Positions 1 through 63,397 of a DNA stretch of 63,397 nucleotides are shown in pieces. Numbering within the stretch: position 1 is the first letter of the stretch; each line of letters opens with the position of its first letter. Source of the DNA: Thermoproteota archaeon. Its GTDB lineage: Archaea > Asgardarchaeota > Njordarchaeia > Njordarchaeales > Panguiarchaeaceae. Below the pieces are notes generated by a model. It made no database searches. It saw nothing but the letters and a program-made list of their open reading frames with translations, and was not told the origin of the DNA. The position numbers and the translations under genes are program-made. The stretch lies in contig JANJXX010000001.1 in NCBI GenBank assembly GCA_024720975.1, positions 1 to 63,397 on the forward strand, given 5' to 3'.

Positions 1-2346
1 CTGCGAAATGCAACTGGAATCTACAGTTGGATTGACATTTATATTGCCAACTTCACAGCAGGCAATAGCAAGATTTATATAAATCACACAAACTTTAGCA
101 TGCCAATAGAATATGTGAACAGTTTTGTTATCATTAGCGACAGTGAAGATATGATTAGGATAACAAGATTTGACCTCGTCTGGGAAAACTCAACAACAAT
201 CATAGTTGTATACATAAAACAGTACCTGACCCTTAGTGGGGGTGTGTATGTAGATGCTTATAATGTCACTTATAGAAAACTACGCATCCCAAATACGTGG
301 ACTGATGAGTCTACCCTCGCCAAAGGAACAGGAATAGGATACGACATCAAAACCTCTTGGTCTGGAGCTAATAGAATAATCGCCTTCATAGGCTCTAACG
401 CCACCAGCGTCTTTGGAGCAACTCTTAGAGTATCATTCGCAGCTAATTTGTTTATTAATGAAGCTACAAAAATACCTGTAAGTTTTGCAGGTACCAAAAC
501 CGCAAAGGCGACTCCATATTCTGCATGTTTGAGCAATATTATACTCGCATCTGGGTATGTTTATATCGTTGCAGCACTTGTTGCATCAATAGGAAGTGAG
601 CTTGTCACAATCGCATGGAATGGTATCGCAACTTTAATTGATGCCACAACAATACTGACCCCTGATGATCTAACTGAATATAACATTCCCGTATTGGATT
701 TCAAGCACCCATCAATAACACCTTTATGGAGTAGCTACTGCCTAGTATCTTTCATCGGATACTCAGAGACTGATAATTACTTAATATACTTCAGAGGCCA
801 ATTTTCAAGTGGTAGCATACTTCCCCCCTCTAGCGCAGGTGAGATCACCTATGAGAAGACACTAAAGCGTACGTTGTATACTCTTCTTGCAGATAATGAT
901 CCTTTGGATAACGAAACAGTTCTGATGTGGATTGATTTTTCCGAGAAGTCAATCATTAAGTATGCCTTGGTTCAATTTACTGATTCAGGCCTAAATAGAA
1001 CTGATGTATCTACATGTGTGGGCTTGAGTGATGTGGTGAGCTTTGATGCAATGTTCATGGGTAGTCTAAATATAACTGTAATGCTCAATTCTACGCACTC
1101 TAGCTATACCTTAGCTTATAACAGCATTTTCATCGCACACATATCCGACACGGAGGCAGGAAAGTTTCCATATGTTGCTCTTGGACTTAGAGATAGTGAC
1201 ATGGACTTTCTTGGAGACTGCGAAGAGGAATTCTATATGACAGATCCGAATAATAGTGATAGTGATTTTGATGAAATACCAGATGGTAGTGAAGTTTTCA
1301 TCTATCATACTAAGCCAAACATGAACGATACCGATAATGACGGACTCTATGATGGTATTGAAATTCGAGGCGTAGATATACCTGGAGTTGGCATCAGACA
1401 GACAGACCCACTGAATCCCGACACAGACTCCGATGGACTCCTTGATGGCGAAGAGGCACTAGGTGTTGAAATAACAAATCCTATGACAGGCGGAATATTT
1501 ACCGTCTGCACAAACCCACGAAATCATGACACAGACTCTGACAGCCTTAAAGATGGCGAGGAGGTATCCGGGTTTGATATACCTGGAATTGGACACGTAC
1601 AAACAGATCCAACACTACGAGATACAGACTCTGATATGCTTACAGACGACCAAGAAGTAAACAATGTGAAAACCAACCCATGGAACCCAGATACTGATGG
1701 CGATGGACTATTAGATTCTACTGAGGTGTTTAAGACTCGAACTAATCCGAGGTTGAGGGATACGGATGGAGACCTTATACCTGATAATTTTGATATGCTG
1801 TTACCAACTACTAGTGATTTCACATATATTATAGTTGCCGTAATGCTCATTGGTTTGTTTAGGCTCCACTCATATGGCCTATTTAGGAACTGGAGGAGGG
1901 ATATTATTGGGGTGGGTCTCTCTGATTTGGGTGGGATTCCGATGTTCGTGCTACCAGAGAGATTCCCCGTGGAAATTGACATATCACTAATAAGTTCTGG
2001 TATTACTGGAATATTCACAATGGCTGGCGAACTATCTCGGAGAGCTCTAGATAGAATTGTTCTGTCTGGAGTGGTACCGATTCTTATTGATAAGGGTGAG
2101 TATACTCTAATGTGGGTTTTCCTCAGGAGGGAGTATCCTAGGGTAATAAAGCAGCTTAGCAAACTCCATAGGGAGATGGAGAAAGCCTACAGCGCCATTC
2201 TTGCAGAGTGGTCTGGTGTCGTAGAAGAACTCATTGATGTAAAATCTTGGCTCATGGTTAGACTCTTTCCTGGAGCGAGATTCGAGGCCAAGGAGGAATT
2301 GAAAGTATTAGAAGAAGAATTCAGGGAAACGTTTAAAGAAGAATGA
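1..2346 (+). CDS. Large cell-surface protein (5'-truncated): Ca-binding DTDxDGLxDGxE (thrombospondin type-3-like) repeats, one TM helix, cytoplasmic longin/roadblock-like tail
   Basis: Frame is open from base 1, with no stop before the ATG at 100. About 7 D-[ST]-D-x-D-x-[LI]-x-D repeats. Hydrophobic segment FTYIIVAVMLIGLF. Tail IIGVGLSDLGGIPMF...ISLISSGITGIFTMAGEL...EWSG. Confidence 0.75.
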   Translation: MRNATGIYSWIDIYIANFTAGNSKIYINHTNFSMPIEYVNSFVIISDSEDMIRITRFDLVWENSTTIIVVYIKQYLTLSGGVYVDAYNVTYRKLRIPNTWTDESTLAKGTGIGYDIKTSWSGANRIIAFIGSNATSVFGATLRVSFAANLFINEATKIPVSFAGTKTAKATPYSACLSNIILASGYVYIVAALVASIGSELVTIAWNGIATLIDATTILTPDDLTEYNIPVLDFKHPSITPLWSSYCLVSFIGYSETDNYLIYFRGQFSSGSILPPSSAGEITYEKTLKRTLYTLLADNDPLDNETVLMWIDFSEKSIIKYALVQFTDSGLNRTDVSTCVGLSDVVSFDAMFMGSLNITVMLNSTHSSYTLAYNSIFIAHISDTEAGKFPYVALGLRDSDMDFLGDCEEEFYMTDPNNSDSDFDEIPDGSEVFIYHTKPNMNDTDNDGLYDGIEIRGVDIPGVGIRQTDPLNPDTDSDGLLDGEEALGVEITNPMTGGIFTVCTNPRNHDTDSDSLKDGEEVSGFDIPGIGHVQTDPTLRDTDSDMLTDDQEVNNVKTNPWNPDTDGDGLLDSTEVFKTRTNPRLRDTDGDLIPDNFDMLLPTTSDFTYIIVAVMLIGLFRLHSYGLFRNWRRDIIGVGLSDLGGIPMFVLPERFPVEIDISLISSGITGIFTMAGELSRRALDRIVLSGVVPILIDKGEYTLMWVFLRREYPRVIKQLSKLHREMEKAYSAILAEWSGVVEELIDVKSWLMVRLFPGARFEAKEELKVLEEEFRETFKEE

Positions 2347-2428
2347 TCACGAAATTCCCTTTATCATTTTTTAGACAATCGAAGTTCTAAAAGCGTTAAG
2401 AATTAAGACTTTCTTTCTTTAACTGCAC

Positions 2429-3127
2429 TTAATGAAGGGATATAGCGTACAATAAGCACAAGACTTTTGTAGTGAAAAGTGTAAGGCTTACTGCTTCTAT
2501 TCGTAGTTTCCATGGATACTTCCTTTTTCCCATGAAGAAATACTTTGCTACTAAAGCTTCTGTAAGGAATTCTACGCGATTTAGACTATTTGCTAAGATT
2601 ACACTGAGTAATTGCGTAATTCCGCGGAATGCGCCTTTGTATATGCTTCTTAAGGCTAAGGCTTCTATGCTTTGCTCGGCGTCTTTGATTGTAAGTGGTA
2701 TTAGTCTTATTGTTAGGGATGTTGCTCTTATTGCGCTTTCTGGGAGTTTTAATTTTTCCAATACTTGCTCCATGCTTAAGATTCTGGTTGTAGTGTATGC
2801 GTTTAAGAGTGCTATGCTTCCGATTATCAGTCGCGCCATGATTAGGATAGCCTTCTCTAATGGATTCAGAAGAAAGACTAGTATGCCTATCGATAGAATG
2901 ATATATTTCAAGCCCCTCAGGAACTGTAATACATTCCTAGTTGTACCTCCTACGGCTGACTCCGCTAAGGTAATTACGGCTAATAAGACTGCAACCTTTA
3001 TTGAACAGAGAGCCAATATAATTAAAACTAAGAGTACTCCTGCTAGCTTCAATACTGGGTGACTCTCGTATAGAGGGGAGTTTCTATTTGGTATCATCGC
3101 CTGGAAAAGGGACTTCATGTCTAGCAT
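2429..3127 (-). CDS. ecfT: ECF transporter transmembrane T component
   Basis: HPVLKL N-terminus, TM helices, LTIRLIP...EALALR...EALVAK coupling helices; in an operon with two ATPases and an S component. Confidence 0.85.
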   Translation of the reverse strand: MLDMKSLFQAMIPNRNSPLYESHPVLKLAGVLLVLIILALCSIKVAVLLAVITLAESAVGGTTRNVLQFLRGLKYIILSIGILVFLLNPLEKAILIMARLIIGSIALLNAYTTTRILSMEQVLEKLKLPESAIRATSLTIRLIPLTIKDAEQSIEALALRSIYKGAFRGITQLLSVILANSLNRVEFLTEALVAKYFFMGKRKYPWKLRIEAVSLTLFTTKVLCLLYAISLH

Positions 3128-3867
3128 AACATCATCGCCAAAGCTTTGATCAAGTCATCCTTTGTGAACTTTGGGTCTAGACCCAATTTTAGCAGCACTT
3201 TGTAAACTTGGACGGTTTGATTTAGGCTTAAGTATGGTAGCTCATCTAAGGCTAACTCTGGCTTGCTTCTGATTTTTATTCTTCCATCCTCGAGAAATAA
3301 AATTTCGTCACAAAATGGTAGTATTCGAAAGTCGTTGGTTGCTAGCAGTATTAGTCTTTCTCTTCCAACGTTTTTAAGCAATTCTATTAGCCTGATTCTA
3401 TTTTCCTTGTCGAGACCGACTGTGATTTCGTCTAGCAGAACCACATCCGTTTTGTAGCTTAGGGCTGTCACTAGAGCTGCCAGTCTTCTTTCTCCTTCAC
3501 TAACTTTGAATATTTGCTCATGCATAATATCTCGAACTGAGAAGTAGTCTATAAGATCCTCGCTTACTTTTGCTCTCTCGAATTCATCAACTATTCTAGG
3601 GCCAGTGAGAAATGTGGATGGGTTCGATGGTAAATATATAACCTTGCTGACAACATCCCTATAGGACTTCACTCTCTTTCCGCAGACTGTTAAACTGCCT
3701 CTGTTCAGTTTAAGCATGCCAGCTATTATCCTTAGCAAAGTCGTTTTTCCAGAGCCATTACAACCTGTTAAGCAGTAAAATCCCCTATCCAAGTCTAGAT
3801 TTAGGCCTCTAAGTATCCAGTTGCTTCTAGGATACCTAAACCACGCATTCCTTATGCTTAATAGCAT
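3121..3867 (-). CDS. ecfA2: ECF transporter ATPase (A' subunit)
   Basis: Walker A GCNGSGKT, signature VSEGE, Walker B LLDEITVGLD. Confidence 0.85.
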   Translation of the reverse strand: MLLSIRNAWFRYPRSNWILRGLNLDLDRGFYCLTGCNGSGKTTLLRIIAGMLKLNRGSLTVCGKRVKSYRDVVSKVIYLPSNPSTFLTGPRIVDEFERAKVSEDLIDYFSVRDIMHEQIFKVSEGERRLAALVTALSYKTDVVLLDEITVGLDKENRIRLIELLKNVGRERLILLATNDFRILPFCDEILFLEDGRIKIRSKPELALDELPYLSLNQTVQVYKVLLKLGLDPKFTKDDLIKALAMMLC

Positions 3868-4708
3868 TTTCGATCATCACCAGAAACTCATTTAACGATT
3901 TAGGAATTCGATCTATACAGCCCCTTCCTCGAAAGATTACTGCATACTCCAAGAGTTCTGGTATATTTATGTCTAACAAAAGCTCTGCAACATCATCGAG
4001 GGAGCCTTGAGCTGCTACTGTACCGTCTTTTAGAACTATGATTTTATTCGCCAGTTCAACCAGGTAGTCTAGATGGTGCTCAAATACCAATATGATCCTC
4101 CCAGTAGATACCTCACTGAGTGCTTTAATAAATCTGATGTAGTTGTCAGGATCTAACCTTGAGAGTGGCTCATCGAGCACTAGTACCTTTGCTCCGGTGG
4201 CGATTGCTGAGGCTAATGCAATAAGTTGTAGCTGTCCGCTGCTGAGTTCAAGCGTAGATCTATTAATTAGGTCACCAAGTTTAAGAGTCTTAACTACGTA
4301 TTCAACACGTCTTTTCATACTCTCAGGCTTAAGACCAAGATTTATTAGTGGAAGATATAACTCCTCTTCGACTGTTATTGATGATATAAATAGCTCTGGA
4401 TTTTGAGATACATATGCTACCTTCCCGGCGAGGGTACCAGGCCCATTTTTTATCGGATCCTCTCCCAAGACTCTAACTTCTCCAGATACTTCAGCATAAA
4501 AAATATGAGGAATTAGACCTACCAGCACTCTTGCTAGAGTCGTCTTCCCGCATCCTGTTTTACCCACTATTAGATATATTCCATCCGTACTTATCTCTAG
4601 ATTTACGCCGCGTAGAATGAACTTGTCCCTATTTGGATATCGAACCCATAAATTCCTTAATTCTATCAATAACTCCCATCTCTTCGAGCTTATGTATGAT
4701 AGGAACAC
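3836..4708 (-). CDS. ecfA1: ECF transporter ATPase (A subunit); likely true start TTG at 4669
   Basis: GKTGCGKT, Q-loop SQNPE, LSSGQ, VLDEPLSRLD, FEHH. Confidence 0.88.
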   Translation of the reverse strand: MFLSYISSKRWELLIELRNLWVRYPNRDKFILRGVNLEISTDGIYLIVGKTGCGKTTLARVLVGLIPHIFYAEVSGEVRVLGEDPIKNGPGTLAGKVAYVSQNPELFISSITVEEELYLPLINLGLKPESMKRRVEYVVKTLKLGDLINRSTLELSSGQLQLIALASAIATGAKVLVLDEPLSRLDPDNYIRFIKALSEVSTGRIILVFEHHLDYLVELANKIIVLKDGTVAAQGSLDDVAELLLDINIPELLEYAVIFRGRGCIDRIPKSLNEFLVMIENAIKHKECVV

Positions 4709-5402
4709 TTATTGCTATACCTACTATAGATTGAAACATATTGGGTATTACCTCGACTAGAGCCACCTCACTGCCAAGTAGCATTGTCTCATATAGATAG
4801 TACCCGTATACCATTAGAATGCCAGCAATTAGGCATGAAAATATCATTATGTGAGCTCTCCTTCCTAGGAACAAGAGTAAAAGCGCTATAATCTCTACAG
4901 TGATAACAAATGCTAGAAGTATCCAGATTTGTATCTCAGTGCTGAATGTGAGTGAGAGAGGTTCTGACGTAAGCTCGATTGTTATTTTATCCATACCAAG
5001 ATGGAAATACGTGTACAAGTACGAGGCTAAAGTTACACCAAGTATCGCCACTATCGAAATTAGCAGTGCATATTTCCTCTTAATAGACTCTTTTCCCCTA
5101 ACTAGCGTCAAGTACAAGAAGCCAGCAACGAAACCTTCTGCAGCTTTGATTATTAAAGTGCCAGGAGCATATATTGGGTACCCTAGGTAAAGATCTGCTA
5201 GTGCTGAACCAATTCCTCCTGCCAACGCTCCCACAATTGGTCCGCCAATAATTGCAGCAAGATACACGCCCGCCTCTCCAACATTCCAAAAACCTCCTGT
5301 GGCCGGTATTGATATTGCAACTACTATCGTAAATACAAATACAACTGCAGCTAGTATAGCAGCAAGTGCAATTAATTTGATCTCACGACTTTCTGCTAGC
5401 AT
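4629..5402 (-). CDS. ECF transporter S component (COG4720; HmpT/PdxU2-like, possibly vitamin B6) with an internal two-helix insertion
   Basis: IPATGGFWNVGEAGVY...GGIGSALADLYLGYPIYAPGTLIIKAAEG motif. Start moved to ATG 5402, which follows an AGGTG RBS. Confidence 0.8.
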   Translation of the reverse strand: MLAESREIKLIALAAILAAVVFVFTIVVAISIPATGGFWNVGEAGVYLAAIIGGPIVGALAGGIGSALADLYLGYPIYAPGTLIIKAAEGFVAGFLYLTLVRGKESIKRKYALLISIVAILGVTLASYLYTYFHLGMDKITIELTSEPLSLTFSTEIQIWILLAFVITVEIIALLLLFLGRRAHIMIFSCLIAGILMVYGYYLYETMLLGSEVALVEVIPNMFQSIVGIAISVPIIHKLEEMGVIDRIKEFMGSISK

Positions 5403-5560
5403 AAAAACACCTACGAAATCTATTCTAGTCTTAAAATCAGATGGACATTGAAGAGGTTTATTATATAGGTTTGAGCCTATATATAGGTTTAGTAGAGTTA
5501 ATTGTATCAATTGTTTTTCGCAACTGAGCCATTCCTGATACGACATATTGATACAGCTTC

Positions 5561-6973
5561 ATGTTCAGTAAAGTGATAGACATGAATATATTCTTCGAGT
5601 GCAGAAAGTGCCGATCGCGTTTCAGCACGGAGTTTCTGAGATGCCCTATATGTGGTGGCCTATTGACGGCAAATTACGACAACTTATCATGGAAGCCCCT
5701 CAATCTCAATAGTATTTGGAGGTATTCCTGTCTACTGCCAAGGAACAGAACTACTATAGTAACTCTTGGAGAGGGTATGACTCCGATAGTCGAGGCGAAT
5801 AATCTCGCTAAGGTTCTGGGTGTTAAAAAGCTGTATATAAAGGATGAGACTAGAAATCCTACGGGCTCTTTTGTTGATAGAGGTATTTCAGTCGTTGTGA
5901 ACAATATTGAGGAGGACACTAAAGAGATTGTGTGTTCAACTAGAGGTGATACTGGGGCATCTTTAGCTGTATACTCTGCGCGCATCAAATTGAAAGCAAG
6001 AATCTACGTCCCGCGGGATGTTGATCTAGGAAAATTATATATAATGCTCTTGAGTGGTGCTGACGTTAGAATTGTGCCTGATTTCTTAACCGCCACTTAT
6101 TTAGCTGAGACTGAGAGTATGCAAACAAAGGTAGTTATGGAGACTCTGCCATCCTACATAGAAGGCCTAAAAACGATAAGCTTTGAGATCTTTGAGCAAC
6201 TAAACATGAATATACCTGATATCATAATAGTACCTGTTGGTTCTGGAGCTTTAATATCTGCCATCTGGAAGGGCTTCGAAGAGCTTAGAAAGTTGAACTT
6301 ATTGGATAATACACCAAGACTTGTGGGTGTGCAAGTTGAGGGCGCTGATCCTATCACCATGCTATTCAACAGAATGAAACTAGAAAAAATGTCTGCAAAG
6401 ACTCTAGCACGTGATACGGAGTTATTCATTCCGGGACTCGCAGAAACTGCATTAGAAGCCGTTAGACGCTCAGGAGGAGTCATGATTAGCGTGAGTAATA
6501 CTGAGATACCAAGATACATTGAGTTGCTTGCAAGGACTGAAGGTATTATAGCAGAGCCGTCAGCAGTGCTGTCAATAATTGCTATAAGCCGCATACTTAA
6601 TAGCTTCATAGATGCGGATTCAGAAGTCTTAGCAGTAATTACTGGCTCTGGACTCAGAACACCAGATGTTCTAAGGAACTTGCTACCAATAGAAGACATG
6701 CTTAGAAAAGTTTCTGAAGATATCCCGAGACTAGCTACATCAAGACTTGGCGAAACAAAGATTCAGATACTCACAATATTGAAGCATAAACCTTTACATG
6801 GTTACGGAATAAAGAAGGAACTCGCTAATCGTTATAATAAAAATCTATCGACAGCAACAATATATCAGCATTTGAGAGAGCTCGAAAACATGGGGCTAGT
6901 AAGTAGAACCAGGAAAGTCGGAAAAAGAGGGAAGGTACTGTACATGGTAAATAACACAAAGTTACTTACTTGA
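5561..6973 (+). CDS. Threonine-synthase-like (fold-type II PLP) domain lacking the catalytic Lys, fused to a C-terminal PadR/ArsR-like wHTH; probable regulator
   Basis: N-terminal CxxC...CxxC; TLGEGMTP; NPTGSFVDRG in place of NPTGSFKDRG; C-terminal ILTILKHKPLHGYGIKKEL...TIYQHLRELENMGLV. Confidence 0.8.
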   Translation: MFSKVIDMNIFFECRKCRSRFSTEFLRCPICGGLLTANYDNLSWKPLNLNSIWRYSCLLPRNRTTIVTLGEGMTPIVEANNLAKVLGVKKLYIKDETRNPTGSFVDRGISVVVNNIEEDTKEIVCSTRGDTGASLAVYSARIKLKARIYVPRDVDLGKLYIMLLSGADVRIVPDFLTATYLAETESMQTKVVMETLPSYIEGLKTISFEIFEQLNMNIPDIIIVPVGSGALISAIWKGFEELRKLNLLDNTPRLVGVQVEGADPITMLFNRMKLEKMSAKTLARDTELFIPGLAETALEAVRRSGGVMISVSNTEIPRYIELLARTEGIIAEPSAVLSIIAISRILNSFIDADSEVLAVITGSGLRTPDVLRNLLPIEDMLRKVSEDIPRLATSRLGETKIQILTILKHKPLHGYGIKKELANRYNKNLSTATIYQHLRELENMGLVSRTRKVGKRGKVLYMVNNTKLLT

Positions 6974-7003
6974 TGCTAAAATATGAGGAATTTTGAAATT
7001 TTG

Positions 7004-8632
7004 CTAGCTTTTGAGGATTTTTTCAAAGACGTCCTTGTCTAGATCTTCTATCAGTGGAATTTCAAAGAGTTTTGCTGCACGCTCGGTGAGGGCTGCAACA
7101 TCGGTTCTCTTTACCAGCTTTATGTCGAACTTTCGCATACCTGCTAGTAATTGTTTGAGGCCTGTGCCTATTCTGTCGACGAAGTAGCTGTAGATACCTA
7201 TACCACCGGCGGGAATTTGACTCCACTTGTCACCATATCTGTTCTTTAGGTCTCCAGCTACGGCAAATATTGTCTCAAGCTTGTCGCCATAGATTTGAGT
7301 GAATTCAGGAGCAATCTTGCTCAGCGTACCCTCCTTGGCAAGCTTTGCAAAGTATTTGGCTTTCATAGCTGCGGTGAGTGCTGGCTTTGCCACAGATGCG
7401 CCAATTACGTATGGTCTATCCTTATCGGGAAATCCACTCAGGGCCATCGCTTTGAGTATTTGAGTTTCGTTGATTATTCCACCAGCGATGAATATGTCTG
7501 GCACATATTTTCCTTTCTTGTCGAGGATCCTGGCAGCTTTTATTACAAGAGCTAGCATGTAAAGTGTTGGCGTACCCATTTCTAGCATCATAGGCCATGG
7601 GGACATACCTGTACCGCCTCCTTGACCATCGAATGTCACATAGTCAACCTTTGCTTCAGATGCAGCTTTCATTGCCCAGGCGATTACTGCTGGTCTATAC
7701 TGACCCATCTTTAAAGAGACTATTTTAGCTCCCTGCTCTCTCAGCTTATCAACATCTTCGCAGAAGCTCTCTATTGTCGGCATACCAATTCTTGAGTGCC
7801 TCTCGAATGATTCAATTGCACCCATCTTCCAAGCTTCTTGAACTCCTGGATCCTCGGGGTCTGGGAGAACTACATATCCTCGCCTCTTAAGTTCTATTGC
7901 TCTCTGAAGGTCTTTAACTCTTATTTCGCCACCTATAGCCTTTGCTCCTTGACCCCACTTTCTCTCAATACCATTTACCTCGAGTTTTGTAATTACATAT
8001 ACATCAACGCCAAGCCTTTGATCCTCAACATTCGTTTGTACTACTATATCTCCATATTCTCCGTCCCACCAATCTCTGAAGGTTTTTATTCTGAATTCCA
8101 TTTCTGGGCTTTTTTGTACCTTCCCATTGCTAATTATTGATTCTGGATCAACACCACATACATTTTCTCCAACAGTCATTATCGTTCCAGATATTGCTGC
8201 TCCGGATGCTAAATGCTCCCAGTTGTTCTTAGCTACAGTCGTACTACCTAGACCTGCAATTATAACTGGAACCCTAAGCTTTATTCTGTGTTTTCTTCCC
8301 ACCTCGACCCCTATTTTGACGCGTTCAAATATTGCCTTGTCTTCATCTCGAAACTCTTCGGGGTATGTTGCCTCAGCTCTTAATTCGCTCATTAGTTGTA
8401 GGTCTGCCCAGTCAATTCCATAGTATTTATTGCTAGCTATTACTGATTTTCCAAAGAGGTCAGATCTCGGATATAGACACTCTCTGCCTCTGAGTGCTGA
8501 CTTTGATATCTCACATAGGATTGGACACTCTTCGACACATATTGGGCATATTCCTGTTGGCATAGGATCTGCTGAGAATCTTATTCTAGTTCCAGTTGCT
8601 GAAGAGCCCCCAATGCTTGATCTTGCACCCAT
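7004..8632 (-). CDS. FMN-binding glutamate synthase family protein (archaeal stand-alone GltB domain 2)
   Basis: CPICVEECPILCEI Cys cluster, ERKWGQGAKAIGGE, TFDGQGGGTGMSP, FIAGG, GLKQLLAG. Confidence 0.85.
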   Translation of the reverse strand: MGARSSIGGSSATGTRIRFSADPMPTGICPICVEECPILCEISKSALRGRECLYPRSDLFGKSVIASNKYYGIDWADLQLMSELRAEATYPEEFRDEDKAIFERVKIGVEVGRKHRIKLRVPVIIAGLGSTTVAKNNWEHLASGAAISGTIMTVGENVCGVDPESIISNGKVQKSPEMEFRIKTFRDWWDGEYGDIVVQTNVEDQRLGVDVYVITKLEVNGIERKWGQGAKAIGGEIRVKDLQRAIELKRRGYVVLPDPEDPGVQEAWKMGAIESFERHSRIGMPTIESFCEDVDKLREQGAKIVSLKMGQYRPAVIAWAMKAASEAKVDYVTFDGQGGGTGMSPWPMMLEMGTPTLYMLALVIKAARILDKKGKYVPDIFIAGGIINETQILKAMALSGFPDKDRPYVIGASVAKPALTAAMKAKYFAKLAKEGTLSKIAPEFTQIYGDKLETIFAVAGDLKNRYGDKWSQIPAGGIGIYSYFVDRIGTGLKQLLAGMRKFDIKLVKRTDVAALTERAAKLFEIPLIEDLDKDVFEKILKS

Positions 8633-8670
8633 ATATCAACACCTAAGTTTCTAGTAATAACCACGCCAAT

Positions 8671-8688
8671 CAGTAAATATATTTACTG
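8671..8688. promoter_or_regulatory. Perfect 18-bp palindrome CAGTAAATATATTTACTG over the putative promoter of the glutamate-synthase-family gene
   Basis: Exact inverted repeat about 40-55 bp upstream of the start codon at 8632, with an AT-rich TATA-like centre. Confidence 0.5.
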
Positions 8689-8830
8689 GGTATATTCACC
8701 TAGCGTCTTAAGAAGCTCTTGTTGAATGCACTATTCTTTATGACTTGAAAACTTTAGTGCTGCTAAGGATTATAAAAACCCAGAGACACAGAATCAGAAG
8801 CATACGCTAGAAAAGTGAAAAATAATATTC

Positions 8831-9622
8831 TCAGTGTCCTCTCAAGTCAGAAATAATAAGCTGAGCTACCTTCCTGCCCGACAACAACATTCCACTGAAT
8901 ATTGGTCCCATCCTAGGACCTCCAAATAGCGCATTTACAGCCATACCTGCCACGTAAAGTCCAGGTAAAACACGGCAGGTTTTTTCTACGACGAATTTTT
9001 CTCCTTCTGGTGCCCACATAGATTTTTCTCCAAGAAGCTTTAAATTTGATTCCGGTATCTTCTTAGCAACCACATTAAGAATCTCAGCGTCATGTCCAGT
9101 AGCATCAACTACAGCCCTCGCTTTAAGCGCTATTGGATCTACGTGCAGACCTGCTATCGGTACGGCTGACCATATACATACAACGCCTTCTATTCTTAGC
9201 GGATTTTCCCTGTATATAATGTCCTCTACATCAACTCCTAGAAATATTTTTGCGCCTGAGTCACTTGCCGCAGACAAAAGCTTGCCAATCATCTGGACAG
9301 AATCAAGAATGAATACGCCATCACCTACTTTTTCATACCTTACTCCTATCTCATCAAGTATCTCGTTTGCAGGTGAGGCTACAACTAATTTGTGAAATAA
9401 ATTTCCACCGCCTCCCATTCCACCGCCAACAGTCACTCTTCTTTCTAGGACCAATGTTTTAAGTCCCGCCTTCGCTAAATAATACGCTGCCGTTAGTCCT
9501 GCAGGACCGGCGCCAACGATTATGACATCTGATTTCACGTAATTTATCCAATCCTCCATAGCGTGCTTTAATATGAGCCTGGTTATTTCTTCTTCAGGAA
9601 CATCTTTTAGCAATATCATCAC
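8831..9622 (-). CDS. thi4: Thiazole synthase, sulfide-dependent (His-type)
   Basis: DVIIVGAGPAGL, GGGMGGGG, GLHVDP (His at the suicide-Cys position), DATGHDA, PRMGPIFSGMLLSG. Confidence 0.93.
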   Translation of the reverse strand: MMILLKDVPEEEITRLILKHAMEDWINYVKSDVIIVGAGPAGLTAAYYLAKAGLKTLVLERRVTVGGGMGGGGNLFHKLVVASPANEILDEIGVRYEKVGDGVFILDSVQMIGKLLSAASDSGAKIFLGVDVEDIIYRENPLRIEGVVCIWSAVPIAGLHVDPIALKARAVVDATGHDAEILNVVAKKIPESNLKLLGEKSMWAPEGEKFVVEKTCRVLPGLYVAGMAVNALFGGPRMGPIFSGMLLSGRKVAQLIISDLRGH

Positions 9623-9682
9623 CGAGGAGTTTGGAAATAAAAATAAAGAGTTAAGAACTGAGAATATAGATTTAAGTCCGTA

Positions 9683-9946
9683 CTATAACCTTCCCATTCT
9701 CACAATCTCTACGCTTATACCCTCTATTTCATTTAGGATACTTTCTATATCTTCAGCTAGTCCTTCTTTTTCTGGAACCTTCACTCTTAAAACGATCTTG
9801 TTAACACCATACGTAAACGGCTCGATCTTATAATCAACTAACTTTGCGTAGCCTGGCAGCCTCTTCTTTATTTCTTCAAGTGCACTGTTGAGGTCCACTT
9901 CATCACTATCGGGGTATACTTCTATAACGAATATGTTCTCCGCCAT
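9683..9946 (-). CDS. ef1b: Archaeal translation elongation factor 1-beta
   Basis: 87 aa; VYPDSDEVDL...IEPFTYGVNKI...EIEGISVEI. Confidence 0.9.
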   Translation of the reverse strand: MAENIFVIEVYPDSDEVDLNSALEEIKKRLPGYAKLVDYKIEPFTYGVNKIVLRVKVPEKEGLAEDIESILNEIEGISVEIVRMGRL

Positions 9947-10000
9947 TTTTGACCACCAAGACTAACAAGAGATAATTTGAGTATAAAAGCATAGCTCGAA

Positions 10001-10435
10001 TTATTCGCCTTTTAGTCTTTTCTCTTTGATTACCAGATACTTATGAATTGTTTTGAAGGCACCGGACAGAAGCGTCCCAATGATATAAAGTAGTACTAGC
10101 AATTCCGCATACACGCTAATTGATACTCCTACTCCAAGTATTTGAATGTCTTTGATTCCTTGAAACCAAACCCACTGATAATACGAATATATCAAGGACT
10201 TAGCGAATGTCAGAGCAACGTCAACATAGCCTCCAAATGCATATGCCAGTCCAGTTGAAGCTGTAGCTGCTACACCCAGTAGTGCTATCAGACCTACGTC
10301 AAGACCTTGCAGTGCTATTTGCATTTCAAGAATCCTGCCTTGCTTCAGTGCGTCAAGGAGCGCTAGGGGTATTACCACCATTGAGAAGAATGCCCACAAC
10401 GTTGATGCTAAGCCGATAAGTTCCCTTTTAGCCAT
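10001..10435 (-). CDS. Hypothetical membrane protein (about 4 TM)
   Basis: Hydrophobic ORF, coupled to the upstream ORF and preceded by a GAGGTGG RBS. Confidence 0.65.
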   Translation of the reverse strand: MAKRELIGLASTLWAFFSMVVIPLALLDALKQGRILEMQIALQGLDVGLIALLGVAATASTGLAYAFGGYVDVALTFAKSLIYSYYQWVWFQGIKDIQILGVGVSISVYAELLVLLYIIGTLLSGAFKTIHKYLVIKEKRLKGE

Positions 10436-10437
10436 TG

Positions 10438-10845
10438 CTAACCACCTCTCACTGAAGTGAGCTCTCTTGATCTTATAGCCACTATCTCAAGACCGGATAC
10501 TATCTGTGCTACGTACATTATTACCTCCTTGTATGAAACATCTCCACTTATTGACAGCGCTATCTCTTGACTTTTGCTCTCACCCGGCTTAAGGGTAATT
10601 ACCGTTCCATTCCTAGCGACTAAATTTTTTGAGCTGTCGAATAATGATATAGTTACATTAACCTTAAGATCGAAAACGAAACCCCTGTGCGCTATTGATA
10701 TAGTAATGAATATATTACCTCCTTCAGACCTGGCGCTATAGTTTATGCTCATGGATTGGAAGTTGTAAACTATCGGTATGAAGAGTGCTGATGAAACTAA
10801 CCAGAAAAGGTAGGACAATATTTTGAGAATACGAAGACCTCTCAT
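10438..10845 (-). CDS. Hypothetical membrane-anchored Ig-like/beta-sandwich protein
   Basis: N-terminal TM followed by a beta-rich domain with TLKPGESKSQEI; GGTGA RBS. Confidence 0.65.
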   Translation of the reverse strand: MRGLRILKILSYLFWLVSSALFIPIVYNFQSMSINYSARSEGGNIFITISIAHRGFVFDLKVNVTISLFDSSKNLVARNGTVITLKPGESKSQEIALSISGDVSYKEVIMYVAQIVSGLEIVAIRSRELTSVRGG

Positions 10846-11034
10846 GAAAAATCACCATGAATTTATTGACGGCTATAAGTTCAAGATTTTATATCTTTTT
10901 TGAAGGAGCTATTATTACGCACTACAAATCATCTATGCCTCTATAACCGCCTAGAATATTATTAGGACATGTGTGTGAAAAGTTTATTCTCACTAACGCA
11001 CGAACTACAGGACGGCTGCGTTCTGCTATGCACG

Positions 11035-13527
11035 CTATGTAGTAAGCCTATACGTCTTTATTTCGTTGCCCCTCATTGAAAGAATAAACTTACCATTGCT
11101 ACATACTACAGGTTGTTTTGCATTTTCAAAATGGTCTGATTCCCAGACCTCTTTAACCGTACCCATCAAGCTAATGTTGATAGCATCTCTAGAATAGTTT
11201 ACCAGTCTGAGAGTTACACCTTGACCGGCGTCTGAAGGCTTAAGGTGTGCATAGATATCGTCACTGGATATTCTTAATAGTTGCTGTGTTATTGGTTCTA
11301 GCGTTACGTAATGAGTATTTACGGGAGTAATTAGTTCTTTCCACAATCTTAGGGCATAAATAGTCTTGCTTTGATCGCTCGATGCGATTGCTACCCTACA
11401 GTTAAGTGTTCCTTGATCTATGTAGTGGTTAGTAAAGTATTTCCATATTACCTTGTTTGCTCTGTAAAATATTTCATTGATCGCGCTACCACCAGTTCCT
11501 GCGCGTCGAATCCATTTTGGTAATCGCGATAGCATTTCGTAGTAAAGAACAGAGGGATACATTGGAGTTCTTAAGATAGATATTTGCAACTCTTCGCCGT
11601 TCTTAGAGAAACCGAATCTATTGTCTGTGGCTATAAGCGCTGAACCCCATTTTGCAGGCACGAGAACCCACCCGACGCTTGGGACTTCATACTTAGCCTT
11701 GTCAGCTTCAGATGCTTTCGTTGATGTTGGATCCAGCCTTTCCACGTAACCGTAGGGTGCTCCATAGATCGCATAATCCTCCGCTTGAGCTATTGGAATG
11801 ATGAGCTTTACGAATTTATGCTTGCATTTACTTTTTATTTTAAGTCTTATCTCGATCTTATCTTCGTCGGTTAGCACATAGTCAACGTCCATGAATATTC
11901 TCTGCCATGGGAAGCTAGTGTACTTCATTAATACTCTGACCGTTATTCGTACTGGTGTCAGCTCAATAACTTCAACACTAACTGCCTTGGGATGCTCGTA
12001 GACGGGTTTTTTCCTATCGTAGATGTATATTTCCCAGGCATCAAATATTCCGGCTGGAATGCCAGTTATGCTTCTTCTGGTTAAGTTAGGATCATCCTCA
12101 TAAACCCTTATTTCGATTGGTCTACTCAACAGTTTCTGTTTTAGCTTCTTATCAAATATTTGAACGATCAAACCTGTCTTCTTATCAATAAATAGGGCAT
12201 ATCTCTTGTTCTCAACGATAATTAATCTTCCGCGTTGAGATAGTTTCAATGTGCCGTTTGATCCATCATGCGGTTTGATTACCTTGTATCCAAATCCTGG
12301 TACGTTCTCCGCCATTATCGGTTTGGCTGTCTTCACATCCTCTACTATAATTGTTCGATCCCAGGGAAGCGTGTTCAGCACAAGTATGTTTTCGCCAGAT
12401 TCTTTGCTACCCATTGCCTTGGCTAATTCTGTTAGCACTTGTTTTCTCATCTGTCTTATCCTACTAAGGACTTTAATAAGCTGACAAAGATTTTCTTCAG
12501 CGACGTCTGCGGATAGTGTTCCCGCTAGAGTATCATGGAAATGCCTTTTTAGAACCTCCTTCCATAAATCTTCTAATTCTCTCGTAAATTCAATTTCTTT
12601 ACCATGCATTCGGAGAAATCCTAGCAAAACCTCTAAATTCAGCAGCTCTATTTCGGACTTCCTTATAAGATCTTTTAGCCTTAATTGCGTTGTGTATATT
12701 CCCCTATGGAACTCTAAATATAGCTCGTTATTCCACGTAGGTATTTTGTCAATGTACTTTTCCTCGATTTCTTTGAAAAAGTCTATTGCTTTCCCAATCT
12801 TTATCCAGCCACTCTCGCTTAATTTTTTCGCAATTTTTGCATCGTCATTTGTAGGTCCGCCGCCATGATCTCCACGACCATATAGAAATAGTATATAGGG
12901 TATCCCTTGCTTTTTCATTTGCTTCGCAAGTGCATTAATTACGCTTATCTCACTCAGGTTGGCATCATAAGGTGCTGGTGTGAGGTAAGCAAGCACTTCT
13001 GATCCATCGTCACCCCTCCACCTGAATACATTGTAGGGAAATTCTGTTGTATCATTCCAACTCAACTTTGTTGTTAGAAAATACTTTATTCCAACTGCTT
13101 GAAGTATTTTAGGTAATGTTATAGGAAATCCGAATGTGTCGGGTAGCCAGCATATATTGATATCAACGCCCAGCCTGCTTTTCGCGTACTTTTTGCCGAT
13201 AATAAACGATCGAAGTATTGACTCCCCTGTTGGTAGATTACAATCAAGTTCAACCCATGATCCCCCTACGACTTCCCAATTACCAGCGTGTATTGCCCTA
13301 AGAATCTCTTCATATAATCCTGGAGCCTCTTTTTCGATCCATTCGTAGAATATCATATTGCTCTGGGCATACGTTATTCCATATTTTTCTATTAGAGACA
13401 AAGCATTTTCGAATGTTTTCTGACACACACGTTTAATCTCGCCCTCCCTCCACAACCAGGCAACATCAATGTGACTATTTGACAATAAAACTGCTTTTTT
13501 CAAAATCACCACCACTTTATAAGTCAA
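11035..13527 (-). CDS. Alpha-mannosidase, GH38
   Basis: SHIDVAWLW, VGGSWVELDCNL, WLPDTFG, GRGDHGGGP, ELYLEFHRG, HFHDTLAG. Confidence 0.92.
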   Translation of the reverse strand: MTYKVVVILKKAVLLSNSHIDVAWLWREGEIKRVCQKTFENALSLIEKYGITYAQSNMIFYEWIEKEAPGLYEEILRAIHAGNWEVVGGSWVELDCNLPTGESILRSFIIGKKYAKSRLGVDINICWLPDTFGFPITLPKILQAVGIKYFLTTKLSWNDTTEFPYNVFRWRGDDGSEVLAYLTPAPYDANLSEISVINALAKQMKKQGIPYILFLYGRGDHGGGPTNDDAKIAKKLSESGWIKIGKAIDFFKEIEEKYIDKIPTWNNELYLEFHRGIYTTQLRLKDLIRKSEIELLNLEVLLGFLRMHGKEIEFTRELEDLWKEVLKRHFHDTLAGTLSADVAEENLCQLIKVLSRIRQMRKQVLTELAKAMGSKESGENILVLNTLPWDRTIIVEDVKTAKPIMAENVPGFGYKVIKPHDGSNGTLKLSQRGRLIIVENKRYALFIDKKTGLIVQIFDKKLKQKLLSRPIEIRVYEDDPNLTRRSITGIPAGIFDAWEIYIYDRKKPVYEHPKAVSVEVIELTPVRITVRVLMKYTSFPWQRIFMDVDYVLTDEDKIEIRLKIKSKCKHKFVKLIIPIAQAEDYAIYGAPYGYVERLDPTSTKASEADKAKYEVPSVGWVLVPAKWGSALIATDNRFGFSKNGEELQISILRTPMYPSVLYYEMLSRLPKWIRRAGTGGSAINEIFYRANKVIWKYFTNHYIDQGTLNCRVAIASSDQSKTIYALRLWKELITPVNTHYVTLEPITQQLLRISSDDIYAHLKPSDAGQGVTLRLVNYSRDAINISLMGTVKEVWESDHFENAKQPVVCSNGKFILSMRGNEIKTYRLTT

Positions 13528-13952
13528 CAGACATAATAATTCGACAATAATGATTATTTACAGCGAGCAATCACTGTACTTATTTGTTAGGTTACTATGG
13601 CATCTTGTTGTTTCAATTCTCCTGGGTATGAACTTCCTCCCAGTATCCATCTACTGTTGTTAGGTCATTGAGGCTACATCAGCAAACACTGCTGAAGCTG
13701 CCTGAAAAGATGTGTGTATTCCGGCCTCGAATGACAAAGCCACTGCTAGACGAGCCCACTTAACTCGACGGGAATACTTGCGCTAAGAATTTTTGCAAAC
13801 TTACTCGTTCCACCTTACCCTTAAACATTTCTGGTTTAACCAAGATGACTTAAACTTCTGCTAAGAGTCCAGTCTATTAAACTCAAGCAGCTAAAATTTA
13901 TAATTTACATTAGGAGACATAGAGAGCACAAACCCATACTACTAACCTTTGC

Positions 13953-15143
13953 TTGGTGCTACTAATGTTGACAAACCTTTACGTTTCAAACTATGCTTTT
14001 GTCGATGATAAGGGACTTTCATTACAGCTTGATAGGATTAATATCATCCTAGGCTTCCCATCGATTAAGGAAACTCTGTTCATGGCTCCTTGTATTCTTG
14101 ATGGAATAATGTCGAATCTATCGGTTCACTATACAAGCCAGAGAGTCTTTGGTTCATTTGATGAGCTTGTTTATGATGGTACTGTGAGTAAGCCCACAAC
14201 GATATATCTGCACTTCGAAAAATTTCGACAACCCCTGCACGAGAGCTTCTATTCGATGCTACTGAGTGTGACGCCTTCGCTTCTTGATAAGTACTCGGAA
14301 GAGTTAAAAAGTATAGAAAAACTTGATCTGTACCTAGATATTCTGGGCGACAAAGTAAATTCTTTGCAGCTATCCATAAATGAACACATAACATTTAGTA
14401 TCATGAGACGCGAATCTGCATGGCTTTGGAAAATCGAAGTAGACGGTAAAGTCTTAGTGGAGAAGGATAACGTATTCCCTGCCATAAATTTTAACGCGCT
14501 TATGTTAGGAATTCGAAGCTCATTGCAATATTTTGATATCCGCTCGTGGTTGATTGATAGGTACCAATCTCTAAGCACGGACAGCCAAAGTTCTATAGTG
14601 GCTAGAAAGCTTATTAGTCTTTTCTCTGAGGTTGACAAAATTAAGAAAATAGGAGAATTTATGAAAAAAGCTTGCGGAACGGACATACGCTTAAGGTATA
14701 TCCCACCATCATCGCTGGGGATAGAATATAGATTGTCTAATTCTTGGAAAAAAACTAATTTCTATGACACAGACCTCATAGTTGCAATCCCAGCTTTAGC
14801 AACAATTTTTGGAAACAGCAAAGGCGGCACGATAATACTTAGTGAAATCTCGATATTGTCACCGAAAGTCCAGGAAGCTTTGTTCGAGCTGGCAAAAGAC
14901 GTTGTACTTACTGAAGATAAACAAATAATCTTCCTCACGAATTCACCTATACTGATCCAAAAACTAATTAAGGATAAAACTATGCAAAAATTCTCCAGAG
15001 TTTGGATTGTGTATCACGAAGATGGAAGAGCACAGGCAACATCACTAAAATTAGATGAGAACGGCCTGCATGCAGAAAAATATAAGGATAAACTCTATCA
15101 ATTTTGGACAGAGGACATTATAAAAGAACTTGTAGTTGATTGA
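13953..15143 (+). CDS. Degenerate ABC-type (AAA_21/DUF3696-like) ATPase, predicted inactive
   Basis: The layout matches OLD/AbiEii-like ATPases (LTNLYVSNY...INIILG..., GTIILSE..LSPKVQ..., KQIIFLTNSPILI, LKLDENG), but Walker A, Walker B and H-switch residues are lost. Confidence 0.6.
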   Translation: MVLLMLTNLYVSNYAFVDDKGLSLQLDRINIILGFPSIKETLFMAPCILDGIMSNLSVHYTSQRVFGSFDELVYDGTVSKPTTIYLHFEKFRQPLHESFYSMLLSVTPSLLDKYSEELKSIEKLDLYLDILGDKVNSLQLSINEHITFSIMRRESAWLWKIEVDGKVLVEKDNVFPAINFNALMLGIRSSLQYFDIRSWLIDRYQSLSTDSQSSIVARKLISLFSEVDKIKKIGEFMKKACGTDIRLRYIPPSSLGIEYRLSNSWKKTNFYDTDLIVAIPALATIFGNSKGGTIILSEISILSPKVQEALFELAKDVVLTEDKQIIFLTNSPILIQKLIKDKTMQKFSRVWIVYHEDGRAQATSLKLDENGLHAEKYKDKLYQFWTEDIIKELVVD

Positions 15144-15163
15144 GTCTTAAAACTATTGCAAGC

Positions 15164-16528
15164 TTAACTTTCGCTTAGTCCTGTTGCACTTAACTTCTCA
15201 ACCTCCCGGAGAATTTCCTCATCTGGCCTTAATCTGTAACCAAATGCTAGCGTTAGTAGGAATAATATTATCCCAGGTACACCTATGCCTATTATTCCAG
15301 CGACCGGTTGTAACGCGGATCCATCTAGCAATCGATGGCATACTATATACCCTAGCCCTCCAATGATTGTCCCTGATACTTCACCCATGCTAGTTACGAA
15401 CTGGAATCCACTTGAGACAATACCTCTCTCGCCTTTAATTGCTGTATCACCAAGTCTTCCAAGAAATGTTGGCGCTATTGATGCAAAACAAAATATACCT
15501 GGGGAGATTATCCAATAAAATTGCATATCTTTGTATGAAACGCGAAAGACCGATGTTGCTACTATGCCCAGAATTGCTGTGATCAGCAAACCAGAAATTC
15601 CTATGACTGTTGTTTTCTTTCTTCCAATTCGATCTGCCACATAACCCCAAAATGGAGCCGTTCCACCTACTAGTAGCACAATTATGGCGGTTATGAATCC
15701 CGTCTCAGTTTGATGAATACCAAAGTCTCTCAGCATTACATATGGCCCTAAGTTGTATGCTAGCCCCCAGAGCGAAGCAAGAACGAACCATGTTATGCCC
15801 ATGTCACGCCTTAGCTTGCTAAACATGACCCGAGCTCCTGCGCCTATATGTTTCATTAGTTGCCTCCAGATGTGTTCTACCTTTCCTTTGCGTTCGGGAG
15901 GCATGTGTGGTAGTCCAAAGTAAAATGCTAAGCCAGCTATGATGAAGAGTACGGCTAGTATAGAGAAACCAAACAGTCCATACTCTGGTTTTCCACCTCC
16001 AAGCCTTGCAAAAAATGAGAATACAACTCCTGATAGAGCAATGCCAACTAGGCGACCATACATTAGGGACATATCAAAAACTCCCATGTATCTTGCCCTA
16101 TTCTCGTACCTGGTAAATCTTGATATTACCGCTAATGATGGGGTTACATTCAAAGATGACGCTATCCCATGAACTGCATGGCCAATCATTAGTATAAGAA
16201 GAAACACCCATGGGAGCCCGGTAAATGGGAATGCTAGCATGTATATGCATACAGAAATAGCGGCAGTTAGCGTTGATGATAAGAGAACTAACCTAGCATC
16301 CATGATGTCAGTGGCATAGCCGGTAGCGCCTGCTATTAGTCCCTCAACTGAAGAGAATGCTATTGCAAAAAGCATTAGTGCTTCCATACTAAATCCTAGA
16401 GCTTCTAGAACCATTATCGCTAAGAGAGCTGACATACCACACGCTATTCTGAATATGAATGTACCACAATATAACATCGGAAATACGCGCTTGGGTTGTG
16501 GATCCGTATCCATAATCGCACCACTCAA
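15164..16528 (-). CDS. MFS transporter
   Basis: About 12 TM; motif A GYVADRIGRKK and GYATDIMDAR. Confidence 0.9.
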   Translation of the reverse strand: MSGAIMDTDPQPKRVFPMLYCGTFIFRIACGMSALLAIMVLEALGFSMEALMLFAIAFSSVEGLIAGATGYATDIMDARLVLLSSTLTAAISVCIYMLAFPFTGLPWVFLLILMIGHAVHGIASSLNVTPSLAVISRFTRYENRARYMGVFDMSLMYGRLVGIALSGVVFSFFARLGGGKPEYGLFGFSILAVLFIIAGLAFYFGLPHMPPERKGKVEHIWRQLMKHIGAGARVMFSKLRRDMGITWFVLASLWGLAYNLGPYVMLRDFGIHQTETGFITAIIVLLVGGTAPFWGYVADRIGRKKTTVIGISGLLITAILGIVATSVFRVSYKDMQFYWIISPGIFCFASIAPTFLGRLGDTAIKGERGIVSSGFQFVTSMGEVSGTIIGGLGYIVCHRLLDGSALQPVAGIIGIGVPGIILFLLTLAFGYRLRPDEEILREVEKLSATGLSES

Positions 16529-16549
16529 AATTTAGATGAATTACAAGGC

Positions 16550-17488
16550 TTAGAAAATTGGAGGGGGTTCGAGCTCCACACCAACGGATCTTTTCTCTCT
16601 TCCTCTTATAAATTCCACCTCAATAGTTTCGCCTATCCTATGCATTCTCACTAAAGCTGACAGGTCATCCGCTGATCTAACCTCCGACTTGCCAACTCTG
16701 ATTATTATGTCTCCAGGTCTTAAGCCGCTTCTAGAAGCTGGTGAATGGGGAACTACCCTAACCACCAAAGCACCACTCAAAACACTGAAACCATACAAAG
16801 TAGCAATAGGCTTATTTATACTCGTGACGTATACCCCCAGCCAAGGAAGCACAACCCGGCCGAATTCCATTATATCCTTGTAAACTCTCATCGCTATGTT
16901 TATTGGTATTGCAAATCCTATTCCTTGCGCATAAGGAACTATTGCTGTGTTTACGCCTATAACTTCTCCATCAATAGTTGCTAACGGTCCCCCGGAGTTC
17001 CCCGGGTTTATAGCAGCATCCGTCTGAATCAGATTCTCTAGGGTAATATTGGGAGCTCTTATTGTCCTATTTAGAGCTGATATGACACCTAGAGTTACCG
17101 TTGGTTCGCCAAGCAGGCCGAGTGGATATCCAACTGCAACCACAAGTTGACCCACCTTAAGGTTGTCAGAATTGCCTAGTTTCACAGCTTTGTAGCCCCC
17201 GCCCTTTAGGTCAAGGATGGCTATGTCGAAGCGCGGATCACCACCTAATATTGTGGCATCCACAATTTCTCCGGTTGGTATTATAGCCTTCAAAATCTCA
17301 GCTTCAGCTATAACATGATAGTTAGTTATTACATGACCTTCCTCGTGGATTATAAATCCAGAGCCTATACCTCTCAATGGAACTGGTTCTAGGAAGAAGT
17401 CGTAGGTTATCCTTGCAGTTAGGACCGTAATGACACTTTCTTTTAAGTGGCTAACAGCTTTGGTTATTTTCTCTTGGAGCTCTTCCAT
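16550..17488 (-). CDS. htrA: HtrA/DegP-family serine protease with PDZ domain; no signal peptide
   Basis: GSGFII, TNYHV, DIAIL, IQTDAAINPGNSGGPL, C-terminal PDZ (SPASRSGLRPGDII). Confidence 0.93.
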   Translation of the reverse strand: MEELQEKITKAVSHLKESVITVLTARITYDFFLEPVPLRGIGSGFIIHEEGHVITNYHVIAEAEILKAIIPTGEIVDATILGGDPRFDIAILDLKGGGYKAVKLGNSDNLKVGQLVVAVGYPLGLLGEPTVTLGVISALNRTIRAPNITLENLIQTDAAINPGNSGGPLATIDGEVIGVNTAIVPYAQGIGFAIPINIAMRVYKDIMEFGRVVLPWLGVYVTSINKPIATLYGFSVLSGALVVRVVPHSPASRSGLRPGDIIIRVGKSEVRSADDLSALVRMHRIGETIEVEFIRGREKRSVGVELEPPPIF

Positions 17489-17519
17489 GATTAAAACACC
17501 TGAATCTTGAAGGTAAAAT

Positions 17520-19991
17520 TCATTTTATAATTACTCTACGCCAATTTTTAACGACACCATAATTGCCTACATTAAGCTCTAATACAATCTTGGCAACATT
17601 GCCACCACCAAAAGTCTTCAAAATTACTGGCACCACATTTACAGAATCCGCTTGTAATACTACCTTTTGAGAAAATACCTCTTTGTCGTTAATTTTCACT
17701 GTTAGGGTCCCCTCGAAATTCTCATGTAAGTCATTTATCAAGTACACTTTTGTTTGGCACTTCTTGCCACTCTTGATCACTTCAGGCCAATCCATGGCAA
17801 TGAAAATAGGGCTGTACAGGTCGCAAAGCAAGTGATATGCCTTCTTGGATTCTCTCCAGTAATCAATTATAGCCCAAGTTACCAGGGGCGCTATATCCGT
17901 GAACATGAATTGAAATATCCCACCAACAGGATTATACTTGCGCGCTCTTAGAAACTCTATATAGAACTTCATTAGTTCCGCTTGTTTTTCCTGAGTTTCC
18001 TCCACAAACTCATCAACGCTACTGAACTTTTTGAAATTTACCCAGAATTTCATGAATTCGGGCTGGTATTGGTTGTAGACCTTTAAATGCTTTGCTGCTT
18101 TCGGATAGGCTTTCCTAAAGTCCTTTTGCAATGCTTCAGCTATTTCCTGGGGTAACATTTTCAATGAGTTTTCTACCTTAGGGAATGCTTGAAAACCAAA
18201 CTCACTTACAAGTCTCAAGGGGGCTTTGAAAGGTCCTACTAATGTTTTGATATGTTTATATCCTCTCAACCAGGGGAATATTGTAAACCAACCAGTATAC
18301 CAGCCGTCGTAAATGTGCGTGTCCGTGCCATTTATGAACCAGCCTAGCTCGCCTGAGTGTTCAATTACTATGTGAACGCCCATATCCTCGCTTTTTAGGA
18401 TTTTAGCTATTTTTTTGTCCAGCACCGATTTATTCCAATTATACGTCAATGCAGTGAGTGGGGATCTCAGAATAAATAATAGAGTTATCCAAACAAGAGC
18501 AGCATCCCAGGGAAGTATTATCCCTAATATCACGAGATAAACCATTGCTTCAATGCCTCCGAACAGTAGTGCGAATGCTGGAAACATTGCAATCAGTAGC
18601 AATGCGATACTAATAAGCCATGCCAGCCTTATTCCAAGAATATCCTTATCGAGAATAAGTAGTATATCCTTCCAAACACCGCTTACTAATGGCATGCCTA
18701 CTTTTAGTCCTATTGATCCCAGAAAAATAGAGAAAGCTAGTCCAATGAGGAATGCTAAGAAGGTGCGTCTTATTGATGATGGATCTGGATATATTACTGG
18801 TTCATTATGCGCGCAATAGATAGCAACTGATGCATGATTCTCCGAAAGATAAACGAGCTCTTTAGCATTACTCAAGGCATCATTTTCGATGGATTTGTCA
18901 TAGCTCCACTGCAGAGGCATATCTTGCCACACGAGAATACCATACTCATCAAAAACTTGCCACGCTAGGGGATTAACGTGGGCGTGTATCCTGACTGCGT
19001 TTATATTTGCCTGTCTCATTAGCCTAGCATCAAGCTCTATCCTTGATCTATCCACCTTTCCAATTCGCTGGTCTGTTGGTCCGTAATTCGTACCTCTTAG
19101 GAAAATTCTCTTGCCATTTAGATAAAATGTCCATCTGCTATGCTTTCGGACGAGCTTTACCTCCTTTATGCCAAATACAATCTCCTTCTCATCAGAAATG
19201 CTACCATTAGTGATAGCTCTAGCATATAGCTTGTACAAGTTTGGCTTTCCAAGATCCCACGTCCACCAAAGTTTTGGATCTTTAACATCTATTCCAGTTT
19301 CAAATCTATTTATTCCCGGGCTGGTAAATACCTCAATTTCATGATCGATAGGCTCTCCATCAAAATTTTTGGGTTCTATCCTGAGATTTATTCCCGCCTT
19401 CCCGTTATGCTCACTCCCTAGCCAGAGTATAATCCTTAGTTTTGCATAATCTCCATAGATTGTAGGTATTATCTTTATCCGCTCAAACCAAACTTTGCCG
19501 GTACTATGAATTTCAACGCTTCTCCAAATTCCACCAGGGTTAAAAGTTGGGTCCCGACAATCCCAGTGGTAAAACACTCCACCAACCTGCTTCTTCTTAT
19601 TAATGTCCTTCTCGTCATAACTTTCTACTCGAACCACAAGTACGTTCTTGCCTCTTTTTATGACTTTTGTTACATCAAATTTGAAGGGAGAGAAATACCC
19701 TGAATGCTCTCCTAGATATTCCCCATTCAGCCAGACCCTAGTCCGATAGAAGACGCCGTGGAATACTAGCCAGATTTTGCCATCATAATCTGGCATATCA
19801 AATTCTTTTCTGTACCACACAACACCAGCATAATTACGTAGTTCGTTCAATTCATCTTGCCAGTGTCCGGGCACTTTTATATCAAACCACTTTGAGGTAT
19901 CATGATTTGGATCTGATACTTCACTAGCATTGACTTTACTATCTTTATCTGGAAGTACTTTCCAGACTCCGTTAAGACTTAGAACAAACAT
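17520..19991 (-). CDS. GH2 glycoside hydrolase (beta-mannosidase-like) with an inserted multi-TM segment
   Basis: SLNGVW, VWYRKEF, LWWTWDLGKPNLY, NAVRIHAH, acid/base HNEP, nucleophile VSEFGFQA. Confidence 0.88.
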   Translation of the reverse strand: MFVLSLNGVWKVLPDKDSKVNASEVSDPNHDTSKWFDIKVPGHWQDELNELRNYAGVVWYRKEFDMPDYDGKIWLVFHGVFYRTRVWLNGEYLGEHSGYFSPFKFDVTKVIKRGKNVLVVRVESYDEKDINKKKQVGGVFYHWDCRDPTFNPGGIWRSVEIHSTGKVWFERIKIIPTIYGDYAKLRIILWLGSEHNGKAGINLRIEPKNFDGEPIDHEIEVFTSPGINRFETGIDVKDPKLWWTWDLGKPNLYKLYARAITNGSISDEKEIVFGIKEVKLVRKHSRWTFYLNGKRIFLRGTNYGPTDQRIGKVDRSRIELDARLMRQANINAVRIHAHVNPLAWQVFDEYGILVWQDMPLQWSYDKSIENDALSNAKELVYLSENHASVAIYCAHNEPVIYPDPSSIRRTFLAFLIGLAFSIFLGSIGLKVGMPLVSGVWKDILLILDKDILGIRLAWLISIALLLIAMFPAFALLFGGIEAMVYLVILGIILPWDAALVWITLLFILRSPLTALTYNWNKSVLDKKIAKILKSEDMGVHIVIEHSGELGWFINGTDTHIYDGWYTGWFTIFPWLRGYKHIKTLVGPFKAPLRLVSEFGFQAFPKVENSLKMLPQEIAEALQKDFRKAYPKAAKHLKVYNQYQPEFMKFWVNFKKFSSVDEFVEETQEKQAELMKFYIEFLRARKYNPVGGIFQFMFTDIAPLVTWAIIDYWRESKKAYHLLCDLYSPIFIAMDWPEVIKSGKKCQTKVYLINDLHENFEGTLTVKINDKEVFSQKVVLQADSVNVVPVILKTFGGGNVAKIVLELNVGNYGVVKNWRRVIIK

Positions 19992-20051
19992 TTTTCTGCC
20001 ACTTTTATCATCGGATTAAAAAGGCTCTCAATTCTATAATATAAAAAAAGT

Positions 20052-20107
20052 GACTATGATGAGGGAGGTGATCTCAGAAGCATGAAGAGACTATTCTTTT
20101 CTGAGTC
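20052..20107 (+). ncRNA. Box C/D guide sRNA; D' guide complementary to the 16S rRNA 3' end
   Basis: C ATGATGA 20056-62; 12-nt guide GGGAGGTGATCT; D' CAGA; C' ATGAAGA 20082-88; 12-nt guide GACTATTCTTTT; D CTGA 20101-04; GAC/GTC terminal stem; AT-rich TATA-like element upstream. Confidence 0.85.
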
Positions 20108-20286
20108 TCAACTACTTCTTATGATCACCCAGAATCGTTGAATATAATTTCAATAATCTTGGAACTACCTGCTAAAAACTTGATCAAGCAAGGAATTTCT
20201 CCCCAGGCGTTTGGGTTTTCATCAATTACTATTGACCTACAGAAAATTGCTGCATCAAGCTTTGGAATTAAAAAAATATGCTTTGT

Positions 20287-20772
20287 TTACGAGCTGGTTA
20301 TTATCTTCTCGCTTTCTATTGTGTATATTTCGCTTTTTGTGAGCCTGCTCCAATTATTCAAGAAGTAGAACCGACCATAGACTTTTTTTCCTTCTTCAAG
20401 AACGAGAGGAAGCCAAAATTTGTCGTCTTCCCACATCTCATCGTAGGGAATTTTATCAATTTCGAACCACATCGGAGCTGCTTCCTCAGATTCTCTTGGC
20501 TCACCTTTGAGACCTCTTGCTTTAAAGACATGCACAAACCCATACAAGACTCCATCATTATAGAACTCTAACAAGCCAACCCACTCAATTTCTAAAGGTT
20601 CAGCCCCTATTTCTTCTATGCACTCTCTTATCACTGCTTGAAGAGGAACTTCTCCCTCTTCTACTTTGCCACCAATGCCGTTATATAATCCTGCTCCTAA
20701 ACCCCTTTTCTTTTTTATCAGAAGGACTTTTCCATTTTCAACAATATATAGTAGCGTTTCTACATTAACCAT
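20287..20772 (-). CDS. Nudix hydrolase, MutT/MTH1-like 8-oxo-dGTPase
   Basis: KKRGLGAGLYNGIGGKVEEGE...RECIEEIG; ESEEAAPMWF; EMWEDD. Confidence 0.9.
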   Translation of the reverse strand: MVNVETLLYIVENGKVLLIKKKRGLGAGLYNGIGGKVEEGEVPLQAVIRECIEEIGAEPLEIEWVGLLEFYNDGVLYGFVHVFKARGLKGEPRESEEAAPMWFEIDKIPYDEMWEDDKFWLPLVLEEGKKVYGRFYFLNNWSRLTKSEIYTIESEKIITSS

Positions 20773-20802
20773 TGAGATAGACCATACAAACCATGGTTAT
20801 GT

Positions 20803-21330
20803 TTACTCCTCGATAATAGGCTTTCCTTTTTTGAAGGTTATTCTGACAGTCTGTTCTTTGCTCTCTTCTTTTGGTTTCTCCTCTTCTATTGCCTCACGTT
20901 TTTCAACTATTATTTCACTCGATTTCCCTTCTGGTTCAACAACTGTCGGTTTGCCCCCTCGAAATGTTATCCTCACACCTCCCGGAGGAGGCTCTGGCAT
21001 TTTTTCTTCTATCCTTATTTCTCCAGCTTGTTCTCTCTTTTCTACTCTTATCTCACTTTCCTCTCCTACTCTTTGAGTGCCTTCTGGTGTTTCTATCACT
21101 ATCTCAGCGCCTGGATACATCCGCTCTAGTTTCTTCTTAAATTCATCAACATTAACATCTCCATGAACTTTTGCATGCACCTTTGTACCCTCTGGTGTTG
21201 AGCGTATTTCTATTGAGTATCCCATGAATCCTCCACCTCCAGGGAACTCTGGAAAGTCAAAGCCTCCAAAAAACCTCTTGAAGATGTCGTCATAAGGTTC
21301 TCTTCTCCTCTTTTTCACCATTCTAACCAC
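20803..21330 (-). CDS. Hypothetical protein with a small-HSP-like N-terminal region and an acidic duplicated tail
   Basis: RRREPYDDIFKRFFGGFDF...GYSIEI; two copies of SEIxVEKRE...VRITFxxGKP. Confidence 0.65.
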   Translation of the reverse strand: MVRMVKKRRREPYDDIFKRFFGGFDFPEFPGGGGFMGYSIEIRSTPEGTKVHAKVHGDVNVDEFKKKLERMYPGAEIVIETPEGTQRVGEESEIRVEKREQAGEIRIEEKMPEPPPGGVRITFRGGKPTVVEPEGKSSEIIVEKREAIEEEKPKEESKEQTVRITFKKGKPIIEE

Positions 21331-21523
21331 CCATTAGTATATGCTAGACATTCTAGAGTAATAAATAAACCCAAAATTCTCAATGCAAAGAATCTATGAG
21401 AAAATCTAATTGAGGACTGTGTTCAGTGATTTGCGAGAGATTCAGTCAAACAAGAAAACTAGTGATTGCAAGCCGACTTTACGCTTCAAACCACTTACTT
21501 TGTGCATTATTATGTCCTTTTCA

Positions 21524-22957
21524 CTAAGCTTGGCAGCTAATCTTTTTGCCTCTTACGAAGAGCTGCTGAATTCTGGCATTCCGTACCTCTTTGGGGTTGT
21601 GAATGTCCACGCTTTCTAAAGCTAAGAATGATGCTACATACCCTTCTCTCAGCTCCCCAAGTTTGTTCTCAGCAAAAATAGAGTAGGCTGCATGCGTGGT
21701 GTAACATTGTACGGCTTCAGCAAATCTTAGCCTCTCGCTTTCAATTGGGTGGGTCATTGCACCATATATGCCGTACAGTGGATCTGAAGGCATGTTGTCA
21801 CTTCCAAAGGCTATCAACCCAGCCTTGGCTAATATTGTTGCAAGTGGATTCATTCTCTTCGCACGCTCCCAGCCTAATCTCTGCTCGTATAAACCTCCTC
21901 TCTGTTGCCAGTTAGCGATGAAGTTTGGCTGCATTGATGGGATTATATGACATTTAGCCAGTTTGTCAATGTGATCGTCGTGGGGCATTTCAAAGTGTTC
22001 GATCCTATGTCTCAGCCCAGGTTTTGCCCATCTATACGCATTTAGAACTACATCTATAGCCGCGTCTCCAATGGCATGTATTGCTAGCTGTGCTTCTAAC
22101 CTATTTGCTGCCTTAATGAGTTCCTCCAAATGCTCCTCTGGTATCAATAGAAGTCCTCTACAACTTGGATCATCACTGTACGGTTCAAACAGATAGGCCG
22201 TTTTCGCACCTATAGAGCCATCAGCAATTAACTTAAAGCCAGTTATTATCCCACCATATTTAAACATTGTTTTGTCCAGCCCCTCTTGGATCTGCCTTTC
22301 TATCGACTCAAGGCAGTAATAAAAGTATACCTCCATGCACCTGCTAAGTTTTTTCTTAATCTTGTCCGAAGGCTCTACTATTGAACCCATGTCAGCTGAG
22401 GCTGCTATTCCCAATTTAAGCAAACTTTGAAGAGCTTTTATGGATGGTCCTAACTTACGCTTGCTTAGGAGCTTTCTAATAACAATGTATACATTATCCT
22501 CCACGATAATACCATTGCCAAAGTCCTTAAACATGTTTTCTGGTAACTTAAGCTTTTCTATCAAACCAGAATTCACAACTGCGAGGTGTCCATCTATACG
22601 CAATAGAAGTACTGGTTTATTCCCTGAGACTTCATCAACCTCTCGCCTCGTTGGAAATTCTCTTTCAGACCATGTAGATTCATCGAAATTATATCCAAGG
22701 AATAAGTTCCTGCTGTTTAGAGTCTCTTGAATCATGTTGAGTAGGGCTCTTTTGGACTTTACATTTGATAGATCAATCCAATTAGCTTTCATAGTATAGT
22801 TTATTACATGCGAATGTGCATCAATGAATGCTGGTATGACGATATTTCTAGTTAAATCTAACCTTTTACCGGGAGGACTTGTAAAAAAGCCTTTCCTTAT
22901 TCCAAGAGCTTGTCTCTCATTTGTTCTGATGTCGATGAATTCTATTCCTAGAACCAC
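21524..22957 (-). CDS. Amidohydrolase (YtcJ-like, amidohydro_3)
   Basis: PAFIDAHSH, KLIADGSIGAKTA, IHAIGD, RHRIEH, FGSDNMP. Confidence 0.9.
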   Translation of the reverse strand: MVLGIEFIDIRTNERQALGIRKGFFTSPPGKRLDLTRNIVIPAFIDAHSHVINYTMKANWIDLSNVKSKRALLNMIQETLNSRNLFLGYNFDESTWSEREFPTRREVDEVSGNKPVLLLRIDGHLAVVNSGLIEKLKLPENMFKDFGNGIIVEDNVYIVIRKLLSKRKLGPSIKALQSLLKLGIAASADMGSIVEPSDKIKKKLSRCMEVYFYYCLESIERQIQEGLDKTMFKYGGIITGFKLIADGSIGAKTAYLFEPYSDDPSCRGLLLIPEEHLEELIKAANRLEAQLAIHAIGDAAIDVVLNAYRWAKPGLRHRIEHFEMPHDDHIDKLAKCHIIPSMQPNFIANWQQRGGLYEQRLGWERAKRMNPLATILAKAGLIAFGSDNMPSDPLYGIYGAMTHPIESERLRFAEAVQCYTTHAAYSIFAENKLGELREGYVASFLALESVDIHNPKEVRNARIQQLFVRGKKISCQA

Positions 22958-23064
22958 ATTTTAGCACCATGCTTTGAATATCAATTGCATACTTTGTGGA
23001 CAATAAAAATCGTAAAAAGGTATAACTTAAACTGAATAGTCTACAGTTTCGCAGTTGACTAAAC

Positions 23065-24087
23065 ATGAGCCTAAAAGAACTTATGAAAATACCAATGCCA
23101 GAGAAATATCTTAAATCCCTCACGCATGCAGGATATAAGATCATTGGGAAGTATGGCGCTTACGAACCATGTCACTACTTTAAGACTGCTTTGAGAGAGA
23201 GGATAATGTGCTACAAGTACTGGTTTTTCGGCATAAAAACTCATAGATGTATTCAGTGGTCCCCGGTTGTTGAGTGTAATCAAGCTTGCCTATTCTGCTG
23301 GAGAGTACATAGAGCAGATCTGAACTTACCTCCGTTCAAGTTAGAAAACCCTGAGTTAATAGACTGGGATGAACCTGAGGTTTTGGTAGAGCAAGTAATT
23401 GATGAATACTTTAAGTTATTGAAGAGTCTAGATCCACGCCATAATCCAAAAATTGATAAAGAAATGTGGGAAGATGCTATGAGGGGACCAGATCACTTAG
23501 CAACCTCACTCATAGGAGAGCCACTAATGTATCCCAGAATTGACGACTTGATGCAGATTGGCAAGAATAAGGGCATGACTACATTTATAGTGACTAATGG
23601 GACAATGCCACATGTGTTGGAGAGAATGCATACGCTTCCGCATCAGCTTTATATTAGCGTTGTTGGCCCAGATTTCAAGGCATGGGCCGCGATCACTCGG
23701 CCACTTTGGGACGCCAGGAGCCAGTGGGAAAGTTTGATAAAGACCTTAGAGTTACTTCCGTCCTTGAATGTTAGAAAGGTCTTTAGGATAACTGCTGTTA
23801 GGGGATATAATCTTATCCACCCTGAGAAATATGCAAAGCTTGTGGAGATGTCAGAACCAGACTTTGTTGAAGTTAAGGGATACTCTTGGGTTGGACGATC
23901 AAAAGAAAGGCTTCCTAAGCATTCTCAGCCCACAATGGAAGACGTTAGGGAGTTCGCATATTATCTATCTGAACTGACAGGATATGAAATAATAGACGAA
24001 GTGCCACGAGCTAGAGTCGTTCTTCTGTGGAATGAACGCACTCCCCTAGAGCTTCGCCCAAGAGATGTAAAGGGGGCAAAGAGATAA
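23065..24087 (+). CDS. taw1: 4-demethylwyosine synthase (radical SAM, tRNA-Phe G37)
   Basis: CYKYWFFGIKTHRCIQ, CNQACLFCWR, SLIGEP, VTNGT, FVEVKGYSWVG. Confidence 0.93.
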   Translation: MSLKELMKIPMPEKYLKSLTHAGYKIIGKYGAYEPCHYFKTALRERIMCYKYWFFGIKTHRCIQWSPVVECNQACLFCWRVHRADLNLPPFKLENPELIDWDEPEVLVEQVIDEYFKLLKSLDPRHNPKIDKEMWEDAMRGPDHLATSLIGEPLMYPRIDDLMQIGKNKGMTTFIVTNGTMPHVLERMHTLPHQLYISVVGPDFKAWAAITRPLWDARSQWESLIKTLELLPSLNVRKVFRITAVRGYNLIHPEKYAKLVEMSEPDFVEVKGYSWVGRSKERLPKHSQPTMEDVREFAYYLSELTGYEIIDEVPRARVVLLWNERTPLELRPRDVKGAKR

Positions 24088-24103
24088 TTCTAAGTCACAC
24101 TCC

Positions 24104-25147
24104 ATGGTGAACTTATTGTCAGATATAATCTTACGCTTTGTAAAACTAAATGGCGTGCGTATCCTAAGCGATGGAGACACTGACGGAGTATTCGCAACTG
24201 GCTTTCTTCTGAGGGCTCTGATACTGATGAATGTTGAAGAGGTATATAGCGGAAATGTAGAATATCCAAGGGCACGTGAAATGGAAAAACTAACGGCTAC
24301 GGGAAATATTCTTATTGAGCTTCACACTGAGAGAGGAATAAAGTATTCTGGCCAGAATCTTCTCATAGACCACCACCCAGAACCGCCAAGAGTTGTGCTA
24401 TATAGCGATCAAACTCCAATTCTCACCAGGAAGTACAATATATCAACCAGTGCGGCTGGACTCATTCACTACATATTTGAAAAATCGCTAGATGTTCCAG
24501 CGGATTTAGTTGAGCTCGTAGATCAAGTGGATTACAAGAACTACCAAGTCGAAGATGCCCACAAGCTTGCCAGAGCATTCATCATAAGTCGTAACATCCC
24601 AGATGAGAAGCTAAGAGATATTTTCCAATCCACACAAGTACAGGTGAAAGATGCTCCTTTATTTAAGAACCTTGAGCGGCTCATTCTCGCAAGTAGCCCA
24701 ATATACGGATTATTAACGCTAGCACTTGCTTTAGGAGATTATGACTCGATATATGAGTGGATCTTCTATGAGAGTCAAAGATTTGAAAACGAGATTGTGC
24801 CGACCGTCAAGAAGCTATATAGTCGTGCCACGAGGATTGGTAATCTCAGCTACGTTGTGTATAATTACGGAGATTTGAAGGAAAGAACTGCAGCAGATGA
24901 CGTCTTCTATATTCTACAGAGAGAAAGCGAGATAGCTGCAGTCATAGGAGTGACTACAAATGGATTCTCTGTTCGGATGGCGTCTCTTAATCCCGGATCC
25001 AACCTTATGAAATTATTCCTAAATATTTCAGATAAGCGCATAAAGGGAGGGGGAAGAGAAAACATTATTAATCTATACTTTCCAAACACATTCTTCACAT
25101 TGGCGGATGTCATAAATACGTTGTGCAGAGTGTCGCAGCAAGCATAA
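24104..25147 (+). CDS. DHH-family phosphoesterase
   Basis: DGDTDG motif I, LIDHH, SAAGL, C-terminal GGGRE (DHHA1-like). Confidence 0.75.
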   Translation: MVNLLSDIILRFVKLNGVRILSDGDTDGVFATGFLLRALILMNVEEVYSGNVEYPRAREMEKLTATGNILIELHTERGIKYSGQNLLIDHHPEPPRVVLYSDQTPILTRKYNISTSAAGLIHYIFEKSLDVPADLVELVDQVDYKNYQVEDAHKLARAFIISRNIPDEKLRDIFQSTQVQVKDAPLFKNLERLILASSPIYGLLTLALALGDYDSIYEWIFYESQRFENEIVPTVKKLYSRATRIGNLSYVVYNYGDLKERTAADDVFYILQRESEIAAVIGVTTNGFSVRMASLNPGSNLMKLFLNISDKRIKGGGRENIINLYFPNTFFTLADVINTLCRVSQQA

Positions 25148-25202
25148 TTTAGCTGAAACTAATGCTAAAAATGCAGTACATCGATGATTTATTCTAATAA
25201 GA

Positions 25203-26468
25203 TTACAACTTATATACTTCACCAACGTTAGGAACAACCACATCTATACCTGTTTCTTCCCTAAATTCCTCAGCAAACTGCGATATGTGAGGTTCTTCTC
25301 CATGCACTAAGAATATTTTCTCGGGGGACTCCAACTGCGATGCTATTTGCTTTAATTGCGTCTTTCCTACATGAGATGATAAATCAAAGTAATCGACAAA
25401 AGCACTCACTGGGACTTCCTTACCGTCATGACTTATTACTCTCTCATGCAATACTTTATAACCGAGTGTTCCTGGTACTTGATATGATACAAATAATATT
25501 GCATTCTTTTCATTGCCAAATACTTTCTTCAAGTACCACTTGCTCCAACCGCCGAGCAACATCCCAGCAGGAGCGATGATTGCGGAGGGCATTTTGACAT
25601 ATTTCTTGCGTTCTTTCTTTGATCTCATCCATTTTGCTCTCTCAGATGCTCGTTTAAGCGCATACCAATTATTTATGAAATCTGGATGCGATAACATTAT
25701 GTTTGTAGCTGCCTGAGACATCCCATCTAAGACTATTGGACCTGCGAAGTCATGAGCTATCAGCGTTATCAGAACCTCTTGCGACCTAGCAATTGAAAAG
25801 GCAGGTATCAAACATGCTCCACCCTCACTTGAGACTTTGTTCGCTGTTTCAACTAGTGCTCTCTCTTGAGTTTTTCTATCAGGATGATCTTTATACGAAT
25901 ATGTTGCTTCCATTATCACTATGTCAGCATCGTGTACGATATCGGCAGCTGTTGTTAGCCAGCAATCTATTGTATTTATATCGCTCGTGTACCAGATTTT
26001 CTTCCCATCAACTTCAACAACCACTGAGGCTGAGCCCGGAATGTGCCCTGCATTGTGGAGTGTTATCACAACATTGTCTCTTAGAGCCAGTTGTGAGTTG
26101 TATCTAATAGGTATTCCTGAAGACATCATGCGTTGCAGTTCTGGAAATCCGAACGGAAGATATTTTCCTGATAATTTTAATTCATCTCTCAATAGCAAAT
26201 CGGACAATTCAAGAGTCAGGGGTGTTGCTATAACTGGAGGATTATACGCTGTTTTGAACAACCAAGGAACCGCTCCACTGTGGTCTACATGAGCATGAGT
26301 GATCACTACTCCAATAACCCTCATAGGATCAACTTTTATGGGAAGTTCAGGTGGGTTGCCGTGGGATGGTGAGGCCCCATAGTCTAGTAGCAGTATGTCA
26401 TTTCCCAAACTTAGTCCGATTGATGAATTTCCGATTTTACGTGCTCCACCTAGGAATATTAGTTCCAT
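25203..26468 (-). CDS. MBL-fold beta-CASP ribonuclease (aCPSF2-like)
   Basis: THAHVDHSG, AGHIPGS, MEATY, IPAFSIARSQE, SSHVG, LVHGE. Confidence 0.9.
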   Translation of the reverse strand: MELIFLGGARKIGNSSIGLSLGNDILLLDYGASPSHGNPPELPIKVDPMRVIGVVITHAHVDHSGAVPWLFKTAYNPPVIATPLTLELSDLLLRDELKLSGKYLPFGFPELQRMMSSGIPIRYNSQLALRDNVVITLHNAGHIPGSASVVVEVDGKKIWYTSDINTIDCWLTTAADIVHDADIVIMEATYSYKDHPDRKTQERALVETANKVSSEGGACLIPAFSIARSQEVLITLIAHDFAGPIVLDGMSQAATNIMLSHPDFINNWYALKRASERAKWMRSKKERKKYVKMPSAIIAPAGMLLGGWSKWYLKKVFGNEKNAILFVSYQVPGTLGYKVLHERVISHDGKEVPVSAFVDYFDLSSHVGKTQLKQIASQLESPEKIFLVHGEEPHISQFAEEFREETGIDVVVPNVGEVYKL

Positions 26469-26682
26469 TTTCTACACCAGAATTTTATGGCGTGCGCTTT
26501 TCAATTTCTGCGAGCTAGTTCTTTGATTGTTAGCAATAAACCTGCAATTGTTCAAACTCTCATTGAATCCAAGAAAGAAGTGAACGATTCATTTTTTATA
26601 AAGGGCTTATTTCACCTGTGTTTTCTCCAGCTAGATTCATCAGGCAGAGCAACCATAGTTAGCTAATGTAATTATGGATACA

Positions 26683-26732
26683 TCAGAGAGCCTGCCCTCT
26701 TCATGAGTTTCCGTGAGGGTAAGGTTCATCAT
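26683..26732 (-). ncRNA. Box C/D-like sRNA with mutually complementary guides
   Basis: Minus strand reads ATGATGA-ACCTTACCCTCA-CGGA-AACTC-ATGAAGA-GGGCAGGCTCT-CTGA. Confidence 0.75.
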
Positions 26733-27207
26733 CACATTCAAACTTTAAGCACATCCAAAACTTAACTATCCAATAGCTTTCTGAATGAATGCTTATATTT
26801 AACGAGATCCATATTACATAGTATCCTCTCCCCGATATACTCAGGGAATTAATGCACCTCCACGAATTTTAGAAGGGGGCAGCAAATATTTCTTCAAGAT
26901 CCATTAAGCCGTGGAGATACTTCGAAACATGAAGAGATTAAAATGCGAGATTACTCATTTCTTTGAACCGCCTTTTTGTTACACTAAGTGGAAGGTGAAG
27001 CACCAAAATACCCTCTACTCACACAAAAAATAGCACCTATACCAGCTCTACTTGAAAACGCTAGAGTATTGAAGTCAATTGAGGATTCGCAAAACTTTTA
27101 AAGATATTCTTCATACTAACTAATGATTGAACCAAAGCGAGAAACTCATAAGTAAAACTTATACTATATACCATGAACTTGCAGCAGTTGCATGAGTTGA
27201 AGAAACT

Positions 27208-27585
27208 ATGAGCTTGGAGGAGGCACAAATTCTTGAAGAAAGAGCCAAAGCATTCTTGAAGAACGCTGAGAACCTCTTCAAAGAAGGCGTGTACGACCTC
27301 GCAGCTTTCAACATTGAGCAGTATTGTCAACTGATGCTCAAGTATAAGCTACTAATCAAGACTGGAACATACCCGAGAACCCATTCGATTATAGGGCTTA
27401 TAAGGGAGCTCTCTAAGGTTGATGAAAGGGCACGCCAGCTTCTTCGAGACATAATAATAGTTACGAAGATTGAGGATGCCTACATAGGCTCAAGGTACCT
27501 ACCACGTAGATACGAAAGAGAAGAAGTTGAAGCCATGCTTAAATACGCTAAAGAGGTATTTGAGGCTGTAATGAATGAGCTTTGA
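27208..27585 (+). CDS. HEPN domain protein (HEPN-MNT toxin-antitoxin pair)
   Basis: AAFNIEQYCQLMLK, YPRTHSI, DAYIGSRY. Confidence 0.88.
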   Translation: MSLEEAQILEERAKAFLKNAENLFKEGVYDLAAFNIEQYCQLMLKYKLLIKTGTYPRTHSIIGLIRELSKVDERARQLLRDIIIVTKIEDAYIGSRYLPRRYEREEVEAMLKYAKEVFEAVMNEL

Positions 27586-27901
27586 TTTGTACATCGAGCG
27601 CGGGCTTAAAAACTTGGAGGCCATGAAGAATTACATAATTATTGCTAGGAAAGTTAAGAACATAGTGTTAATGTATGCTCCTGATGCCAAAGTCTATGTG
27701 TTTGGCTCCGTAGTGGAGGGAAAATATACTGCAGGCAGTGACATAGATATACTGATAGTAACTAGTCTAGAGGGCGAAGAGATTTACAGAATGAAGGCGA
27801 AAGTCTATGAGGAGCTTGATGCACCAATACAGCTACATGTAGTGCATCCAACCAAGCTACATTGGTACACGAGATTTGCAAGCAAACTCGTAGAAGTCTA
27901 A
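27575..27901 (+). CDS. Minimal nucleotidyltransferase (MNT)
   Basis: VYVFGSVVEG...SDIDILIV; overlaps the HEPN gene. Confidence 0.9.
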   Translation: MSFDLYIERGLKNLEAMKNYIIIARKVKNIVLMYAPDAKVYVFGSVVEGKYTAGSDIDILIVTSLEGEEIYRMKAKVYEELDAPIQLHVVHPTKLHWYTRFASKLVEV

Positions 27902-27999
27902 GTTGTCTAATAGCAGATTGCACGATACCTTTAACTAGCCATTAGATTTCTAGAGTGCATAACTTTCGTCATGTTTAGTCCCTACAGGAATGAGGTTAT

Positions 28000-28611
28000 T
28001 CATCTTTGTTTAAAGCACTTAACAACCATTATCCTTTCAAAGAAGAAGGACTTTGATTCGAGGATTTCATAATTAAGTCCTTGCTTTCTAATTATCTCAA
28101 ATACCTCCTCTGGCTTTGAGAGAGATGATAGAACTATATATGCCTCACCGTTTGGTCTTAGGTATCTCGGGAGATCTTTCAAAAACCTTATTATAGTCTC
28201 ATTGCCTTTCTTTCCACCGACTACTGACATCTTATCGTAGTGATCTAAGAGGAAGTCAAAATCATCCTCTGGCAAGTAGGGTGGGTTAAAAACTATAGTA
28301 TCAAATTTTTCATTTAAGCCTGCGAATAAGTCTCCAACTATGAATCGAATTTTAACATTATTTTGTGTTGCATTTTCTTTAGCTACTTCAATCGCTTTAG
28401 GATTTATGTCAGTGGCTGTTACATCACAACCTAATTTCGCTAACAGGATGGCGATTGCTCCAGAACCTGTTCCTATTTCCAGAGCCTTTGAGAATGGTTT
28501 TATATTCCTGATAACAGCTTTCGCAAGAAGCTCTGTGTCGTCTGAAGGTTCATAAACATATTCATTGACTACTAGTTTAATCCCCATGAACTCAATAGTC
28601 CGTCTCTTCAT
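28000..28611 (-). CDS. HemK2/PrmC-like release-factor glutamine methyltransferase
   Basis: VYEPSDDTELL, LEIGTGSG, FNPPYLP. Confidence 0.9.
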   Translation of the reverse strand: MKRRTIEFMGIKLVVNEYVYEPSDDTELLAKAVIRNIKPFSKALEIGTGSGAIAILLAKLGCDVTATDINPKAIEVAKENATQNNVKIRFIVGDLFAGLNEKFDTIVFNPPYLPEDDFDFLLDHYDKMSVVGGKKGNETIIRFLKDLPRYLRPNGEAYIVLSSLSKPEEVFEIIRKQGLNYEILESKSFFFERIMVVKCFKQR

Positions 28612-29413
28612 CTGTCGGACCTAAAGCCTCTTCCTTCTTTCTCCTAGCCTCTAAGATTTTCTGCGTAACTTCTTCTGGAAGGGAGAAATCTTCACGCGAT
28701 AGTGTCGTTATTGGTCGGAGAATTTCGAGTCCGCGGCCTTCCACTATATCTATTTCCCAGACTTGGCGATTATGATTCGTTTGGCGCATTTTCTCTATTA
28801 TTAGAAATCTCCGTAGGACACCATCCCTAACTGATCTTCTAAATCTTATTACACCATCGGCCACATGTTCTATCCCAAAGCCGAATGCGTCGCTTGTTGT
28901 AATTGCATATTGCGATGTTGCTAGTACTGTCATATTCCAGGGAGATAACGCCCTCTTAACGTAATATGAAAATCTTCTCGCCATAGCCGGTTTGTCCAGC
29001 CAGAAGGCCGACATCGAATCAATAACTACCCGAACATGACCGTATCCAATGCGTTTCTTAGCTCTTATAATTACGTTTACTAATTCTTTGACAGTAAGTT
29101 TAGATAGGGACCACGCATCTGATTTTTTTCTCATGAGAGCATCCACAATTATTAGATCCTCTGAACTTACGGCATTTAGGAAATTCCAACCAAAAGCTTC
29201 AGCTTGTCTAATTATAGAATCCCTGCTCTCTTCGGTTGTAACATAGATGCCAGGCTCCTTATTCTGAAGTCCAGCCCATATAAAATGCATGCAAAGAATT
29301 GTTTTTCCCGTACCTGGCTCGCCGGTAATTGCAACAAAGAAGCGCCTAGGAATACCACCTCCAATAAGTTCATCAAGTTTTGGAATGCCAATGGAGATTC
29401 TCTCAGTGCTCAT
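28592..29413 (-). CDS. KaiC-domain (RecA-superfamily) ATPase
   Basis: GIPKLDELIGGGIP, GEPGTGKT, VTTEES, VVIDS, EHVADG, IEKMRQT. Confidence 0.9.
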   Translation of the reverse strand: MSTERISIGIPKLDELIGGGIPRRFFVAITGEPGTGKTILCMHFIWAGLQNKEPGIYVTTEESRDSIIRQAEAFGWNFLNAVSSEDLIIVDALMRKKSDAWSLSKLTVKELVNVIIRAKKRIGYGHVRVVIDSMSAFWLDKPAMARRFSYYVKRALSPWNMTVLATSQYAITTSDAFGFGIEHVADGVIRFRRSVRDGVLRRFLIIEKMRQTNHNRQVWEIDIVEGRGLEILRPITTLSREDFSLPEEVTQKILEARRKKEEALGPTDEETDY

Positions 29414-29440
29414 TAGGGGACACCAAGCATTAGAGGAAAA

Positions 29441-29488
29441 TCAGCCCTTTGGAGCTTCTTCATCAATCCGACCCCTATTTCTCATCAT
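29441..29488 (-). ncRNA. Box C/D guide sRNA upstream of the KaiC-like gene
   Basis: Minus strand reads ATGATGA-GAAATAGGGGT-CGGA-TTG-ATGAAGA-AGCTCCAAAGGG-CTGA. Confidence 0.85.
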
Positions 29489-29628
29489 CTAAAACCAACT
29501 TCGACCAATTAAGTACCACACGAGACTCTAGAGAGTTTTTGGGTGTTCACTCTCAGGTGTGTGATTTTAAACATCTTCTAGAAAACAATATTAAAAAACT
29601 TCTCTTAAACTTATCTTATTTTGATGAA

Positions 29629-30819
29629 TTAACGGTAATACACAACCTTTTCTTCAAGCAGTTCTCTTATTTTCTCATCACTATATCCTAGCATCTGCAA
29701 GATTTCAAAGACATCCTGTCCAAGTTTCGGTGGCGCACTTTCTATCCTGGGCCTTTCCCCGCGAATTTTAAGTGGGGGTGCGAGCAATGGTACCTTCCTC
29801 CCCAAACCCTTGTGATAAACTTCTTGAACTATTCCGGAGCTAACTACATGCGCATCCTTGAATACTTCATCTAAAGAGAGTACAGGAGCATTTGGAACAT
29901 CGTAGCTATCTAATATTTTGACCCATTCGTCCCTACTTCTTAGCATGAACTTCTCTTCAAGAATCTTTATCAGTATTTCCCTGTTCTTTACTCTGTCAGG
30001 ATTTGTGCGAAATCTTGGATCATCTATTAACTCCTCCAAACCCAAAGCCTTACAAAAGTTAGCCCAGAATTTGTCATGGGTTACAGCCACAGCGATCCAC
30101 TTGCCATCCCTACATTTGAATGCTTGATAGGGTACTATTGAAGGATGTTCACTGTATCTGTATCTAGGTACTTTTCCAGTTAGTAAAAATGACTCCGCTA
30201 TATAGCTCAGTCCGAATATTGCTGAATCGAATAAGGAGACTTCTATATGCGCGCCCTCCCTTGTTAATGACCTGCTAACTAGCGCTGACAGAATTGCATT
30301 AGATGCAATCAAACCAGCTATCACATCGAAAAGAGCAAATGCTACTCTAATTGGTGGGTTGTTGTCTATTGTGTGAAGATCCATTAGACCACTCTTAGCT
30401 TGTACTAGTACATCATATAGTGGCCTAGATTCATAGGGGCTACCCGATCCAAAGCCTCTTATGCTGCAATATATTATGTCTGGCTTTATTTCCTTAAGCG
30501 TCTTGTAGTCTATACCAAGCTTCTCTGGGACTCCCTCTCTAAAGTTTTCAATGACCACATCGCTAATCTTGATAAGCTTATAGACGATTTCCCTACCTTT
30601 ATCCTTCTTTAAATCTATGGCTATCGACTTCTTATTCCTGTTAAAACTCATGAAATACCCACTTTCGCCGTCTATGATTGGAGCCCAGTATCTCGTTTCG
30701 TCTCCCTCAGGAGGCTCTATCTTAATGACTTCAGCTCCTAAATCAGCTAACATCATTGACGCAAGGGGACCTACCAAGACTCTAGAGAAGTCAAGCACTC
30801 TGATACCCTTCAAAAACAT
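29629..30819 (-). CDS. CoA-transferase family III (CaiB/BaiF)
   Basis: LKGIRVLDFSRVLVGP, LADLGAEVIKIE, NRNKKSI, ENFR; start moved to ATG 30819. Confidence 0.92.
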   Translation of the reverse strand: MFLKGIRVLDFSRVLVGPLASMMLADLGAEVIKIEPPEGDETRYWAPIIDGESGYFMSFNRNKKSIAIDLKKDKGREIVYKLIKISDVVIENFREGVPEKLGIDYKTLKEIKPDIIYCSIRGFGSGSPYESRPLYDVLVQAKSGLMDLHTIDNNPPIRVAFALFDVIAGLIASNAILSALVSRSLTREGAHIEVSLFDSAIFGLSYIAESFLLTGKVPRYRYSEHPSIVPYQAFKCRDGKWIAVAVTHDKFWANFCKALGLEELIDDPRFRTNPDRVKNREILIKILEEKFMLRSRDEWVKILDSYDVPNAPVLSLDEVFKDAHVVSSGIVQEVYHKGLGRKVPLLAPPLKIRGERPRIESAPPKLGQDVFEILQMLGYSDEKIRELLEEKVVYYR

Positions 30820-30964
30820 ACCATCACACCTTAAGACTTCGACCATAGCTCTTTAGAGACGCCTTTAAATGAGTTTTGAAATTCCAATTTTATCAACATG
30901 AAGTTGGAAACCTTTACATTGGATCTAAAATCCATAGAATCTAAAGCACTCGTAGGAGGTACCT

Positions 30965-31882
30965 ATGTCAAAAGATTATGTTAGAACCGTCCTTAGAACC
31001 TACGCTAAGCGCTACTTCGACAACATCGCTGCCCTATCATTATGGCGAATGCGGTACCTTGATTTTTATGCGCCCCTGAGTAACAAATTTAACCTAGCTG
31101 TAATCCTATTTGATTTGACTCCTGACACTTTAGTTACATTGTTTGAGTTAAATGCTGATATTCAAAAGCTTCCGAACGTCAACGCTAGTGCTGAAGTATT
31201 TGACGCCAACAATTTTTTTGCAAGATATGCCAGAGGATTTCTACCCGAAGTCTACATTGTTAAGCATGGCGATTTCATTGAGGAAACTGATTTTTGCAAC
31301 GAGCTTAGAGGGAAGGATTATAAGTGCGATACGGAGGCTATAGATGAGACTATAGACCGAGCTTTTATATCATATGGAATCGCTCTCAATGAATTAATAC
31401 TAGGCGATTTCAAATCAGCTATTGAAAATATCGCATATTCCTTAGGTTATGCTACAATAGCACTTTATCAGCATGCCAAGGGGAAGGTTCCTGATACATT
31501 ATCTGATGTCATAGAATCTATGCCAAAGAATAAGAAAGAATTTATTGGCACGATTCTTGACAAAATCATTAATCTGATAAATCGCAGTGACTTGCCCAAA
31601 CACTTAGAGGATCTTATTGAAAAAGATCTTTATCCCTGTGAGAAACTGCAGGTAATGCTTCAAGATTATTACAGCAGAGAGCTCATTCTGTGGCAATATC
31701 AATTGCTAGGAATTGTTTGGAGGGAGATAAACGACAAGATGCTATCCATGGAGCTCTTTATCAGAAAGCTTCTAAAGAGCACAGAGGACCTACCCTACAT
31801 GCAGATTGAATTGAGAGGAACAAAACCTGTCCCTGTGCTGAGGATAAAGGGTCCCGAAGTCATAAGCTTGGAGCTAGCTTAA
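30965..31882 (+). CDS. Hypothetical protein, possibly a degenerate nucleotidyltransferase + HEPN-like fusion
   Basis: Strong GGAGGT RBS; the alpha/beta N-half and helical C-half (AIENIAYSLGYATIAL...GKVP) follow the MNT-HEPN layout, but the GS/DxD motif is absent. Confidence 0.5.
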   Translation: MSKDYVRTVLRTYAKRYFDNIAALSLWRMRYLDFYAPLSNKFNLAVILFDLTPDTLVTLFELNADIQKLPNVNASAEVFDANNFFARYARGFLPEVYIVKHGDFIEETDFCNELRGKDYKCDTEAIDETIDRAFISYGIALNELILGDFKSAIENIAYSLGYATIALYQHAKGKVPDTLSDVIESMPKNKKEFIGTILDKIINLINRSDLPKHLEDLIEKDLYPCEKLQVMLQDYYSRELILWQYQLLGIVWREINDKMLSMELFIRKLLKSTEDLPYMQIELRGTKPVPVLRIKGPEVISLELA

Positions 31883-31914
31883 GTCACTCGATATAACTTT
31901 AATTCTAATAATAA

Positions 31915-32646
31915 TTATAGGACGCCAGCCCTAAGTAGTGTGTCTTCATCTTGCAGCAATTCCCTTCCACCAATACGCAAGACTTTCTTTTCCTCTGAGA
32001 AAACGATTACTTTGTTCACAATATCATCCAAGTAGTGAGTTTCATGGGTAGAGACAACTAATGTGTTTTCATACGTTTTTAGGACATCTATAATTTTTCT
32101 CTTTGTCTTTCCATCAATGTTGTTCATGGGTTCATCTAGTAAAAGAAGCTTTGGTCTAAGCATAAGCACACAAGCCAAAGCCACGCGTTTCTTCTCTCCT
32201 CCACTTAACCTGAATGGTTGCTTTTCTAGAATATGCTCGATCTCAAATTCTTTAGCATATCTAATAGCCAAACTCATAGCCTCTTCATAACTCATTCCCA
32301 TGTTAATTGGTGTGTATAATAGTTCGTCCAGAACTGTTGGGTTAAAGAGAAAATCGTCTGGATTTTGGAATAGAATTCCCGTGTTTTTCCTGAAAAACTC
32401 ATAGTTTTCCTTTGATACATTCCTCCCAAATATTTTAAGCGTCCCACTTGTTGGCCTAAGGAGCCCGGCAAACAACATCAACAACGTAGACTTCCCACAC
32501 CCATTTGGCCCTATCAAAGCCACTTTTTCTCCTTCTTCAATAAACAAACTCGCATTATCTATTCCAACTGTTCCATCAGGATATACGTACCTCAGATTTT
32601 CAGCAAAAATGACGATCCTGCTAGAATCCACAGAATCATTATGCAT
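31915..32646 (-). CDS. cbiO: Ni/Co ECF transporter ATPase
   Basis: YVYPDG, GPNGCGKST, FQNPDD, LSGGEKKRVA, LLLDEP. Confidence 0.9.
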   Translation of the reverse strand: MHNDSVDSSRIVIFAENLRYVYPDGTVGIDNASLFIEEGEKVALIGPNGCGKSTLLMLFAGLLRPTSGTLKIFGRNVSKENYEFFRKNTGILFQNPDDFLFNPTVLDELLYTPINMGMSYEEAMSLAIRYAKEFEIEHILEKQPFRLSGGEKKRVALACVLMLRPKLLLLDEPMNNIDGKTKRKIIDVLKTYENTLVVSTHETHYLDDIVNKVIVFSEEKKVLRIGGRELLQDEDTLLRAGVL

Positions 32647-33365
32647 AGGGCACTCACCAAGAATAAGCCAGTGTTCAATCTTCTTGAAACTACTCTCATT
32701 GGTACAAACTTTCCGGAGAACCCCCTCGATATCATTGCTAGGCTTATCATTTCACTTCTCTCATAAACTCTTAGAAAGAATGGTCCAAGTATCTCAAAGG
32801 ATCCTTTCTTCCAGACTTCTCTACAACTCTTGTCCCTTTTACCAGGAATCCGCCTGCTCTCCCTGGCTAAAAGCATCCTGCTCAGTTCCTTAAATAGAGT
32901 AAATAACTGGATGCAAGTTAATGCTATGGTAGAAATTATAGTGTCAGGGACACGATAAAATTTTAACGTACTCAATAGATCACGAAGGGATGTTGTTAGA
33001 GAGAATAGAATTAGTAGAGATAACGAGATATAGACTTTCAGTGCGAAAGCTACTACGTAATATACAGATGATAAGAAGGCATGCGGAAGAACAATAAGAA
33101 GAGAAAAGAGTGTGAGTAAATATACTTTCTTAAGGTACAATCGTAGGCTAACTCCAGAGAGCAGATAAATAAGGAGAAATCCAGCCATAAGCACAAATAA
33201 CTGTCTAAGGTCTGTAGATAGCGTTACTGCAATAATAAGTGATGCTATTGTCGGAAGCTTTATTCTTGGATCAACATGCACCAGAAAGGATTTGACGTTC
33301 TCTTGAATAAAAAAATTTTCAAAGTAATTTGCAGCTGTCTTCAGCGTTTTATGTATTAGGTCCAT
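32592..33365 (-). CDS. cbiQ: Ni/Co ECF transporter T component
   Basis: VDPRIKL, ARESR, AMISRGF. Confidence 0.88.
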   Translation of the reverse strand: MDLIHKTLKTAANYFENFFIQENVKSFLVHVDPRIKLPTIASLIIAVTLSTDLRQLFVLMAGFLLIYLLSGVSLRLYLKKVYLLTLFSLLIVLPHAFLSSVYYVVAFALKVYISLSLLILFSLTTSLRDLLSTLKFYRVPDTIISTIALTCIQLFTLFKELSRMLLARESRRIPGKRDKSCREVWKKGSFEILGPFFLRVYERSEMISLAMISRGFSGKFVPMRVVSRRLNTGLFLVSALCIMILWILAGSSFLLKI

Positions 33366-33678
33366 TAGTTTTGCCTCTTAGCATTGCTTTAAGGATTAGC
33401 ACGATGAGGATTATCGTGACTAATGTTCCCACAACAGCAGATATTATCGTGCCTATGTACGGATCGACCCCCGGGATTGTGTAATCGGGGAATAATCCGT
33501 GATATAGTGGATTTTCTTCTGCGCCAAACTCCTCCGCTAAATTTTCTAGCGGCTCTGAATACCCAACAATCTCAGCGGCATAAGCAAATAATGGAGTAGC
33601 GACTATCAGGACTAATAAGATGATCAAAGAGCGCTTACTAAGATAACTTTTGATCTCTGATATTTTCATACGCGTCAC
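33349..33678 (-). CDS. PDGLE/NikN-like auxiliary component
   Basis: Two TM helices flanking EPLE...LFPDYTIPG; lies between the M and Q genes. Confidence 0.8.
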   Translation of the reverse strand: MTRMKISEIKSYLSKRSLIILLVLIVATPLFAYAAEIVGYSEPLENLAEEFGAEENPLYHGLFPDYTIPGVDPYIGTIISAVVGTLVTIILIVLILKAMLRGKTNGPNT

Positions 33679-34304
33679 CTCAGGTAGAGCAAATCAGGCC
33701 TATTTTTATACACATAGAAGACTACGCCAGCAGTTATTATTCCCTCAATAATTCCTAGAAGTCCATGCCATATGCCCATAACTGGGACTGTCACGTATAT
33801 AGAATACTTGAAAGCAGATGATATCCCTATTTCAACGCCAGCAAAGATCGCAGCGAGTGTTATTCCTGCCCAGCCAGCAGCAAATGAGGATATGTTTATT
33901 CCTCCATTGAGCTTTTGCCTTATAAATTTGTACACAAAATACGCCACGAAAACGTTAACTATTGCCATGTTCCATATATTTGCTCCGAGTGCAGTAATGC
34001 CACCATCACCAAAGAGCAAGCACTGCACTATTAGAACAGATGCCATTGCTATGCATCCCATATAGGGCCCAAGGAGTATTGCTGCAATTGCCCCACCAAC
34101 CAAATGCGCTGAAGTTCCTCCGGGTATCGGCCAGTTGAGCATTTGAGCTACGAATATCCCTCCAGCTACGATACCAATAAGTGGTATTTTCCTCCCATCT
34201 ATCTCAATCTTAGTGCGGGTTAAAACGTACCAAAGAATTGCAATAGAGAGCGCTATAAAAGTTATTGCGATATGGAGATCTAAATATCCATCGGGTATGT
34301 GCAA
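33675..34304 (-). CDS. cbiM: Ni/Co ECF S component CbiM/NikM (start TTG 34304 gives MHIPDG)
   Basis: HIPDGYL, AQMLNWPIPGGTSAHLVGG, FGDGGITALGAN, HGLLGIIEG. Confidence 0.92.
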   Translation of the reverse strand: MHIPDGYLDLHIAITFIALSIAILWYVLTRTKIEIDGRKIPLIGIVAGGIFVAQMLNWPIPGGTSAHLVGGAIAAILLGPYMGCIAMASVLIVQCLLFGDGGITALGANIWNMAIVNVFVAYFVYKFIRQKLNGGINISSFAAGWAGITLAAIFAGVEIGISSAFKYSIYVTVPVMGIWHGLLGIIEGIITAGVVFYVYKNRPDLLYLR

Positions 34305-34315
34305 GCCTAACACCT

Positions 34316-34341
34316 TGTTACCTTTTTTGAAATTGGTAACA
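34316..34341. promoter_or_regulatory. Candidate NikR-type operator TGTTACC-N12-GGTAACA
   Basis: Perfect 7-bp arms with an AT-rich spacer, lying between a TTTTAAAT box (about 34364-34371, minus strand) and the cbiM/nikM start. Confidence 0.55.
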
Positions 34342-34482
34342 CCATTTCATAAACTGGAAAATGATTTAAAAGAAGGAAGTATTTACACGAAGAGGTTGCT
34401 AACTGGAATTGTATTTGCGTACTAAATTATGTTTTAGATGCGAATCCATCTAAAGAGTGCCAGTTAGCTTTTCAGTGCATCT

Positions 34483-35907
34483 TTAGTGACCGCAGGATTC
34501 ATAATATTCTTGAACATAAAACCGTCTGTATTCAGGGTATAGTCCTTCTAGGCTATAGTATAAAACACCATTCAGGGGCTCTCTTGCACCTATTGAGGTT
34601 AGTATCGCTAGTGATGCAATTGCTATATTTGTGAAAATCACCGATGGTTGTATATTAAGACAGCTCTCGTTAATCTGAGGATCCATCTTTTCTCCGAGAT
34701 TAATCGAGTGGAATGGACAGTATGTCCTCAAAGGAAGATAAAATGTCTCATGACCATGAAGTAACTCTACACCTGCTGAAATAAGAGGTATTCTGTTTTC
34801 AGTGGCAAATCCAGCTATTTCTTTCCTTGCTGCCCATGTGTCCACACCCTCAATGATCAATGTCATATCCTTTAATTTATCCTTTATTTCCTCGAACCTT
34901 GCCTCCTCATACCTAACGAGAACATTATCATGAATCATTCCTTGAAAACGCTCTGCCATAACCTCAGCTTTGGATAGACCTATAGTGTCTCCCCAATAAA
35001 TTACCTGCCTGTTGAAATTTGTTTGATCAATTCTGTCTGGGTCTATGAATACTACTTCCCTTGTTTCTAACAACTTTAAATTGATCATTGTAGCAAGTTG
35101 TATCGCATAGAATGTACCCAAGGCTCCCGCACCGACCACTGCAATACTTTTGATTCTCTGAGGAGCCGCACGCAGTGGAGGAATGCCTCGGAAGGGAAAT
35201 GCTACTTCAAGTGCAGGTGTAAATTTCATATATGCTCCAAGATCTTCCTCAGTGAATCCACCCTGAATCTGCATTACTATTTCACCCAGTGAAAGTCCGC
35301 TAGCGAGTAGAAAGAGGTGCTCTATGGGTATCCTAGAGGTCGCCTGCCTTTGAACTCTCACGAAAATATCACTAACAACTCTTCTAATCTTGTTAGTACT
35401 TCTGTGCAGTATTTCGCTCAACGCATATAATTTCAATCCATCACAAAAGACGACAATATATGTAGGAACTTTTATCAAACTCCTCAATCTCCACGTGAAC
35501 AATTTTATATTCAGATTTGTTGATAGATCAAGCACTACTTTATTCTCTGACTCATCCTCGCTTATGACATTTTTTACCAGATTTAAAGCTGATTCCGACG
35601 CGAGGTTTATGTGTATAGAGTTAAGCTCAATACTGTAGTTGTCTAAGTATCTTCCAAAATGCTCTTCAACGAATTTTATGGTTTCTCTGAAGACATCACC
35701 GGAGGCGTTTTTAAATAGAATTTTAAAATCCCTAACCTGCCTCGATCCTATTATGTATATTCTGCCAAAGCCTACCGCAATAGCAGATATTAAACTAATG
35801 TACGAATAGGGGTCATTTGCTATTATGAATAAACTCGTCTTTTCGAGCTTTCTTTGGTCCCACCAACTCACTCTTAACTGTCTATCAAAAATCCCTATGC
35901 TCCCCAC
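34483..35907 (-). CDS. E1-like enzyme with an N-terminal inactive and a C-terminal active ThiF/MoeB adenylation domain
   Basis: N-domain FDRQLRVSWWDQRKL...AVGFGRIYII lacks GxGxxG. C-domain has VVGAGALG, IDPDRIDQTNFNRQ, GLSKA, GVDTWAAR and ESC. Start GTG 35907 follows GGGTGA (the ORF track uses 35922). Confidence 0.88.
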   Translation of the reverse strand: MGSIGIFDRQLRVSWWDQRKLEKTSLFIIANDPYSYISLISAIAVGFGRIYIIGSRQVRDFKILFKNASGDVFRETIKFVEEHFGRYLDNYSIELNSIHINLASESALNLVKNVISEDESENKVVLDLSTNLNIKLFTWRLRSLIKVPTYIVVFCDGLKLYALSEILHRSTNKIRRVVSDIFVRVQRQATSRIPIEHLFLLASGLSLGEIVMQIQGGFTEEDLGAYMKFTPALEVAFPFRGIPPLRAAPQRIKSIAVVGAGALGTFYAIQLATMINLKLLETREVVFIDPDRIDQTNFNRQVIYWGDTIGLSKAEVMAERFQGMIHDNVLVRYEEARFEEIKDKLKDMTLIIEGVDTWAARKEIAGFATENRIPLISAGVELLHGHETFYLPLRTYCPFHSINLGEKMDPQINESCLNIQPSVIFTNIAIASLAILTSIGAREPLNGVLYYSLEGLYPEYRRFYVQEYYESCGH

Positions 35908-35914
35908 TTGGAAT

Positions 35915-36724
35915 TCACCCAATTTTTACTTTCGATAGGATCTCATTTAAAAGCTCCCTATTGGCGAATATCGGATCCTCGTCAAGATCTCTAATGACTA
36001 TTTTTGCATCAACCTCATCGGAATTTCTTCCGTAAAGGAAAACCTTACCCTCTATTTGATCGTGATTATTTACGACAACACTTACTACGCAACGACGTGA
36101 TACTTTGATACTAGTAGTAAATATGGATATTGTTCCGAAGTATCCTCTGAGAACTTCTGGGAGGGCCTTTATTGTGTATAGGTGAGCATACCAAGTCGTA
36201 AAGAATACTTCATCATCTATTTCTTGGCGTAAGTTTAACTCTATACAGAGAGAGCCAAAGCATATTTTAAATCCTCGGAGCCCCTTATCTATTATGGGTT
36301 CTGCCCTGTACTCATTTAAAATTTCTGGGCCAAGCCTTTCGTACTCAATCACGGCCGGCAAGTACTCCCTCGGAAATGATTGGTAAATCATGTTTATATT
36401 CTCTAGATCGATGCGAGAATGGAAACACTTCAAGTCACCATGACTATGCCACATTCCCAACAGTATCCAGTTTTTGTTGTGCTTTCGAATTTCAACAAGC
36501 GCATCAGAAATTTCTAACATTCCCTCCGAAGGGATATATACATGCGTTGCCGAGGCCTCCTGGCGGGGCAAGTACATGTCTACTATTTGGAAATCTGGAT
36601 TATGATCACTTTGAAGTAATTTACCCAGAGCAAATGCATACCACTCTTTTTTAATTCTCCTGCAAAGTAACTTTGAGATCTCAAAAACTTTTCTCGATAC
36701 TGTTATTGTAAACACAATCCTCAA
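35915..36724 (-). CDS. JAB/MPN+ (JAMM) metallo-isopeptidase
   Basis: KEWYAFALG (catalytic Glu) and GMWHSHGDLKCFHSRID (HxH-x7-S-x2-D). Confidence 0.9.
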   Translation of the reverse strand: MRIVFTITVSRKVFEISKLLCRRIKKEWYAFALGKLLQSDHNPDFQIVDMYLPRQEASATHVYIPSEGMLEISDALVEIRKHNKNWILLGMWHSHGDLKCFHSRIDLENINMIYQSFPREYLPAVIEYERLGPEILNEYRAEPIIDKGLRGFKICFGSLCIELNLRQEIDDEVFFTTWYAHLYTIKALPEVLRGYFGTISIFTTSIKVSRRCVVSVVVNNHDQIEGKVFLYGRNSDEVDAKIVIRDLDEDPIFANRELLNEILSKVKIG

Positions 36725-38092
36725 CTACTCTAATATTTCTAATCCACGCCTCCTAAGCTCTTCCAGTTCTCTATTGCTAATGATAATTCTTACACCCGCT
36801 ACCCCGGCACATGAGGCGGCCGTTCTGTACGGAGTAGCACCAGGTTTATAACCATATCTGATAATTGCAAAGACTCTCTTTAAAACCTCTGCTAGCGCGT
36901 GCTCCGGGGACAGCACTGTAAATCCATCTATCTCCACTTTTTCTTTCTTTCTCTCTGCAATATCTTTTGCAGCTATTATAAGCTTATTAATAAAAGATTC
37001 GTCCCTGCCTAGACAAACATTTCTCTTTCCTTTATTTCCACGAACGGAGGGATGAGCATACTCGTCTAGCATTACGGGGACCTCTACGGGATAAACAACA
37101 AAATCTTCATCTGAAAGCTGCTTAACTTTCAGCTCGATGCAGACATCGGCAGATGGAAAGTACACATATGCACCCTCTTGCGATCCAAGATACTCTTTCA
37201 CGACATATTCACCAGTGCTTATGCATGCGTAAACACACCCCCCCTCACTCCTCAAGCGAATTTCCGTTTCGATGTTCCCAATATTTACTGGCATGGAAAT
37301 GAAACCCTTTTCTCTAAACTCTTTCGCGAGTACTCCCAGTAGTTGATCATGGGATAAAAATCCACTTTCAAGCTCCTTCTTTAACATCATTAAGTTTCTT
37401 AATTTCTCTAGCTCCAAATTGGCTGTCACTAAGAGATATAGCCAATTTAAGACTTCAGAGAGTCCTGCCACTGGTCTTTCAGAGTCCAAAGATACATATA
37501 CTCTGCTGATGGATACGGCATTAGCTGAATATTCTAGAAGTCCATCCTTACTTAAAACTCTTACCCTATTCTCAGAGGGTAGAATACGACTCACTAGGCT
37601 CCGATGACTTGTGCCTAAGTAAGCATTCGTAATTTCACCCTTTATTAGTTCAAGAACGCTCCCTAAGTGCTCTCTACTAACTCCGAGTTCCTTTATCAAT
37701 GCCTTCTTAGACACATCAACATTAAACCATCTTTTTAACATGTTGAGAAAGAATTCTATGTAAATCACATGCTTTGTCATCTCGACGAGTTCCATATTTA
37801 TGACGCTTCTTATACGCGCATTTAGGTTATCTAAGTATCTCCTAAGATATTCTTCAAGGTGAAGTAACCTGTAAATGAGCCTTACGAACTCAGAGATATA
37901 GATGGGTCCTGTTAGAAAAACTTCTCTAACAACCCTGTTGGGGTGTTCAAAAATCAGAACTTTCTCTGCTAGTGTCCTGGAAACAGACTGTATGTAAATA
38001 CCATCAGGAAGAAAAAAGAGTTCGCCCAGTTCCAGTAGGAATTCTTTAATTTTGTTCAGGTAATTCAACACGTCTCGGGAACTAACCAACAC
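36725..38092 (-). CDS. E2 (UBC-fold)-like protein with a long N-terminal helical extension
   Basis: YAHPSVRGNKGKRNVCLG resembles the E2 HPN-x(n)-[IV]CL motif; preceded by a beta-meander; lies between the Ubl and JAB genes. Confidence 0.7.
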   Translation of the reverse strand: MLVSSRDVLNYLNKIKEFLLELGELFFLPDGIYIQSVSRTLAEKVLIFEHPNRVVREVFLTGPIYISEFVRLIYRLLHLEEYLRRYLDNLNARIRSVINMELVEMTKHVIYIEFFLNMLKRWFNVDVSKKALIKELGVSREHLGSVLELIKGEITNAYLGTSHRSLVSRILPSENRVRVLSKDGLLEYSANAVSISRVYVSLDSERPVAGLSEVLNWLYLLVTANLELEKLRNLMMLKKELESGFLSHDQLLGVLAKEFREKGFISMPVNIGNIETEIRLRSEGGCVYACISTGEYVVKEYLGSQEGAYVYFPSADVCIELKVKQLSDEDFVVYPVEVPVMLDEYAHPSVRGNKGKRNVCLGRDESFINKLIIAAKDIAERKKEKVEIDGFTVLSPEHALAEVLKRVFAIIRYGYKPGATPYRTAASCAGVAGVRIIISNRELEELRRRGLEILE

Positions 38093-38504
38093 GACCCTCC
38101 TTCAAACAAGAGAGCTCTATCGTATAAATGAGTCCATAATCTGTATTTCTTTGCACCGGTTTTGTTATTTCGAGAATATTCATATCAAGAAATCCCTTAA
38201 CACTGAATCTCTTTGAGTCAATTCTAATGCTGAAATCTTCACCGCTAGCTATTCCGGCTTCCAGAAGGTTAATCTTATTTCTTAGATCATCTTCATATAT
38301 GTGTAACTCGCTTATAAATGGCAACATTGCCTCTAACACACCCTTAAGCTGTATGAGATTATTATAATTCCCTAGGAAATATTTTGCTTCCTCCAAAATA
38401 TCCTTCAACTTTAGGTTATTTGACTCGATCTTCTTTGCTGTTTCAGTCCTCGTTACCGGTATTGGCGTTCCGTTAACGATAAACACATATTTAGGTGCTA
38501 TCAT
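38082..38504 (-). CDS. Ubiquitin-like (beta-grasp) protein with a helical insertion, C-terminus ...KEGRVG
   Basis: Strand/helix pattern KYVFIVNG-TPIPVT-LKLKDILEEA-[insert]-FSIRID-KRF-LDMNILEI-YTIELS; terminal Gly; first gene of the E2-JAB-E1 operon; ATG 38504 follows GGTGG. Confidence 0.7.
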   Translation of the reverse strand: MIAPKYVFIVNGTPIPVTRTETAKKIESNNLKLKDILEEAKYFLGNYNNLIQLKGVLEAMLPFISELHIYEDDLRNKINLLEAGIASGEDFSIRIDSKRFSVKGFLDMNILEITKPVQRNTDYGLIYTIELSCLKEGRVG

Positions 38505-38601
38505 AAGAACCACCGCTGCCCAATGACTACTTTAAAGGAAATTGAAGAATAAAAATTCGGAAGAAATAAAAACACATAAAGACTTAGAATGTGTGGTTAT
38601 C

Positions 38602-39285
38602 GTGAAAATTTTAAGTCTAGACGAGTTTGCTAAAATAATCGATCACACTAATCTTAGACCAAATGCAACTAGCAGCGAAATCGCAAGAACCGTTAAAGAA
38701 GCAAAAATATATAACTTTAGGGGGGTTTGCGTACCACTAATACATGTGCCGCTAGCTAGGAAGATTCTTCAGGAGAGTGACATAAAGATCGTGACCGTTG
38801 TGGGTTTTCCATTCGGAAACAATCCAACGGAGATAAAGGTCAGGGAATCGCAAATTGCAGCAGACTGGGGTGCCGATGAAATAGACATGGTTATGAACAT
38901 AAGCTTCTTTAAGAGTGGACTTAAAGACAAAGTCCTCGATGATATAAAGAGTGTTATTGAATCATCAGGCCTGCCAGTCAAAGTCATTATAGAGACTTCA
39001 TATCTTACAGAAGACGAAATCGCAGAAGCAAGCAGGCTCGTTGCGAAATCAGGCGCTTTTTGCATAAAGACTAACACAGGATTCGGAGCAAGGGGTGTAA
39101 GTCTCGATGATGTTAGGATTATTAGAGATTCCGTTAAGGAGGGGATTATGATTAAGGCTTCGGGTGGAATAAAAGATATCAATTTTGCTTTGGCTCTGAT
39201 AGAAAGAGGAGCCAATATCATTGGCGCCTCTGCTGGCGTTGAACTTTACCAAAGTTACAAGAAAATCCTAGAAAAACGATTATAG
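38602..39285 (+). CDS. deoC: Deoxyribose-phosphate aldolase
   Basis: IDHTNL, TVVGFPFG, GADEIDMVMN, KVIIET, KTNTGF, KASGGIK; likely start GTG 38602. Confidence 0.95.
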   Translation: MKILSLDEFAKIIDHTNLRPNATSSEIARTVKEAKIYNFRGVCVPLIHVPLARKILQESDIKIVTVVGFPFGNNPTEIKVRESQIAADWGADEIDMVMNISFFKSGLKDKVLDDIKSVIESSGLPVKVIIETSYLTEDEIAEASRLVAKSGAFCIKTNTGFGARGVSLDDVRIIRDSVKEGIMIKASGGIKDINFALALIERGANIIGASAGVELYQSYKKILEKRL

Positions 39286-39463
39286 GCGGTTATCTACATT
39301 TGTTAGCTAGCTCTTTCAATTGCGCTGAATTGACACTATAAAAAATTGTGTTTGCAAAATGAACAAATTTTATACTCGAATAGCTTGGGCTATCACTGAA
39401 AGTTGGGAATAAACCTTGATCTCGATTTGCGAGCTAGTCCAGGCAGCTAAGAGGTTTTTGTAA

Positions 39464-39997
39464 TTAAGTAACCTTAACATGCTCCTTCATTTTTGAAAGG
39501 ATCTGCACTATCTTTTCTTTCTTATTGTTCCAGTTGTTAAAGTTATCGACTATTATGTCTCTAATCCACTTCACTAGCATATTTAACTCCTCTTCTACTT
39601 CCCGCTCTTTAGTAGAGTCTAGTCCTTTCCTTTTGAGCATTCTTTTGGTATTTTCTATCTCTTCAATAAGGCTGTTTGCATCCTGAATCGCTCTGTAGGC
39701 ATCAGTAACTCTAGAGATGTCTTCCTCCAGAATACTCATGGCTCTATAGAATTCGGAGCCGCTGATTGATTCAATAACACCTATATTTTCGATAAGAACT
39801 TTGAGTGCCGCCTTAATAGAAAGTTTGGGAGTCTCAAATATTTCAAGTCTCTTGTTTTTGGTGAGCTTTCTAACGGATACTACTGCCTCCTCTCCTTGCG
39901 ATAACCACCAATAATTCGACAACTCAGTAGACATTCTTTCTTTTATGCTACTTAATTTTTGGGATAGCTCCCTGAGCTGTTGTTTTCCATAGGCCAT
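39464..39997 (-). CDS. Unknown alpha-helical protein, paralogue of 47161-47748; last gene of the ESCRT-like operon
   Basis: Shares WWxxQGxxxVVxVRKL...PK[LM]xxxxAL[KR]V...N, IxDAxxLxEE and a C-terminal W motif with 47161-47748. Confidence 0.75.
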   Translation of the reverse strand: MAYGKQQLRELSQKLSSIKERMSTELSNYWWLSQGEEAVVSVRKLTKNKRLEIFETPKLSIKAALKVLIENIGVIESISGSEFYRAMSILEEDISRVTDAYRAIQDANSLIEEIENTKRMLKRKGLDSTKEREVEEELNMLVKWIRDIIVDNFNNWNNKKEKIVQILSKMKEHVKVT

Positions 39998-39998
39998 G

Positions 39999-41318
39999 CT
40001 AACTCCTCTTCGTGATATTCTTCTCAAACTCTATAAGTTCTTGATTTATACGCGAGTATATCAATCCTTCTACGATTTCTGGAGATATATTCCTCAATAC
40101 AGTAAGCTCTTCGGGTAGTGCCCGCTCTTTTACGACTCTTTCTAGTAATTTGACTACATTTGGTTTGTATATTACTCGGTTTTCCCTAACTACTATATCT
40201 CCCCTGCTAAGTGTTGAAGCAAGTTCCAATAGGCTAGTCGTGGTCTTTTTATCGGCACCTATTAGCATTTTTATCTCATCAACGAATACCATGGGGCGAT
40301 CTTTGAACACTTCAGAAATCCATGGGACGAGTTTTTGCCTATTCACTAGCATTCTATCAATTGTGACCACTTCTGAGAAGTATTTCTCAATGTCTTCGAG
40401 TATTCTAGTCACCAACTTAGAGTCCAGACCGAATTTTGCAGCCAACTCTTCTCGAGATAGAATTACACTCTCCTTAGTGATATTTTCTATATACTTCGCC
40501 AGGTCATTTGGTATATATATGAGCTTATCTTCCAGTATCCGCATCTCTGGAAATATTTCTTTTACTTTGCTAAACACATCAATAGTAAGTTTTGGCTCTA
40601 GTGAGAGCTCCCTGGCTTGATCGCTTATTCTAACGTAACCCTTTTCTGCTAGAAGATTTTCAACATATGCTTTGAGTTTATCCTTCATGGTTACGTACTC
40701 TTTGCTTGTAATTATATTCGGATCTATCTCAGGCAGTCTCTTTAGAATATCATAGAGATCTCTCTCCCTTACACCAAAATCCTTCGCAAGTTCAGATAGC
40801 CTCTTTACAGGCTTTCCACTTGAAAACAGTTCCATTAGGACTTCTCTTACAATGTTTAACTCATGCTTTCCAAACTCCTTGATTCTCCCGGCGAGTAGGT
40901 TTACGTACCTCTTACATCCATCAATGAAAACTTCGCGACCATAAGCTTCTTTGCTAAGAATTTCTCTCGTATTTTCAACCAATAAAATTATCTCGGTTTC
41001 CTTAGTGGCCACTTCTGCTAGTTTTTTTGCAACTGGTAGCGTATCTTTACTTATCCCAACCTTATGAAATAGCGACGTCATAAACGCTAGAATAAGAGCA
41101 TACGATCTTAATGCATCAATGTATTTATCCGGCGAAGGAAATGCAGATTTTAGTGGCATAAGGCTCATTAACAAGCTCTCGAGTTCCCCAAGACCCGTAG
41201 ATAAATCATGGTCTCTTTTCTCTATGGCAGCAACCCTTGCTTCTCGGAGGATATGTAAAGCTGCAGATCTCTCTATCGAGATGAACTGCTCGAGCTGATA
41301 TCTCACAACCGAGCTCAA
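39999..41318 (-). CDS. Helical N-domain plus about 4 tandem winged-helix repeats (UFL1/DDRGK/ESCRT-II-like)
   Basis: Repeats about every 62 aa: LSELAKDFGV, VRISDQARELSL, LSREELAAKFGL, VFVDEIKMLIGA, each followed by a helix and a beta-hairpin. The TTG start overlaps the upstream TGA. Confidence 0.7.
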   Translation of the reverse strand: MSSVVRYQLEQFISIERSAALHILREARVAAIEKRDHDLSTGLGELESLLMSLMPLKSAFPSPDKYIDALRSYALILAFMTSLFHKVGISKDTLPVAKKLAEVATKETEIILLVENTREILSKEAYGREVFIDGCKRYVNLLAGRIKEFGKHELNIVREVLMELFSSGKPVKRLSELAKDFGVRERDLYDILKRLPEIDPNIITSKEYVTMKDKLKAYVENLLAEKGYVRISDQARELSLEPKLTIDVFSKVKEIFPEMRILEDKLIYIPNDLAKYIENITKESVILSREELAAKFGLDSKLVTRILEDIEKYFSEVVTIDRMLVNRQKLVPWISEVFKDRPMVFVDEIKMLIGADKKTTTSLLELASTLSRGDIVVRENRVIYKPNVVKLLERVVKERALPEELTVLRNISPEIVEGLIYSRINQELIEFEKNITKRS

Positions 41319-41911
41319 GTTTCGCCCACCAGCGATTTTAATAATCCACATTCATGTGAAAATCCAACGCCTAAAACATCACAAACAAACATATTGAATT
41401 GAGACCTCCTCAACAACTCATTCAACTCTTCATGAATCTCTCGTATGACTTCATTTCGATCCTTATTTGGATCAGGTCTTTTATTGGTTACGGCAATCCT
41501 TAATAATCTGCGAAGTTCATCCTTCACCATGTCTAGGGTTATTGTTATTTCCTTAGCTCCAACTAGGCTGCTCACGAGCGCTTGTTGGCTTCTAGGAATC
41601 AAAGATACTGTTACATTAATACCATAATCAAATGGCAAGTTCATTTTAGGTATACCTATAGTTAATTCAAGCGGAGTTCTGCGGGCCCATACAACACGAG
41701 CTGGACGATAGTATATTTTGTAGAAGCCTGGTTCAGATATGTATTTTATAAGCCCGTTTGGACACACAACATGTGCTTCTTCGAATTCATATAGTCTTAT
41801 TACGTCGGGGTCTTTTTCGGTTATCTCTCTGCAATACAATACAACACCCTGCCGTGGTGCTTCGATATATTTGTTCTTATCAAATACTGGGCGTGATTTT
41901 TCAAAACACAT
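41315..41911 (-). CDS. SPFH/band-7 (YdjI-like) domain protein
   Basis: IRLYEFEEAHVVCPNG...EPGFYKI...VVWARR..LELTIG...YGINVTVSL..LVSSLVG...ITLDMVKDELRRLL follows the YdjI-type SPFH pattern; no TM. Confidence 0.6.
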   Translation of the reverse strand: MCFEKSRPVFDKNKYIEAPRQGVVLYCREITEKDPDVIRLYEFEEAHVVCPNGLIKYISEPGFYKIYYRPARVVWARRTPLELTIGIPKMNLPFDYGINVTVSLIPRSQQALVSSLVGAKEITITLDMVKDELRRLLRIAVTNKRPDPNKDRNEVIREIHEELNELLRRSQFNMFVCDVLGVGFSHECGLLKSLVGET

Positions 41912-41921
41912 TGAACATCAC

Positions 41922-43577
41922 CTAAGCATATTTCGGATCGACTATTAGGAGTGATCTGTTTAATCCTACCAACAATTCAGGAGCTTGATCCAAATCTATG
42001 TCCTCGCATATAAAGACCGGCTTCGAGCTGAAAGGTATGTTGTAGTTAACGCACGCTCTATCCACATTTGCTGGTGTAGTTATTGGATACGAATCTACTC
42101 TTTCTATCATCTGTACGCCAAGAGCCTCTCTAAGCACATATATTTCTAACAAAAGCTCTCCGTCCTTCTTCATTACCAGTAGTTCATTCTTGCCATCGTT
42201 ATTTATGTCCAAGATTCGCATACCGAATATGTTTCCTTCAACTATTCTCGAACCAGACCACTCTCCATTCCTCATAATGTACCTATAACCACCACCTCTT
42301 GTTGATACGTATATCTCATCAAATCCATCAGCATCAAAATCACCTGAAGTTACGAGGATTGAGCAAGGCTCTTCGAACCCAGAGTCAATTAATGAAAACT
42401 TATTTGCTGCCGGATCTATTAGTAGTAGTCTACCGTCAACTGTAGCGGCTACAATCTTTATATCGTCTTTAAGTCTCAATAAGGCCATGCTCGATACGTC
42501 ACCTGTTTGAATTGTATTGGCTATAAATGATCTATCTTTGCTGTCCAGGACGCATATCCTACCATTTCCTGTTGCAATTACTAGCTCACTATCATTATCC
42601 CTATCAATATCAGCGTGAAGTATCATATGAGTGGGTACAAAGTACCTAGTCTCTCCATTCCTAATTATCCTAACCTCTTCGCCCATACTTATTAATTTAG
42701 CATCGGAGAATCTACGAGATCTCCAAGCGAATATTACAACCTGAAACTCTCCAATGTCACCATAAACTGGAAATGTAGCTTCATAACCACTAATTGGCTC
42801 CCAACTTACCCCTCCTTCATTCACGACAATGCATGGCGATTCCGGCGCGCCGGCGTCGCTACTTGGTACGTAGAATATTTCGGGCTTTCCGTCGAAGTCA
42901 CCATCAAAGACATCAATATGAGCAACACCATATGGAATATACAATGTGGAAAATCTTTTTGGAAGGCCTTTAGGTGAACTCTCAGGGTAAACCGTAGCGA
43001 TCGCAGCGTAGCCATACCAACGAATTGCCTCTTTGTGATGATTTGATCTGTAGTAATTGTCAGCTACTATTAATGCGAAATCAGGAAGCATGTAAAGTCC
43101 TAGGACTTCTGGGGGTATTTCGCTGCCATACAACTTCAAAACGTTTGCTAATTCATTATGTGCTCGTTCAATTGCATCCAAAGTGCCTAGATTCAATGCT
43201 TCTTGTTGCAAGTTAAGAATTCTCACCAGGCTTTCTAAGACCTCTTTTTCACGTTCATAAAGAACCTTAGTGATGTCACCCTCACGCTTTTGCTCTCTTA
43301 GGATACTTGATATTTTTGACCGCAGATACTCAAGTGCTTGGGATGATCTATAGGTTGATTCAGCAAATAAGTTCATTATATAAGGTGTCTCGTAGCTCTC
43401 AAGTTTAATTGAAGGAAGCTTCAGTGTAATATACCTCAGAATAATATTCGGATCTAATAATGCCCCACAGGCATCGCATTTTCCATCATTAACTACAAGG
43501 TCTGCCCCACAGAATGGACAACATGCTTTTGAACTTAGCAAAAGCTTTATTAATTCTGTAGCGCTAGTCACATTCAT
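41922..43577 (-). CDS. Zn-ribbon + helical/TPR + FG-GAP (VCBS) beta-propeller protein, cytoplasmic
   Basis: CPFC...CDAC; five motifs DGDFDGKPEI, DIDRDNDSEL, DFDADGFDEI, DINNDGKNEL, DIDLDQAPEL; no signal peptide. Confidence 0.8.
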   Translation of the reverse strand: MNVTSATELIKLLLSSKACCPFCGADLVVNDGKCDACGALLDPNIILRYITLKLPSIKLESYETPYIMNLFAESTYRSSQALEYLRSKISSILREQKREGDITKVLYEREKEVLESLVRILNLQQEALNLGTLDAIERAHNELANVLKLYGSEIPPEVLGLYMLPDFALIVADNYYRSNHHKEAIRWYGYAAIATVYPESSPKGLPKRFSTLYIPYGVAHIDVFDGDFDGKPEIFYVPSSDAGAPESPCIVVNEGGVSWEPISGYEATFPVYGDIGEFQVVIFAWRSRRFSDAKLISMGEEVRIIRNGETRYFVPTHMILHADIDRDNDSELVIATGNGRICVLDSKDRSFIANTIQTGDVSSMALLRLKDDIKIVAATVDGRLLLIDPAANKFSLIDSGFEEPCSILVTSGDFDADGFDEIYVSTRGGGYRYIMRNGEWSGSRIVEGNIFGMRILDINNDGKNELLVMKKDGELLLEIYVLREALGVQMIERVDSYPITTPANVDRACVNYNIPFSSKPVFICEDIDLDQAPELLVGLNRSLLIVDPKYA

Positions 43578-44233
43578 TACCTCTCAGTAATGCGCTTGTA
43601 GTAAATATACTGAACTACTAGAGATACAAACAAAACAATATGCATTATATTTATAGAGACTCCTGAAGCTACCACTATTGGAAACTTCGGGCCTATGGCT
43701 CTCGTAATGAAGTCTGATATACTTATTGCTGTAGTTATTCCAGGAATCCCACCTAAAATCCATTCCCTCAATCTTAGCTCTTTAATCATGGCCGTAGCTA
43801 TTAACGTTCCAATAATAACACCGAGCAGGAGAGTTATTGTAATTAATTCTGTATATTGCATCCCAAAGGTAATGTGTAGAAATATCGGGACCATGAACCA
43901 TATTAGAATGTCATAGGCTATGTAAGACGCGACATAAAAGTAGTTATACATCTTCTTCCTGATCCAAACTAGGAGAGGATACAGACATACTACTGTTAGT
44001 ATAAATGAAACTAGCACTAAATTTTTGTACACATCCACTAAAGCTGGTGCTATTGCGCTATATATTAAACACGAAAGTATTATAGATATAAGAAGCGCCG
44101 GCCCAGCTGAAATTTTGAAAGTGCGAATTATTTCGACGTCTTCTTCCCTTCTATACCAATCTAGTAGACTCAGGCGTAGAATACTAAGATTTACTAAGAA
44201 TGTTACATATGCCATCACAAATGTTGTAGCCAT
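43577..44233 (-). CDS. Polytopic membrane protein (about 7 TM) of the ESCRT-like operon
   Basis: About seven hydrophobic segments; its stop overlaps the next start (TAATG). Confidence 0.75.
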   Translation of the reverse strand: MATTFVMAYVTFLVNLSILRLSLLDWYRREEDVEIIRTFKISAGPALLISIILSCLIYSAIAPALVDVYKNLVLVSFILTVVCLYPLLVWIRKKMYNYFYVASYIAYDILIWFMVPIFLHITFGMQYTELITITLLLGVIIGTLIATAMIKELRLREWILGGIPGITTAISISDFITRAIGPKFPIVVASGVSINIMHIVLFVSLVVQYIYYKRITER

Positions 44234-44241
44234 AATTAATG

Positions 44242-45399
44242 TCAGTTCCTATCACCTAGAATTCTAATAATGCTATTAACGAAATTTATGACTTTTTCCG
44301 AATCAACACTTAGAATTTTACTACCAGCAACATATATTTCTTTAAGCATTTCTGCTAGCTTTTTAGCTTGATTAGCAGACTGTTTCAAGTCTTTCTCTAA
44401 TTGTTTACTTAAAATTTCTGCTAATGTATCTAAATAGTGCGCTATCTTAAGCCCTTCCTCTGATCTTTTCGTTGCCATGAGTATACTTCTAGCATATGCT
44501 AATAGTTCCTTCTTGTCAATAATTCCCTCTACCTCAAATCTAAAAATAGATTTCAGAGCGTGCTTTGAGTCTAGAAAGTACTTCACTAAACTTGCAATCT
44601 CAAGAGCAGAGCTAAGCTTAGAAGCAAACACGGATACGTCACAACCCATTCCTTTTTGCTCCATATTCACAGTGGTATTATAATCAGAGGCCTCGAAAGA
44701 TGCCCTCAACATTTCGCCCTGAGCCTCAATGTTGATATTTGAAATTTTCACTGGAAATTCCGAACTTAGCTCTCTAATAGCATTTTGCGCTGCTTCCTTT
44801 AGCACTTCAAGATTCATACTGATGACAACTTTTGAGGCTGCCTTTTCTAGAAGTTCAGGTTTACGTTCCTCGAACTTTTCTGGTAAGAGTGAATTTAGGT
44901 GCTCTAATCTTGAATCTATCTTTTCCAAGAGAGCTCTATTTCTGATAACTGACTCTTTTTCCTTAGCCTTTTGGAGAACAGCTATAGCCTTGAGCAAAAC
45001 TTCTTTTGCTTTTTCACCGCTAGGTGCAAATTGCATTGCTGCCTCATATTTTTCTGAAGCAGCTAGGAAGTTACCGCTGTTCTCCAGTTTTCCTGCATGA
45101 TATAGATAGATCTTAAATGCCCGACCCTTAATTTCCTTAATTCTTCGAGGATTTGTTTTAAGTATTAAACCAAATGCTTTTTCAAGATCAGATAGAACAA
45201 CATCATTTTTGCCTTTACCCCAGTATTTTTCCAGAAGGTTCGCAGCTTGATATGCGTACTGAAATGCCCTCCTTTTATCATTGGCATTAAGGTAACATTC
45301 AGATGCTTGAATAAAGAATAGAGCTGCTGTCCAGGGATTCTTTTTGAATATGCCAAGATTTTTTCTAGCCATTTTGACAAAACTAAGACATGGATCCAT
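44242..45399 (-). CDS. alpha-SNAP/TPR-like solenoid + alpha/beta (adaptin-platform-like) + helical domain
   Basis: AALFFIQASECYLNANDKRRAFQYAYQAA and AGKLENSGNFLAASEKYEAA helical pairs; central helix-4 strand-helix segment. Confidence 0.6.
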   Translation of the reverse strand: MDPCLSFVKMARKNLGIFKKNPWTAALFFIQASECYLNANDKRRAFQYAYQAANLLEKYWGKGKNDVVLSDLEKAFGLILKTNPRRIKEIKGRAFKIYLYHAGKLENSGNFLAASEKYEAAMQFAPSGEKAKEVLLKAIAVLQKAKEKESVIRNRALLEKIDSRLEHLNSLLPEKFEERKPELLEKAASKVVISMNLEVLKEAAQNAIRELSSEFPVKISNINIEAQGEMLRASFEASDYNTTVNMEQKGMGCDVSVFASKLSSALEIASLVKYFLDSKHALKSIFRFEVEGIIDKKELLAYARSILMATKRSEEGLKIAHYLDTLAEILSKQLEKDLKQSANQAKKLAEMLKEIYVAGSKILSVDSEKVINFVNSIIRILGDRN

Positions 45400-45405
45400 T
45401 TATAA

Positions 45406-46608
45406 TCACCCTATTTCAGTAAAGTACTGCTTTCTCCACTTCTCATATTTTTCGACTAGATCTTGCGGAATGTCCCGCCTTATTTTTTCAATAGCTTCCA
45501 GTAGATCTTTCATGTTAATAGGTCGAATTTCACCGGTTTTTTGATAGTCTCTCATAACATTTTTCTTGGCCTCATTGCATATTAGAGCTATCGCAGCCGC
45601 GCTGTAGTATCCCTCAGCATTAGGTTCAGTTCTTTTCACAATTTCATCAATATTCACATCCTCTGCGAGCTTTACCCCACTCAGGTACAGATTAAAAAGT
45701 TTTCTTCGCAGCTCGTCATCAGGCGGAGGTATGTATATCACCTTGTCAACGCGTTTGGCCCTTATTAGAGCTGGATTGATATTCCAGGGCTCGTTTGTTG
45801 CAAAAACTACGATAAATCCCTCGCCAGATTTTATTCCATCGAGTTCTTGAAGCAGTTGTGCCTCTATTCTTTTTGGAGCATCAGAGCTACTTACAGTTTT
45901 CGGAAATACTTTATCCACTTCATCTATAAACACTATTGCAGGTGTAATTCTCCTAGCACAATCAAATATCTTTGCTACCATTTTCTCTGATTCCCCAAGC
46001 CACTTTGACATCAATGTTGCTGGATCTACTATTATTAGTGGAACTTTGAACTCGCCAGCGGCAGCCTTAACTATGTAAGTTTTTCCAGTGCCAGGTGGTC
46101 CGTAGAGAAGGACCCCTTTTAGTGGTCTAAGACCAAGCTGTTCGAGTATATCCGAGTATTTTATTTGCCATTCTATGGCTTCACGCAATTCCTGTTTTAC
46201 TATATCTAACCCGGCTACGTCTTTGAATGCTATATCAGGAATACTTGTATATAGAAACTCTGCACGACATTCTTCAGGTATCTCTACAGCGACCCAAGTT
46301 TCTCTATAGGAAGTTTTAGCAACTTCCGCCTTCGGGGCCTTTGGAAGTTCTTGTGGCTTTTCTGGCGCTACTACTGGCTTTTTAGGCGCTTTTATTGTTC
46401 CAGACTCAATTCCTTCGAGAAGCATCATTAGGTTCTTTTTTCCTTGCTCCCAGATTTTCTTTAGGGTTATATCCTCACTCACTTTTTCAAGCTCTTCTAA
46501 ACGCGATATTGCTATTTGGAGGTATCTTTTTGCTGCTTCTAAGTCTCCCTTTTTTATGGCTTCCTCCGCTAACTTTTTGTATTTCAAAGCTTCATCGTAA
46601 AATCCCAT
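45406..46608 (-). CDS. Vps4/CdvC-like AAA+ ATPase with N-terminal MIT domain
   Basis: MIT-like ALKYKKLAEEAIKKGDLEAAKRYLQIAISRL; P/K-rich linker; GPPGTGKT; SKWLGESEK; FIDEVD; ATNEPW; C-terminal helix EKYEKW; single AAA module. Confidence 0.85.
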   Translation of the reverse strand: MGFYDEALKYKKLAEEAIKKGDLEAAKRYLQIAISRLEELEKVSEDITLKKIWEQGKKNLMMLLEGIESGTIKAPKKPVVAPEKPQELPKAPKAEVAKTSYRETWVAVEIPEECRAEFLYTSIPDIAFKDVAGLDIVKQELREAIEWQIKYSDILEQLGLRPLKGVLLYGPPGTGKTYIVKAAAGEFKVPLIIVDPATLMSKWLGESEKMVAKIFDCARRITPAIVFIDEVDKVFPKTVSSSDAPKRIEAQLLQELDGIKSGEGFIVVFATNEPWNINPALIRAKRVDKVIYIPPPDDELRRKLFNLYLSGVKLAEDVNIDEIVKRTEPNAEGYYSAAAIALICNEAKKNVMRDYQKTGEIRPINMKDLLEAIEKIRRDIPQDLVEKYEKWRKQYFTEIG

Positions 46609-46610
46609 AA

Positions 46611-47195
46611 TTATTCCCCAGAGGATTGAGCGTATTTTCGCTTGATTTCCTCAGGAATTTTGCTATAGAGTTCTGGATCATTAACCTTAAGTTGCTCTAG
46701 AAATTCTGATCCTATGCTTTCTATGACCTCAGGAGTAACTTCCTCGAGCAATCCAGAAATTTCGCTCAACGCTTCAGAAAGATTTGTCGATATTGATTGC
46801 GTTGTGTTCACCAACTGATTTTGCACCGATACCATTTGCCTTAAGGCCAAGCCTATACTTGCCAGATTCTGATTTAATTCTTGCAACATGTTTGTTAGCT
46901 TATCAACATTCACAGATCCAGTAGCTTCGCTGATAGCACCCCTAACTTCTAGTATCATTTGAGCACTCTCAAGGGAGACTATCGATGAGTCAATTGTAGA
47001 TAATAGGACATCGCTAACTTTCCATGCTGCTAGTAGGCTTGCTGGAGGAGTTTTTCCGGAACTTAAGTATTTCTTTATCTGATTTTCGTACTTCTTCCTA
47101 TGAATTTTAATCGTTATCCGTGCGTCTTGCAGTCTTTCAATAAGCCTACGTATTCTCTCATTAAGATTTTTCTTCTTCTTGAACAACACGCTCAA
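46611..47195 (-). CDS. ESCRT-III (CdvB/Snf7-like) protein
   Basis: LFKKKK amphipathic start, basic helical hairpin, IDSSIVSLESAQMILEVRGAISEA, acidic C-half; immediately upstream of the MIT-AAA gene. Confidence 0.72.
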   Translation of the reverse strand: MSVLFKKKKNLNERIRRLIERLQDARITIKIHRKKYENQIKKYLSSGKTPPASLLAAWKVSDVLLSTIDSSIVSLESAQMILEVRGAISEATGSVNVDKLTNMLQELNQNLASIGLALRQMVSVQNQLVNTTQSISTNLSEALSEISGLLEEVTPEVIESIGSEFLEQLKVNDPELYSKIPEEIKRKYAQSSGE

Positions 47196-47748
47196 TCACC
47201 GACGCGGTCTCTTTTCTTTTTGCAGTCAGTTTTTCTGCTAGCTCTAGAACTTTCTTTACCTCCTTTTTAATTCTCTCCCTTTCGGATGGCCAGGAGAATA
47301 CATCCAATGCAAGAATTTCTCTTAACCGCTTTATGATGTTGTTAGCTGCATCTATAAATTCATCAAGAGCTTCTGGTCTTGATTTTGATATACTTTCCCT
47401 TACGGCATGCAATTCTTCTGCCAAGTTATGAGCATCAATTATGTAACTTACAGCCTGAAGCACGAGATAGAGGTCCTGAGCAGTCTTAAGTGCATAATCG
47501 ATTCTATCCTTTGATTGCAGCTTCCTGATTAACTCAAAGTTCGATTGTATAACTCTTAGTGCCTCTAGAAGGGGCATTTTTGGCAGGTAATCAAATGAGA
47601 TTTTATCACCAATTTCCAACTTTCTGACGTTAACTACCGGAATCGAACCCTGTTCAAACCACCACCACTCTATCGATACCTCCCTAACAAAGCTTATTAT
47701 CCGCATTAATGAGTCCATCATATATTCGTAAGATTTTTCAACACTCAT
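47161..47748 (-). CDS. Unknown alpha-helical protein, paralogue of 39464-39997
   Basis: WWWFEQGSIPVVNVRKL...LPKMPLLEALRVIQSN; lies between the two ESCRT-III-like genes. Confidence 0.75.
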   Translation of the reverse strand: MSVEKSYEYMMDSLMRIISFVREVSIEWWWFEQGSIPVVNVRKLEIGDKISFDYLPKMPLLEALRVIQSNFELIRKLQSKDRIDYALKTAQDLYLVLQAVSYIIDAHNLAEELHAVRESISKSRPEALDEFIDAANNIIKRLREILALDVFSWPSERERIKKEVKKVLELAEKLTAKRKETASVIERVVQEEEKS

Positions 47749-56790: not shown

Positions 56791-57573
56791 CTAGCCACTT
56801 TCATTACAGACTTGAATGTGCGAACAGAATGAGCCCAAATGAATCAAATTCTCAGTTACCAGTCTTTGCGCATACTCTAAGTCATCAATAAAGTCTACTT
56901 CTGTCCACAGAAGTCCCCCGGTGAAAACGAAATCTACTTCCCTAATCCTCGAAAGCTCCCTAAACAGTAGATCATAATACGCATTCTTATCTTTGCGTAT
57001 TATTTGTTCAAGAATACTAATCGCTAGCTCAAGATCCTCCCTGCAAATTTTAGCCAGGCCTATGTACTCTCCTGATGATGATTCTATGCTTATGTCTTTT
57101 CCCATATCTACTATAATATTACCCTTAATGAGAACTTTGAAGGACTCCTTCGTTAGTGTCTTAAAGTTATCTATAACGATCGCTGTCTTTGACGTTTGAA
57201 TAAGTTTTTCGAGAACTCTATAGTCGAATACTATGTCGCCATTGACAACTACTATATCATCCATCTCACTTAAGCTTCGGAGAGCAATATACAAGGAAAC
57301 GCCCGTATTCGTAGTTTCGAACTCTTTGTTTTCTACATATTGTATTGAGTCAAACTTTGCATATATGGAATTGTTGCTGACGTACTCTCTGATAGCTTCT
57401 GACGCATGACCAACGACCATAGTGATGTTCCTTATCCCGGCACTAAGTAGGTTACAACATATCAAGTCAATAATTCTTACGCCTTCCTTAAGTTTTAGCA
57501 GCGCTTTAGGGACATCGTTTGTCAGTGGCCTGAGCCTTTTACCTAGTCCTGCAACAAGTATTATCGCGCGCAT
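56791..57573 (-). CDS. Cytidylyltransferase-like NTP transferase (LicC/phosphocholine cytidylyltransferase family)
   Basis: AIILVAGLGKRL...PKALL, TNTGVSL, NGDIVFD, GEYIG, WTEVDFIDDL. Confidence 0.85.
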   Translation of the reverse strand: MRAIILVAGLGKRLRPLTNDVPKALLKLKEGVRIIDLICCNLLSAGIRNITMVVGHASEAIREYVSNNSIYAKFDSIQYVENKEFETTNTGVSLYIALRSLSEMDDIVVVNGDIVFDYRVLEKLIQTSKTAIVIDNFKTLTKESFKVLIKGNIIVDMGKDISIESSSGEYIGLAKICREDLELAISILEQIIRKDKNAYYDLLFRELSRIREVDFVFTGGLLWTEVDFIDDLEYAQRLVTENLIHLGSFCSHIQVCNESG

Positions 57574-57575
57574 TC

Positions 57576-58574
57576 TTAGTCATCGTACATCTCTTTTATT
57601 TGCTTCCAGAGTTTAAGAAATTCCTTGTGTGGTCTCTGTCTTAGTATGACTACATTATAAACAAACTCCAAAACTGGAAATTTCATCATCCACCTATTAG
57701 TTAGATCAAAAAAGGCTCTTACTGACTTTATGCCCTCTAGGATTACTGAGCTGGTATCAGTGTTCCCTAACATCTCTTTCCCAGCTATGAAACCTAACAC
57801 CCTATTCCTACTCTTATCAGAGTTTGATGTAAGGCACAAATCTCCAAAACCACTACTTAGAAAGAGAGTCTCGACTCTCCCTCCAAGCCTTGTGATGATG
57901 TCCTTCATCTCTCTAAAAGCCTCAGTAAGAATGAAGTAATACGCATTCTCATTGATCCCAATGGCATCAAGGATTCCCATTGCAATTGCATACACGTTCT
58001 TCAAAGAACCACTGAGTTCGACACCAATAACATCATCAGACGTCTGAACAATGAAATTCTCACTATGCAACAAACTTTTAAGAGTTTTAAGGACGCTTTG
58101 ATCCTCACTTGCAATAGTCGTACCAGATAGGAGTCCCCTGACGATCTCAGATGCAAAGTTTGGTCCTGACATTATGGCGAGTTTTATGTCCTCACCGAGG
58201 ATTTCTCTGATTAACTCACTTAGTCTCTTAAATGGAGGATAATTGATGCCTTTAGCTACGCTTACAATTATTGGATTGCTATTTCCTATAAGGTTTCGGA
58301 TAGCTGTGCATGTCTCCCTAATAGCATGAGAGGGTACGGATAAGAACAAAACATCAGACTTCGTGCACTCTTCTAGAGAAGCCGTTGCGCGGACGTTTGA
58401 AGGAAGCTTTATACCAGGGAAATAATCGGCATTTTCCTTATCTTCATTGATGCTTCTTATGACCTCTTCACGTCTTGCCCACATAGTAACGCTGTATCCC
58501 CGCTCACCCAGTATCTTAGCAAGTGCCGTAGCGATAGAACCTGCTCCTATTATACCTATGTTTGATTCAGGCAT
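57576..58574 (-). CDS. gpsA: NAD(P)H-dependent glycerol-3-phosphate dehydrogenase
   Basis: GIIGAGS, VAKGI, SGPNFA, GSLKNVYAI, GFGDLCLT..SDKSRN, LEG. Confidence 0.92.
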   Translation of the reverse strand: MPESNIGIIGAGSIATALAKILGERGYSVTMWARREEVIRSINEDKENADYFPGIKLPSNVRATASLEECTKSDVLFLSVPSHAIRETCTAIRNLIGNSNPIIVSVAKGINYPPFKRLSELIREILGEDIKLAIMSGPNFASEIVRGLLSGTTIASEDQSVLKTLKSLLHSENFIVQTSDDVIGVELSGSLKNVYAIAMGILDAIGINENAYYFILTEAFREMKDIITRLGGRVETLFLSSGFGDLCLTSNSDKSRNRVLGFIAGKEMLGNTDTSSVILEGIKSVRAFFDLTNRWMMKFPVLEFVYNVVILRQRPHKEFLKLWKQIKEMYDD

Positions 58575-58763
58575 CGTAAAACGCCGGTGCGACTCAAGCC
58601 CATGTCGGTGTATGGCTTGAACTGGGCAAAACGTATGTCTAAAGCTCTACAACTCAAAAACTTTTTATATACCTGAGCTAGTGCGCTTTCCTAACTTTGT
58701 CAATCAAAAAGCAATTTTTCAGTAGATCTTATGCATCATAGAATGTGGTTATAAGTCCTTCAA

Positions 58764-60062
58764 GTGGTTCTGATGATCAAGAAAAAGCTTGTGGAGTTTA
58801 TTACTGATAAGTTCTCTCTTGAAAGAAGTAGAGTATTCAAAGAGACCTATGCCTCAATGCTCGAAAGCGGATTACTTCGTCTGTTGCTTGTCTCGTATGC
58901 CTCCCATTTCTTTGATCTAAGATTCTGCAGTAATGATGCCAGACTGATACTATTTAAGAGCCACACGCATACTCTAACTGATAATGCTAAATATTTATTT
59001 CTCTACTTCCTGGAAAATCAATTGTACGATGATATTGCTTGGATTGCTTGCAATCTACAGACGTACTCATTGCTGAAGAATAAGGGTCTGCCAGTGCTAT
59101 ACTTCTCGTATAATGCTTACCGAAGAGCTAAAGCTATTGTCTCTACAATCACACCAGCAAGTTATGAACTTGTCGGCTGGCTCAAATATTTCTGTCTGTG
59201 GCATGGACTTCCCCTCAAATCTGCTCTATGGCTTAATAAGTATGATTACAGACTTTACAATCCTATTTACAGACTGTTGTATAAGGTGCTTGATCCAGCT
59301 CTATTCAGCTCCAATTTTTATCTGTTATCCCCGGATGGCACATTTAGGAAAGTGCTTAAGTGTATGTTCAATATAGAGGATAGGATGCTACTTTATGGTC
59401 CTTATCCGCGAAACATTGTCTTTTTAAGGCACATTAGGGGCGAAGAAATCAATGCCTTTAGTTCAGAGCAATTTCCGGATGGACTCAGAAAGGTACTATA
59501 TCTACCAACGTTCCGTGATTATGACCACAACCAAAACTTAGCTGAAATTCTACCGCTAAAGGAATTTAATGACCTGGCTATTAGCTATGATGCAGTAATA
59601 TTAATAAAGCCTCACTACTATGTAGACTATGCAAGTGCAATGCGTGTGCATAATAAATTTAGCCGGATAATTGTTCTGAGGGAGAGCAAAGATGTGTATC
59701 CCCTCTTGCGAGATGCTGAAGTACTAATTACCGATTATTCATCAGTGGCTTATGATTTCCTATACGCCGATAAGCCTATAATCTACTACATATATGACAT
59801 CGAGCAATATTTCAAATATAGGCCTGCGTTTGTACGCTTTGATTTACTGACTTCGGGTCCTAAGGTGCATTCTAAGGAGGACTTGTTGACTGCTCTGAGG
59901 AAAGCACTTGAAGGAGAAGATGAATTTAAGAAAGATAGAAAAATACTGAGAAAAATCGTCTGGGGAAGCTTTGCAGAGCTTAAGGAAGCTCACTTCCGTA
60001 ATCTAGCCGAGAGTATATTAAAAGTGGCAATAGAAGCGGAATTGGAGCCCAAGAGCACCTAG
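58764..60062 (+). CDS. CDP-glycerol glycerophosphotransferase (TagB/TagF family)
   Basis: DNAKYLF, LWHGLPLK, YPRN, LYLPTFRD, KPH, LITDYSSVAYDFL. Confidence 0.9.
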   Translation: MVLMIKKKLVEFITDKFSLERSRVFKETYASMLESGLLRLLLVSYASHFFDLRFCSNDARLILFKSHTHTLTDNAKYLFLYFLENQLYDDIAWIACNLQTYSLLKNKGLPVLYFSYNAYRRAKAIVSTITPASYELVGWLKYFCLWHGLPLKSALWLNKYDYRLYNPIYRLLYKVLDPALFSSNFYLLSPDGTFRKVLKCMFNIEDRMLLYGPYPRNIVFLRHIRGEEINAFSSEQFPDGLRKVLYLPTFRDYDHNQNLAEILPLKEFNDLAISYDAVILIKPHYYVDYASAMRVHNKFSRIIVLRESKDVYPLLRDAEVLITDYSSVAYDFLYADKPIIYYIYDIEQYFKYRPAFVRFDLLTSGPKVHSKEDLLTALRKALEGEDEFKKDRKILRKIVWGSFAELKEAHFRNLAESILKVAIEAELEPKST

Positions 60063-60119
60063 ATTTGTGTGTTTCGCACATTTTAGTGGGGAAATAACTG
60101 TTCTGGCCTTCACCGTGCT

Positions 60120-61139
60120 CTAGAGTATCTTACCGTTTTGTTCAATATCCTTAATTAGTTTATGCATCTCAAGTAGATGTTTATACCACTTAACTGTTAT
60201 TGTTTTCAAGTCATCCTTTATTATGCCTTCTTCAAGCGCTCGGTATATTTCTCTAGCACCATCTCTAACGGTGTATCTAGTCCTATAGTTTAGTTTCGTT
60301 TTTATCTTAGTGAAATCCACCTCATATGACCTACGATCCACCTGCCCACAGAACTCTATTCTACAAGGTTTTTCTATGGCACTTTTGATATCGTTTGCGA
60401 GATCAATGATCTTATAGTTCTGCTCATTACTTCCTACGTTGAATACTTCCCCATTTACCACTTCAGGCTCTGCTTCCATGACCTTCATGATGGCTTCACA
60501 AATGTCTCTTACGTGAACAAGAGGTCTTTTCTGCTGACCATCTCCCTCAACTATAATCACTCCCTCCTTATATAGGGACAGTGTCATGGCATTAACAACT
60601 AGGTCAAATCGCATTCTATGAGATAAACCATATGCCGTGGCGAATCGCAGTACGGTTACGATGAAGTCCCTGCTTGCGAGTGGTAAGATGTCTTTTTCTG
60701 CTAGTACAGCTGCTTTTGCGTAAGTTGTTAGCGGGTTAAGAGATGAATTCTCATTTACTACCCTCTCTTGAAATCCGTAGACACTACATGTTGATGCGAA
60801 AATATACCTACCAACTCTACACTCCTTACTCAATCTTGCTACACGAATTCTGCCTAGGTAATTTATATCATATGTTTTCATTGGATCAAGCTCGCCGGTG
60901 GGATCATTGGAAAGTGCTGCTAAGTCAATGACAATATCAACACCTTTTAATACATCCGGATTGAACCACCTTATGTCATCTCGAACCAGCTTGAAGTTAG
61001 GATTGTCCAATAACTCTTGTATAGATTCCAGACCAAAGAACAATCTATCTAAACAAATTACATCGTAGCCAGCATCAATGAGCATCCTTACGAGGACAGA
61101 ACCTATATAACCAGCTCCACCAGTGACCAAGACACGCAA
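60120..61139 (-). CDS. NAD-dependent epimerase/dehydratase (extended SDR)
   Basis: VTGGAGYIG, LAALSND, STCSVYG, YAKA (SDR Tyr; YxxxK Lys not conserved), RFDLVVN. Confidence 0.88.
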   Translation of the reverse strand: MRVLVTGGAGYIGSVLVRMLIDAGYDVICLDRLFFGLESIQELLDNPNFKLVRDDIRWFNPDVLKGVDIVIDLAALSNDPTGELDPMKTYDINYLGRIRVARLSKECRVGRYIFASTCSVYGFQERVVNENSSLNPLTTYAKAAVLAEKDILPLASRDFIVTVLRFATAYGLSHRMRFDLVVNAMTLSLYKEGVIIVEGDGQQKRPLVHVRDICEAIMKVMEAEPEVVNGEVFNVGSNEQNYKIIDLANDIKSAIEKPCRIEFCGQVDRRSYEVDFTKIKTKLNYRTRYTVRDGAREIYRALEEGIIKDDLKTITVKWYKHLLEMHKLIKDIEQNGKIL

Positions 61140-61192
61140 CTATGAGACCTCTGCTCAATTTAACTTGATTTAGATATAGGTATGTGCTAGCC

Positions 61193-61762
61193 TTAAAGCG
61201 GCTCATAGTTAAAATTTGTTTCGGCTTCTCTGAGAGACACACCCCCTTTGTCTTTATCACTAAGTATAACATTCTCTTTAATGGGCCAGTTGATCCCGAT
61301 TTCTGGATCATCCCAACGAATGCATCTCTCATGCATTGGAGAGTACTCCTTTGTAACTAGATAGAGCACAAGGGTATCGTCCTCTAGAGCCTGAAAACCA
61401 TGAGCAAAACCGGGTGGTATCCATAAAGCGTAGTGGTTCTCTTCGCTCAATTCCACAGCGACATATTTACCGAACCAAGGAGATCCTCGGCGGATATCTA
61501 CGGCAACATCAAATATTCTCCCTCTAACAACAGAGACTAGCTTCCCTTGTTCCATTGGCCTGAGCTGATAGTGAAGTCCTCTAACAACACCTTTACGCGA
61601 TTTGCTCAGGTTGACTTGAAAGAAGTCATATGAAATACCATTCGCAAAGAAGTCTGTTCTTTTATAAACCTCTTTGAAGAATCCCCTAATATCATTAAAG
61701 ACGATAGGCTCCACGAGAATTACATCTGGGATGTCCAATCTCTTGAACACTTTGAATGGCAT
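61193..61762 (-). CDS. rmlC: dTDP-4-dehydrorhamnose 3,5-epimerase
   Basis: DIRGFF, VRGLHYQ, DVAVDIR, PGFAHGF, LSDKD; start ATG 61762. Confidence 0.95.
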   Translation of the reverse strand: MPFKVFKRLDIPDVILVEPIVFNDIRGFFKEVYKRTDFFANGISYDFFQVNLSKSRKGVVRGLHYQLRPMEQGKLVSVVRGRIFDVAVDIRRGSPWFGKYVAVELSEENHYALWIPPGFAHGFQALEDDTLVLYLVTKEYSPMHERCIRWDDPEIGINWPIKENVILSDKDKGGVSLREAETNFNYEPL

Positions 61763-61813
61763 ACTTTCACCAGCTTCACTAAAATCAGAGATTTGCAATG
61801 AGTGTTAAATATA

Positions 61814-62725
61814 TTAGGACCGCCTTATAGTTTCCTCATATTCTCTTTTTAATATTTCTAATGCTAGCTCCGTGGAAAAGAACTCAGTCTTAAGTATTGC
61901 TCTCGTTCTATCGCAATTTAGGCTTGAGTCTCTTGGTCTCGGAGCTCTCCAAGTAAACTCATCCATGCTAGCTTTTTTGATAAGGTTTTTGTCGAAATTG
62001 AGTTTTTCAGCAATCCGGAGTGCGAATTCATATCTGCTCATCCTTTCACCTACAACATGAAATACACCCGTGAGTTCTCTTTCAGCAATTTCTAAAAGCG
62101 CTCCAGCGAGAAGTACACTGTTTGAGGGAGATAGGTATTGATCCACAAATGCGCTTACTACTTCGTTTTTAGATAGTTTCTCTATTAGAAGCTTAGCAAA
62201 GTTCTTCCTCCCGGGACCAAGACCATAGATAGCACTTGCTCGGACAACAGCCGACCTTTCTGTTGCTGAGAGTGTTGAAACTTCTCCGAGGAGTTTTGTC
62301 AAACCGTAGAAATTTATTGGGCGGGCCAAATCGTCTTCTTTGTAATTTCCGCGGGTCCCATCAAAGACGTAATCTGTTGAGAGATAGACTAGAAAAGCAT
62401 CTATCTTTCCTGCAATTTTTGCTATATTTTGGGTAGCCAGGTAGTTAGCTCTCCAAGCATACTCTTTATTCTCTTCGCAACCATCAACATCACCATACGC
62501 AGCTGTATGAAATATTACTTCTGGTTTGCTATCTTCTATAAATTTCCTAGTGGTCTCAAGATCTGTTATATCCATCCTAACCTTAGTCAGGTTCTCATGC
62601 TCAATTGGTATAGTGTTACTATAGTAAGTTGCCAGAACCTCATGACCTCTTCTTAGCGATTCCAACACCAATTTAAATCCGGGCTGTGAGCTAGCACCAG
62701 TTATTAAGAACTTCATTTGAATCAC
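61814..62725 (-). CDS. rmlD: dTDP-4-dehydrorhamnose reductase
   Basis: HTAAYGDVDGCE, STDYVFDG, YGLTKLLGE, APRPRDSSL. Confidence 0.92.
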   Translation of the reverse strand: MIQMKFLITGASSQPGFKLVLESLRRGHEVLATYYSNTIPIEHENLTKVRMDITDLETTRKFIEDSKPEVIFHTAAYGDVDGCEENKEYAWRANYLATQNIAKIAGKIDAFLVYLSTDYVFDGTRGNYKEDDLARPINFYGLTKLLGEVSTLSATERSAVVRASAIYGLGPGRKNFAKLLIEKLSKNEVVSAFVDQYLSPSNSVLLAGALLEIAERELTGVFHVVGERMSRYEFALRIAEKLNFDKNLIKKASMDEFTWRAPRPRDSSLNCDRTRAILKTEFFSTELALEILKREYEETIRRS

Positions 62726-62837
62726 AAGGTAAGATGATTTATTGAAGGACCTTCACAGTCCTTAAATTTTTAATTTACTTACCCTACTTATATGCCAAAG
62801 CCGCAGTGCTGACGTAATATAAGCCATGGCGGGGATC

Positions 62838-63397
62838 ATGAAAGGACTCATACTCGTTGCTGGGAAAGGTGTACGACTTCGACCGCTAACCTACACCGAA
62901 CCAAAACACCTAATCCCGCTTGCTGGTAAACCAATGATGCAATATGCTATAGAGCACTTGATAGACGCTGGAGTGAAAGAAATCGGCATCGTCGTAGGCT
63001 ACATGAAGGACTTAATCATTAGAAAATTTGGTGATGGCTCACAGTTTAATGCAAAGTTTGAATATATTATTCAGGAACCCCAGATGGGGATTGCTCACGC
63101 AATAAAAGCCTCACAGGAGTACATAGGAGATGGCCCCTTTGTTGTGTATCTTGGCGATAACATTTTTAAGGAGGGCATAAGAAGATATGTTAAAGAGTTT
63201 GAATCCAATGATTGCGATGCAATGATCCTTCTAACACATGTCGAAAACCCTACATCCTTTGGTGTTGTAGAGCTTAAGGATGGAAAAATTGTTAGACTTG
63301 TCGAAAAGCCCAAAGTCCCACCAAGCAATTATGCTCTTGTGGGCGTATATTTCTTCACAGAGTCAATATTCAGGGCGATAGATAACATTAGACCCTC
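62838..63397 (+). CDS. rmlA: Glucose-1-phosphate thymidylyltransferase (3'-truncated; absent from the ORF track)
   Basis: Translated by eye: MKGLILVAGKGVRLRPLTYTEPKHLIPLAGKP...QEPQMGIAHAI...YLGDN...FGVV...VEKP; runs off the window end. Confidence 0.9.
   Translation, partial: MKGLILVAGKGVRLRPLTYTEPKHLIPLAGKPMMQYAIEHLIDAGVKEIGIVVGYMKDLIIRKFGDGSQFNAKFEYIIQEPQMGIAHAIKASQEYIGDGPFVVYLGDNIFKEGIRRYVKEFESNDCDAMILLTHVENPTSFGVVELKDGKIVRLVEKPKVPPSNYALVGVYFFTESIFRAIDNIRP

What the first reader, a model, noticed from the sequence alone, without database searches (positions are those of the whole stretch)
4629..6973. Threonine-synthase pseudoenzyme-wHTH fusion divergent from a B6-type ECF transporter: candidate PLP-sensing regulator
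Seen: the Schiff-base Lys is replaced (codon GTT; NPTGSFVDRG) and STGN has become TRGD, while the phosphate loop PVGSG is kept. A PadR/ArsR-like wHTH is fused at the C-terminus. The gene is divergent from an S-A-A'-T ECF operon whose S component resembles HmpT/PdxU2. Known: MocR/PdxR regulators fuse a wHTH to a fold-type I PLP domain. Inference: a convergent design using a fold-type II domain to sense B6 vitamers or an amino acid and control uptake.
Basis: partly seen in the sequence, partly recalled or inferred. Interest (0 to 1): 0.72.

Follow-up and report, generated by a model that had tools for sequence, protein, structure and literature searches.

The report
Archaeal dead-enzyme vitamin B6 switch
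A gene that databases label "threonine synthase" is most likely a dead enzyme fused to a DNA-binding domain that senses vitamin B6 and switches the neighbouring B6 importer on or off, in a widespread archaeal regulator family for which I found no published description.

Summary
Window 5582-6973 (+) encodes a Zn-ribbon, a threonine-synthase fold and a PadR winged helix. The Schiff-base Lys is Val (GTT, 5873-5875). The gene is divergent from an ECF S-A-A'-T operon (2429-5402, -).

- Catalytic residues: 112 of 121 fused homologues lack the Lys, and all clades lack ThrC's substrate-phosphate Arg. The cofactor-contact positions are kept. A canonical thrC lies elsewhere in the genome.
- Linkage: a PF07155 S-component sits next to the regulator in 71 of 83 loci (Asgard, Bathyarchaeia, Thermoprotei). 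Its only PDB sequence match is HmpT/PdxU2.
- B6 synthesis: in three genomes of the same phylum that have PdxS, the regulator abuts pdxS-pdxT.
- Operator: the palindrome CCTATATATAGG (5476-5487) is the only invariant intergenic block among close relatives. It is present in 17 of 21 divergent loci (at most one mismatch) and occurs once in this genome.
- Second operator class: TATACAA-N8-TTGTATA occurs once per genome, at the pdxS 5' end, in three other genomes.
- Auxotrophy: PdxS, PdxT and PdxJ were not found here, and PdxS in none of 13 genomes of the same order. Thiamine and riboflavin synthesis genes are present.

Best reading: a B6-responsive local regulator, probably a repressor, functionally analogous to bacterial PdxR. 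Ligand and DNA binding are inferred, not shown. This scan reached the same reading earlier on other genomes. I found no paper on the family.

The parts
5582..6973 (+). Regulator gene (463 aa from ATG 5582; the ORF is open from ATG 5561, 470 aa = P0001): Zn-ribbon + Lys-less ThrC fold + PadR wHTH
   Evidence: Start from the alignment with relatives, with the conserved AAGTGA-N5-ATG. The database copy is 463 aa. AF2 model pLDDT 88.1. Best PDB fold match is ThrC 2ZSJ, TM 0.85.
5600..5653 (+). N-terminal CxxC...CxxC zinc ribbon (P0001 aa 14-31), inherited from archaeal ThrC
   Evidence: C14, C17, C28 and C31 are invariant or nearly so in the family. The genome's own canonical ThrC has the same motif.
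5759..6646 (+). Fold-type II PLP-enzyme (ThrC-like) domain used as the putative sensor
   Evidence: PF00291 E 2.4e-61. 2ZSJ E 1.2e-51. Predicted homodimer interface lies here.
5873..5875 (+). GTT (Val) at the Schiff-base Lys position of NPTGSFKDRG
   Evidence: Column statistics. No differences in independent assemblies.
6752..6952 (+). C-terminal PadR-type winged helix (aa 398-464), after a low-confidence linker (aa 364-393)
   Evidence: PF03551 E 1.3e-10. The model shows H-H-H-E-E. The recognition helix YQHL is invariant.
5462..5489 (.). Candidate operator/promoter element TATATAGGT-N5-CCTATATATAGGTT; the 12-nt palindrome is 5476-5487
   Evidence: It is the only invariant intergenic block among four relatives. 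The palindrome is present with at most one mismatch in 17 of 21 divergent-type loci across phyla. The exact 12-mer is unique in the 1.36-Mb genome. It occurs once per genome in four other genomes and twice in a fifth.
4629..5402 (-). ECF S-component (257 aa), PF07155, HmpT/PdxU2-like
   Evidence: Start.
3836..4708 (-). ECF ATPase EcfA (start codon uncertain; overlaps the S gene)
   Evidence: PF00005 E 1.1e-24; TIGR04520 135 bits, below cut-off.
3121..3867 (-). Second ECF ATPase EcfA'
   Evidence: PF00005 E 1.5e-17.
2429..3127 (-). ECF T-component (weak CbiQ match)
   Evidence: PF02361 24.8 bits against a cut-off of 25. The syntenic orthologues in relatives carry CbiQ hits.

Best explanation
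The 463-aa protein is a one-component transcription regulator derived from threonine synthase. Its ThrC-like domain no longer catalyses. The Schiff-base Lys is Val and the substrate-phosphate Arg is gone. It keeps the cofactor pocket and binds a B6 vitamer, most likely PLP or PMP/PNP, reversibly and non-covalently.

The protein dimerises through the ThrC-like domain. Its two PadR winged helices bind the palindrome CCTATATATAGG at 5476-5487, helped by the adjacent TATATAGGT box. This element overlaps the TATA/BRE region of the divergent promoters.

When B6 is plentiful, the liganded dimer most likely occupies the element. It would then shut off the S-A-A'-T ECF importer operon, whose S-component is HmpT/PdxU2-like, and its own gene. 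When B6 is scarce, the promoters would open.

In relatives that make B6, the same family sits at pdxS-pdxT.

Shown: domain architecture, residue losses, gene linkage, the conserved unique palindromes, and a lineage in which PdxS was not found. Inferred: the ligand's identity, DNA binding by this protein, and the sign of regulation (repressor about 60:40 over activator).
For: 1. Not an enzyme. The Lys position is R46, L22, I19, V17, M4 and others, with K in 9 of 121 fused homologues. The ThrC substrate-phosphate Arg is L/I/V in all three clades, including the K clade. A canonical ThrC with NPTGSFKDRG and SSGN is encoded at G000:C3:13859-14923.

2. Conserved motif positions. N99, F/Y104, D106, R107, G129, S134, G227-x-G229 and T361-G-x-G364-L are invariant or nearly so. 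By my own knowledge of ThrC structures these include the cofactor contacts.

3. Conserved linkage. A PF07155 S-component homologue is the neighbour in 71 of 83 loci from Asgard, Bathyarchaeia and Thermoprotei. It is either divergent or co-directional.

4. B6 link.
- The S-component's only PDB sequence match is 4HZU_S (HmpT/PdxU2), E 1.2e-14. PMC9997740 lists PdxU and PdxU2/HmpT as PF07155 B6 transporters.
- The regulator is directly adjacent to pdxS-pdxT in G025, G056 and G194, which belong to three families, and lies within about 1.2 kb of them in G103.
- The G056 pdxS/regulator intergenic region carries ATATATATAA, CCTCTAAATATAGG and CCTATATATAGA.
- TATACAA-N8-TTGTATA occurs exactly once per genome in G053, G103 and G194, each time at the 5' end of pdxS. 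In G053 the regulator lies 1 Mb away.

5. Operator.
- It is the only invariant intergenic block among relatives whose regulators are 60-73% identical.
- It is present in 17 of 21 divergent loci with at most one mismatch.
- It is unique in the own genome, and the four 1-mismatch copies lie inside ORFs.
- It occurs once per genome in four other genomes and twice in a fifth.
- Residues before the YQHL recognition helix, and the length of the helix 2-helix 3 loop, change with operator class.

6. Need for uptake. PdxS, PdxT and PdxJ were not found in the own genome, which is 81% complete. PdxS was found in 0 of 13 further genomes of the same order. ThiC, Thi4, ThiD-ThiN and DMRL synthase are present.

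7. Homodimer model. ipSAE 0.82 against a best control of 0.00. Partner pLDDT is at least 81, and the runs agree in at least 77% of contacts. The mark was reached by 20 of 30 solved homo-pairs and 1 of 23 single chains. The interface runs through the ThrC-like domain and touches residues 98-102.
Against: - No binding experiment exists for ligand or DNA. No RNA data were available.
- PF07155 also holds riboflavin and other S-components, and substrate cannot be read from sequence.
- HmpT was first predicted to carry hydroxymethylpyrimidine (my recollection). A Thi4 gene lies two genes downstream, at 8831-9622.
- The palindrome contains a TATA-like core. It could be partly a bidirectional promoter element rather than, or as well as, an operator.
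- The dimer pass may reflect memory of solved ThrC dimers.
- In some genomes with PdxS (G024, G034) the regulator is not near pdxS, and I found no shared motif there.
- For the large R clade (Bathyarchaeia) I identified no operator.
- Own-genome absences rest on an 81%-complete MAG.
Confidence: 0.62

Rival explanations
1. It is the same local transcription regulator of the ECF operon, but the effector is not a free B6 vitamer. Candidates are a PLP-amino-acid external aldimine, hydroxymethylpyrimidine phosphate or another thiamine precursor (a close structural analogue of PNP/PMP), riboflavin, or O-phosphohomoserine/threonine. The transporter would carry the matching compound.
For: - Without the Lys the pocket could hold a PLP-like heterocycle that lacks an aldehyde.
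- PF07155 members carry several different vitamins.
- Thi4 lies nearby in the window and in its relatives.
- In 38 Bathyarchaeia loci the regulator>S pair is followed by an AIRS-family gene. It scores for ThiL (105 bits) and HypE (125 bits), both below cut-off.
- Canonical thrC lies divergent from the regulator in 7 Bathyarchaeia loci.
Against: - The only biosynthetic genes found directly next to the regulator are pdxS-pdxT, in three families.
- The class II palindrome is unique to the pdxS 5' end in three genomes.
- The own genome has ThiC, Thi4, ThiDN and DMRL synthase, but no PdxS, PdxT or PdxJ was found.
- ThrC's substrate-phosphate Arg is lost, so O-phosphohomoserine is unlikely.
- RibU structures did not match the S-component at E<=10.
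Confidence: 0.22
2. It is a bifunctional enzyme-regulator, in the manner of archaeal RbkR. It would still be a working PLP enzyme (threonine synthase or a related beta/gamma-replacement enzyme) with a DNA-binding tail.
For: - TIGR00260 thrC scores 178.1 bits, above its cut-off of 167.1.
- A clade of 9 fused homologues keeps the Lys.
- RbkR shows that enzyme-regulator bifunctionality exists in Archaea (PMC5397151).
Against: - The window's protein has Val at the Lys position, and 112 of 121 homologues lack Lys.
- The substrate Arg is lost even in the K clade.
- A canonical ThrC is present in the same genome.
- The better-fitting NCBIfam model PRK05638 scores 275 bits against a cut-off of 421.
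Confidence: 0.04
3. The palindrome is only a strong symmetric TATA promoter for the divergent genes. The fusion protein would act elsewhere, or not as a transcription factor of this locus.
For: - The core TATATATA is TATA-box-like.
- In Asgard loci the adjacent ATATATAA box sits roughly 25-30 nt from the S-gene ATG, as a TATA box of a leaderless gene would.
Against: - A generic promoter element would not be unique in each genome, yet the exact 12-mer occurs once in 1.2-4.0 Mb genomes.
- The CC/GG flanks are invariant across phyla.
- The element tracks the regulator clade: it is absent from the R clade.
- The wHTH varies with operator class.
Confidence: 0.08

Closest known systems
MocR-subfamily PLP-dependent regulators, especially PdxR (Bacteria)
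   Same: It is a PLP-enzyme fold recruited as the sensor of a one-component transcription factor. The regulon logic is the same: pdxST synthesis genes and a PF07155 B6 transporter (pdxU) (PMC5320631).
   Different: - PdxR has an N-terminal GntR wHTH plus a fold-type I aminotransferase domain. As far as I know it keeps its PLP-binding Lys.
- This protein has a fold-type II ThrC domain, a C-terminal PadR wHTH, an N-terminal Zn ribbon and no Lys.
- MocR factors are reported as not present in Archaea.
- The relation is functional analogy, not homology.
Threonine synthase ThrC (EC 4.2.3.1), e.g. PDB 2ZSJ and 1UIM
   Same: Same fold (Foldseek TM 0.85, rmsd 2.3 A, 34% identity). Same Zn-ribbon N-terminus as archaeal ThrC. 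Cofactor-pocket motifs are kept. The predicted dimer runs through the same domain.
   Different: The Schiff-base Lys and the substrate-phosphate Arg are lost. A linker plus a wHTH is added. Gene context is a vitamin transporter or pdxST, not threonine biosynthesis.
Archaeal enzyme-derived vitamin regulators: RbkR (riboflavin kinase + wHTH; PMC5397151) and ThiR (ThiN-like domain; from my own knowledge)
   Same: These are archaeal regulators in which a vitamin-pathway enzyme fold is joined to a DNA-binding domain. They control synthesis and uptake genes of that vitamin through palindromic operators.
   Different: The sensor here comes from an enzyme that uses the vitamin as cofactor, not from one that makes it. 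RbkR is still catalytic, whereas this protein is not.
PadR-family regulators
   Same: The C-terminal domain matches PF03551 above its cut-off (41.6 against 27 bits). It is a dimeric wHTH with a palindromic candidate site.
   Different: Typical PadR proteins are about 110-180 aa with an N-terminal wHTH and a C-terminal dimerisation helix. Here the wHTH is C-terminal to a 360-aa sensor domain, which provides the predicted dimer interface.
ECF-HmpT/PdxU2 of Lactobacillus brevis (PDB 4HZU)
   Same: The S-component is the sole PDB sequence match (E 1.2e-14). The build is the same: S plus A, A' and T.
   Different: - The S-component here is 257 aa against 166 aa. It has about 85 extra residues between the two matched stretches.
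- The module is encoded as a dedicated S-A-A'-T operon.
- The substrate is untested.

Membership tests
Threonine synthase (ThrC) | Fold-type II PLP-enzyme fold with ThrC-level sequence similarity | tested here: met
   PF00291 E 2.4e-61. TIGR00260 178.1 bits, above its cut-off of 167.1. 2ZSJ TM 0.85.
Threonine synthase (ThrC) | Schiff-base lysine in N-P-T-G-S-F-K-D-R | tested here: not met
   Val (GTT, 5873-5875). The Lys is absent in 112 of 121 fused homologues.
Threonine synthase (ThrC) | Arg that binds the phosphate of O-phosphohomoserine (N-P-x-R-x-E-G-x-K-T) | tested here: not met
   The 2ZSJ alignment puts Tyr at this position and the family alignment puts the neighbouring Ile. No clade has Arg at either position: the family column is L/I/V, while the genome's own ThrC has Arg there.
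Threonine synthase (ThrC) | Threonine synthase activity | not testable with these tools
   Needs an enzyme assay or thrC complementation.
PadR-family wHTH | Match to the PadR winged-helix model above the gathering score | tested here: met
   PF03551 41.6 bits against 27, aa 403-464. The model shows three helices and a two-strand wing.
PadR-family wHTH | Sequence-specific DNA binding as a dimer | not testable with these tools
   Only indirect support: the conserved unique palindrome, and the homodimer model with ipSAE 0.82 against a best control of 0.00.
MocR/PdxR | N-terminal GntR wHTH plus fold-type I aminotransferase-like domain | tested here: not met
   The domains found are PALP (fold-type II) and a C-terminal PadR. 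No GntR or aminotransferase match was found.
MocR/PdxR | Control of pdxST and/or a pdxU-type transporter | tested here: inconclusive
   Gene adjacency and promoter palindromes at S-component genes and pdxST fit this. Regulation itself is not shown.
ECF transporter (dedicated S-A-A'-T module) | S-component, two ABC ATPases and a T-component encoded together | tested here: met
   PF07155 E 1.2e-29 and two PF00005 proteins. CbiQ scores 24.8 bits, just under its cut-off of 25, but is supported by the orthologues.
PdxU2/HmpT B6 S-component | Sequence relationship to the characterised HmpT/PdxU2 | tested here: met
   4HZU_S at E 1.2e-14 is the only PDB match at E<=10. Same Pfam family as PdxU and PdxU2.
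PdxU2/HmpT B6 S-component | Binds or transports a B6 vitamer | not testable with these tools
   Needs a binding or uptake assay.

The most novel reading that the evidence does not exclude
This Lys-less ThrC-PadR family is the main vitamin B6-responsive transcription factor of Archaea, including Asgard, Bathyarchaeia and Thermoprotei. It would be an independent invention of the PdxR principle. It uses a fold-type II domain in which loss of the Schiff-base Lys turned a tightly held cofactor into a freely exchanging signal. It would govern both B6 import (PdxU/HmpT-type S-components) and de novo synthesis (pdxST) through lineage-specific palindromic operators. In the many lineages where PdxS was not found, it would gate the cell's B6 supply through this importer.
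Probability: 0.55. Interest if true: 0.8.

Novelty: new variant of a known kind. Interest (0 to 1): 0.7.

Why it matters
- B6 control in Archaea. I found no B6 regulator described for Archaea, and MocR/PdxR factors are reported absent there. This family would fill that gap. It also gives two operator motifs that can be tested directly.
- Annotation. It would correct a widespread error. More than a thousand database proteins scored as homologues. All but one of the 120 listed carry both the PLP-enzyme and PadR domains. The nearest are labelled 'threonine synthase' or 'pyridoxal-phosphate dependent enzyme' where a name is given. Such labels distort metabolic reconstructions of uncultured Asgard and Bathyarchaeia genomes.
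- Physiology. PdxS was found in only 32 of 201 sampled genomes of this phylum. B6 exchange may therefore be an important dependency of these organisms, and this module is a marker for it.
- Mechanism. It is a clean example of turning a cofactor-dependent enzyme into a cofactor sensor by deleting the covalent anchor.

Tried and rejected
- Literature. Seven full-text searches (plus reading PMC9997740, PMC5397151 and PMC5320631) found no description of a ThrC-PadR fusion or of an archaeal B6 regulator. Subscription journals were not searched.
- RNA evidence. No RNA holder was listed. The runs that hold the stretch are DNA contigs from hot-spring metagenomes, so nothing can be said about expression.
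- Bacterial sigma-70 promoter and terminator scan. It was no better than shuffles and is irrelevant for an archaeon.
- Wider regulon in the own genome. The four 1-mismatch copies of the palindrome all lie inside ORFs, and the reversed-pattern control gave more hits. I rejected them as sites.
- Operator for the R clade (Bathyarchaeia, co-directional regulator>S). Neither the class I nor the class II palindrome is present. Recurrent ATAA-N2-ATAAAA strings look like promoter sequence and were not pursued.
- Shared motif between the regulator and pdxS upstream regions in G024 and G034. Nothing convincing was found.
- Thiamine or HMP reading. I considered it because of the Thi4 neighbour and the AIRS (ThiL/HypE-like) gene. 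It ranks lower because of the pdxST adjacency and the genome's own ThiC, Thi4 and ThiDN.
- Naming the organism. The tools code the taxonomy. The nearest named relative of the regulator is a Njordarchaeota MAG at 40% identity, and the phylum assignment is not established.
- One Pfam call failed because of a wrong frame and was repeated.


Full report
**What is there**

The finding covers two divergent genes.

The plus-strand ORF 5561-6973 (P0001, 470 aa) has four parts:
- a CxxC...CxxC zinc ribbon (aa 14-31);
- a PLP-enzyme domain (PF00291, aa 67-362, E 2.4e-61);
- a low-confidence linker;
- a PadR winged helix (PF03551, aa 403-464, E 1.3e-10).

The Lys motif reads NPTGSFVDRG, with GTT at 5873-5875. 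The Asn loop is CSTRGDTGAS and the glycine loop is IIVPVGSGAL.

On the minus strand lie four ECF genes:
- an S-component (PF07155, E 1.2e-29);
- two ABC ATPases;
- a weak CbiQ-type T-component.

Alignment with the same region of three relatives, whose regulators are 60-73% identical, moves both start codons. The regulator starts at ATG 5582, preceded by AAGTGA. The S gene starts at ATG 5402, preceded by AGGTG.

Contigs from four hot-spring metagenome runs of different studies cover the Val codon without change, and three of them cover the intergenic element without change.

**It is not a threonine synthase**

The fold is ThrC. The best PDB sequence match is 2ZSJ (E 1.2e-51). Foldseek gives TM 0.85 and rmsd 2.3 A.

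The catalytic equipment is missing:
- Across 121 fused homologues the Lys position is R46, L22, I19, V17, K9, M4 and four others.
- The Arg that holds the phosphate of O-phosphohomoserine in ThrC is replaced by L/I/V in every clade. This includes the nine proteins that keep Lys. In the window's protein the two alignments put Tyr or the adjacent Ile there.

Many other motif positions stay invariant or nearly so. These are N99, F/Y104, D106, R107, G129, S134, G227-x-G229 and T361-G-x-G-L. By my own knowledge of ThrC structures, several of these contact PLP.

The genome also encodes a canonical ThrC with NPTGSFKDRG and SSGN, at G000:C3:13859-14923.

The 'threonine synthase' label has a simple cause. 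TIGR00260 scores 178.1 bits, just over its cut-off of 167.1. The full-length model PRK05638 scores 275 bits against a cut-off of 421.

**A widespread family with a fixed partner**

More than 1000 database proteins scored at E<=0.001. Of the 120 listed, all but one carry both the PALP and the PadR domain. Where a source names them, they are called threonine synthase or pyridoxal-phosphate dependent enzyme.

I took 80 genome loci from Njord-, Thor- and Hermodarchaeota, Bathyarchaeia, Thermoprotei and Thermoplasmata. I called ORFs and clustered the neighbours. A homologue of the window's S-component is adjacent in 71 of 83 loci.

Two layouts separate cleanly by clade:
- Hydrophobic clade. Proteins with V, I, L or M at the Lys position, including the window's, lie divergent from the S gene.
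- R clade. Proteins with Arg there, mostly from Bathyarchaeia, head a co-directional regulator>S pair. In 38 loci an AIRS-family gene follows.

ECF A/A'/T genes accompany the S gene in only about a dozen loci.

**A conserved, genome-unique operator candidate**

Enumeration of palindromes in the upstream regions found CCTATATATAGG far above shuffled controls.
- It is present, with at most one mismatch, in 17 of 21 divergent-type loci. In Asgard and Bathyarchaeia loci it is usually preceded by an ATATATAA box and a 5-6 nt spacer such as TTGAG.
- In the window it lies at 5476-5487, with TATATAGGT at 5462-5470.
- Among the four close relatives the intergenic DNA differs in length and sequence. Only TATATAGGT-N5-CCTATATATAGGTT is invariant.
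- The exact 12-mer occurs once in the 1.36-Mb genome. The four 1-mismatch copies lie inside ORFs.
- In five other genomes of 1.2-4.0 Mb it occurs once each, at the regulator locus. One Thorarchaeota genome has a second copy, about 200 nt upstream of a PLP-enzyme (PALP) gene.

From base composition I expect about 0.14 copies per genome of this size (my own calculation). A generic TATA element would not be unique.

The element overlaps TATA-like sequence of both divergent promoters. That position is typical of archaeal repressors.

The YQHL recognition helix is invariant. The residues before it, and the length of the helix 2-helix 3 loop, differ between proteins with different operator classes.

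**Why vitamin B6**

Four lines of evidence point the same way.

1. The transporter. The S-component's only PDB sequence match is chain S of 4HZU, the L. brevis HmpT/PdxU2 (E 1.2e-14). PMC9997740 lists PdxU and PdxU2/HmpT as PF07155 B6 transporters, and pyridoxamine as a verified substrate of HmpT.

2. Adjacency to B6 synthesis genes. I compared the positions of regulator and PdxS hits in genomes of the same phylum, then read the loci.
- G025: regulator>pdxS>pdxT.
- G056: pdxT<pdxS< >regulator.
- G194: regulator< >pdxS>pdxT.
- G103: the regulator lies about 1.2 kb from pdxST.
These genomes belong to different families, and their regulators have L, I, L and R at the Lys position.

3. Operators at pdxS.
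- The G056 intergenic region has the same build as the window's. It reads ATATATATAA, CCTCTAAATATAGG, CCTATATATAGA.
- G194 has a different palindrome, TATACAAGTTATAACTTGTATA.
- The pattern TATACAA-N8-TTGTATA occurs exactly once per genome in G053, G103 and G194. Each copy sits at the 5' end of pdxS. In G053 the regulator is 1 Mb away and is paired with an S-component.

4. The host's needs.
- PdxS, PdxT and PdxJ were not found in the own genome, which is 81% complete.
- PdxS was found in none of the 13 other genomes of the order, which are 66-91% complete.
- ThiC, Thi4, ThiD-ThiN and DMRL synthase are present.
The lineage therefore seems to need B6 from outside, but not thiamine precursors or riboflavin.

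**Mechanism proposed**

- A homodimer model passes its controls. ipSAE is 0.82 against a best control of 0.00. Partner pLDDT is at least 81 and the runs agree in at least 77% of contacts. The mark was reached by 20 of 30 solved homo-pairs and 1 of 23 single chains.
- The interface runs through the ThrC-like domain and includes residues 98-102, next to the former Lys. Ligand occupancy could therefore be passed to the dimer geometry. ThrC dimers are solved, so this pass may be from memory.
- The winged helices hang on a flexible linker, aa 364-393, which has low pLDDT.
- I infer that a B6 vitamer binds non-covalently in the retained pocket. This would change the affinity of the dimer for the palindrome, and binding would block TBP/TFB at both promoters.
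- I put repression by the liganded form at about 60:40 over activation.

**Comparison and novelty**

The closest functional analogue is bacterial PdxR. The regulon logic is the same, covering pdxST and pdxU. The folds, the order of domains and the DNA-binding family all differ, and MocR factors are reported as not present in Archaea.

The concept also matches archaeal RbkR, an enzyme-derived vitamin regulator.

I found no paper on this family. None of the 14 control genomes, which include four model archaea, carries a full member.

Earlier notes of this scan reached the same B6-sensor reading on other genomes. One of them reported a TA(A/G)GTT-NN-AACTTA site that resembles the class II palindrome found here. 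I treat those notes as leads only.

**Verdict**

- Ligand and DNA binding remain to be shown.

Noticed in passing
L024:10206-11216 and 37 other loci; own-genome homologue at G000:C25:46270-47247: In Bathyarchaeia the regulator>S pair is followed in 38 loci by an AIRS-family gene of about 337 aa. It scores for HypE (125 bits) and ThiL (105 bits), both below cut-off, so it fits neither family. It could be an unrecognised ATP-dependent vitamin-salvage enzyme.
   Followed up: partly
L045, L055, L058, L070, L072, L073, L075 (e.g. L072:6058-7314, minus strand): In seven Bathyarchaeia loci a canonical thrC lies divergent from the regulator>S operon. It has NPTGSFKDR, is 410-436 aa long and has no wHTH. 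This may be a trace of the duplication that gave rise to the regulator, or thrC may be a regulon member.
   Followed up: partly
L092:1501-1512 (G004:C7:32394-32405): One Thorarchaeota genome has a second exact CCTATATATAGG. It lies about 200 nt upstream of a PALP-domain gene whose PTGSHK and GAGQWG motifs look TrpB-like (from my own knowledge). This would be a PLP enzyme that may belong to the regulon.
   Followed up: partly
Phylum-wide sample: PdxS (PF01680) was found in only 32 of 201 sampled genomes of the window's phylum, and in 10 of 86 high-quality ones. This suggests widespread dependence on external B6, or an unknown synthesis route.
   Followed up: partly
L005:5865-7160 (minus strand) and 11 other Thor-/Hermodarchaeota loci: A conserved protein of about 430 aa with no Pfam or NCBIfam match lies directly downstream of the S-component gene. 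A desulfoferrodoxin gene lies downstream of the regulator.
   Followed up: no
window 7004-8632 (-) and 8831-9622 (-): A glutamate-synthase-domain protein (PF01645) and the thiazole synthase Thi4 lie just downstream of the regulator. This layout is kept in close relatives (L100, L101).
   Followed up: partly
window 5503-5511 and 5547-5555: A perfect 9-nt inverted repeat (TGTATCAAT / ATTGATACA, 35 nt apart) lies between the palindrome and the regulator's start codon, in what would be its leader. It is not clearly conserved in relatives.
   Followed up: no
window 4629-5402 (-): The S-component is 257 aa, against 166 aa for HmpT. About 85 extra residues lie between the two stretches that align to 4HZU_S, possibly forming extra transmembrane helices.
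   Followed up: no
window 100-2346 (+): A 748-aa ORF next to the ECF T gene has no Pfam match at E<=1e-4.
   Followed up: no
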